Positions 1 through 64,000 of a DNA stretch of 64,000 bases are shown piece after piece; position 1 is the first letter of the stretch, and every line of letters starts with the position of its first letter. Location: NCBI GenBank assembly GCA_002189035.1, contig NEEC01000012.1, positions 1,612,001 to 1,676,000 of the forward strand. The letters run 5' to 3'. Source of the stretch: Utricularia gibba. Lineage: Eukaryota > Plantae > Magnoliophyta. Under the pieces are notes generated by a model, which made no database searches, was not told the origin of the DNA, and saw only the letters and a list, made by a program, of their open reading frames with translations. The translations under genes were made by a program, and so were the position numbers.

Positions 1-1950
1 TTGAGAACCTGCGATAGAATATAGAGTAAGGTAAGAAGCCTTTAGATGTAGTGTTTGAGTGGCAAACCGTGTTTGGAAGGATAGCAATGTTGAGCTGCTT
101 GTTTCACGTCGGGTTCACCATGATAGCAGTTTATATCGATGTGTGAGGGTTGTAGAACAGATATATTTTCATGTTATGCAAGAGTACACATATTTATAGT
201 TCTTTAGCAACGGTCGCCTACTTCTAGGGATTAGCCGTTGCTCACTACGACTTCCAACAATATTGACTTCAGCACGTTGGGCCATATCATCATGTTGGGC
301 CATTTTCTTGAAGTGGATGAGTAGCAAGATCTTTGTTGGTGGCCCATCTTCTGATCTTGCTGTCCAGTATAATCAGTCCGAGTTGCTGACAGACCTTCTT
401 CTTCTTCCTCCCGTTATCTCTCAACACATTCGTATTTTCCTGTTCTGGGTCCTCCACATTTCTCACAGTTTGCTGCTGGTTTATCTCATATTCGTCCTCA
501 CTCGACATCAGGGGGACCTTCTTCCTCTTCTCCCTTTCCATGATTTGCTGGACATTTTGGTAAACTAAGAATCCCACCAGCTCTCTCCATCTTGCCCTTT
601 CTTCCTCTTTTTCTTCTGTATCTGTAAAATTAGTGATTGCGTATTCGAATTCATGGTGTTACTCATGGATCACATGACTATGAATCTCAAGAACAGTATG
701 AATCACACTGTACTGTAAAGTTCTAGGGAAACCCCAGCTCAGCACTTTATCAAGCTTAGAGAATGATCACAAGCTCTAGATTCAATCGCCTGCTTCTTTA
801 TTATCTCATCTGAGAAAGAAAAACTCAATTCCTGCCTAGGAACTGGTCAGCGGCTCAGGGCGGCTGTGCTCCAAGAGTCCTTTACTTTCTGCCTTTTGCA
901 ACGCCCCATCAACCACCGATCGAGCACAGTCAGCACAGTGGAACCAGTCCTTTATAGATCTAAAACTCCTTCATTTAAGCTTTGTTTCAATGGAGTCTTC
1001 ATTAGCAGATCGACTCCATTTTCTAGAAAATGAATTTGATCCCACTATCAAAAGAGTAAGGTTTTGTGAGTGTTTATGTAAACCCTAAACCGCATTCGTT
1101 CATGATTTACAGGCATTAACACTCAGAACAGCTCTAGGGTTTTTGGCTGTGGGCATTACGATGAAAAAGCACAGTACCTGTGTCTAAGAAAGAGAAAGAA
1201 TTTGTCCAATTTACAAAACACGCATGAGGTAATGCTGCTGTTTCTGTTCATGGCTTAAAGAAAGGCCGACACTTTAGGGTTCTAAACTGAAACGACTTTA
1301 ATGTGACAAAGCAACCAGAAAAATCACCCCTCCCTGGCTGGTAAAAGTGCTTTTACTCTTTGGAAATTGAAGCTTGTCCGCAGTAGAAATCTGACGGTAA
1401 GAAAATGTCGAAACCTTATATCGACTCCACTGATTAAGCCCATGGGTTTTGTTTGTTCTTGAAAATGGATCAGCTCAAACAAACTAATTTAATGGTGGAC
1501 ATTTTTTCGATGAAATGAACCTGAACCTGAACCTACCCCTTTTTGAGTCGGCTCGAGAACCCAGAAGGAGCTCCGGACATGCCCGCCTTGGTTGGGCTGA
1601 GTGTAGTTGTCGTGGGGCATTAGCTCCACAGTACGATTGTCCTAAAAAAATGAATTCTTTGGGGCAGAGGCCGAGGGGTAGTCAAGAGAAGCGATTTCAA
1701 CCACAATGAATGCTGCTGCATCGTCCTTCGCATCTTTTGATGTCTGCGTGAACAGATTCTCTCGGGCATCTCCTCCTCCTCCTTCTCCTCCTTCATCCTT
1801 CAACGACTCTTTCGGGATCGCTGTGCTGTGCTGTGCTGCTGTGCTCCGCATTGTCTCCAGGAAGCGCATACTCTCACTTCCAAGTGGGAAGGGCACTACC
1901 TGCGGATCGTTCCAGAAATGTGAACTGTCTTCTTCCTTCTCCACTGGAAG
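1..1950 (-). other. 5' end of an unidentified minus-strand gene running out of the window (long leader with introns and short uORFs; possible first coding exon 303-222)
   Basis: GA-rich leader-like sequence and a telo-box AAACCCTAAA (1080-1089). Acceptor CTAATTTTACAG near 623. Strong-context AAAATGG at 303 gives MAQHDDMAQRAEVNIVGSRSEQRLIPR, followed by a candidate GTAGGC donor (221) and a TCGCAG acceptor (9-10). No protein family recognised. Confidence 0.3.
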
Positions 1951-2025
1951 TACTGCTCATCGTTGCTGCACAGTTTTAGGTTTTAGGTTATGGCTTTCAG
2001 ACTTCAGGGGTATTTTATTGCATCT

Positions 2026-2187
2026 ACTTGCGTTTGGAAATAATTTTAAATTAAAATTAATTTTAAAATTCAAATATATGCTTTTCTAGAATTCATATAT
2101 TTTATATTAAATTGAATGTTTATTCTCAATTTTTTTACTATTTTATAAATGTAAAATCAATCATTTGAAATTATTATCCAAACAACT
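2026..2187. mobile_element. Tourist-like MITE remnant
   Basis: Imperfect terminal inverted repeats TTGCGTTTGGAAATAATTT / AAATTATTATCCAAACAAC around an AT-rich core; TSD unclear. Confidence 0.4.
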
Positions 2188-2436
2188 TTTCAAAATTAAA
2201 TATAAATCTACATAGCATTTCATCTTATATCATGAAATTCCATATGTTGGAAGTCCTCATGAAACCCATAATTCCTCAAGAAGTAATAAAAGATCCCTTA
2301 TATCTAAACTATAATCATATTAAGATATGATCTTGTGTATAAGGTGGTTCCATCTAATGAAGAAAGTGACTTATATAAAAGGACATAAATTTCACATTAA
2401 AAGGAGACATTGAATTGATCTTTAGTTCAAGCTAAC

Positions 2437-2918
2437 CAGTGTTTTAAAAACTTGGGTCCATGGTTCGATCAGGTTAGATCCTAATCCATGTTTTAATGGA
2501 CTGGATCCAACTCTACTTTTTTTTTTTAATTTTTTATTATTACTTTATGAGAATGTTTATAAAGAAATATAAAACATATTTTAAACATTTGATATATTTC
2601 AAATAAATCTTAATAATTATATTTTTATATATGTATTTGTATTGCATTTGTATTTAAATTATATATTATTTGAATGAGATATGAAACAATAAAAATAATT
2701 TTGATAAAACTTTTTAATGTAATTGTATCAATTATTAAGATACATATTTTTATTTTTTAATATTTTGATGTACTAAATTATGGTTTTATAATTGTATTTT
2801 AATATTTTAATAAGTATAACTTAAAATAAATGAAACTGATTCAACCTATTTTAAAAAGGGTTCAACCCAAAACCATAGTTAAATGGTTGAATGGGTTCAA
2901 ACCGTTTTTAAAACGCTA
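2437..2918. mobile_element. hAT-family non-autonomous element (MITE), 482 bp
   Basis: TIRs CAGTGTTTTAAAAAC and (revcomp) TAGCGTTTTAAAAAC. Perfect 8-bp TSD AAGCTAAC at 2429-2436 and 2919-2926. An 8-bp TSD is typical of hAT elements. Confidence 0.85.
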
Positions 2919-5114
2919 AAGCTAACCATATGACTTCCCAATAGGGTTAATTATGCATGTATAATAGAATCATTGAAATAATAAAAAAGGTACTCTACAT
3001 AAAAATGATTATGTTGTACTTTCTAAACATGAACAAAAATAAATGGAAAAAAAAACAAAAAAAAATGATGTAAAATTATAGAAAATAATCATTTTGGATC
3101 ATTACTTCATCAGTGTAAATGTTTGCTCCCCTTTATATGTGTGCTATTCTAAATTAATACTAATCGATAACTATTATAACATCATAATTTGTTAGTGGAA
3201 TTATATAATCAATCATATTACCAAAATCATTTCACCTACCTTGATAATCTATTATTCTCAACATTGGATTCTAAATCCTATAGTTTACACCTTCCATATA
3301 AGTTAGGTTAAATGTGTTTCAATAATGATTCCTAATTGAACACTTCTACTTAGATGCTGAAGATGAATTTGGATTTTCTAACATGTACTTAGTCTTTAGC
3401 CACACACGAGCAAATTGACAAGAAAAATTTTAAATTAAATATCAAATAACATAATAAAATATCAACATATACAAGGATTTGCATAATATTCTTTATGAAA
3501 AAGTGTTCAAGCGCATACATTTGACTGTAAAATATGAAAAATATAAGAGAAAATTGGTTAAAACAACATCATTATTTAGATATTCATGTGAACCTAAGAT
3601 ATTGGATCAAATTTTCATTCTTCATGCAACTTAAGCCTTATTTTAAGCTCGAATTCATACATTTTCAAATTCATGAATTGTTAAATTTTGATTTATCTTT
3701 AAATTGAGTCGAAAATGTTATATAAATTCATAAAATATATTTTATTTTCGAAATATAGAATTAATATAAAAGATTAAAAATCAATATAGATTTAAGATAC
3801 AATGATAGGTAAAGTAAAAATTAGAATCTCAATAATAATAATAAAATATGTTTTAAAATGAAACAAAATAAAATCGTATATATATCATCTCATCAATCTT
3901 TAATAGAGTGTAGCCTGATCGCAAGCTCTTCATTGTTGGGAGGTAAACTTTCGTTCTTTTTTCATCATTAGTTGATTTTAAACATTAATTTGAATAGAAT
4001 CATTTGTGATTCTCATGTTTTTTCGAATTTCACCAATTTTTGCGCATTTTTCTTTTCCAAAAAGAATAAATCCATATCACCACAAAAACTTAATCGGTTG
4101 TTGACATAACTTTGGAACCATAACAACTACTATTATTATTAGTATTATCATGATTATTATTATTTAATTTGCATGTTAGGTTTCAGATGGAATGACATAA
4201 AATGCGAATGAATGCCTGGGTGACAAGCACCATGAGGCAGTCGACGCTTGACTGGACTGCAAAATTTAAAATATTAGAGTAATTTTATTCATAAAAAAAT
4301 GGAAAAGAAAAACAGATTGACGGTAACGGTTCAGCTTCAGCATCTGTTGAAAAGTAGCGTCGGTGTTCCCCTCTGGTTAAACGTCACCTTCCACAGCAAA
4401 CGAATGAATGACAGCTGATTGCATGTGTTCTAAGTGTCTATCGTCTAACTTTCTTTGGGCCCTGACTCCACTACCGCATTATCTCGCTGAAATGGATGGA
4501 CAAACTGCGATTTGATGAATTCGATTCCAACCCATCTATAAGTTCTCTGAATTCTTTAGCTTCCTGACTCCAAAAATCAATCTTTTCGTTCCATTCTTTC
4601 TGGGTCTTTGTCTTCCCCCCGTGAAACCTGTCGGCGTGTTTTTCGTGCATAGTGCAGCGCAGATTAGAGAAGAATCTGGTTTGCTTTACCACCCGCAATC
4701 TTGTTGTTTACTTTTCTGTTCAAAGATTTCGGGTAATAAATGGGAAGACATGTGCAGTGTTGTTGCATCGGGAAGTAATGATTCAGGTCTCCGGAAAAGC
4801 CTTGTCGAGTTGATGGGTTCTCATTTGTGGTAAGAAGCTCCACCGCACTTTTTTTCTTTTGGATAAGCGTTTTGTGGTTAACTTTCTGTGTTCTCCCACT
4901 GATATTGGAGTTTGCAAGAAATTTGATTAGGGAATCATGTTGTTGTTTCATGAATTCTTTACTGGGACATATCCCCAACTTATGATGAGTTTCTTGGATC
5001 CAAGTTGAGAATGCAAATGACTTTGGGTGTATGATCCTTGTTTGGGTGAAACAAGGGGTGTTGTGTTTTTTCCTGGTATTTGTTCTCTGAGCTGCTATTT
5101 TTATTGTTTTTGTC

Positions 5115-6710
5115 ATGCAATCACTCCTTGAAGGTAAAAAGGGGCTGGTGAAGTCTCTGATGGATGACAAGCAGATTGATCTGAAGAAACCTCTTATATC
5201 AGTTAGAAGACATTCTGGAAAAGGGGCATCAGTGACACATGATCGACAAGAGTCTCCCTTGGTTCTCCCTCGGCTTCCGTACTACATATCCGACCTGAAA
5301 TCTGGACCTATCAGCGATCCTGGAGCAGTGCCTTTTCAATGGGAACACAAACCTGGAAAGCCCAAGGCAGAGATAAAACCAGAACTGCGGATGGCTCCTA
5401 AGCTTCCTCCTGGCAGATTCATTGCTGAATTCCCCTGTGGCTCAGTGAAAAGTCCATCTCCCAGTGAAGAGATTGATGATTTTGAGAAACTGCGAAGGGA
5501 AACTGAGGGAAGCAAGAGTTCTTCTGACTGTGATGACGAATATGCAGATGCACCTGATAGATTGTCCTGGACAGAATCATCTTATTTGAATTGTGGTATG
5601 AGTGACTTCTCGGATTTGGATGAGAATCTGTCACAGAAATTTCCAGCTGGTCCGCATGCGAATGAGTTCATGATGAAGAGGTTTATCCCTGCAGCAAAAG
5701 CAATTGCTTCCGAGACACCTACATATTTACCCCCAAAACAATCTCTTGCAAGAGAAAAACCATTGCAAGTGAAACAGGGATTTTTTGGCAAGCCTGAACT
5801 CAGATATGGACCTAGTTTTGCAAAGAAGTACTCTCATTTTGGTTTGGATGCAGCAATAGAAGAAGAAGAGGACGATGAAGATGATGATGAAAAGGAATGT
5901 GATTTCAACGGTAGTTTTCCTGGGTATGTGGTTTATTTTCAAATCTTTGTCTGAAGAGCCCATTTTACCTCCAAAACCATGTTCCTAGTTTGAATCTGAG
6001 ATCAAGAGCATCTCTTTCTTCTGCAACTAAAACACCACCTGAGAAAGATTCAGATTCAAGTGACTCTGTAGTTGAGAAAACTGTCCTTGTTGATACTTTG
6101 CAGAAAGTGAGTAATCTGAGTTCTCCCTCCTCACCTGAAAATGAACATGAGATCACTTCGCGGATTATGAATCAGATGCATGAAACAGATTCTCCCATGG
6201 ATGATAGTATCATTGATGAAGAGTGGGAAAGAACAGAGCAACAGCTTATTTCTACCATCCAAAAGAAAACAACATTTCCTGCTTACTCCCACATGAAGCA
6301 TTTAGAGGTAACTCTGTCGCTATCTGCAGATGATGTGGAGAAGCATCTGCAGAGAGCAAGAACTCGGGATAACCTCCGCAGAAAATCTTCAGAGCGCCCA
6401 CTTCCTCCGCCTTTACCAAAATCTCCATCGGATTCCTGGCTGTGCCGCGCTTTGCCATCACTATCAGCATCTGCTCCCCAGAAAAATTTTTCGAAACCAG
6501 TGCTTGTTCCTGCAGCAAGTCCTCAAAAACTTAGTTTTACCAGCAATTGGAATTCATCTAAAGTATGCGCTCTTTTACCTATGTCTGTCGGATTCTTGAT
6601 ATCACCTTCAGTTTCATGTTACACTACTTCGTATCTGTTTTGGGCAGGAAAAGCTGATGAGCATACCAGAGTGTGATGAAGATCACTACAGTAGCAGCGT
6701 TCACTCTTGA
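5115..6710 (+). CDS. DUF688 family protein (one apparent frameshift near 5915-5926)
   Basis: DUF688-type motifs MDDKQIDLKKPLISVRR, VPFQWEHKPGKPK, FMMKRFIPAAKAIASETP, and after a frame switch VCGLFSNLCLKS and PPLPKSPSDSWLCRALPS. Start at 5115 or 5160. Probable last intron 6563-6647 (GTATGC...GGGCAG), stop 6708-6710. Upstream exon/donor near 4830. Confidence 0.8.
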
Positions 6711-6876
6711 TGTGGTTGGCTCTTTATTGTACTAGAAAGAATAGATCAAATAAATTCAACTGAGAGATTCACATCCAATGCTCTTGTAAGACACAATTCA
6801 AAGAGAGCTCCTACTGAGTACATAAAAGTTTATATGCATACTGTATACCAATGCAAAGTATTTCATACATCAAAAC

Positions 6877-9361
6877 TTATGACAACTTGGAGTCTAATCC
6901 AGTATAATCAGCAGCTGTATAAGATTCAAACAGTTCTCGGATTAGCCCCTGTTTCCTTCTAGGATTGCAGCCCATATCTTTGCAGAGTTGATCATTGTAC
7001 CAAATGTGAAAGCCCGCAATGCAAGCTCTCCTATACTCATTATTAACCGAGATTTTCTTCATGTACTTTCCCCACTCTTCAATGTCCTGTTCCATTTCCT
7101 TTATGCTGGGCAACGTAAACGCCCCATCTAGTAACGCCACGAGCCATTTGGAGCTCATTTCGAATGTGTAGATGTTCAAAAGAGACTCTGAATAGCCGAT
7201 AACCGCCATTTGTGGGATGCGTGGATGAATCATTTGCCTGTAACAAACATCATAGACTTGCAAAGTTGTAACACACATCTTACAATGAGACTCAAATACA
7301 AGCTCAAGCTAAGTAAAAGTACCTGTAGAGGGGCATCAGGGAAGTTGGAGACCGGCCGATGACGATGTCTCGGATGCTCGAGCGCGAAAACATGTTCCTG
7401 AGCTTCTCGTCTCCTTTGTATCCCGTTGCGAAGATGACTACATCTGCTACCAATGGTTGGTCCTTTTGTTCATCTAGAATCAAGCCCTCTTTGCAAAAAG
7501 AAATCTTTTTAGGCTTCTTGAACACAATACTTCCCGCTTCCACTTTGTCGTAGAAGTCCGATGGTATGATCATGACCTTACAAGTGGAAACATACTGCAC
7601 AAATGGTTCCTTTGGAACCATGTCGTATTTCTTCAGTGGAAGCTTCCGCTTCAAATAGCTCTCCACGAACTTGGAAAGCGCCCACCTCTACAAAAAAGAG
7701 AACAGAAAATAATTTAGACCTTTGTCATTCTTCATGTTGATCAAATTTGTACCATACCATGGGACTCAACAGTGTAGCCAAGAGACCGTAAAGCAGCCCT
7801 TCACGAGGCTTATGAATCAGCATCTCAGTAATGCGATTGAAAAGAAGAGCACCTATATCAACTCCCCGTGGAAACATGTCCGGCATCATCCACGGAATAG
7901 TTCGTTGCAACATCGTGCACGGAAGTTCGTTTCCTGGAAACCAAAAGCCGACCAAAGCTCAATTCACAATATCCCAACCTCAATCACTTTCAGAAAAATG
8001 CAATTCACCGAAAAAAACACACAGAGATTCACCAATCCTCACCGTTTGCAAGTGCACACTCGTAAGCCACATCGACGGCTGATTTATTACTGCCGATGAC
8101 CACGACTCGCTTCCCTTTGATGAGCTCCAATGCGGCAGCATTGTCCATCGCGGAGTAGTCCATGGAATGCAGGACTTTCCCGGAGAATATCTCCGGTCCA
8201 CGGCCATCGGGGAAGTCTGGTATATTCGGAAGGCCGCTAAACCTTCCGATACAGAGGACTAGGAAGTCCGCTTCATATTCCTACGGCAGAATCGCTGTAA
8301 ATTGTTACTCAAGATAAACGATTTCAAATCGTAAAGAGCAATCGGCGAAAAAACATGAATTAAATTAATAATATTTTAAAAGTTAATAAAAAAATAGTCC
8401 ACACTAATCATTTAACTCATTGATGGACTCCAATTAGGGTTTCAAACGATATCAAAAGTAGGATTAAATTAGAATTTAGTTGGGTTTCAAGATTTCAATC
8501 AAAACTCTTACATAGGTTTGGTGCATAAAAACCTCATTATTTTAAATTCACCCTTTTCATACAATTAATAAGAAAGTAAAAAAGATTTTATTAAAGACAC
8601 CAATGTAATTTTGATTTTAATAATCATAAATTCAATTTTTAATAACTATTAATCAAACACAATACTTTAATAAAAAAAATGTAGTCAATAAATACATTTT
8701 TTATCTTAAATCCATAAATAAGTTTTTTAAAAAATCTAAATATTTTAAAATGATTTTATTAAAGACACCACAGCCCCACCATTCTAGTTCCTCTTCATTA
8801 TTACTATTTTAGGTGATGACTAAACTATGGTTAAATTTCTTAGTTAAAGAATATAATATAATGTTACGATATATTTAATTAATTGACTTGGGAATTTACG
8901 TGATTAAAATAAAAAAATACCTCTGTGGATTTAGATAAGGTGTCAAGAACCTGGAGCTTCCACTTGCCTTTAGATCCAAATGCCCTCCCGCTTCCTCCCC
9001 ACAATTCCCATGCCTCCATTTCCTCTTCGCTTTCCCCCACGTAATCCACGCTCCTCACTTTGCTGTTGAACTTGATGTAGCGCGCCAAATCGAAATGCTT
9101 GGCGTAGGAATTGACGTACTCGAGGACTTGATCCGCCGGAGGGAACATCTCGTCGGCGTCGGGAGACGGCCAATCGAAATCGGAGAACCTGAAGTAGCGT
9201 TTCAGGTTCTGGAGCCGAGTCGTCTTCATCGTGTGATTCCATACCCCGCCGACTTGCCCCGCGGCTTCGAAGACCACAGGATTGAAGCCAGCGGCGGCGG
9301 CGTGCTTGCAGGCCAGGAGGCCGGCCATTCCGGCGCCGATGATCGCGACTCTCTTCTGCAT
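6877..9361 (-). CDS. FMO1: Flavin-containing monooxygenase, FMO1-like clade, copy 1 (intact, about 526 aa)
   Basis: Exons 9361-8921, 8280-8043, 7933-7758, 7687-7323, 7237-6877, all GT-AG, 1581 nt in frame. FAD motif GAGMAG, FMO motif [16 protein letters not shown] motif [10 protein letters not shown], and FATGY. Family-level call; orthology to Arabidopsis FMO1 is not established. Confidence 0.95.
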
Positions 9362-9702
9362 TTTGACTGTTTGAGTTTGGCGCGTTAAGGGATTAGTTGC
9401 TTTGACTGGGATTTGGGGGGAAAATGGAAGCCTCTATTTAAACCTTTTTTTGGTTGAAAGACACCACGGAATGAGTTATGTTGGCCAAGACGTCCACGTA
9501 GCACGGGTAGTTGCCATCCAAACTTTGGAAATCCAAAACCAAGCATTCTATTTATTAATTGAATTATAATTTATCATAATCATTTTTAAAATAAAAAATG
9601 CGAAACTCAAAACCGTGCACGGACATCTATAAACCGTTTGCCGGTCAATAATTTCAAATTCTAGTGGAATGACTATTGATTTCATATGACAATGTTTATG
9701 TT

Positions 9703-9849
9703 TAAGGGTGGAGCTTGGGCTTGAGCAAACTCAGCCTTGACCTAATCTTAAAAAAAATTATATGTTAATTTAATTTATATTTTACTTAGAAATCTTGTTT
9801 AACTTCATGGATTGACCAACCTTAAAAATTTTCTCAAGCTCTACCAATA
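9703..9849. mobile_element. Small hAT-type MITE upstream of FMO copy 1
   Basis: Ends TAAGGGTGGAGCTTG and (revcomp) TATTGGTAGAGCTTG. 8-bp TSD TTTATGTT / CTTATGTT (7/8 match). Confidence 0.65.
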
Positions 9850-9959
9850 CTTATGTTAAATGTTGAACTGAATATTTGCATCTTATTATAATATTGTTTG
9901 GATTTCATAGGAAAATGCTTATATTGAATGCTCAAATTTGACATTCATATGATTGCACA

Positions 9960-10320
9960 TTCATGCAACATTGTGTACCACTCTATTCGGTGTTTGGTTT
10001 GAACTTGCAAAGGACACGACCTTCATGCAATACTGCGTACCATTCTATCTGCTAGTAGTTTAAACTTACAAAGGATTGCAATTTCATGTAGCATTATGTA
10101 ACCCTATCCAACGTTGGTTTAAAATTGTAAAGAACAACTTCATGCAGCACTGCATAATGTTGTATCTAATATTGGTTTAAAGTTGTGGAGGACTGCAGCT
10201 TTACTCAATGGTGCATACCACTCTATTTGATGTGGGATCAAACTTTGAAGCATTGTAGTTTTTACGTTGCACCATTTAACACTCTATCTAGTGCTGGTTT
10301 AGACTTGCAAGATCATGTAA
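9960..10320. repeat. Degenerate ~60-bp tandem repeat, about 6 units
   Basis: Recurring TTCATGCA...TACCACTCTAT...TGGTTT(A/G)AACTTGCAAAG units starting near 9960, 10022, 10083, 10139, 10201 and 10260. Confidence 0.6.
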
Positions 10321-12219
10321 CATGATAATATGATGTTGGCTATAAATTGCAGATAGTTCTTTCATTATTAATTATAGACAGTTTTGATGGTTAACCAACC
10401 ATGGAGTGCATGCTCGGCTATTTAATCTCTCTAATGAGTGCTTATTGTGTCTCTTCATACCATTATTCCCAAGGAGAACACACTAGTTCCACCTTCCTTT
10501 TCCTCCACATTGGACTTCTGATAAACGAAAATCCATGTCATTGTTTAATTATGAAAATTTTGATTCAAATAAAATTTATAAAACCTAATTTTTTAGAGAT
10601 ACAAATCAAGCAATTGTATAGTGGAATTAAGCTTGAACATAAGGAGTTTAATACCTATTGCATGAAATTTAATACATTCTAGTTTCAAAATCGATTTCAA
10701 GTTTAAGCAAAAACTAGCATGAATTCAATAATTGCGTGACAATAAAAATAAAGAGATAATATGTTTATAATTCTAAAAGTGGAATGTTCATTCAACTCAT
10801 GTTTCAAACTAGCTCAAGATGATCTAAATCTACTCAAATCAATTATTTTTTTTTATTTTAATTTACTTAGGTATCCTATTTTCACCTTACCCTCAAGTCT
10901 ACCATTTTATAAAATTAATAAGAATAGATTTATTCAATCATATTAATCTCTATCCAAAAAAATCAACTATCTAATTACATCATATATATCCATTAGTTTA
11001 CCTCTAGGTTGGGTTTCCCAAGTTAGAATTATTTTTTTCCCTACTAGATATATATACTAGATTGTTATGAAGATTTAAACTAGCACATTTTTCTTTTTGA
11101 ATCTAGACTAAAATGACTACTTCTTCCACATCTTCCTAAGGCATTGCTCTAATCTAGTCAATCAAACTAAAGATAAGCAAAATATCTTCATGAAACAAAA
11201 ATAATGGTACATCCAATAGTCACAATCTTGATATAAAGAATAAAAAGAAACGAGAAGTAAAGAAAAATTCTGAAAATGTCAAATAATCCATTTTGCTTCT
11301 ATAGTACTATTTCTGGTTGAAAGTCGAATTAAGAAGTCAGAGATTGATGGATAAATTGTTGGTAATAACCCATGAAACCATAAAACTTAGAAAGAGCTTT
11401 TAGATTTGTAGGCAATAACATAGTGACGTATTGGATAAATTGTTTTCCAAAGAAACATTTTGATAGCTTAGCAAAGAGTTTGCTAGTACATTTATTCATG
11501 GTTTTGTTGTAAACAAGAATATCATAAAAAATATCAATAAAAACTTGTGAATATACAATAGGAAATAATATTCATGAGAGAAAAAAATATGAAGGGAGCA
11601 TTCGTCAGGCCAAAGAGATGTGAGGAAAGGATCAAAAGAAGAAAAGATTGGACAAACACTACTCTTAAAATTTTTTGTTTGAAAAAAAAAAGCTGATGCG
11701 ATCATAAATAATATAAATAAAGATAATGAAACTGAAGAAAATAATAATACTAATCATCTCATAATTTCACTTGAGACAATTACTAGATCAATAACATGAA
11801 AAAATAAAAAACTTATTATGAAATTGTAAACCAATCAGAAAAACTATGAAACATATGACATTGAGTTCAACCTATTTAAATTAGATCAAGTTGAGTAAAA
11901 TTGGGTTATAACATTTTAGTTCACTAACGTTGCTTTTATTTTGTGTAGGCCCATTTCCCTATTTATTTAAAAATGGCTTCATTCTTGTTTGGAAACAATT
12001 TTGATTATAATAAATTTTGAAAATTATGCTTTTTCTTTAAGTTCTTATAGAACTTGAGACTTATGAAATTTTATTTATGATGTTTAGTGTAGTTTATTTT
12101 TTTTGTTTCCTTTCATGTTTTGTGAGTATAGTAGCATTTTCATAAATTGAGTTGCAATGATATTCATTTCTTGAGAATTAACTTCTTCTTTCATGAATTA
12201 TTGTTTTATTTGAAACTTA

Positions 12220-12438
12220 GAGTATGTTTGGTAAAGCTTCTGCTTCAGTAGAAGCACTTCTAGAAGCAATTCTTAGATAAAACACGTGTTGTTCTGTTTT
12301 ATATGAAGTTGAAATAATGAAGTGCTTCGATTTTTTTAGAAGCTAGGGTATCTCTGCTTCAAAAAAAATGAAACGTTTCTAGAACCACTTATTTGAAGTT
12401 GTTTGAAGTTGTTTTCTGAAACAGTACCAAACAGACCC
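12220..12438. mobile_element. Tourist (PIF/Harbinger) MITE, 219 bp
   Basis: TIRs GAGTATGTTTGGTA and (revcomp) GGGTCTGTTTGGTA. TTA target duplication at 12217-12219 and 12439-12441. Confidence 0.8.
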
Positions 12439-12699
12439 TTAAGATCTGATTTTCCAAAAAATTGTGGTTTGAACTATCACATCAAAAACCAATGATGACA
12501 AAAAAACATGCAGCAACACAATCTTTTATTGAGCACACTAAGTGAGTGCATAATGAATGCAACAACAATGCTTGAATAGACAAAAAGTTGAACTAATTGT
12601 CCGAAAAAAAGTGCAACAGATCTCTGGTAAGAAATCCACTAATTATTCAACTACAATAACAGCATTCCTTGATCAACATAAGTGAATGTTTCTTGGGTC

Positions 12700-13400
12700 C
12701 GTTGGCTTATTTGATTGAATGAAGATCACATGTGTTGACAATGGCATGAAAAAGTACTCATAATGTTCAAGAAAGATGGAAAAACTTGTTTTAAGCACAT
12801 CATCAAGTGGATGCGAATTTGAAAAACTGGAACATAAATCAAGTTTAAAAATGTAAATTACCCCATGTAATTCATCAAGGAGATTATCAGCCAAAGGGAT
12901 TGGCAAACAATCATTTGGTGAGAAGTTATATGAGTGGTACAGTGCTTGACTTCAAATATATAACTCGGGTCAATTTATGGTGCGAGTAAAGTCCATGCCT
13001 CCAATTCATTGCATTTGACTCTTCAAGTGGTGACTGCTAACGATGGTTACTTTGAAGTCATTTCACAAGTCACAAAATAAATTACTGAAAAGCTTGATGT
13101 AGAAGAAGGATGAAAGCTAGTGATTTGGGAGTGGAGGTGCTCATAACAATCAATATAATCTACAAATGTTTCTGTTTGTAAGAGTTTCATGAACTCAATG
13201 AGAACTTGTATGGTATGCAAATCATCAAACTCTTAGGAAATCTGAAGAAAATTCCACCCAATTACATGATGAGTGAAGAGATTTGTAGCCCATCTAGCTA
13301 AGCATTTGCTGCCTCATAAAATGCAATACTAGAATCAGCCAACCAAGACCTCTCTTGAAGTGAGAGTAACAGATTGATTAGAGTTAGCAAATCGCTAATG
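12700..13400 (-). mobile_element. Degenerate Ty3/Gypsy remnant (gag and RT fragments)
   Basis: Minus-strand IPLADNLLDELHGVIYIFKLDL...DDVLKTSF...HYEY resembles the Gypsy RT start (PIPVIDELLDELHGA.YFSKLDL). IEFMKLLQTETFVDYIDCYEHL resembles retrotransposon gag. Confidence 0.7.
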
Positions 13401-13616
13401 GTTGAAATGAGCAAATGCAGCAAGGGACTAGGGTTAAAGCATTCTTAGGCTTTCTCTTGAGCAAATCGTTATTGGGTAATAGCATCCTTTTCATCCAAAA
13501 GTGCAGTCTTTAGGATTGGGGACTTCACAACATCACATGCAACGTTTTTATAAAGCGCAATTCACAGAGAGTTGCTACTAAGTGCAACAAAGTCAATGTT
13601 TTTCATACATTAGAAC

Positions 13617-16499
13617 TTATAAGGACCTGGAGGAGCCCAATCCAGCATAATCAGCAGCTGTGTAAGATTCAAACAACTCTCTGATTAACCCTTGTTTCCT
13701 TCTAGGATTGCAGCCCATATCTTTGCAGAGTTTGTCATTGTACCAAGTATGAAAACCCGCAATGCAAGCTCTCCTATACTCATTATTAATGGTATATTTC
13801 TTCATGCACTTTCCCCATTCTTCAATGTCATGTTCCATTTCCTTTATGCTAGGCAATGCAAATGCCCCATCCAGAAATGACACGAGCCATTTGGAGTTCA
13901 TTTCGAATGTGTAGATGTTGGAAAGAGACTCTGAATAGCCGATGACCGCCATTTGCGGGATGCACGGACGAATCATCTGTCTGCAACACACATCATAGAC
14001 TTGCTAGTGTTTCAGTGAGAAGTCCCATATACTACAAGCTCATGTTTATGTACAAGTACCTGTAGAGGGGCATCAGGGAAGTTGGAGACCGGCCGATGAC
14101 GATGTCTCGGATACTCGAGCGCGAAAACATGTTCCTGAGCTTCTCGTCTCCTTTGTATCCTGTTGCGAAGATGACAACATCTGCTACCAATGGATGCTCG
14201 TTTTGTTCATCGAATATCAAGCCCTCTTTACAAAAAGACATCCTCTGAGGCTTCTTGAACACAATGCTTCCCTCTTCCACCTTGTCGTAGAAGTCTGCTG
14301 GTACGATCATGACCTTACAAGTGGAACCATGGAGGACAAATGGTTCCTTTGGAACCATGTCGTACTTCTTCAATGGAAGCTTACACTTTAAATAGCTCTC
14401 CACAAACTTGGAAAACGCCCACCTCTACAAAAGGAGAGGAGAACATAAGTTGAACCTCTGTCATCCCTTATGCGGATCAAACTTTTAGCGTACCATGGGA
14501 CTCAGCAGTGTAGCCATCACACTGTAAAGCAGCCCTTCACGAGGCTTATGAATCAAGATCTCAGTCATGCGATTGAAAAGAAAAGGACCTATAGGAACTC
14601 CCCAGGGATACATGTCCGGCAGCATCCACGGAATAGTTCTCTGCACCATCGTGCACGGAAATTCATTTCCTGGAAGCCCAAAACCCTACCAACGCTCATT
14701 CAGAGTATCCCAACCTCAATCACTTTCAGACATATGCAATTCACCGACAAACACACTCACAGAGTTACCAATCCTCACCGTTTGCAAGTGCACACTCGTA
14801 AGCCACGTCGACGGCTGATTTATTACAGCCGATGACGACGACTCGCTTCCATTTGATGAGCTCCAATGCGGCAGCATTGTCCATTGCGGAGTAGTCCATG
14901 GAATGCAGGACTTGCCCGGAGAATATTTCAGGTCCGCAGCCATCGGCGAACTCTGGTGTATTCGGAAGGCCGCTGAATCGTCCGATGCAGAGGACCAGGA
15001 AGTCCGCTTCGAACTCCTGCCGCCAAATCCCAAATTTTTGTACAAAATCTTAAAATTAATAATTTTTTGTAATATTTTATAAGTTTTTTGGTAATTTTTT
15101 ATGAATAATCATTCAAATATATTTCGTTTCCATATTTACACGCTCGTTACATTACATCACCATATAACTATGTTTTGAAATCACTAAGTTAATCGATTGG
15201 GGGTACTTTGGTATATTCATATTACTTTAACCTAATTAAAATAACTCATTTCAATAGTAAATTAATTTCAAAAACCAAATCAATTAAATAACCTAACAAT
15301 AGCATTATAATTTACGATTCAGATTAAATGTTCAATTTTCGTTGTTCTTTCTTATTTAATTTAATTTCTCGTATCATGAGTCTATTTAAATATTTTTTTA
15401 TCTTATTGAAGGTAAGTTATTTGGATAATATTTTTGTATTGAAATCGATTATTTGGTTAGAAATATTGTTGATTAATATTTATCTACAAATTATATAAAT
15501 GTTACAAAAATTAAAATAATACATTTTTTAACTTGTTGAAGTCAAGTTTGACTAACATGAAGTAACCGTTCGATTTTAAATCATAACTACACGTAGTGTT
15601 CGATTGATGAGATTGAATGAGTTTAAAAGTATAATTATGAATTATAAGATGTTAATTTCATAGATTAAAATATATCTAGTATTCCATGGATTTTTTTTTA
15701 ATTTCATGTACATAGGGTTTATTTAAAACCATATACCCTTTTTTTTTACTTAATACTACTTAATCCCAATTGTAATCTCAATAACTATACGTTCTTTAAA
15801 AAATTAATCCGCCTATATCAACTATATTTAAATTCAAATAAATTAAACTATTTCTTTTTTATCTCATAACTGTTGTACCGTGTGTTCATTCAATATTATT
15901 ATTACTATTTTAGGTGATGACTAAACTATGGTTAAATTTCTTAGTTAAAGAATATAATATAGATTTAATTAATTGACTTTTAAATTTACGTATACTGATG
16001 GATTAAATAAAAAGGTTATCGGAAACGGTAAAAAGGAGGAGCGGTTAATAAAACGTACCTGGGTGGATTCAGATATGGTATCAAGAACCTGGAGCTTCCA
16101 CTTGCCTTTAGATCCAAATGCCTTCCCGCATCCTCCCCACAATTCCCATGCCTCCATTTCCTCTTCGCTTTCCCCCACGTAATCCACGCTCCTCACTTTG
16201 CTGTTGAACTTGATGTACCGCGCCAAATCGAAATGCTTGGCGTAGGAATTGAGATACTCGAGGACTTGATCCGCCGGAGGGAACATATCGTCGGTGTTGG
16301 GAGACGGCCAATCGAAATCGGAGAACCTGAAGTAGCGTTTACGGTTCTGGAGCCGAGTTGTTTCCATCGTGTGATTCCATACCCCGCCGACTTGCCCCGC
16401 GGCTTCGAATACCACCGGATTGAAGCCAGCGGCGGCGGCGTGCTTGCAGGCCAGGAGGCCGGCCATTCCGGCGCCGACGATCGCAACTCTCTTCTCCAT
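13617..16499 (-). CDS. FMO1: Flavin-containing monooxygenase, FMO1-like clade, copy 2 (intact, about 527 aa)
   Basis: Exons 16499-16059, 15016-14779, 14669-14494, 14424-14060, 13980-13617; 1584 nt in frame. Motifs [32 protein letters not shown]. Confidence 0.95.
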
Positions 16500-16904
16500 T
16501 GTGACTGCTTATGGCGTGAAGTTGCTTGATTGGGATTTGGGGAAAATGGAAACCTCCGTATAATCTATTTTTAGGAAACACGGGGAATGAATCATGTCGG
16601 CCAAGAAGTCCACACAGCACTGTGGTGACAGCCAACCATATTTTTGAAGGTCGAAAATGATTAATTGGATTGAAATTATTTAAATAATATAAAAACCTAA
16701 AAAATAATAAACAACTAATTCCATTTACGGAACAGAGCAAGGCTTCCGGCCCCAACGACTTAAATGTATGGGCTACTCATTGTGGCCTGCTTCTACGAGG
16801 CCCAGATTGAAGGAACGAATACATGTTGCCTGAGTTCGTCGCATTAGGGAAACAAGTCTGTGATTCCTTTGCGCTGATGGGGTGAAGCCAATTGAGACGA
16901 TCTA
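16500..16904. promoter_or_regulatory. Short divergent promoter between FMO copy 2 and the truncated MIP3
   Basis: 405 bp between opposed ATGs, with several site II-like GGCCCA/TGGGCT motifs; paralogous to 28166-28544. Confidence 0.55.
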
Positions 16905-17617
16905 ATGGCGACGGTTGATTTAATCAAATGCTGTTTAGAATCTATTCGACAGGTGAGTTGAGATTTTTTTTTTTTTTTTTTGTTTTGGTTTGCTTTTTCC
17001 TGTGTGTGGTTATTTGCTTTCTGTTTTCCCCTTTCTCTCTGGTAATGTTGTTCGTTTTTTTTTTCTGTTTCCTCGGGTTTGCAGATATCGGATCACATTG
17101 ATGACGCAGTAATTTATTTAGATGCGGGAAGTACGGAAGCTTTCCAAATAATTGGGGCTTACCCTTTGTTTCTGGAGCTTGGTGCTCGAGCTGTTGCTAG
17201 CTTAAAGAGCATGTTGGCTCTTGATAAAGTGAAACATTTATGGTGCCATTTGATTCATTGATTTTGTTTTTATTTTGTAACTTTTATGTGAGCTTTAGTG
17301 ACGCTTTGGCTGAAAATTTTTCATCTCTTGCATTGTTTCCTGTGATTTCTTATGGTTGGTGCCATTTGATTCATTGATTATTTTGTAACTTTTATGTGAG
17401 CTTTAGTGACGCTTTGGCTGAAAATTGTTAATCTCTTGCATTGTTTCCTGTGATTTCTTATGGCTGTTGCCCTCTAGGTGGTTGGTTGGGGAAGCAATCC
17501 TGGTCACGTGACGAAAATCGTTGTGTTCACATCACGCTTTCCGAGTGATGCACATAGATATATTTTATGATGTCTGAATATGCTTCAAATTGTTATAAAT
17601 GGTTTCAGAGGTGTGCA
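16905..17617 (+). pseudogene. MIP3: Truncated duplicate of MIP3 (exons 1-3 only)
   Basis: Near-identical to 28545-29147. Exons 16905-16952, 17085-17228, 17478-about 17610. Premature TGA at 17568-17570 (CGC in the full copy) and a 17-nt deletion. Homology stops at the exon 3 donor, followed by retroelement DNA. Confidence 0.9.
17241..17463 (+). repeat. ~115-bp tandem duplication in intron 2 of the MIP3 pseudogene
   Basis: TGGTGCCATTTGATTCATTGATT...GTGATTTCTTATGG is present twice here and once in the full gene. Confidence 0.9.
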
Positions 17618-17699
17618 ATTGGTGTGAGAGTGGTAGGAATTACAATTTATACCAAACCCCATAGCTTTTCATTAATTTATCCATAGTTTTATTGAAAAA

Positions 17700-19560
17700 A
17701 TGATTTCTACATTCATTGATCAAGGGTTTTGGTGTTCCAAACCTCACAAAGATGTATTCTTAAAAAATTATATGACTGAATAAACGTATTGAGAATTGAT
17801 GGGTATCGCCTCCATCTATTTTTAAACACATTACACTACTATCAAAATGTATTCATAATCATCATAGTTTGGAAAGGGGTCTATGAAGTTAGTGACCCAC
17901 ACATCGAACACTTCTTGAACAATAATTGACTTCATTGGCATTTCATTGCGGTTTGATGTTTCTTGTTTGATTGCAGTTTTCACAACTCTTACAATAAGAC
18001 TTGACATACTTCAAAACTGTTGGTCAATAATAACCACAATCCAATACTTTCTTTGCTATATGGTTAGGACTATGATACTTTTAAGTGTTATTTTCTAATT
18101 ATTATTGTATATTAATTTAGTATTAAGTTGTTCAAATTAAGAATTAGATTAATAAGTGTTCTATTTTCTTAAAAAAAAAATCTTATTTTTCTATTTTGTA
18201 TATATTTTCGTTATCTTTTTCATGCACTTTGACTGAAATGTGGTAGGAGACACGTGGAGTGTTGCAGGATGCTTGCAGCAGACAAGACATTGACATTTCG
18301 TGCCTTGCACACGACTTGGAATAATTGTGAATGGAATACTGACACTAATCAAGTCCCCCGACTTATAGCATGTTAGAGTCTACAACAATGATTCGATGCT
18401 TATTTGCATGCATGAGAAAGCTGGTGGTGCACGCAAGACAGAAAAAATGATGGAAAGGGGACCAAAAAGAGTTAATGCACGTGAGAAATGATATAAAATT
18501 AACTTGAAACACTATTTTCGTACTTTTGAACATTGGACTTTTGACACTTACTTTTTGCTCATAGAATTTTTGATTCTTCCTCTCCTCCAAGAGAGTAAGA
18601 ACATTTTAGCTTTCCATTTCATTTTCTGTTTTGATGGCTCTTTATAGCTAAACTCTTTTAGTTTATGTGAGTAGATGAAGTTCCCTTCAAAATTTTGAGC
18701 ACAATTCTTGGTTCTTTATTTAAATTCTTCTGGATTTTGCATACTTTCACGCGTCTTGTTGCAGTCTTTCTGTAACGTCTCCTAGTCAAAGTTCATGAGT
18801 AGTAGGCCACTGCTCATGGATTTTGATGAAGAGTAAAGTGAAGAGCACCATCTCCAACCCTACCGGTTTGAGAGAAATAGTGAATTGTTTGTGATTGAGG
18901 TACCGCAACAATGGACAGATAGTGACCTCGAAATTGCCATTGATCATTGGCAACATCCGGGCACATGCGTAAAATTTGATTTTTGAAGGCAATTGACAGC
19001 AATCCTCTTGTTTTCTCAATCTTCCAAGGGGGAATCACATGAAGCTATTCTCATGCCTCCTTGTCAATTAGAGTGTAAGGGAGAGTAGACTATTCATTAC
19101 TTCTATAACTCCTATAACCAGCTATTCGGAAAGAATCAGTGAAAGCCAAGGTAAAGATGGACAGAAGAAAGAAACGGAATCCATTTCCTAGGAACGACAA
19201 CCCTTAGTCAAGGTCTATTACTTGCATTGTAACTTTCATTTCCTTACTTCAAAAACCTCCTTTTTACAAACTCGTGATAATTTGTAAAAGTCTGCTATAA
19301 AACACTTTTCAAAAAACTTAAATCCCTGAGATTCACACTCATACTAGGGTCTTTTGTGTTTTACGTTTTTCATATATAAAATTTGTTAAGGAAATGACAC
19401 GCAACAGATACCCTCCACAAGGAGACGTATGACAAAAAGCCAGTACTTGGTGAATGTCATCTTTAGCCAAGCATCATCGTGCAACACCATCATTACCATT
19501 TTTCCACAAATAAGGGTTATTCATGAATAATAGGCGAATGTCCTTAGTGTTGGGCACGAA
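17700..19560 (-). mobile_element. Athila-type Gypsy integrase remnant, interrupted by a solo LTR
   Basis: Joining the flanks gives CLAKDDIHQVLAFCHTSPCGGYHSPNHIAKKVLDCGYY*PTVLKYVKSYCKSCENC...VFDVWVTNFIDPFP, matching the integrase HHCC zinc finger and core start. Confidence 0.8.
18079..19406 (+). mobile_element. Solo LTR, about 1.33 kb
   Basis: TSD GATAC at 18074-18078 and 19407-19411. The 3' end is ...GACACGCAACA; the 5' end is TT rather than TG. Removing it restores the host integrase frame. Confidence 0.75.
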
Positions 19561-21550
19561 TTGTGCCCAACTAGTTGTGGGCAAGGCCCAACAAATTTGT
19601 TAATCCAACATGTACAACCTATAGGCCAAATTTTCGTTTGGATTCATAAGTGGGTTGGTCCCATGGGTTTTAATTAAACCCAACCCAACCTGTGGCCTGA
19701 AGACCAATTAATGGGTTCACGATGGATGACCCAATATTTTAAAAAATATTTTTAAATTTATATTTTTAGTTTTAACTCAAATTATATTAAATATTTAAAT
19801 CCTAATAATTATAAAGTAATATTTTTATAAAATATATAAAAATAGGACTATGACTCTCATTTTATTAATTTATCCTCACTTTTGACTGAATAATACCATA
19901 ATACAAATGTTTGAAAATAAAAATAAAAACATAAAAAACTCCTAATACCATGTACTATTCGTCTTCTTCATATTCCTCTTCAGAACTTGATGCATAATAT
20001 TGTAATTTATTCTTCCTCCTTGCCACATCATTTCAATTTTTCAAACATATACATGCCTTCAATGTGTCAAGAACAAATTTTGATCTTTTCTTAATAAGCA
20101 TTCTCCCACTAGCACTAAATGCACGGTTGAAATTGGAGTACATCTTTGGCCATCTTAACCAAGATTGGAAAATTTATAACATTGCTTTTCCACCATATTA
20201 GTAAATCAAACGAATCATCATCATTACCTTCAACAATAGGCGCATTGTTGTAAAAAATATATTCTCCATGTGAACTAGAGAATTGGGAGGATGAACTACA
20301 TTTGCTACGAACTAAAGTAATAGGATGAATAACAAAAGAGCATGAAGAAAAAGATGAAGGAATAAAAACATTTACCATAGACATATTTGATGCACCATGC
20401 TCAATTTCATGTAATGAAAACATAGCTTGAATATTCAAAATTGCTTACCTATTCATTTTAAGAACATCAATAAAAACACATAAAGTAGAGTTTTCTATCT
20501 TTTTTCCTTTAATCTAGAATCCAAACTAGTTGCAACAAGATATAATTGAAGAATTTTATCATAATATTTTCAATTTTTTTTTTGCATATCACCTATTATA
20601 CTATCAAATGGAGGCTCCCGAGAGCACTTATAAAAAACATACGAAATGCGAACAACTCCTTGAAGAATTAAATGTATAGTAAGAAAATATGAAGTGCTTA
20701 GCAAATTAGTACAAGAATATATTCTACCAGATCGACCTTTTACCATTACCTGCAACACCAGAAGAATTAGAATCCGTAGTTTTAGAATCAACTTGTAAGT
20801 CTTCATCTGAGTCCAAGTCATCCAAATCTATGTCATTATTATCAATGGATTGTTTGAGGAATGAAAAAGATCATATTCCATCCATATCGAAATCTGAAAA
20901 ATAAAAAAAACTCATATTTACATATTCTTAATACTTAATTGAAGACTCATATTAATAAATTGAAGATTTTAAAAAAATCAAGCTAGATATAATCAAACAA
21001 AATCCATGATACAGATTCAGTATATATCAACAAAACGTGAAATTATGTAAATACTTAAAAAAAGAAAAAATATAAATAAAATTAAAAAAATTCCAACTTC
21101 AGATGGATCAAAAATATGCAAACAATGGTGAAAATGAATCAAAATTATGTGGCTATTGTTAGATTGCGATCAAAATATCCTTTTGAATCTAAACAATATG
21201 GCTAGGGTTGAATGGTGATTCCAAAATTCAAAATATTCTGTTTTGATATGTGTTAAATTGGGTTTTGAATTTTGGATCAAAAAAGAATTATCCATAGAAT
21301 TATTTTGGATTGATGTGTCAACTCGTGGCTCAACGGGTTTGTTCTTATATGTGTTAAAATTGGTTTTGAATTTTGGACTGAAACAAATTATCCACCAAAG
21401 AATTATTTTGGACTGATGTGTCAATTTGTGGTCCAATGGGTCTGACCCGTTAGGGTCATGGTTGATTTGGCTCAATCCATCAACTTTCTAAGACAGGTTG
21501 ACCCATGGACTAGACTCATTCATATGGGTACAAAAAGATTAGTAAACCTA
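19550..21550 (-). mobile_element. Degenerate hAT transposon remnant
   Basis: hAT C-terminal dimerisation domain FDLLIWWKSNVINFPILVKMAKDVL...AFSASGRML...LKACICL at about 20000-20230. GGGTTG/CAACCC-rich subterminal motifs and a ~105-bp duplication at 21245-21445. Boundaries are approximate. Confidence 0.7.
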
Positions 21551-21589
21551 GTAATGAGGCTCGCAAAACCAATTTTAACATGACTTAGA

Positions 21590-24236
21590 GGAATGATAAT
21601 GATGAAATGATTGTCACCATGCTTGGTTATTTAAATCTAATCGAGACCAGTAGTGACCGGATTACGGAATCAAGAGCAAACTGTCATATTTATTCAAGGA
21701 ATGAGTATTTCTCCTTCTATAGTCCATTTGGGGGTGACAATCATATGATCAAGTTTGCTGACAAGTCTACTACACCAGTGCTTGAAATGGGAGAAGTCTC
21801 TAAAATTTACCTCAATAAAGACTGCCCTTTTGAAGAATGTGTTGCATGCTCCTACCATAAATACCAATGTCATCTCAGCCATCCAGATGGATAAATGTGA
21901 CCTAAATATCTACTTAGGCAATGGGGCTATTGTGATGATGAAAAACAATGTCTTTGTTAGGAAAAGAAACATCGGTAGTCAAGAGTTGTATGTGATGAAT
22001 GCTTCTGTTATTTTTTAGAATCAAATTGATTCTGCTTACATGATGTGTTCTTTTGATATCTAACATGTTAGACTAGGTCATACTAACTATGTCTACATGA
22101 AAAGTATGCAACAATTAGATTTAATTTCGAAATTACTTGACTTATCTGCTAAGTGTGAAACTTGTATAAAGGCAAAAATAATTAAAAAATCATGTTTTTT
22201 TGAGTAAAGAATCTGAATTGCTTGCATTGATTTATTTGGATGAGATACCTCAAAGGAACAACTGACTATGACATTCAATATCATAAAAAACCCATTGTAT
22301 TGGAGGGATACAATGATGATAGTTGGGTATATGGGACAGAAGAGCCAAAGACCATAAGTGGAGTGATTTTTACATTGGGTAGAGGAGCTGTATCTTGGAA
22401 ATCCACTAAAAAAACCTTGATATCTAAATCATTAATGGAAGTTGAGTTCATTACATTAGATCTAATAAGAATTGAGGTCGATTGGTTGAGAAACTATGTG
22501 ATGAGAATCCCTCTTAAGCAACACGGATCCTTCTGAGTGTTGCTGCATTGTGATTGCCAAGCATTGATTGTCACTGTTAAGAATCGATCCTACAATGGAA
22601 GAAATATACACATGCAACTAAGGCATGGAATATTGAGATTGTTGTTAAGAACCGGTGTGATATCCATTGTGATGGGGTACAAATCGGATATGGTTAATCG
22701 GTCCCTGAAAAGCTGCCAAAAGGAACTGTGATGGGATAGTGTTGGCTGATAGACCGATATGTGTTAGAGACACAGTCTGAAAAGTGGTCGAATTACGGCA
22801 GAGCAGGCAACGATTTTCTGAAAAGCAGGATCGCAGTACAGGTGCAGAAAGCAACTGACAATTAAAGAATTCAGGATTCGATCAGATCGATCTCTCCTAT
22901 AAATAGGATAAATTCTGAAGAGAAAAGGGTTGGACCCTTAGCCCACTAACGTGTATTCCCTCTCTTCCATCGTCTAGTGAAGGTTATTCTCTGGTGAGCT
23001 CTGACAGCTCTGTAGTTTTTTTGTCTTCCGGCGGTTTCCACGTAAAAATCTTGTCTTTTCGAACTCTTTATAGCATACGACCCTAAACCGGGTATGCTGC
23101 ATCCAGCTACACCCATAACTTGAAAATCGCCCCAATCCTGATATCGATTTTCACCCTCAACACATTGAATACATGAGAATGTTAGTGAATTTGACCAATC
23201 CACTAGCCAAACCTCTCAATAGAGAGAGAATCTGTGAGCTTTTGAGGGGAATGAGACCAATGCCGTTAAGCAAACGACAATGATGATAACCTAACATGTG
23301 AGAAGAGAAACACTTTGATCAGGTTCATATGGGTAATAATAACTCACTGCTAGTTTTGAGAACACAAATCTAGGCAAGTGGTCATTTTTATGAAATATGT
23401 GTTCTACCTGCAAAATGAAGGATTAGTATTTACTCTTAATATCTCTGTAGTTGATTAAATTCGTAACACATATAAGTAGAGTGTGTTAGATAGAGGCACC
23501 TTTATAAGTGTGGAGGATAGCCGCTCCTATGAAATATATGAGATCTATAGAGCACTTATGAATCAACAGAAGTTGTATCGAGCTTATGGGTGTACTTGAG
23601 AGTTAAACAGTTGATAATTGTGGGGGTGGGGTTAATGTGATTGACTATACCTCTATATCACATAATAGAATTTGATTCATAGAAATACAATTTCACCATC
23701 TACTTAGTTATATATGTATAGTGTAATCAAGAGATTGATTCATAATCAAAAGATATCATTCTCTAGACATTAGAGATTGATGGCCTAGCTCTTCTCCAAT
23801 ATGTGAGGGGATTGTTGGAATTTCTAGTATTGAAAAAGAACTTACTATCCTACATTGCTAGTTGAAAAGAAGTTCAATTTCTTTATATAGAATACCAACC
23901 CATTAACTTTGATTGGGTTTGAGAGTGAGCTTGACTTCTTATGCATATAGAGTTCTAATTTATTAGATTGAGTTGGGCTTTCGGAGAGCCTAGAAACCCA
24001 AAAAGGTTACGTGTAGGAGGGGGGGGGGGGGGGGGGTGGGGGGTTACAAACCAGCCTCAAAAGTCTCTTGTGTGTGTGTATGGACCAAACTCACGTTTTG
24101 TTTCATTTTGTCTTGAGCCCATTAGGGTTAGGATTAGACGTATATATTTGATTGATTTCTGATATGGAGAATGTAGTTCTCGAAAAGTCTCTTGAATCTT
24201 AGGGGATCAAGAAATCCTCTAGTATTACGTTTCAAA
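21590..24236 (+). mobile_element. Internally deleted Ty1/Copia remnant with PPT and probable 3' LTR (23813-24236)
   Basis: HVRLGHTNY (GAG-pre-integrase) and RYLKGTTDY...GYNDDSW...SGVIFTLGRGAVSWKSTKKT (RT/RNase H). Purine tract GAGGGGAT is followed by TGTTGG at 23813; the LTR ends ...GTTTCA. Confidence 0.75.
22670..23162 (+). mobile_element. Solo LTR, 493 bp
   Basis: TG...CA ends, TSD CATTG at 22665-22669 and 23163-23167, internal CTATAAATA. The empty site reads GVISIEYMRMLVNLTNPLAKPL (Copia RNase H end). Confidence 0.9.
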
Positions 24237-24284
24237 TGCCTGAGATTTTGATCTTTTCTCTTCTTCGTATTTGGTTTTCAATAG

Positions 24285-25290
24285 AAGGCTAGTGATTTGT
24301 GAGTGGAGGTGCTCATAAAAATCAATATAATGACGAATGTCTCTATTTGTGTTTAGCAAATATGGAGAAAATTCCTCTCAATTAGGTGATAAGTGACCAG
24401 ATTTGTCGCCCATCTAGCTATGCATTTGCTTCCCCATAAAATGCAATACTCTTATAAGCCAACCAAGAAAATCATGCAATTCAGGATATAAGTTGAAAGC
24501 ATTGATTAATCTTGTGAAGTCAAATTTGAGGGTTGGTTGTATCAAACATAGGAAGGTTCTATGTTAGGTCTATGCTAGTGAGTTGAGGAAAGGAATATTG
24601 TCTGAGGGAGAGGTCAGTGATCCTAGCATGGAACGAGAGAGCAAAGAAACTTCATGAGAGAAATTACTAAAACGAAACAACTCCTTACAAAAGACCTCTC
24701 TTGAAATGAAATTAACACCTTGAATAGAGTTAGCAAATTGCTGTTTGTGTTGTTTTCGAAAAGCTAATTGGAAGAGAGATTGAAATTCTTTTGCTTGAGC
24801 TTGATGTGATATTTATGTCTAAGTGTCCATAAGTAAATGTTGATATTCTTCTAAAATTGTTAGATGAGTTTGTTGAGTTTCAAAGGAATTAAATAGGTTC
24901 AATTATGAGGTAAGGAGTTGTTTTAGTTGGTGTTTAACCTTATCATCGTTAGAATGAGGAACCAAACCAACAAAATGAGATAGGTATTCACGAGAGTGGG
25001 TTTCTTCCTAGGGGAGAGAACATATTTTGTCTTCATTCATGATCACTCTTTCCGAGCACCCAATACTTGCTATGATATCAAATATTATGGTAGCAAGAAA
25101 TGAAGGAGATGAAGTGAGAAATTAAGGAGTAAAATGTAGAAAAGAGCAAATATTTGAAATTCAACCTTGTCATAAGTCATGCAAATATGGTTTATATCCA
25201 TTAGCCAATGGCTAACTTACAAAAGGGGAATTAGGGAGTCATATCACCTAATGATTTAAATGAGTAAAACACAAAATATACAGAGATTTG
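24285..25290 (-). mobile_element. Degenerate Gypsy remnant directly 3' of FMO copy 3, paralogous to 13115-13400
   Basis: Aligns by eye with 13115-13400 apart from a ~225-bp indel. PBS-like TGATATCATAGC on the minus strand at about 25070-25081. Confidence 0.55.
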
Positions 25291-25332
25291 CTACTGAGTA
25301 TAACAAACTCGATGTTTGTCATACCTTAGAAC

Positions 25333-28165
25333 TTATAAGGACTTGGAGAAGCCCAATCCAGCATAATCAGTAGCTGTGTAAGCTTCAAAAAGTTCTTTGA
25401 TTAAACCTCGTTTCCTTCTAGGATTGCAACCCATATCTTTGCAGAGTTCATCATTGTACCAAATATGAAAACCCGTAATGCAAGCTCTCCTATACTCATT
25501 ATTAATCGTATATTTCTTCATGCACTTTCCCCACTCTTCAATGTCATCTTCCATTTCCTTTATGCTAGGCAATGCAAACGCCCCATCCAGAAATGACACG
25601 AGCCATTTGGAGTTCATTTCGAATGTGTAGATGTTTGAAAGAGACTCTGAATAGCCAATGACCGCCATTTGCGGGATGCGCGGATGAATCATCTGTCTGC
25701 AACACACATCATAGACTTGCAAGTGTTTCAATGAGAAGTCCCATATATTACAAGCTCATGTTTATGTACAAGTACCTGTAGAGGGGCATCAGGGAAGTTG
25801 GAGACCGGCCAATGATGATGTCTTGGATACTTGAGCGCGAAAACATGTTCCTGAGCTTCTCGTTTCCTTTGTATCCTGTTGCGAAGATGACAACATCTGC
25901 TACCAATGGATGCTCGTTTTGTTCATCGAGTATCAAGCCCTCTTTACAAAATGAAATCCTCTTAGGCTTCTTGAGCACAATGCTTCCCTCTTCCACCTTG
26001 TCGTAGAAGTCCGCTGGTACCATCATGACCTTACCAGCGGAAACATGGAGGACAAATGATTCCTTTGGAACCATGTCGTACTTCTTCAATGGAAGCTTCC
26101 ATTTCAAATAGCTCTCCACGAACTTGGAAAACGCCCACCTCTACAAAAGGAGAGGAGAACATAAGTTGAACCTCTGTCATTCCTTATGCGGATCAAACTT
26201 TTAACGTACCATGGGACTCAGCAGTGTAGCCAAGAGACTGTAAAGGAGCCCTTCACGAGGCTTATGAATCAACATCTCAGTCATGCGACTGAAAAGAAGA
26301 GGACTTATATCAACTCCTGGTGGAAGCATGTCCGGCAGCATCCACGGAATAGTTCTCTGCACCATCGTGCACGGAAATTCGTTTCCTGGAAACCAAAACG
26401 GCAAAAACCCGACCAAAGCTCAATTCAGAATATCCCAACCTCAACCAATTTCAGAAAAACGCAATTCACAGACAAAAACACACACAGAGTCACCAATCCT
26501 CACCGTTCGCAAGTGCACACTCGTAAGCCACATCGACGGCTGATTTATTACTGCCGATGACGACGACTCGCTTCCCTTTGATGAGTTCCAATGCGGCAGC
26601 GTTGTCCATCGCGGAGTAGTCCATGGAATGCAGGACTTTCCCGGAGAATATCTCCGGTCCACGGGCATCCGGGAAGTCTGGTATATTCGGTAGGCCGCTG
26701 AACTTTCCGATACAGAGGACGAGGAATTCCGCTTCGTACTCCTACGGCACGGCACAATCGCAATTTTTTGTACAAAATCTTAAATCAATAATTTTTTATA
26801 AGTTTTTTGATAATTGTTTATAAATAATCATTTAAATATATTTGGTTTCCATATTAACCAGCTCGTTACGTTACATCACCATATATCTATGTTTTAAAAT
26901 CACGAAGTCAAATCGATTGGGGTACTTTGGTACATTCAATTTTTTTAGCCTAATTAAAACAATTCATTTCAATAGTAAATTAATTTTAAAAAACAAATCA
27001 ATTAAATAATATAACAATGTCATGCAATTACATTTATAATTTATGTTCCGGATTCAATGTTCTATTTTTGTTGTTCTTTCGTATTTCAATTTAATTTCCC
27101 ATATCATGAGTCTATTTAAATTATTTTTTAGCTTATTGAAAGTAACGTATTTGGATATTTTTTTGTATTGAAATCGATTATTTGTAGAAATATTCTTGAT
27201 TAATATAAGATAAAAATTATGTAAATGTTAAAAAAAAATTAAAATGATATATTTTTTAACAAGTTAAATTCAAGTTTGACTAACGTAGGGGAATAATTTG
27301 ATTTAAAACATACCTACACGTAGCATATGGTTGATGGGATGAATTATAATATATTTATTTCATAGTTTAAGTATATCTAATATTATATTGATTTTTCTAA
27401 TTTCATGTACATAGAGTTTATTTAAAATCATATGTCTTTTTATTTTACTTAATACTGCTTAATCCCAATTATAATTTCCATAACTATTTAAAAAATTAAT
27501 CCATCTACATCAATAATATTTAATTCCAAATAAAATAAACTGCTTTTATCTCATTACTATTATACCTTTGTGTTATTACTATTTTAGATGATGACTAAAC
27601 TATGGTTAAATTTCATAGTTAAAGAATATAATATAATGTTCACGGTGGATTTGATTAACTGACTTTGAAATATACGTATACCGATGCATTAAATAAAAAA
27701 GTTAGGAGCGGTTAATAAAACGGACCTCGGTGGATTTAGATAGGGTGTCAAGGACCTGGAGCTTCCACTTGCCTTTAGATCCAAACGCCTTCCCGCTCCC
27801 TCCCCACAATTCCCATGCCTCCATTTCCTCTTCGCCTTCCCCCACGTAATCCACGCTCCTCACTTTACTGTTGAACTTGATGTACCGCGTCAAATCAAAA
27901 TGCTTGGCGTAGGAATTGAGATACTCGAGCACTTGATCCGCCGGAGGAAACATCTCGTCGGCGTCGGGAGACGGCCAATCGAAATCGGAAAACTTGAAGT
28001 AGCGTTTACGGTGCTGGAGCCGAGTCGTTTCCATCGTGTGATTCCATACCCCGCCAACTTGCCCGCGGCTTCGAAGACCACGGGATTGAAGCCAGCGGCG
28101 GCGGCATGCTTGCACGCCAGGAGGCCGGCCATTCCGGCGCCGACGATCGCGACTCTCTTCTGCAT
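25333..28165 (-). CDS. FMO1: Flavin-containing monooxygenase, FMO1-like clade, copy 3 (1-bp frameshift in exon 1; pseudogene or sequencing error)
   Basis: Exons 28165-27726 (440 nt versus 441 in the paralogs), 26741-26504, 26385-26210, 26140-25776, 25696-25333. CCC at 28062-28064 where copies 1 and 2 have CCCC. All other exons are open with intact motifs. Confidence 0.88.
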
Positions 28166-28544
28166 TTTGACTTTTTATGTCGTGAAGCTGCTTGATCGGC
28201 ATTTGGCGATCATGGAAACTTCTGTATATAATCTATTTTTAGGAAAGAAGTCAACCCATTTTTGAAAGTTGAAAACGATTGATTGGATTGCAAATTATTT
28301 AAATAATATAAAAAATTATTTTCTAAAAAATAATAAACAACTAATTCCATTTATGGAACAGAGCAAGTCTGTGATGAGCCTTGCTTCTTGGCCCAACTAC
28401 TTAAACGTATGGGCTACCCGTTGTGGCGTGCTTCTACGAGGCCCACATTAAAGGAACGAATTCATCTTGCCGGAGTTCGTCGCGTAGGGAAACAAGTCAG
28501 CGATTCCTTTGCGCTGATGCGGTGAAGCCAATTGAGAGGATCGA
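28166..28544. promoter_or_regulatory. Divergent promoter shared by FMO copy 3 and MIP3
   Basis: 379 bp between opposed ATGs. Site II-like GGCCCA/TGGGCT motifs; W-box cores TTGACT near 28168 and (minus) near 28250. Confidence 0.6.
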
Positions 28545-31500
28545 ATGGCGACGGTTGATGTAATCAAATGTTGCCTAGAATCTATTCGACAGGTGAGTTG
28601 AGATTTTTCTTTTGTTTTGGTTTGCTTTCTGCTGACTACTTCCTTTCTGTATTCCCCTTTCTCTCTGGTAATGTTGTTGGTTTTTTTCTGCTTCCTCGGT
28701 TTTGCAGATATCGGATCACATTGATGACGCAGTAATTTATTTGGATGCGGGAAGTACGGAAGCTTTCCAAATAATTGGGGCTTACCCTTTGTTTCTGGAG
28801 CTTGGTGCTCGAGCTGTTGCTAGCTTGGAGAGCATGTCGGCTCTTGATAAAGTGAAACATTTATGGTGCCATTTGATTCATTGATTTTGTTTTTATTTTG
28901 AAATTTTTATGTGAGCTTTAGTGATGCTTTGGCTGAAAATTGTTCATCTCTTGCATTGTTTCCTGTGATTTCTTATGGCTGTTGCCCTCTAGGTGGTTGG
29001 CTGGGGAAGCAATCCTGGTCATGTGACGAAGATCGTTGTGTTCACATCACGTTTTCTGAGTGATGCACATAAATATATTTTACGCTGCCTGAATATGCTT
29101 CAAAGTGTTATAAATTGCGTTGTATACACATCGGTTTCAGAGGTGTGTAATTTTTCTTTTTAATCCATATTCTTCTTGTGTTTAGTATTTTTGTGCCGTT
29201 TTAATTCTATCTAAAAGTTAACTGTTTGGATCATTAGGTGGCACATTCCGCATATCCTGAATCTCCTCTAGGCCCAGATGCTTTCCATGAATATGAAACA
29301 TTGCTGAAGCAAGATTATGAAGAGATCTTAAAGAAACAAGAAACAGAGTGCAGTACGCTTGGACATAGCAATATTAGGCCAGATGAAAGTAATGCTACTG
29401 ATGAAGAAGGATGGTCTCATTTAACTTCCTTTGAGGAGGATATTTCTGTATATGATGGGCTTTCAAGCAAAAATGTACGCCAAGAAGATAATGTTGCCTC
29501 GGGTGGAATTGTTCGATCTGACTTGATGATCTCAGTACATCATTTCCCTTTGCTAATATGCCCATTTTCACCAAGAGTCTTTGTATTGCCTTCAGAAGGA
29601 TCCATTGCTGAAGCGAGCTTATCTACAGAGAATGAGAATTCAGTAAGCTCTGGTTTGCCCCGTTAAGCACTGGGAAACCTGCTGATGCTGAAGACATCCC
29701 CGCAGCAACTCTCATTGCTCAGTTCCTTTACCATTTGGCCTTAAAGGTGAACATTTTTTTCTTCTGCTATATTGCTTATTGAAGACTTGTTTCAAGTTAT
29801 GTATACATAATCGATGTTTGGGGGATCAACTTTTAGATTTTATTGAAGATGGATGGCAACATTGAATTGGCTGCAAGATATTATTACACAACTAAATTCA
29901 TATCGTTCGAAATTTAGAATTATATACTGAGTCTTCTTGAAATTATCCCACTTTGGCAATGGATGTTTGAGAGAATCCGCTGCGTCTGTCAAGTGGTGCT
30001 AATTTTTTTCTATAAATGATTGCAGATGGATCTGAAACTTGAAGTATTTTCATTGGGTGACATGTCAAAGCATATAGGAAAGCTTTTGACAGAGATGTCT
30101 AGCCTCTATGATGTTGCTAGGCGCAAACGATCAGCTGGGCTTTTAATTGTTGATCGTACACTTGATCTTGTGACACCCTGCTGTCATGGGGACTCTTTGC
30201 TGGATCGAATGCTTTCAACAATTCCTCGTAGGCAACGTAAAGCCACCGCCAATCAACTGAAAGGCTCTAAAAGCCTTCCTAAAACTGGTTCTGTTAAGCT
30301 GGAGCCTTCTCCTATTTCTGTCAAGATTCCTCTTGAAAGTGTTATCTCGCAAGATGACTCGAAAAATGATATTAGGTTGCTGAAGAACATAGAAGCATTC
30401 ATGCGTGGCTTGAATTCTATGGGCTCTGATTCTGGAAATGCTAAAATGAAAGTCACAGGTCATCTAAATGGTGAGGAGCTCTCCTTCTCTGATGAATTGA
30501 GTGGGACTTTGGTCTGTACTGATAACTTTCGTGGTGCTCCCTACTTGGAAGCTATAATGGAACGCAGAACAAAAGATGCAGTTATGCTAATAAAGAAATG
30601 GCTCCAAGAATGCTTACGTCATGAAAAAATCTCACTTGATGTGAGAGTGCGCCCTGGTTTCCCATCCAAGTCTGAGTTACTATCTCTGGTTAGGTATCTT
30701 GCCAAAAGGCAGTCCGCTATAATGAAATACAAAGGACTTATACAGTTAGCATCTGCGACGACATGCATTTTGGATGATGCATATTCAACTAAATGGGATG
30801 GTTTTATTAGTGCCGAGAAGATTCTGCATGTTAATGCTGCAGATTCAAGCCAGAGTCTTTCTTCTCAAATTAGCGATTTCATGAATAAGACTGCCATAGC
30901 AGCCTCGCTAGCGCAGAAGCAAGGTAAGTCTCAGGGAATTTTTACACTTGAGGATGTTCTGCTCTTGACAGTTGTTGGATACATGTTGGCTGGCGAAAGC
31001 TTCCCAAACTCAGGATCTGATGGTCCATTCTCGTGGCAAGAGGAGCATTTCATGAAAGAAGCATTAATGGATGCAGTTCTTGAGAATCCCACCATATCAA
31101 AGTTAAAGTTTCTTCATGGTATCTCTGAAGAGCTTCAATCCAAATTGGATAAATCACAATCGGATGAGAAGAAAGTCCTATCTAATCGCTTGGATTCGGA
31201 CTTTGATGATGATCAATGGGGTGATTGGGGTGATGAAGATGATGTAAAAGATGCCAAGAAAGATCAAGTATTTGGGGATATGCAGCTGAAACTTGAGCTA
31301 AGAGACAGAGTTGATAATCTTTTCAAGTTTTTTCATAAGCTGTCTAGGATCAAAAGGAATGCTGCACCCAAAGACCCGTTCGAGTCTACATGGAACAACG
31401 ATTCATATTCCAGCAAGGGATTGCTTAGCAAACTCTTGACAAATATTCTAGACAAACATGCTCTTCCCGGACTAGAGTATCATTCCTCTACAGTCGGACG

Positions 31501-31902
31501 CCTTTTCAAGAGTGGATTTGGAAGACTAGGTCTAGGCCAGGTATTTCATTGTGAAAAACATTATGTTTATTATGACTTGGGACATGGGTAATCTTTCCTC
31601 ATCTCTGTATACTATAGGCGAAACCAAATCTTGCTGATCTGAACGTTATACTGATCTTTGTTATCGGAGGCATCAACGGAACTGAGGTACATCCATTCTC
31701 CTCCTCATCTAGTCCATTCGTATATTCGATCATTCTATAAATCTAAATGTAAACATCGTGTTGAAATTCGCAGGTCCAGGAAGCCATGGAGGCGGTAGCA
31801 GCAAGCAGCAGGCCTGATATTGATCTGATCCTCGGTGGCACAACATTTCTAACGCCAAGCGACATGCGTGAACTCCTCTTGGGTGATTTTTGTCATATTT
31901 GA
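28545..31902 (+). CDS. MIP3: Sec1-family domain protein MIP3 (MAG2-interacting protein 3 / SCFD2-like), about 854 aa; one apparent frameshift at 29658-29661
   Basis: Exons 28545-28592, 28708-28851, 28993-29142, 29238-29746 (509 nt, one short), 30026-31540, 31618-31686, 31774-31902. AVIYLDAGSTEAFQIIGAYPLFLELGARAV, SPLGPDAFHEYE, LLIVDRTLDLVTPCCHGDS and VIGGINGTEV match MIP3. Confidence 0.92.
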
Positions 31903-33200
31903 GACAACCAAGCAAGCAATCAACCAACCCCATTTGGAAAGCACAGTAAGCTTTCTGGGTTCCTGCAGTTTCACAAGTAAGTTTTGGCCTCCTAACTGCA
32001 GTGGCTTGCCTGTGTGTTGTAATGGGAGGGCATCCACGATGGCCCCTCTCAATGCCCCTTGTAGCATATTGCATCCATCTCGGATTCACCCACCCCAAGA
32101 GAGTTGCAGAAGAAGGGTTTCATTCGCTGTCACTTGTACCTGTGGAATACACAGAATTCAATCTTCTGGTGCAAGTAGAAGGCAAAGGACAAAAAGAAAG
32201 CTGGAACCGAGCTGTTGAGTGCTCCAGGTCAACGCCATTCCGTGTGAGAGGACTCGGTCGTATGAGTTGGTTGGGTTCCCGAATTGGGGGGGGGGGAGGG
32301 GGGGGGGGATGTCGATTGTCTCTTGTGTGTGAGTATTGACTTTCCGTGTTCTGAGCTTTTTCGAACCATTACAATGGACAGGTGGGGGATGGCTTCATCA
32401 AATAGTATTAAATAATAATCAGAAACTACATATGTTTGATTGTAAAGTGAAACATAAAGTATTATAAATTGTTATTTGAAAGAATTGTAAAGGTTATTTT
32501 ATATATTGTATTTTGGGTCATTTGGAGTCGAAAAAAAGAGTGAATATTCATTATCGAGCTACCAATAAAGATATAATTTATGAACTTTTATTGAATATAA
32601 ATACGAAAAACTAATATAATTGATGATTTAAATTAATGTTAACAAAAATTAGATAATATTTGAATTTGTTATAAACAATTAAATATTTTTAATCATTTTA
32701 CCGTCATAAAATTATAATTTTTGACATTTTCTAGTTCATCCATGTTATTTAACCTAAATAATCGATATTTTAAAATTATTAAAAAATCATAAACCGTATA
32801 CATAAATGATTAGTGGTTTGAACAGTTTAATTATGATTCAAATCTTTGATTATATCATTATTAAATTAAGTGTTACTCTAATTCATTTTTTTCTATTTTA
32901 AAACGATTTTAATTTAATCAAACTACTATTTTGAAAATACACTACATAACTCACTCAATTTTCTCTTACTTATTCTAAACAGCTAACTCAATGTGTACAT
33001 TGCCTCCAAATTCCTCCACAATTCAACGCGGTTTCTAATTTTCATGTCACCCCCCTTGCTGGCTGACTTGATCATCTTCCCGCAGCAGCAAAGTTTGAAT
33101 CTTGTTCTCACATGCAATGGGAATTCCTCTGTATAAATAAGTGATTCATGGGGAGCAGAAACTCCATGCAAACCAAACACACAGAACCTGAGCTACGGTC

Positions 33201-34329
<1,129 letters not shown>

Positions 34330-34649
34330 TACCTGTTTCAGAAACACCCAAAATACTCCTTCTCTGTAATGAAAGTTGTTCTATTGCAGTAATATTGAGA
34401 CAACATGTTCGAAAAAAAAACAAAAATGAGTACGACAGATAGATATGGACACCAACGCAAGAAAGCAACTGATGATATTTCTGACAAAACAAGTTGTGAC
34501 CTCACGTTGCACAGGCCCTATCAGTATAACACAAGTTTCGGACGTTCACTTCCCACTGAACTGCCGTTCTGAATGCAGCTGCCTGAGTTTCCAAGGTTCA
34601 CGGGAGTGAAAAAAAGATCATTTTAAGATGAAGCGCAGTGAACATGTAC

Positions 34650-35594
<945 letters not shown>

Positions 35595-35939
35595 TCAATC
35601 TTCACAGTGCAGACGCTTTACAGGAAGCGGGAGAAATATACAAAAGCTTCGTTAGCATGTCCGTTAAAGATTTCTTCCAACTAAAACGACGTCGTCGCTT
35701 GATTCTTCCAGTTGTCACTCAAAGGCCCAGCACACTTGGGCCTGTGCTTGCAATGGACCCGTGAACGGACTATTTTCCTATTTCTTTCTTAAAAAAAAAT
35801 CTGGAATATATAGTTGCACGTACCTACATTCATTAATTTACGGGTTCGGATCTCTAAATTTATTGATTCACGAATTCAGATCCGTCGATTTTTAATTTTA
35901 AAAATAATGGATACATCAGATTATTTTAAAAAGACAAAT

Positions 35940-38900
35940 TATTGGAATTAAGTAGAATTAAGACAATTGAAAGATATCGAAATTCTAAAGTTATTCTATT
36001 ATATTTTATTTGACTTTTATTTATCTACATGTGATAGACACATAGGTGTTGGGTGGCATAAGACCCATCACTGTAAAGTTTTGCTATAACATTTTCTTTC
36101 TTGTTGTTCACTAAATCACTTTAGGATTTTCCTACTCTTCTAGGGTACGACACTTGGTATTTGCTCTCTATCGGTTATTTATCTTAGTTTTATGTTATCA
36201 TGGTATCAGAGTATATGAAACTCATATTTGTGACTTGTTTATTGCAAATTTGAAGTTCTCTCTTTGTGATTTTTGGTTCAACTTTTGTTGTCTGTCATTA
36301 TTAATATGGAAATTTGGTATAATCCATATGCTCTATATGAGTTCCCAAGTTTCATGCATCTAATTACAATGAATAGTTAGTGTTAATGAAAGCATATTTA
36401 TAAAGGAAGAAGTTGTGGTTTCTGTTGAAAGATGACCATCAAGAGTGGAGTGAACCCTTTGATGATGCACCAGCCATAGAACAAAAAAATGGAAAATTTA
36501 TATAGAGAATCAAAACACTGCAATAATGATTTTACATCTATTAGTGACAAGAGCACAAGATATCAAAGAATTTCAAACTATACTTTCCCTCAAGAAATAT
36601 GGAACAAGCCGAAAGTGTAGAGTGCAAGTGATGATCATATGTGAAAGATTCATGCAATGGTAAAACTAGCTGAATTTGAAAGAGACAAAATGAAGATGAA
36701 TCAGATCTTACATGAATAATATGATAGAACAATAATGCTAGTAAATGAATTACATGCTCTTGGTGAATATCTTACCGATGAGAAAGAAAATTATTACAAG
36801 ACAATGATGAGTCTTCCTACAAAGTTTGAAGTTAAGCTATGTAGTTTGGAATAAGAAGAAGTGATTAAGAAATCTTTGAAAATTATGGAAAAGAAAACAT
36901 TTTTGCAATTTATTAAATCATTGCAAACATCTAAACTCTAAACAGAGAATAGCCATGAAGGAAGAAAATGATGAATTTCATGAAAATTCTGAAATTGCTT
37001 GTGTGAGTAAGAATGTTGGAACATCAACCAATATTTTAAAAGACAAATAAATCTTAGAGCTTCACACATATGAAAACGATGCAACTATAGTTTGCAAATT
37101 GTGTGGTAAACGTAATCATAAGAATGTTAAATGAAACACAAGAGAATGCATGTATGCATTGTGGAAAAGGTATCACAATACTTGCTGGGATATTGCAGGG
37201 GGAGAATCTAACAATATACTTGAGGAGCTTAACATTGGAAATATTGATATTGATGAGATTGACAATACTTTGCCTCTTAATGCTTGTCGTAATGAATTTA
37301 TTGAGGATGAGCAACGTCATGTGTCAGTTGGTAGGGAAAGAACATTGTCTAATCTATATGATGATGTTTAACTTATGAGGTATTATCTTATTTTGCTACT
37401 TTGAAGCTATGAAGAAAGAGAAATGACAGATAAATATGGATTTGAAATGGAATCAATAGAAGAAAATGACACCTAGAAATTGATACCACTCTCATCAGGT
37501 AACACTTCCAAAATCTTGGATTTATAGATAAAAATTCAATGCGAATGGAACATTGAATAGAGATAAATCAGATTAGCAAAAGGGTATGCCCAAATTAAAT
37601 GTATAAACTATCAGAAAATTTTTACTCCATTTGCTTGACTAGACACAATAAAATTGATGTTAGATTTATCTAAACTAAAAAGATGTAAGTGAATCTTAAA
37701 TGAAGAAGTGTATGTTGATGTCTATCAACATGACACTTCTAGAAGAAACGAATAAATTACTAAGTGTAAAATTAAAAATGAAAGATTTAGAACTTGCACA
37801 CTTCTATCTTCATATGGAAATCATGCAAGAACCTAGAGTTGGAACCTTCATATCATAAAGGAAATATATTTCGGAGATATTTGAGAAATTTGGATCGTAG
37901 GAAGCAAATAGAACTTGAACACCATATGAGTGTAAGTCTGATAAACGGGAATTTTTCTAATATCATTGTAAATAAAAATAGAAAATCCGTATCAAATAAA
38001 TTTATAATCCCTAATCTACACAAAATACAAATTTGGAAAACTTGTACAGTGGTTATCGGGGTCGATCACGAAAAGCTTGTGCTTGCTAAGTATTTTAGAA
38101 GATGCAAGATTTCAGATAACAATAGGTCTTACTCTAAGCTCGGACTAACAGCGATAAATAAGTTCAGTAAAAAAAGTAGGTAAGCAATATCAGGTTTCTA
38201 CGTTAAGGTAACAGGTACTGGTTTTGACTCAGACTAATACGAGAACACCTTAAGTATCTGCGCGTGGTGTTATGCTAAGCTTCCTAATTTAATTTATTAT
38301 CTTCCTACACTCACAACTTCAAATAACCTAGGTCTACCCAGATCATTCATCATATTTTTGGCTTAAGTTAATCCCCAATATCATAACCAACATTGCAATT
38401 AGGTCTACCCGCATGCAAGGTATATAGAACTAGGTCTACCTGGTTCTACTGGTTCCACCCTGGACTAACACCGACTGCCTCCGTCTTGGTTTGTTGGTCT
38501 ACCTCTAAACCAAGCTTCTAAATTGTGAAACTACTTGCTCCCTTCCTTAGGTCTACCCATGGTTTATTAGGAACAAGAGTTAAGGAAGACAACTAAATTT
38601 CATCATCAACCTAAGCAATCACCACCCACCTCTCCTTAAGGCATCTCTAAGACTCTAGCCACTCATGCTTTGGAAATAAAACACAATTTCATTCATATAA
38701 GTTGGACAAAATGGAAGAAACATTGTAAACAAGTAAAATGCAGAAAGTCGAAATGTTCAGAAAACTAGAAAGTAGATAAAGATTGTTCTTCCGCCCGTTA
38801 ACTACTGTTCGTAGCCCGGAACAGTAGCGCTGGACTGGGCTCTGACACTATTCTTGATGATGGAGGCGTTTCTTTCCCCTTCTGGTTGGTGTTTCTCCCG

Positions 38901-40326
38901 TTGGGGAAGAAGACCCCTGTCGTCCCCCTCTCTCTGTGTTCTTTCGCGCTCTCCCTTTTTTCCGAATTAATTTCCTTTTCTTTTGCTTCACTCCATTGCA
39001 CTGTTTCTGACTGCCAGCATTGTTCCTGACCTGAACTTGCAAACTGTGGTGGCAGCAGAACAATGCTCTTTGTACTTCCCCGGATTTTGCGCCCTTCTTT
39101 GCTTGTTTTACACGCTTGCCAGTCTGATTTTCGGCTCATCTCCCTATTGAACTTATTGAAACATCAGTAACAAGAGTTGTGGACTAAATCAAAGGATTTA
39201 GTCCACTTTTCAACATAATCACGTAGGATTAACATAAACACCCTAAAGCATGAAAAACCACATTTATCTAACCTAAACCATAGTAAAATATAACTATTTT
39301 GCATTATGAATTTTAGAAAAAAATGTGTGTTATCAAAGTCAGTACTAAATTTAGATATGGAAGGTGAAGATGCAAACTCGATATTGAAGGTGAAGATGCT
39401 GTCTCCACTTTACATAAAAGCATTGTTGGATGTATGTTGCATCTATCACATACCAAATCTGATATGAGCTACATCTCTATCATATTATCTTGTTTTCTAA
39501 AGGCTTCTAAACAAGCCATATGGCGGCAAGAAAAAGAGCCTTGAGGTATTTGAAGAAAACCTTGAATCTTGATATGTTTTTTTTTTTTTTTATGCGTAGC
39601 ATGAACAAGAGATTCCCACATTATCTTGATACACTGACAGTGACTCCGCAAATTAAGAGGATGAAGGAAGTACATCAAGATATATTTGTGATTTGAGTGG
39701 TAGATTTTTCTCTTGATGTTCAAAAAACAGCTTGTAGTGGCTCATTCCACTATTGAGACTGAGTACATAGTAGCAAATTTTGTAACAAATCATTGTGTGT
39801 GACTACGACAATTGCTTCATGAGGTTAACTGTGATTAAAGTGAAGCCATTGTTCAGTTTATTGATAACAAGCCACTGATTTCAATAGAAAATGATCTAAT
39901 ACAATTCAGCAAGGTGAATTACATGAATGTGTGCTTTCATGCTTTTAGAGAAAATGTGAAAATGAAGAACATCTACCTAAAGTACATGGAATCAACAAAA
40001 CAATTGGTTAATATCTTCACAAAGTCATTTGGAAGAGTTATGTTCAAAGGGCTTAGAGATAAATTAGATGTTAAACAATTGGAAGACTTTGAAAGAATGA
40101 TCCATTCCACCAATAGAGGGAGCATTAGAGTTAGGTGGAAATCATGACAATTGAAAGATTTATGAAGTTATTATGTTATATTTTTTTTTACTTTTGTTTA
40201 TTTACACATAATAAACATGTGGATGTAAGGTGGCATAAAATCTATCACTTTAAAACATTAAACTTTTCAGTTTTTTGTTGTTTGATGAATAACTTTGGGG
40301 TTTTCCCACTCTTCTAGGGTATTCAG
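35940..40326 (+). mobile_element. Old Ty1/Copia element with both LTRs (about 35940-36151 and 40123-40326)
   Basis: The two LTR copies share GACAATTGAAAGAT, GGTGGCATAA and TTTTCC(T/C)ACTCTTCTAGGGTA. Degenerate PBS TGGTAT after the 5' LTR; PPT AGAGGGGAG. Decayed RT/RNase H (KGYAQ, MKDL, KKQLVVAHSTIETEY, QLVNIFTK). No TSD found. Confidence 0.75.
37939..39335 (-). mobile_element. Solo LTR (Athila-like), 1397 bp
   Basis: Ends TGATAA...TTATCA, TSD AAGTC at 37934-37938 and 39336-39340. Inserted in the Copia RT; contains repeated GGTCTACC motifs. Confidence 0.9.
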
Positions 40327-41503
40327 TATCAGCTATTTATTTTATTGTTATGTTAATTTATCAAAATAAAAAAAATTTAATAAAAAAATTAAATATTCAT
40401 AAAAAAAAACTTGATATTCTATATCAGCTATTTATTTTATTGTCATGTTAGTTTCTCAAAATAAAATATTTGTTAATAAAAAATAAAATATTTATAAAAA
40501 ACAAATAAAAATTAAAATGACAACCGATGAACGATGATCATCAGACTTTGAATAACATACAACTATGATAATTGATGGGTGATAATCGAACATTCAAGAT
40601 GAAGATCAACAATAAAATGAAAAAAATCGAATTAATAGATTAGGATTGTAATTTGTTGATTAAATAAATAAACATTTTTTATTCAAATTAATAATTAAAA
40701 ATATTAAAATTAAAAAAAAACAAAAAAAACAACGCATGTTGAACGTGGTATAGATTTAGCAAACCTGCACACTTGGTGCGTAGAAATAATCGATTCCAAC
40801 GAATTGATGATTTCCAGTAAAGAAAATAGAATACATATTTATTTTTGTTTTATATTTTCCTTGACAATTTGTTGAAAATATCAATAAATAATTTATTTAA
40901 TTATCATTTGTTGGGAAGAAAGAAATTTTTTTATAATAATCTAGTAATTTAAAAATTTACAAGAAATGAAGAAAAAAATATAAAGACAGGTTTATGGAGA
41001 GAAGCAACCTAGTCAAACAAAGTCTATTAAGTTCTTGCTATTCCGTACCATCTTCATCACATCATCATAATAAATCTTTTTTGAATACCTCAATTTTTGT
41101 GATTTTTTTTCAAATCACCAACTTATTCTTTTTTCTTACTGATTCAGAAATCCATAAATTATTTAATATTACGGAAAAACCTTTTAAAAAAACTTGCAAA
41201 TAGAATTATTCATTTTTTTTTAAAATATCATAATTAAAAATGCCAAATCTTGGCTCGTTGACTTACTTATTTTTGTTGGAAATCCAATAATATTTAATTT
41301 CTTCATTATTCTGATTTGGTCATTGCTTATCCTACTTTGTCCAAGTCACCTTTTCAAAATATTATTTTTTAATTACTATAAATAATATGTTTTTTTCAAT
41401 CAATATAATTTACAACATATATATTTTTTAGAGTTTTAAAAAATAAAAATGATTGGGAATTGTATATAAACACGTCTCCCATCTCTTCGTCTTCTACATC
41501 CAA

Positions 41504-43225
41504 ATGAAAACGTGCGTTTTCGCGTTGATCGCTCTGTGTCTTCTATCCCCGTCGGATGCCAGAATCGCGAGAACTGAGTGCGATTTCTCTCAGGGAAACT
41601 GGGTTCGTGATGATTCCTATCCTCTATACTTATCATCGCAGTGCCCCTTCATCTTAACGGAGTTTGATTGCCGGAAAAACGGCCGCCCGGACGATGATTA
41701 CACCAAGTTCCGATGGCAGCCCCACGGCTGCGAGTTGCCGAGGTAACCTCCTGTTCGATTGTTTTTTTTTTCTTCAACTTTTAGTGTTCTTATCTTCCTC
41801 TCTTTTTGTCTTTTCCCACTAATCTCCTTTATGTTATCTTTTTGTTTTTTAAAGATAAGATGAGAATATTCAGATTTCTTATTCTTATTATATACTTTTT
41901 TCATATTAGAATTAATCAGCACTCTAATAATTCTATAAATTCTAATTATCAAAATAAAAATGATTGTAAATCTAATTCTAGGAATATGATAAGAAAAATT
42001 CATTCTTATTCTATAATCATTTGAAAAATTAATTTAAATGATTAATAATTTTTTAAGAGTATTGAATGATTCAAAATATTGAGGTTAGAGGTGGACGTGG
42101 GAGATGATGGGACTTGGACACAGGAGAGGTTGAAAGGCCACTTTGTTCATGTATTGTTTGTCACTCAAAGGAGACGACGACATCTTAACCACTGCCACGA
42201 ACTCCTTGTGATGTGATCTGCTCCTGCTGACATCCTGAGCTGCAGGTTCGACGCTCATGGCTTCATGGAGAAACTAAGAGGGAAGAGGCTCATCTTCGTT
42301 GGAGATTCTCTGAGTTCAAATCAATGGCAGTCGCTCGCTTGCCTGCTTCACGTAGCCTTTCCCCATGCAATCTACGCCCTTCAGACCATCAACGGCCTGT
42401 CCACCTTCACCTTCCCTGTAAGTGGTGTGTTTTGATGTTCATTCATTCATTCATTCCGACCATTTATACGTGTTGGGCTGCAGGAGTACGGAGTCTCGCT
42501 TCTGTTCCTGAGGAACGCGTTTCTGGTGGACATAGTGGAGGAGCCGGCGGGTCGTGTTTTGAAGCTGGAGTCGATCAGTTCGAGCCGGGTTTGGGGGGGA
42601 ATGGACGTCATGATCTTCGACTCGTGGCACTGGTGGCTGCACTCCGGCAGAAAGCAACCGTGAGCATTCATTCAACTTGGTGGCAGAGTAAAACAAAACA
42701 CAAAACATCTCTCTCAACTTTTTTGGTGGCAGATGGGAATGGGTGGTGGAGGGGAAGAGGATCGTGAGAGACATGGATCGCTTAGTTGCGTATGAAAGAG
42801 CACTCAAGACCTGGGCGAATTGGATAGACTCCAACGTGGACACGACTAAGACTCAAGTCTTCTTCCAGGGCGTCTCCCCTGACCACGACGGGTATCCAAT
42901 TCCCACTTCCAAAATGAGAATCATGCGCAGAATCATATGCGTAACTGGTTGCAGGGGGCTGTGGGAGACGTGCGCCGGCAAGTGGAGGCCGACGGGACCG
43001 GGAACCGGAAGCCGGCACCCGGGGGAGGTTTTGCTGGAGAGAGTGCTGGCGGCGATGGAGAAACCAGTCCATCTGCTCAACATCACGGCGATGTCGCAGA
43101 TGAGAATCGACGGCCACCCTTCGTTCTACGGCTCGAGGAGCCATCGGGGGATGGACTGCACACACTGGTGCCTCAGTGGGGTGCCTGATACCTGGAATCA
43201 GTATTTGTATGCTCTGCTCAATTAG
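41504..43225 (+). CDS. TBL: Trichome birefringence-like (TBL/DUF231) polysaccharide O-acetyltransferase, TBL41-43-type
   Basis: Exons 41504-41742, 42246-42417, 42484-42659, 42733-42891, 42955-43225. CDFSQGNWVRDDSYPLY, FDCRKNGRPD, FVGDSL, FDSWHWW, and DCTHWCLSGVPDTWN (GDS and DxxH catalytic motifs). Confidence 0.93.
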
Positions 43226-44639
43226 GCCACGCAATATTGGCTACAAGTTGTGTATTCTCTCTCAATTAGCCATGATGAAGTGGATACACCACAGTTGGAT
43301 TACCAAATACTAATTTCTATTTTTAATATGTATTTTTTCCAGCCAGAGATTAAATTAGAGTATAAAATTGAATTTGGATATAAAGATCCATTTTAATATA
43401 ATAATTAAAAATTATTTAGGTAACATTGTTTGTTTGCCAAAATAATAGAGATTAAAAATATCAAATTTTAAAATATTAAGAATTTTATCCAATTTCCATA
43501 TAACGAGAATCTATATTAACCATATAATGGCAGTTTTTTTTTTAAATTTTATGAACTTGCGGTGGGTGGCATTGGGTTTTTTTTTTATAATTTCAAAATT
43601 AAAATATGGTATATAATTTTACTTTTCTATATTTTCATTTTCATGTCAAATCTTATGCAGTGCCATAATTTAGGGCTTTTATCTTATCTCAATTTATTGA
43701 ATTAATTCTATTTAATTTAAAATGTACAAATTGCATTTTTTATTCAGAAAATTATAAATTCATATTCTATGATTAATTTTAAAAATTGTTGAATTTTTAT
43801 TTCATTTATAAAATAAAAATACATTTATATTTTTATTTGAACTATTAAATTTCATAATATAGTTTATGTTATATCGTAAAATAATTTTATAATCACAATA
43901 TTTATTTTATTAATCAAAACTAATTTTATTATAGAATAACAATGCCATTGATTCACATGCGATTTTCGGGGCTCATCTTTATCTTGCTGGTTAAGAGTTT
44001 CAATTTAACTAGTCTCCATGTGTTTAAAAGAGAGGCATTTTATGCATTATGTAGGCATAGCAAAAGAGTGAGTATTCAATGACTCAATTTAGTACATGAC
44101 TTCGCATTTGAGAAGCCACAAGATCCATTATCATAGGAGATCAAACCATGATATGAACTAGTTGTTAATTAGGGGGAAGTAGTGATTTTCACAAGTTTTC
44201 TCCAACATTATTCATAACCAAGCCTCATTGAAGATGTTCATGTTGGGTATGCAAAAAGTTTTAGTATTCATTGTAAGTGGAGTCAAAGATCACATAGTTT
44301 CAAGATGTTTGTTGTAAATCATTAGCTTTTTTTTGATCTCATGATGGTTGATGCAAATGAACAATTTTATAGAAGAGGTTGGCAATCCAAACATCAAGTT
44401 GAATGAAAAGAGTTTTGATTCCACTATTTTTTTATGATAGAATTGTACAAAGTGCAACAAATAAATTGATATTCAAAAATTCTAAATAATTCTATTGATA
44501 TTCTTTCCTAACTATATACATACTTACTAACTAGGTTTCATATTGTCAATGTCCGAGAAGCTGCTACGATATTTACTCTTACTTAGAGCTCAAAGCCAAT
44601 CAAGTATCCAAAAATTAGACCCCTGAAAACACACATAAA

Positions 44640-47600
44640 GGAATCACCAAGGAGGTAAATATTCATAACTATCAAAAAATGGTTGAAGCTCTCTTATACT
44701 TTAGTTCCACAAGACCGGATATTACTTTTACAGTAACATTTCTTTTTAAAGTATAACATTTCTTTTTATGGCAACATTTCTTTTTAGGATTATGCTTAAA
44801 CTTGTAAATTTACATCTTCAAATTACTAAACAAATTTTTAGATATTTAAAGTCTACAAAATCATTGGACCTATACTTTAGAGAAACACTAAACTTTATCT
44901 TTAAAGATTTGTTTACTCAGACTTTGTAGTGAAAGAGGTTCTATCGCTTCCAAGCTTGAAACCTTGAAGATTGGATACGATATAGAACTACAAGTTTGAG
45001 ATTTTAGCACTTGCAAATTGAGGAGTCAAATGTAATGCTAAAAAGACAGGTTTATATATAGATTGTACATATTTTATAGACCAGTTCCAACAACTAGAAA
45101 AATAACCATTGGTTTGTCTATTTGTGTTTTCTAATGGGCTTCAATGAGGGCTGAAGTTTTTTACTTATGTTGTCATCCGTTAAGTTAGGCCTTGCAGTAT
45201 GAGACTTGTCCTTTGTACCCATTTCCTCTTCTATGTGTGACTTTTGTTTTCCCAGAATCCTTACTTCTCATTTGTAATCCCTTCGTCTTGGATCTATTCA
45301 GTCAAATGCATCCTCTTCAATTCATCATCACTCAATACTCCACCTTGATGTATTCATTCTAGTACACTTGGATCCTTATAGATTGATTCCCACTCATAGA
45401 GCCCCAATTTCCTTCTCAGGTAGTAAAAACCCTTTGGGAATAGTAATTTCATGTGGGGATCAAAAATATGTTCTTCTGAAGCAATATACTACACGTTAAT
45501 TAAATTGTCTTACACATAATTCCGTAGAACATGGTATTTGATACTGATGTGCTTGCTTCTTCCAAAGTATACTAGGTTTTTTGTCATACATATAATCGAT
45601 TAGTTGTATATCTTGAGAGTTATTGGACTTGCTACTTCTATTTTCAGATCTTTCAAAAGTTTTAGAATTCATACTACATGATTAGCAGCAACAATCACAA
45701 TCATATATTCAGCCTCTGCAAAAGATTGAGCTACTACTTTCTGTTTCTAACGATTCCAAGTAAAGGCAATTCCTACAAGTAAGAAGATGTACCCGATAGT
45801 GAATTTGCAATCACCTATATCCCCAGCATAGTCACTATCCACATATTCTTTTACTATTAGGTTTGAATGTTTCTTAAACACAAGTTTATAGTTCACATTA
45901 CACTGTACATAATTCAATACTCTTTTTGCAGCCTCAAAATGATTCCGATGGGGATCAGTCATGAAACTTGAGAGTAATCCTATAGGAAATACAATATATG
46001 ACTGTGATGTAGATAAGTACATTAAGCATCTAATTAGACTTCTCTATTTTTTTTTTCATTTGTGAAATTTTCAAGATCACTAATAACGCCTTTAGGATCC
46101 ACTATAATTGCCACTAGTTTGGCATAAGGAGAAATAGGCACCGAGGCATGCTTTCTTTTCTAGAATTTATACTTTTTCACTAGGTCTCTTGCCTATTTAG
46201 TCTATACTAGGGATATAAATTCCTCTATCTGTATAATCTCCAAGCCCAAAAAATAGTGCATTGGTCCTAAGTCCGTCATTTCAAATTTCTTTTTCAACAA
46301 ACCTTTCTTTTCTTCAATCTGCTCTATATTGCTTCTAGTTATGAGTATACCATCCAATTAAAGCGAAATGATCACTTGATCATGTTTATTGCAATTTAGA
46401 ATGTACAATATTGTATCATTTGCACTCTTCATATACCCTTGTTGCAGGAAATAATTATCAATCTTGTTGTACCAATCACAATGAGCTTGCTTAAGACTAT
46501 ATAGAGCTTTGTGTAGAAGGTTAACTTTATCCTCTTCTCATTGAAGTATAAAGCCTAGAGGTTGTTCTAAGTATATATCCTCATTTAGGTGATGGACGTT
46601 CCATCGCATACATGCTAAGATTCATATTAATAGTTTTAAAGTATCCAATCTAGCTATTGGAGTAAACGTCTCATCGTAATCAACCCCCTTTTTTGAGAAA
46701 ATCCTTGAGCAACCAATCTGGATTTTTTCTTATTTTCTGATCCATCAACATTTAACTTTAGTTTATGTATCCATCTTAATCCAATCACCTTCTTATTTGT
46801 AGGCCTATCAACTACAATCCAAGTATTATTTTTTTCTATAGTCTCAATCTCAAGGATCATTGCTTTCTTTCAATTTGAATGATTGAGAGTACTAGAGAGA
46901 ATATGAGGTTCAGCTGAAACTAATACCTTTTCCAAGATTTCATTTCAATTTCTATACCTTTAGATAATAGGTTCATCTTTAGAGTTTGAGAAAACCCATC
47001 CCAAAGCTCGTGTTCATTTTTATTTCCATCATGATATTCTAAATCCTCGAGTTCTGATATCTCTAGTTGTTGTTCTGTTTCTCTTGTATCACTAATACTT
47101 CTATGCACTGAATTTTCAACTTGGCAGTCAATTTTATCACTGTTAGTAGGAATCGAGTTGTTTTTATAGTTGGTTTCAATCAAAGGATCCTCATCTCCAA
47201 GGAGAATGTTAGTTTGTCCATTATTTTCTATTGTGATATTCTCAATTGTCCTTTCCTATTTAGTATTGATTGTGCAATCAATGACAATACCAAGTTGTGT
47301 CATTTCTTCTCTTTCAAGTTATTGTTGTTCAAAATTGTATAGTTGATCGATGCCTCCAACATCACTGTTATATGTATCAAGATTGATATTAGGAGAAGGT
47401 AAGCACTGCATCATTTGGTACATGTAGCTATTGTTAGTCTCATTAGAGTTTATTTCTTGGTTTCCCAATTCCATTTTCCAAGTTCATCAAATGATACATC
47501 CCTATTGATGACAATTCTTTAAGAGTCTATATCTAACACCCTATATCCTTTTGTCACATCATTATACTCCATGAACACTCCAATTTTAGCTTTCTTGTCT

Positions 47601-50600
47601 ACTTTACTCCTCTTCTCTTTTGACACATGCACATAGCAGATGGAGACAAAAATTCTGAAATGGTGGATATTAGGTTTTCTATTCCAAAATAACTCATATG
47701 GAGTTTTGAGCTCTCCTGTTTCAGTTGTAGATGGCCTATTCAGTATGTAAACTGCAGCATTCACTGCTTTAGCCCAATATGTAAAGGATATTCCCTTTTC
47801 AAATAGCATATACCTTGCCATCTCTGTTATAGTTCTATTTCATTTCTCACTAACACCATTCTGTTGTGTAGTATAAGGAGTAGTAAATTGATGAATAATG
47901 CCTTGTAGATCACATATGTTTGCCAGCTCCCTAGGTGTGCATTCTCCTCTATTATCTATTCAAATTTTCTTAATTTTTTTCCCACATTGATTTTCTATTT
48001 GAGCTTTAAATATTTTGAACATGTATAGCACTTCAGATCTACATTTCAAGAAAAACACTCAGCAAACTTAGTAAAATCATCAACAAATATGAGGTAATAC
48101 CTATTTCCTCTTGTAGTAATTGTACTCATAGATCCACATACACTACTATAGACAAGTTCTTACTTTCCAAGTGCCTTTTGGAACAAGTAACCGAGTAATT
48201 TTTCCTAGTTGATAGCTTGAGTACACATCATGACTTGATGTCAATTCAGATAAGTTGTTCACTAATTGATTTTTTTGAACTTTGTTAAGAGAATTAAAGT
48301 TGTGGTGTCTGCAATGTTTATGCCACAGGTTTTCCATGTCCTTGGCAGATAGACAAATATCCAAGTTGAGATTGGAGAACTCCATGGGTTTTAATGGAAA
48401 TATCCAATTTTTCATTGAAACTAACAACAGTAATTTTCCAGTGGCATTGGAAATCCTACACTCATCATGAAAGAATGCTATGGTGATCCCTTTACTCATC
48501 AATTGACCAACACTTATCAAATTATGTGATGCTTTTGATAAATAGGTGTACTTTATGTCTAAATATTTGTTTGTTAGCTCAAGCCTTGCTGTTCCTATCC
48601 CATCCACTCTAATCACGTTCCCATCTGTGATTTATATATTTTTTTGCAAACAAGGGTCCATATGAGATGATGGTGAAATCATTTGTAAGATGATTACTAT
48701 TACTACTATCAACCGGTCAAGTTTGATTCCCATTAAATCTAGTAGTTGTAGCTAGAACTTTATCTTTCCGTAGTAAGTAAAGGTCAAACACTTCCTTTCC
48801 ATTAATAATGTTTGAAGGAGTTACAACAATTATAATTTTAGCAGAATCGAAGACAAAGATGCCCCTTTTGTACTTGGTTGTCCCATTTTGCTCATCTTCT
48901 TTTCTTCCATTGCATACTTGCTAAATGTAACCCTTTTCTTGACAATAATTGAAAATCTTGTGAGGGCGATAAAAGCAGTTCGTGGGTAGCTGGTTTTTCT
49001 ATTTGTAGTAAGGAGACAATTGAAAGTGTCCCTTCTTTTCTTTATTATGGCTTTGCATAGCTGATCCAGTCGGCATAGTGTTAAAGGCTCCGTAACTTCT
49101 TGTAATTGATATCTTTTCTCTCTTATTTCTTCATCCCACCAGTTGAGGCAATGGCTACAATAATAGAGTTGAAGGATCTAGGTAGAATTCCAACAATTTT
49201 TTCTTTCACTCTCCTATCATCCATAGCTTCTCCAAGTGCCTTAAATTTTTTGATAGCAGGTAGTAGAGTGTCCTTGAAAGTGGTTCTAGAGGTTCTAGAA
49301 TCTAATTTCAAGTCATCTATAACCCTCCAAAGGTTGGTGACCTTCATTTCCTTCCTTTCATATGTGATTGAAAACTCTTATGCAAGTGAATCCCAAACTT
49401 TCTTTGAGGAGGAGCACTAGATAATGTAGTTGTAAACCTCCCCTACAAATGCTGCATCGAGAACACTTCTCGCTAAAAGGGACCAGTCGTTCCATTTCTC
49501 TGAGGCCTTGACATCCGCATCAGTAAACTTAAGTGTGTCTAAAAAGACATCCCAAAGTTTCAACGTCTTGATGTGATTTGTCATTTTTACAACCCAAATC
49601 ATGTAGTTTTTTCCATTGAAAACAGGAGATAATGAGTTGGTTGACGCCATGATATTGATCTACTATTTGCAGAAATCTGGTGAGTAAAAACAAGTAGAAG
49701 TGACCTGAACAAGCTTGCCCTCTTGGGATTTTTAGTATCCCATAGTTGTCACCATGAAAAAGGTTCTATAGCTTCCAAACTTGAAGTCTTAAAGATTCGT
49801 TACTATCTAGAACCACAAGTTTGAGATTTGAGTGCTTGCAAATTGAGTAGCTAAATGTATATTGCTAAAAAGGCAGGTTTATATAGATTGTACATATTTT
49901 ATAAACCAATTCCACGATTAGAAAAATAACTGGTTGTTTGTTTATTTGTGTTTTCTAATGAGCTTCAATGAGGGTTGAAGCCTTTTACTTATGATTGATA
50001 TGTTGGGTTGGGCGTTGTAGTATGAGACTTGTCCTTTGGACCTACTTTCTTTTCTATGTTGCTTTTTGCTTTCCTAGAATCCCTACTTCTCATTTGTAAT
50101 CCCTTCGTCTTGGATCTATTTATTTGAAGATGCAGCTTCAATTCCTCATCACTCAACACGCAATTGATGACTGTGTTCTCAAATCCACTACTAGTTATCT
50201 GTTTACCCTAGATCTGTGACCTTTGTGTGGAATTGCAAAAAGCAAGATTTGATCGCTCAATCTTTAGCCGAGATGGAATATGTTGTTGGAGCCTCAACAA
50301 CCAATCATGCCTAATGATTGATAAACTTATGAGAGTTCCTATGAATTAAAATATAGCAACCTCACATATTGAAGATCAATAACAAATCACAATTAATATT
50401 GCACAGAATCCAATCATGTTCATAAAGACAAAGCACATCAGGATCAAATCTCATATTCTGAGAGATTATATGAAAGAAGAAAACCTAAAGTTATAATTTC
50501 TATCATCGAGCATCAAGCGGTAGATATCTTAACAAAGTCATTATTCACGAAGCATTTCTCTAAAATCAGGGAATTACTAGGTTTGCAAAGAAACCCAATT

Positions 50601-51130
50601 GAGTCTATAATCTTATTTCAGTCACATCCTCAGGGAGGAATGAAGGTGTAAGGTGATGTGTCTGATACAAATCTAAAACAGCAATAGGATTTTTAATAAA
50701 CAATTTTTGAGATTGATGTACTAGGTTGTGTTATGTGGCCAGGTTGAATCAAGGAAGAAAAAAAGAAGTACAAAGTAGTTGGGTATTAGATCTCAATTAA
50801 CTTAAATGGATCGATAAAAATAAATACACAAACCCACATGATATCAAACAATCCAATGTAAAATTTACTGAAAGAATACCTAAGCCACAACTAAATAAGA
50901 GACAACAGCTAATTCTGATTTTAGGGCTAACGGTCATATAAATCTCTTTCTATAAATACTTGTGATGTTCACTTATCAAATAAGAAAAATCTCTTGCCAC
51001 CATATCAATGATCCATATCTCATATTCTAAAGTCTCTCATATCAATACCTCAAAAACACTTTCATTGATTTGCTTGCTAAATGGTAACATCTTCCAAGTG
51101 AAGTTCTAACTGATCCACAAACCTCTTCCA
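44640..51130 (+). mobile_element. Plus-strand Copia RT/RNase H remnant (host), split by a nested element, with PPT and probable 3' LTR from about 50641
   Basis: YQKMVEALLY...TRPDI to the left. The empty site reads SDFAIDDCVLKSTTSY, then KKQDLIAQSLAEMEY to the right. PPT CAGGGAGGAA near 50630 and CTATAAATA near 50950. Outer limits are approximate. Confidence 0.65.
44930..50158 (-). mobile_element. Near full-length, decayed Ty1/Copia retrotransposon nested in opposite orientation
   Basis: LTRs at 44930-45337 and 49755-50158 (about 405 bp, clearly homologous). PBS-like TGGTGAC and PPT AAGGTGGAG on the minus strand. gag (FNGKNYMIWVVKM), integrase (ARYMLFEKG...YWAKAVNAAVY) and RT (IEKNNTWIVVDRP, SRLVAQGFSQ) fragments with stops. 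Degenerate TSD TGTAG/CGCAA. Confidence 0.9.
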
Positions 51131-51965
51131 ATCCTCTGTGTTCTTACGCTACGAGGATGGTCAACAATGAGAGCGCTTGCAGCGTTTACAACTTTTCTGT
51201 AACTTTCCAAACCTCAATGTTGCAAGATAGGGTATGCCATTGTTCTTTGAGCACTAAAATGTCATCACTCTCTTGTGTTGTACGTAACATGGTTAATGAT
51301 TTTCTTACAGAAAGTCCGACATTTTCTGAAGCCTCGTCTCCTTTTGATCGAAGAAACGGAGACAAGAACCATAATGACTTGTGACAAGAGAAGCCCCCCT
51401 CCAACAGACTTCAGCTTACTCCGACATGCATATTCAATTCTCCCCTTGTTAATCTGCAACCGTTATTGCAAAGATCTGAAACCGTTTACGGGTATTTCCA
51501 AATTCCGAGCATAACCACCAGTAACTTTCTCCGGCCGCCAACTTTTCCGGAGAAAGTGGTTTCAATTTTTGTATCCTATTTTCAACATATGTCGTCGTCC
51601 CTCGATTTCTCACCCTCTCAGGATCCATGCACAGAGTCGGTTTGTCTTACCGCAGATTCAAACACCATGATCACGTAAACACGATTTGTCATACAATATT
51701 TATCATTGTGGTGGAGGTTGGCCTGTGAGAAGGCCATCACAGGCTTGTCGTAAAGAGTGATCAGAAGTAAGAAATTAGAGCATGACATTTCTTAGTATCC
51801 ATCACCATTGTTTTGCGGAACAATCGCATGGGAATGAAACACACGCACGCACATGAACTGATCGATCGTCTCACGTTACACGAATTGAAGGGATATTCAA
51901 AGTTGCAACTAAAAAGGCACTAAGCTGAACATCAAAATAAAAAATCTCATTCATGGTCATCCTCC

Positions 51966-52880
51966 TCAGAGTCGCCCCTCGTTCGCCATCTTGAAGATCT
52001 CAGCCTGGGCTTCGGCGGCTTCGCTGGATCCCAGAGATGAGATGAACCTTTCTCTCACCTCGCTGGTAGTGTAAGGGAACTTGGAGTGCACCATAGAGTT
52101 AAGCAGGGCGGCAGTCCCTTCCCGGTAAAGCTCTCCGAACCCGTCCGTTCGAGGGTTCGAGAGCGCCTGCATCACGTTGGGTCGGGGCCCGAAGCCTGGA
52201 ATGCTGGGGATGCCAAATACGTTGCCCAGAGTCCCTAGCCAGCCCACTATGTTCCACACCATTGATGGATGGTTCCTCCAGAAGCTGGATTTCACAATTA
52301 CAAATATGTGAGAAGGAATTCAATTTAATTCAGTTGTGTGATTCTTTTGGAAGATGAGTGAAAGCGATCTAAGATCCCAGGATACTGAGAAAATCAATTT
52401 AGGCAGTATTTGATCATCATTTCTATTACTAATATAATTCAAATCAAGTGATTCTAGGTTGGGTGATGGTGGTACTTACATGCAAGGGAAAGGTCCTGGG
52501 GAGTTTGGATCGGATACCGGAGGTGAGGGGGATATGGTAGGAGTTGTAACCGGTGGAGTATACGTCACCGGCGTTGTGATCGGCGGAGTTGAATAGGGTG
52601 GCCGGTTGTTCGAACCACCGTGTCCCTCTGATGGAGTTGGCGTCCTACCGCAGCTTACTGGTGGCGATGAGCTTCCATAGCTACCTCCCGAGCTGCGGCT
52701 TGGAGGGCTCCCGGAAGTGCCTCCTGAGCTGCGGCTGGCAGGACTCCCTTTTGGAGGATGATGGGAGTGAGGGTCTTGTGAGTAGTAGCCCTTGCTGTCT
52801 TCAAAAGTGGAGGAGGATGCAGGGGAAAAAATAAGGGAAAGAAGCAGAAGCAGCAGGAGCTTCGTTGCCTTGATCTCCAT
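51966..52880 (-). CDS. PDF1: Protodermal factor 1 (Pro/Ser/Gly-rich cell wall protein, about 239 aa)
   Basis: Exons 52880-52480 and 52284-51966. Signal peptide, Pro/Ser-rich repeats, and the conserved PDF1 C-domain FWRNHPS...VGWLGTLG...ALSNPRTDGFGELYREGTAALLNSMV...FKMANEGRL. Confidence 0.93.
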
Positions 52881-53024
52881 GGATCTTCTTCTTGAGTTTC
52901 CTGTTGAAAAAAATAAAACAGAGATTGGTGGTGAAGAAAGAGTGAGAAGGGGAGAATCAAAGGGTGGAATATAAAGAGTAAAGAGGAGACAGTGAAGTAA
53001 ATACAAGCTGGTGCTCGCTACAGG

Positions 53025-53032
53025 TGCATTTA
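53025..53032 (-). promoter_or_regulatory. L1 box (TAAATGCA) in the PDF1 proximal promoter
   Basis: Exact TAAATG(C/T)A match about 145 bp upstream of the ATG and about 50 bp upstream of a TATA-like TTTATAT (about 52969-52975). A second exact copy lies at 54199-54206. Confidence 0.75.
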
Positions 53033-53164
53033 ACATCATTAACTACCAATGCCTGTTCCTAGTTTTGGGTTTTTAAAAAAACTTGATTATGAATTATAAT
53101 CATCTCTCTTTTTTCCTTAAATGGCAGGCAAGTTTTGTTGTGTTGATTGGAGTAGATGCCCCTC

Positions 53165-53430
53165 ATCTATTGGGTAACTAGGGTTTGTCTGGAGGGGAGA
53201 GAGGATCTAACCATAGGGAGGAGATAACCTTCACCTATTGGATAACTGAACCTAGGGTTTATGAGTTTGTTTGATAAAAAGGCGATTTAGTCATAGAGAG
53301 GAAATCAACCTACCCCTATTTGGATAACCACTCAAGTTACGATTAGGGATTATGAGTTTGTTTGAAGAGACCAATAACTCGTATCACATAGAGCAGAAAC
53401 CCTACTTCAGTGGATAGACCTCAGGTTTAT
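53165..53430. repeat. Degenerate ~90-bp tandem repeat (3-4 units)
   Basis: Recurring CTATT(T)GGATAAC...TAGGG(T/A)TTATGAGTTTGTTTGA...CATAGAG units. Confidence 0.5.
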
Positions 53431-53699
53431 GGGTTAATCATCTGCTAATCCAACTACTAAGCAAGTTTTTCTCGTTAAGGTTTCATGAATTCAAAGGTTC
53501 AAACTTGTAAAGTCTCCTACTGTGCCACACTTCCTAAATCTATGCCTTGCACCTTCCAAGTTCAAAAATGTTCAGAAGTTCGGTATGCTGCATGGAGCGG
53601 GGAGTTTCATAGGAAGAGGGTGGATTTGAAACTTGAAAAGGGGAATTCAAAAGTTGGGATTTGGGATTCCATTCAGGATCTGAATTGAGTGAGCCTCCT

Positions 53700-56330
53700 A
53701 AGAGCGATGATTATGAGACAGTGTGGTCCTACAACTTTGATGGAGGAGTTTATTGCAATTGGTGATAATGGAGTTTGGCATCTCATAGTTGAGGTGTAAC
53801 TGTATCGAAAATAATGGACAACGCCAAGTTTTTTCTTTGTTCATGGAGTGTCTTCTCGCCAGCCAGTCCCTAAACCCATCCACTGAGCTGCTCCATACCT
53901 CTGCTCCCCCAGCTGATGATCCGCCCCAACAGACTCTGACGCCCGCATTGGAACCACGCCGCGCATCCTAACCATCGAATGCACGCACGCTTCCGGAAGC
54001 CTTTGGAGTGAAAAAAAGGAAAGAACACAGCTACGAAAGCAATGGGTGCAAGTGTTAGAATTGAAAGGGGAAAACGAAGTGGGTAATGGAGTGCGACCGA
54101 GGAGCGAGTAGTGAATACCCTAAAAAAAACTAGGGCATTGAATGACAAATCTTGGGTGTCACAGTCGGATCACGGCCCCCACCCCCACCTCTTTTTAATG
54201 CATTTATTGAAACGTTAGCACAGTAAGCTTTTTTACCTTTTCCGCATGATTGACTTGCCAATGGTCATGGCCATGGCTCCCCTCCCACAGAAGCCCAAAA
54301 ACCGCCATAACCAGACCATGTCCCACGATGCGAATGAACATCTTCTGAAACCAGGTTCAGAGAGACCCACACCCATCTCCCAGTCCCTCCCCAGAAGGGC
54401 TCCTTCCTCAGTAACTCCGTCTGATGAGAGAGTGCCCTGTTTCGTGGGACTGGGAGTTGGAGTGGTGTGTTGGTTTTTCAATGGGGAATCAAATGGCGGG
54501 TGACCGCTGGAAACAAACGTGACGTTGGTGGAGATGCTTCAGCTGAGCTGTGGAGGTAGACAAGTGAAACATCAGCACAACACAGCAGCAGCAATAAGTG
54601 ATGTGTGCGTGGAGCGAATCTCTCCATTCCCAGCTTCGCCCCCACCCTACATGCACTTAATTTCTACACAAATAATATAATACCACTTTAATGAAATTTA
54701 GTTATTTCAAGAGAATAATTTCATTCATAAATTTCCATTTCCAGCCATTAAACCTCCCACTACCCTCTTAGTCCATCTTCCAAATTCCGAAAATTCGAAT
54801 TTGATCCGAAAAATTCAAATTTGATCCAAAAAATTTGAATTTGATCCAAAATTTGACATTTCGATCAAATTCAAAGGTTAGTGACTGAAATTAGAAAATT
54901 CTTCCAAATTTCATAGGCAAAAGAAAAAAAATAAATTTCTGATTTTGGCATTTTTTTATTATATTTAGAGTGACGAACGTTTTCTTTTCGTATTTTAGGT
55001 CATATGGAATTGAATAAATGAAAAATGTTTCAAGTAAATTAATGTTTATCATCGGAATTACTATAGATACCATTACTAGAAATCAATGTATTTTGATGGT
55101 TTAAATTATATGTGAATAATTATTTCAATGAATATCTTAAAAATTATATATGATAAATATTTCTCAAATTTTGTAATGATAGTTAGGTATATCTAGTTAT
55201 TTTATATTTTAAAAAAATTGAGTGATTTAATATTAGAATTATAAAAAGGTGAGAAAAAAAAAGCTGAGATGGGCCTGGGCTAGTGCGACATTCGTGGATG
55301 GGAGGCCCAATGGCGAAGTGTCAGCCCAGTTTGGTATTTAATGAATTTTATATTATTTTTTGCGTAGAAAAAATTAGATATCAGGAAAGGATCCAAACAA
55401 GGGATTCTGATGTACGGAAGGAGACCAAGCGATGCAAGAATTGCAGAACTGGGGATGAAGGTGACGCAGCAGCACCTACCTTCTCACAAAAGCCATCATT
55501 TTTCTCCATTCAGTTTTAGAATTTGCTTGTGGATATAAACTGTTGGAACGAGATGGGGCAAAGTCAAAACTTTTGGACAAAACAGAGAGAGACAGAGGCC
55601 ATTGGGTCACCAACAGCCATCGACGCATATAAACTATGAGGTCCGGACCAACTGCTTCATTCCCTACACCAATCAACCATCTATCTGTCAAGCTACATTC
55701 TTCACCAGACCTCCCATTCGTATGGAATGGTGGCCGTAATCGCCCACCGGAGCCTGATTTTCCAGCCTTCTTGCCCTGCAGATACAACCTGGAAGCTCAG
55801 ATTTTGAGTTTGGAGTTAGGGGAGTGAAAAACAGGGCAGGGCAGGGCACTCTTCCAGGACAGCACAGTGGAGAGTCTCAAATGCCTCGTTTTTAAGCATT
55901 TTTTCAGCAGATCAGATCAGAAGGTGATTTCATCCAAGAAAAATGAGCATTTGCACAAATATGTAACTCTCAGCATAAAAAAAGAGCCTTTTTTTTTTGT
56001 CCCATCGCTCAAAAGGCAGATAAACACAATGCCCAGAAGATAACAGATAATGGGTTTTACAAAAAATGTCACCTTTCAAGGAGAATCCCAGCTCTCAGAA
56101 AATGGAACAGAGTAAAGCGCCATCTCAGCAAAAAAGCCCTAAAAATTTTACATCCCAGCCTCCCGATTTTCGGCAGAGGGAATGTGAGAAATCTGCAGAA
56201 TAAGGAGGAGGAAGAAGAGAATAAGAATAAGACAAATCTGTATATCAATACATACTCTTCTTCCTTTTCCAATTATGTGCAGTGGCACCCACCCACCATT
56301 CAACACTCAACTCATCAATGGGGCAGAGAA
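53700..56330 (-). ncRNA. Candidate spliced long non-coding RNA carrying a miR165/166 target-mimic site
   Basis: TATATAA near 56351-56357. Donors AAG|GTGACA (56072), AAG|GTAGGT (55479), AAG|GTAAAA (54236); acceptors CTTCCAG/CTGCAG (55790/55777) and TTGTTTCCAG (54508). Raised GC with no recognisable protein. Transcription is inferred, not shown. Confidence 0.5.
55643..55665 (-). promoter_or_regulatory. Bulged miR165/166 complementary site
   Basis: Minus strand AGGGAATGAAGCAGTTGGTCCGG versus the miR166 complement GGGGAATGAAGCCTGGTCCGA. Watson-Crick pairing at miRNA nt 2-8 and 10-20, with a central bulge. Confidence 0.8.
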
Positions 56331-57440
56331 CAAGGCGTATGCGTGACCATTATATAATCGATAGTTTCACCCCCTTGCGGGTTACACGAATCACGAGATG
56401 GGTAAACCAGAAACTGTGTTTAACAGCGGTGAAAAAGCTTTAAATTTTTGGGGTTGAAAGTAGGCGCCCCCCACACACACACAGTTCTTAACAACTCAGC
56501 GTCTTCACCGTCGTTCTTTACCTGTCATGGACAAGCAACATTCTTACGTTCTTGGTTTTGGCCCTGCGCCCCTCCACCGTTCCTTCGCTTTCTGCGTCCA
56601 GTTTTGGGACCGAACTGCAGCAATATTCTTCTTCACTTAAAAATTTCATCTTTTTTTCTGTCTTTAGCCATAAATATGTATTTAAAGCATGGAATGTTCA
56701 ACACCAAGTACTGCAACTGCATTTTCAAAACGGAGTAACTCCAATGTCTTCTTAAACACCACTACTCAATAATTACTAAAAACAAATCCTTTTTTATTTT
56801 TATTATTGAAAAAGTAATATTATGCCTCTAAATATTCCGAATTTTTTATCGGATCCGATAAAATAAAAGAACTATTTAAAAAATAAATATTTGTAAAATT
56901 AAATCTATCAATCAGTTGGTTAAGGGACTGATATCTATTATTAATTTTTTGAAATGATTTTATTTAATTTATAAAGATTTTAATCTTTATTAATTCTTTA
57001 ATAAAATAAAAAATTTAGATTATGTAATTAATTTCATAAATTAGTAAATTTATTAAATCTTTATTTTAGATATTAAATAAAAAATTAATTAGAAAAATTA
57101 TATTATTCAATTTTTTAAAATATGCATTTTATATTATAATATTAAATTATATAATAATTTAATGTATTAAACTTTATAATATTATTTATTTTATTAAATT
57201 TTATAATATAATTTTATATTATTTCATAAAACAATTTTACAATCATAAACTAATTTTATTCATTTGTTACGTGGGTTTGAGTTTAACCCAAGTTTAATTT
57301 ATTTGAATTTAAATAAATATATTTCTCAGTTTAGAATATAATTTTTATTTAGTTGTTAGGTATATTTTATTTGAATTATAGGTGAACATGCATTTTGTAT
57401 GAGAGATAAAAATTGGATTTGAAAATTTTATGTAAAAAAT

Positions 57441-57463
57441 TATATATATATATATATATATAT
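57441..57463. repeat. (TA)n microsatellite
   Basis: About 11 TA units. Confidence 0.9.
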
Positions 57464-58683
57464 CATTTCATGTAAAATATGAATACTATAAACGATTTGA
57501 TTGTACACCACATTCCATAGATGGTGTAAAAGCAAATTTATTTAGCACAGAGCACCATGACATAGTTTACTCTCAATGCTTAGCACACAGATGGATGCAA
57601 CGTGAGGTAGGTGAAATGCCGATGTTCCAAGTAGTTACCAGATGAGATATAAAAACAATGAGTTTTCAAACAATAATCATGCTTCCATAGCAAGTGCTCC
57701 CCATTTATAGAAAAAACAAATAGCAGATCGAAAATATAACAATCATAAACGAGGTTTGGATGGTGAAGAACGTCCACAAACGATATTACATGAAAAACGT
57801 ACTAGACACCATATGTTGGCTCCCAATTTTTTGAAGGCAAACACCTCAGCATGATTCTCCAGCTCGTGAAAGTCATGTTCAATAGATTTGTAGCAGATCT
57901 GTGGCAATTATATTTTCAAAAAGACTAGGCTAAGAGATTATGTAAACGGGCGAATGTCGGTTTCAATTGAGTTTGTGAAGAATAGATAGGTTCATGTTTA
58001 CCTACTTGCATTCTATATACGAAACATAAATTTACTGTCAAATCTACCTGAAAAGCCACCCAAACCCACATATCAAACTTAACCTAAATTGATTTGTCGA
58101 TAGAAATAACAAATTAATTAATTTCCGGTTTAAGCTTGAAATTTCACAAAAATAGTATTATTTTAAAATTGCTGTGTTCAACCCAGCAACGTATTGGATG
58201 GCTGAATCGGATCACAAGGCGTAGGCAGCTGCCACCGCCGGGGAAGATCGTGGGATGGATTGTGGAGACGGTGAAATAGCCGTTGACCGCGGTGGAAAAC
58301 AATCCTTGTTCGATGAAGTTGAGACACGTTGCCGACTCGGGAAGAGCTGCCGCCGCGGAGAATCATCTTCTGATCGCCCTCAAACGACTGAAGCTCCAAC
58401 ATGGGTAGATGATGATGAGGTACTTGATCCAACGGGAACGGGCTTTCGAGGTAGTGGTAGTTGTGATGATCCACAGGAAGAATCATTTCATGTGGATAAA
58501 CGGCATACAGAAAGCAGAGTTGCACTCCAAAGGGACAAGCAGAAGAGCAAAAAGCATCAAAATTGAACAGCAGCATGCTTATTGCAACGACAAAAAAGAT
58601 TGAAGGGATGCTTGATTCAGTTAGATGAATACCAGTGCAGTGTGTGTGATTTCAATCTGGAGAATGATCCAGATTGATCCACA

Positions 58684-59528
58684 TCAGGTCTTCTTTGCAG
58701 CGCGTAAGTAGCATGCGATACTCGCTACTCCAAGTGCGGTGATCGTGGAACCACCGAGGATGATCCAGCGGTTCTTTTCCAAGCGCCTAATGATTCCCTG
58801 TTCATCAAGACTAGACCCCTTAACATGAGTTCTTTGCTCCAACTCAAACATGCTGATCAACTTCTCTTTCTCCTGCAAATTACTGTCAAGAACATTGATT
58901 TTCTCTTCCAAGGCAGCCATTGTTTCCCCCAAGCTTGCATTCGTTTTTTCTAATCTCTTGGTACTCTCTGTAGCCCCTGCAACTCCTCAATACTCTTCTT
59001 CAGAGTTTGAATTTCTGTTTCCTTCTGTTGCTTCTCGATTTTCAAACCATTCTCCACACCTTCGAGTTCTACGATTTTAGACGACAGAATGTCTCTCTCC
59101 TTGGTGACGGCCGCGAGCTTGGCATCCTTCTTCTTCTCACTCTCTATTACTCTTTCCAATTCCCTAGCCAAAGCATCTATTTCAGCCATGGATTCTTGTA
59201 AGTTGCTCATAGCGAATCCCAAATCAAGCTGCAGACGGGAAACATCAGCTTCAAGACCCGCAGCACGATCTGCCACTGCTTGCAACACCTTCTTATCCGA
59301 TTCCAACTCCTGAAGCCCATCCTGCAAGTCTTGATTATCCCTTCTTAATTTCTCCGCTTCCACCTTCAGCTTCTCAAGTTGCTTCTTGTAACCATCATTT
59401 TCTTCCAGAATCCTTCCTTTATCACTCTCAAGCTCATATAACCGTTGAGTGAGCCCTGAATCTTTTGAGGACTCATCGGTTATTTCCACAGATCGATCCC
59501 CGTTGGGCAAACCTTCATTATCGGCCAT
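58684..59528 (-). CDS. PMD2: Peroxisomal and mitochondrial division factor (PMD1/PMD2-type) coiled-coil tail-anchored protein; apparent frameshift at 58974-58977
   Basis: Long coiled coil with KKVLQAVADRAAGLEADVSRLQLDL, resembling PMD1 KKALEAISTRAVELETEVSNLHDDL. C-terminal transmembrane segment WIILGGSTITALGVASIACYL in the next frame. PMD1 and PMD2 cannot be distinguished by eye. Confidence 0.8.
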
Positions 59529-60891
59529 ACAGCACTACACACAGAGAAGCAAAAACAAGGAAAGTAACCTCTTGTCACTCTGAAAAAAGCAGAAAAAATC
59601 CACAAACACTCAAGACACAATTCCTAGCGATTCAAACACGCTTACAAAGAACACAATGGGTAACATGAGGATTGAAGCTAACGGACCTTCGGTGAAGAGA
59701 ACTCCAAGGCGGATTAGGGATTCGTGTGGCACGCGAGTAACGGCTCCTCTCAGTAGGTTGAGGTTTGCACGTCTTCGCCAAGCTCGCAATTGGGCCCTGA
59801 AATGGGTCAAGCTTACAACTTCTGGGCTTGTTCATTATATATGTCTGGATCCGATTCCAACCCATTTTCAAAGAGCATGAGTTCGTTCATCTAAACTTTC
59901 AAGAGCGTTTCTTGTCACTATAAAATAAAATAAATTAAAATTTAGAGCCCATTATAAAAATGCAGATTTTAAACTGATAAATAAATTTAGAGCCTATTAT
60001 ATAAACAGAATTTCTTAAATTGATTTTTTTAATTTTTTTTAAATATTTTCATTTTTCACTATTTTATAATAAAATAAAAATTTACGTTTTATGATTATTT
60101 ATAAAAATTATTGATTTTTTTGAATCTTTATTTTAATGATTAAAAATTATATTATTCATTTTTATTTAATTTTAAAATATATTTGTATTATAATATTATA
60201 TTATATAATAGTTAAATATATTACACTTTAAATATATATTTTATTTTATTAAATTTTATAATATAATTTTATATTACGTTACAATACAGTTTTAAAATAT
60301 TAAACTAATTCTATTTTATATCATCTAAATCATAGATTCAAAATACAGAATAAACCTTAGATTTTAAGATTAATTTAAAATTATTAAAATTATTTTATCT
60401 TTAATTAATAATTAAATAAAAATTAATTAGAAAATTTATATTTATTTTATAAATTTCAAAAATACATTAATACCATCATATTAAATTAATATAATACTAC
60501 CCAACAACTCCCGAGTAGTTTAATTGAAAAAATATTAATTTATTTTCTGTATGATTTAATTTATCAAATTCTACAGTACATAATTTATAATATCTCACAA
60601 TAATTTTAAAATAATTCTGTTTCTCATAAATTAGTAACACTAAACAAGTTCACATTATGCAATGTTTTAAATTTAGATAAGATTTCAAGAAATTTGACTT
60701 TTTTTCGAATTTCAGACAATGATATTATGAAGTCCAAGGACAGAAACCCCAAATGAATCAATGCTAAAAAGACAGCATGTTTGAGAAGCGATTTGGACCA
60801 AAGGAGAGCTTTGAAAAAAACACCCCTTTTGTGCTTTCTATACACCACCGGGTCCGAAGACTGGATTCAGCAAACACAGTCTCTCTGTTGG

Positions 60892-63927
<3,036 letters not shown>

Positions 63928-64000
63928 TGCAAGTTATGGCTTACCCTCTCCCCGAAGCAATCCCAAATCCAAACAGCAACCCCTCAACCCACACAGGAGT

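Follow-up and report, generated by a model that had tools for sequence, protein, structure and literature searches.

Does the DNA upstream of PDF1 in Utricularia gibba encode an RNA that acts as a natural decoy for miR165/166? Together with the HD-ZIP III genes, these miRNAs set adaxial–abaxial polarity in the leaf. In U. gibba, the UgPHV1 domain decides whether a primordium becomes a flat/needle-like leaf or a trap, according to Whitewoods et al. 2020 (as summarized in PMC7661387). A native miR166 decoy, if true, would be a small and easily edited lever on this leaf-versus-trap decision; miR166 ranks with the most abundant miRNA families of the plant, and target mimics were not sought in its published non-coding RNA catalogue (PMC8333044). 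The original prediction placed such a decoy on the minus strand of the window analyzed here (the whole stretch of 64 kb), in a spliced, ORF-poor unit with a TATA box near 56351, and linked it to the epidermis through L1 boxes.

A non-coding RNA carrying the site is transcribed from the minus strand, spliced and delimited at its 5' end. Its features are as follows:

56350..56356, minus strand: TATA box (TATATAA) of the lncRNA, read from the sequence, 27-33 nt ahead of where the X1 contig begins
56073..56323, minus strand: lncRNA exon 1, 251 nt, with a start near 56323 inferred from the cDNA 5' end
55776..56072, minus strand: lncRNA intron 1, 297 nt, GT..AG, with an identical joint in contigs from each of the four RNA runs (three studies)
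55405..55775, minus strand: lncRNA exon 2, at least 371 nt, from RNA contigs, a lower bound at the 3' side
55643..55665, minus strand: predicted miR166 binding site with a central 2-nt bulge, within exon 2, at position ~362 of the ~622-nt spliced RNA

Position 56073 was joined to 55775 in assembled contigs from all four RNA runs (X1, X2, X5 and X6; three studies), and the six letters reported between the two sides of the joint correspond to the end of exon 1, CTTGAA(AG). Since the intron is bounded by GT..AG, the minus strand is the transcribed one, which bears out the spliced, ORF-poor unit that had been proposed. The exon with the site had been drawn at 55788/55775-55480: the acceptor at 55775 was confirmed, but the end at 55480 was read through by contigs of X1 (to 55405) and X5 (to 55425), those of X2 and X6 reaching 55529 and 55575, respectively. 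The site was crossed without a break by contigs of all four runs, so that spliced RNA of the minus strand covers 55643-55665 in the three studies. Further, nine RNA runs belonging to three studies contained sampled words of 55480-55775, in shares of 0.55-1.00. In DNA runs of 2019, only a third of the words of exon 2 were present.

With regard to the 5' end, the genomic match of the X1 contig stopped at 56323 and was followed by 26 non-genomic letters. In X5, which comes from the same study, a shortened contig at 56139 was abutted by a largely matching 22-letter non-genomic string; this string is therefore the 5' adaptor of the library. The expected TATA box was found as TATATAA at 56356-56350, with the cDNA 5' end ~30 nt below it, and exon 1 was also partly covered by contigs of X2, X6 and X5. 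The longest ATG-initiated ORF in the lncRNA comprises 50 aa and lies behind many upstream ATGs, neither Pfam nor Rfam matches were detected in it, and its fold is not unusual (z-score +0.73). A protein-coding gene or a pseudogene was ruled out by ORFs of at most 50 aa and the lack of a Pfam match; an origin from a repeat or transposon was also considered and rejected.

The 23-mer AGGGAATGAAGCAGTTGGTCCGG was present at 55665-55643 of the minus strand, as predicted, and was its own sole match in the 64-kb window even when three mismatches were allowed; a shuffle control gave matches in none of 100 shuffles. RNAduplex reproduced the pairing that had been claimed: miR166 nt 1-9 are paired, with Watson-Crick pairs at nt 2-8 and G:U at nt 1 and 9, nt 10-20 are paired by Watson-Crick pairs, nt 21 is unpaired, and two nucleotides of the target (AG) bulge out between miR166 nt 9 and 10. 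The site thus has the centrally bulged geometry of a decoy. The energy of the duplex was -33.6 kcal/mol vs. -44.1 kcal/mol for a perfect site, and miR165 bound more weakly (-29.1 kcal/mol). The lncRNA contains one miR166 seed match, located inside the site, and no other miR165/166 mimic-like site was found in the 64 kb with a purpose-written scanner.

Natural miR166 mimics have been on record since 2013 (ath-eTM166-1, osa-eTM166-2 and tomato slylnc0195) and have proved effective on overexpression, silencing or base-editing (PMC8989527; PMC8005961; PMC4683531). Overexpression of ath-eTM166-1/osa-eTM166-2 (Wu et al. 2013) increased HD-ZIP III mRNAs and altered leaf shape (PMC8005961, PMC6162444, PMC8989527), and base-editing of the eTM166 site in Arabidopsis lowered PHV, CNA and PHB. 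The bladderwort RNA is, like ath-eTM166-1/osa-eTM166-2, intergenic and non-coding, with one centrally bulged miR166 site; their rule set demands a bulge of 3 nt, whereas the present site combines 2 nt with a G:U at nt 9. No similarity was expected or seen outside the site, the two being compared by published description. The tomato slylnc0195, tested by VIGS and agroinfiltration, is a miR166 decoy that raises class III HD-Zip mRNAs (PMC4683531), and the citrus csi-eTM166 is a predicted one (table in PMC8215657). Both are, by description, species-specific lncRNAs like the present one, and came from stress or ripening transcriptomes.

The rules for such sites were applied in two versions. Those of Wu et al. 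2013, as quoted in PMC4274897, call for a bulge of exactly 3 nt opposite miRNA nt 9-12, perfect pairing at nt 2-8, at most three mismatches and G:U pairs outside the bulge, and an intergenic, non-coding RNA more than 200 nt from neighboring genes. Set against these rules, the present bulge would amount to a 3-nt loop only with the G9:U wobble regarded as open. Nucleotides 2-8 form seven Watson-Crick pairs, the mismatch at nt 21 and the G:U pairs at nt 1 and 9 add up to three, and the RNA lies 2.7 kb and ~3 kb from its neighbors, with an ORF of 50 aa and no Pfam domain. According to Ivashuta et al. 2011, a bulge of 1-5 nt or mismatches should lie opposite miRNA nt 10-11 (PMC3121747); here, the size is within the range, but the bulge falls at 9/10 and leaves both nt 10 and nt 11 paired. 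The site therefore lies outside strict published prediction rules, because its bulge is 2 nt long and placed at 9/10 instead of 10/11. A 2-nt bulge plus wobble is not disqualifying, since, among decoys tried in planta, those bulged by 1-4 nt had the greatest effect, remained uncleaved and inactivated their miRNA (PMC3121747), and since 2-nt look-alikes occur in Arabidopsis.

The artificial decoys MIM166 and STTM165/166 and the bulged decoys of Ivashuta et al. share the pairing logic of this site, but have the bulge between nt 10 and 11 and are driven by strong promoters, whereas here it is at 9/10 and expression is native. In IPS1/At4, a single centrally bulged site blocks slicing and sequesters miR399 (Franco-Zorrilla et al. 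2007, as summarized in PMC6162444). IPS1 differs in its miRNA and pathway, in a 3-nt bulge at the cleavage site and in the conservation of its site across angiosperms; unlike IPS1, the lncRNA locus has no orthologue that we could find in the compared asterid genomes.

We consider that a ~0.6-kb, two-exon non-coding RNA with a single miR166 site has an even chance of being a working endogenous target mimic of the eTM166 type. A Pol II gene would yield the ~0.6-kb, two-exon RNA bearing the site in exon 2, and AGO-loaded miR166 would bind it by perfect pairing at nt 2-8 and 10-20. Beside the scissile bond (nt 10/11), the helix would be distorted by the 2-nt bulge together with the weak G:U at nt 9, and slicing would thereby be prevented; the unsliced RNA would hold or destabilize miR166, and repression of HD-ZIP III would be slightly relieved in cells expressing the lncRNA. 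Resistance of the site to slicing is assumed; we infer this property along with binding in vivo and an effect on miR166 or HD-ZIP III. The titrating power of the RNA is doubtful, because it offers one site at modest assembled depth and miR166 is very abundant. Many of the eTMs predicted by computation are not known to have been validated.

The most serious alternative is that the lncRNA is young and lineage-specific and that its complementarity to miR166 arose by chance or from a stray MIR166/HD-ZIP III-related fragment, with no meaningful effect in the plant. We regard this as possible, if on the doubtful side. In a chance model that counted sites equally good or better, with any bulge of 1-5 nt at four central places, up to 0.6 sites would be expected on both strands of the 102-Mb genome, and ~0.09 in lncRNA sequence when 20 miRNA families are screened; both values favor this reading, as do the single site and modest depth set against a very abundant miRNA. 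For the exact geometry, the expectation was 0.03. Against this reading, the expectation was ~0.004 for 1.45 Mb of sense-strand lncRNA sequence, and that for the exact geometry on the right strand of an expressed lncRNA exon was ~2e-4 to 4e-3.

Comparison with related genomes favored this alternative. The PDF1 loci of Artemisia, Paulownia, Rehmannia and Sesamum alatum (8-10 kb flanks) and two Genlisea contigs were compared. No mimic-like site was found up to 10 kb upstream of PDF1 in Paulownia, Rehmannia, Sesamum and Artemisia, even with relaxed thresholds, nor in the two Genlisea PDF1 contigs, of which one is syntenic and stops 1.8 kb upstream of PDF1. The sole weak match at a PDF1 locus (penalty 4.5) lay near the start of the PDF1 gene of the Genlisea contig L005. 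Similarly, 10-kb flanks of PMD in Sesamum angolense, Rehmannia and Orobanche and 3.3 kb downstream of PMD in Genlisea contained no site, and none of the compared PDF1 loci showed similarity to the lncRNA exons. Conservation in syntenic PDF1-PMD intervals, the check attached to the original prediction, was thus not borne out: the site was absent from Genlisea (short contigs), the closest relative available, and from six other asterid genomes, five of them of Lamiales.

On the other side, a pattern scan of metagenome DNA returned look-alike sites. Natural miR166 mimic-type sites of Arabidopsis, legumes and grasses follow one design, namely GGGAAUGAAGC, a variable bulge, a U opposite nt 9 and then UGGUCCG. 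Sites of this design occurred in Phaseolus and Vigna, in panicoid grasses (L019 group) and at a pair of paralogous A. thaliana loci. The U before the seed arm occurred in nine of ten plant groups, and the arms were invariant and the bulge variable both in the legume alignment and among the sites within each group. That the bladderwort site matches a design conserved within other plant groups argues against chance. The A. thaliana locus on chr2, beside At2g34330 (L058), has a 2-nt bulge at 9/10 with G:U at nt 9, like the site in the window; at the chr1 locus near SAUR67, on the At1g29510 side (L065), the 2-nt bulge is better drawn between nt 8 and 9. As DNA sites, both resemble the one in the window in bulge length, and both have a U before the seed arm. 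In Phaseolus vulgaris, the site (L117) lies on chr6, 254 nt past the stop of PHAVU_006G061800, and the legume site is probably within the 3' UTR of a protein-coding gene and not in an lncRNA.

Chance is also opposed by the flank: 9 nt abutting the window site on its 5' side matched L058 with one gap (anchored P = 2.5e-5 per comparison). Beyond the site and these ~9 adjacent nucleotides, no sequence aligned with other eTM166-like loci; when 70-nt flanks were compared with the Arabidopsis loci without an anchor, the alignment was not significant, and the look-alike loci showed no synteny with the window. String matching of the site and of the Arabidopsis/legume variants against the literature found no occurrence. 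The base-edited Arabidopsis eTM166 site has four consecutive C-G pairs at protospacer positions 2-5, as described; the chr1 locus was not equated with it, since this protospacer description misfits an NGG PAM there.

A second alternative holds that transcription itself matters in cis, by modulating the PDF1 promoter or by supplying alternative 5' exons to a PDF1-directed transcript, and that the miR166 site is incidental. It bears on the neighboring elements:

51788..52930, minus strand: PDF1 gene, CDS 52880-52480 + 52284-51966 (239 aa), intron 52479-52285, poly(A) near 51788
53868..54259, minus strand: second, weak spliced unit between the lncRNA and PDF1, exon end 54243, intron 54242-54031 (GT..AG), exon from 54030 to at least 53868
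54199..54206, minus strand: L1-box-like octamer TAAATGCA, located within the weak unit's intron and 2.1 kb downstream from where the lncRNA starts
53025..53032, minus strand: L1-box-like octamer TAAATGCA in the proximal PDF1 promoter
58684..59528, minus strand: PMD-like gene (coiled-coil, tail-anchored protein; upstream neighbor), in two ORF blocks

The lncRNA is on the same strand as PDF1, has a start that precedes that of the PDF1 RNA contig by ~3.4 kb and shows contig word depths of the order of those of PDF1 in the same runs. In between, the weak unit joins 54243 to 54030 in one run, as one 182-nt X1 contig of depth 5.4 whose 17 loose letters equal 54259-54243. These points would suit a role in cis, which we nevertheless judge unlikely: no contig connects the exons of the lncRNA with either the weak unit or PDF1, and PDF1 contigs start around 52930 (the X2 contig begins exactly there), with a conserved proximal promoter and an L1 box just upstream. 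It would also leave a match of 20 of 21 nt to miR166 unexplained. PDF1 itself was represented by spliced contigs in three runs (X2, X6 and X5) and by a poly-T loose end.

The proposed epidermal link of the lncRNA did not hold either. The window contains two TAAATGCA boxes, a number at chance level, both downstream of the lncRNA on the PDF1 side, and none was found upstream of the lncRNA start; control by an L1 box was rejected on these grounds.

The site might instead be a genuine sliced target, with the lncRNA regulated by miR166 and not its regulator. The extensive pairing, the perfect seed and the pairing of both nt 10 and nt 11 are compatible with this, but the 2-nt bulge beside nt 10 breaks the helix that slicing requires, decoys with bulges of 1-4 nt escaped cleavage and inactivated their miRNA (PMC3121747), and contigs of all four runs are unbroken across the site; we therefore hold slicing to be very unlikely. 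That the plus strand is a decayed MIR166 gene, its former mature miRNA carrying a 2-nt insertion, is barely credible: it does resemble miR166 with two extra bases, but a MIR166 precursor was rejected given no Rfam MIR166 match at E <=1, no intact miR166 copy within three mismatches in the window, no hairpin-like stability (z = +0.73) and RNA made from the minus strand.

If the lncRNA is a target mimic, it is most likely one more case of a known class, and the kind is not new. What is new is the presence of the site in a transcribed, spliced RNA; otherwise, it is an ordinary addition. A strict 3-nt-bulge rule would overlook the 2-nt and 4-nt versions of the design. A bolder reading, which we consider distinctly unlikely, is that the RNA represents the bladderwort branch of an old eTM166 lineage that predates the rosid-asterid split, with the motif GATTGG(G)TGT-AGGGAATGAAGC-NN-TTGGTCCG common with the Arabidopsis locus, and that, beside PDF1, it tunes the miR166/UgPHV1 boundary between planar leaflets and cup-shaped traps. 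Such an old, UgPHV1-tuning RNA, if true, would offer a natural RNA handle on trap morphogenesis.

Some further observations concern the coding potential around the site. A protein search with the N-terminal exon of PDF1 gave no matches because this region is of low complexity and rich in proline; PDF1 homologues have the PF27764 PDF1_C domain. From the site, it is 2.7 kb to the start of the PDF1 RNA contig and ~3 kb to the stop codon of the PMD-like gene. The best matches of the PMD-like protein were the 'Peroxisomal and mitochondrial division factor 2' of Sesamum and proteins of Orobanche, Rehmannia and Genlisea. Finally, the peptide of the exon-2 reading frame may resemble the HD-ZIP III region (as in PHB) around its miR166 site.

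Direct reading of the minus strand at 55665-55643 gave AGGGAATGAAGCAGTTGGTCCGG, the sole match to this sequence within the 64-kb window at up to 3 mismatches (shuffles gave 0 matches). The pairing with miR166 claimed in the original prediction was reproduced by RNAduplex: nt 1-9 were paired (G:U wobbles at nt 1 and 9), the target dinucleotide AG was bulged between nt 9 and 10, nt 10-20 were paired and nt 21 was unpaired. The duplex energy was -33.6 kcal/mol vs. -44.1 for a perfect site, and the duplex with miR165 was weaker (-29.1). A purpose-written scanner, in which bulges of 0-6 nt were permitted at five central positions, detected no second miR165/166 site in the 64 kb.

The chance expectation was calculated from the base composition of the window, with penalties of 1 per mismatch and 0.5 per G:U. 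A site with a penalty of at most 2 had, for each position and geometry, a probability of 1.5e-10; the expected number per 102-Mb genome was at most 0.6 for all central-bulge geometries and 0.03 for the exact geometry of the window site. About 0.004 sites were expected in the 1.45 Mb of lncRNA reported in total for U. gibba, and about 0.09 if twenty miRNA families were screened. A chance origin is therefore unlikely, though conceivable in a genome-wide scan.

A minus-strand transcript over the site had been postulated, and spliced contigs from four RNA runs (three studies), compared over 51500-57400, now document it. The joint 56073-to-55775 was identical in all four runs and spans an intron of 297 nt with GT..AG on the minus strand, so that the transcribed strand is the one bearing the miR166-complementary sequence, which falls in exon 2 of the lncRNA. 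Sampled words from 55400-56400 were present in RNA runs that belong to one organism and come from three studies, and a second word query found exon 2 in nine RNA runs, likewise from three studies. At the 5' side, the contig of run X1 stops at 56323 and continues into 26 non-genomic letters, while run X5 of that study has a truncated contig ending at 56139 with a largely matching 22-letter non-genomic string; the similarity of both strings identifies them as a library 5' adaptor marking the cDNA 5' end. The TATA box foreseen near 56351 is consistent with this end, as follows.

Features of the lncRNA
56356-56350, minus strand: TATATAA (TATA box), with the cDNA 5' end at 56323 lying 27-33 nt below
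55775 to at least 55405, minus strand: lncRNA exon 2, from RNA contigs

With regard to the predicted exon, its acceptor at 55775 was seen in 4/4 runs, but the donor at 55480 was read through in two runs and an exon boundary there is thus not supported. The spliced lncRNA comprises at least 622 nt and its longest ATG ORF, preceded by many upstream ATGs, encodes 50 aa; no Pfam family was matched by its ORFs and no Rfam family by the region. In line with the ORF-poor unit originally described, the spliced lncRNA looks non-coding. It occurs once within the window and has a single miR166 seed match, and exon 2 folded no better than shuffles (z = +0.73).

Natural eTM166 RNAs are already established. 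Overexpression of ath-eTM166-1 and osa-eTM166-2 changes leaf development (PMC8005961), base editing of an Arabidopsis eTM166 site lowers PHV, CNA and PHB (PMC8989527), and tomato slylnc0195 behaves like other natural eTM166 RNAs (PMC4683531); the lncRNA is a further candidate of this known kind. We scanned public metagenome contigs for GGGAATGAAGC followed by 2-5 free bases and TGGTCCG. This yielded 105 matches, the AT-rich ones being plant DNA, whose source was assigned through proteins of these contigs that had exact matches.

Natural miR166 mimic-like sites (5' arm, bulge, base before the seed arm, 3' arm)
A. thaliana chr1, near SAUR67: GGGGAAUGAAGC-CA-U-UGGUCCGU
A. thaliana chr2, beside At2g34330: AGGGAAUGAAGC-AA-U-UGGUCCGU
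Phaseolus vulgaris and Vigna: GGGGAAUGAAGC-AGAU-U-UGGUCCGA
Further legume-like group: bulge AUUG
Panicoid grasses: UGGGAAUGAAGC-GUC or GUA-U-UGGUCCGG

The arms were invariant and the bulge variable, both in the legume alignment and between sites within each group. Since the base facing miRNA nt 9, just before the seed arm, was U instead of the complementary C in 9/10 plant groups (loci L007-L111), a G:U wobble adjoining the bulge seems to recur among natural sites. The window site (AG-U) fits this shared design in its arms, its bulge and the U before the seed arm, and has a 2-nt bulge like both A. thaliana sites, although in the chr1 site the bulge is better drawn between nt 8 and 9. The most effective experimental decoys carry bulges of 1-4 nt placed at nt 10/11 (PMC3121747), whereas that of the window site lies at nt 9/10. 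The doubt first raised over "2 nt plus a wobble" holds for the strict 3-nt bulge rule quoted in PMC4274897, which the window site fails, but not as a defect, because natural plant sites share the same design. The strict rule would also miss both A. thaliana sites.

A. thaliana miR166-complementary sites
L065:2532-2554, plus strand: chr1, near SAUR67/At1g29510, 2-nt bulge
L058:1189-1211, plus strand: chr2, beside At2g34330, 2-nt bulge

These two loci have a strongly conserved 3' flank in common, and a small ORF on their opposite strand is paralogous between them; hence they look like retained duplicates. In legumes, the 4-nt-bulge site (loci L117, L036, L041, L079, L084, L035 and L066) lies 230-260 nt downstream of the stop codon of PHAVU_006G061800, which encodes an uncharacterised 233-aa protein on the same strand, and is probably part of the 3' UTR of that gene. 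The Phaseolus site, 254 nt past the stop of this conserved ORF, was confirmed in the P. vulgaris chr6 assembly (L117:3956-3980, plus strand); in a third, legume-like group the distance is about 1.1 kb.

Immediately 5' of the window site, the 9 nt at 55666-55674 (minus strand), GATTGGTGT, match GATTGGGTGT, the 10 nt abutting the A. thaliana chr2 site (L058:1179-1188), with one gap. The anchored probability of this match, spotted post hoc, is 2.5e-5 per comparison, a hint that the two sites may be related. Unanchored flank alignments between the window and the Arabidopsis loci were not significant, and no synteny was found between them. In HD-ZIP III mRNAs, too, we take GATTGGG to flank the miR165/166 site on its 5' side; if so, this would hint at an origin of the window site from a target gene.

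Conservation of the site at syntenic loci, in turn, was not found. Neither a mimic-like site, relaxed thresholds included, nor similarity to the lncRNA exons was detected at PDF1 loci with 8-10 kb flanks of Artemisia, Paulownia, Rehmannia and Sesamum alatum, and PMD orthologues of Genlisea (3.3 kb downstream covered), Sesamum angolense, Rehmannia and Orobanche were likewise without a site. Genlisea provides a weak test, as the contig with the syntenic PDF1 orthologue (KE529510) ends 1.8 kb upstream of PDF1 and aligns with the window there in the proximal promoter only; a paralogous Genlisea contig with a complete upstream intergenic region had no site there. PDF1 and PMD are non-adjacent in the other Lamiales loci compared, so that the interval is a product of genome rearrangement in this lineage.

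The best reading of the lncRNA, to which we give about an even chance, is an eTM166-type decoy. We infer that AGO-miR166 would bind it through the two perfect arms, that the bulge and the weak G:U beside the scissile position would block slicing, and that bound miR166 would be kept from HD-ZIP III mRNAs. The main rival, possible if more tentative, is that the site is lineage-specific and effectively neutral, in favour of which are the missing syntenic conservation, the presence of one site only and the fact that miR166 is highly abundant in U. gibba (PMC8333044). That the lncRNA acts in cis as an upstream transcript of PDF1, which lies on the same strand, is improbable, and a sliced miR166 target, for which the bulge beside the scissile position would have to be tolerated, is very improbable. 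A decayed MIR166 gene is hardly credible, being contradicted by the minus-strand transcription, the absence of an Rfam match, the lack of any miR166 copy in the window at up to 3 mismatches and the fold (z = +0.73). As a decoy, the locus would matter mainly because the miR166/UgPHV1 boundary governs trap vs. leaf form in U. gibba (PMC7661387), a species for which no mimic analysis is known.

Neighbouring genes
52880-51966, minus strand: PDF1, one intron, from spliced contigs and a poly(A) end
59528-58684, minus strand (same as PDF1): PMD-like coiled-coil, tail-anchored protein gene

L1 boxes had also been suggested as a possible link to the epidermis. TAAATGYA occurred 13 times in the window vs. 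10.1 expected; the two copies near the lncRNA, at 53025-53032 (PDF1 proximal promoter) and 54199-54206, both lie downstream of it, and none was present between the lncRNA start and the PMD gene, so that, for the lncRNA promoter, such a link finds no support. A weak, separate spliced piece (53868-54259, minus strand; 54243 joined to 54030, down to 53868), seen in run X1 only, lies between the lncRNA and PDF1, and no contig from the four RNA runs joins it to either. Its intron contains the L1-box-like TAAATGCA, and the AT-rich spacer between it and the lncRNA holds a short tandem array of about 20-nt, ttggatcaaattcaaatttt-like units (54790-54880, minus strand).

The closest named PDF1 domain was that of Genlisea aurea, and microsynteny with its contig KE529510.1 extends from PDF1 to a PMR5N/PC-esterase (TBL) gene (window 51966-52880 and 41543-43223). 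Both fit a Lentibulariaceae source, probably U. gibba. A citrate synthase gene lies between the two in Genlisea; it is missing from the window, where retrotransposon remains, with a gag-pre-integrase ORF at 48146-48616, are found instead. Of the sampled exon 2 words (55480-55775), all were present in the 2013 DNA runs vs. a fraction of 0.34 in four 2019 DNA runs labelled as the same organism, which may therefore derive from a divergent accession or cryptic relative. Finally, a 523-aa open frame at 30020-31591 (plus strand), without a match in a Pfam scan, could represent a large coding exon, presumably, from its sequence alone, of the Sec1 family (SCFD2/MIP3-like).
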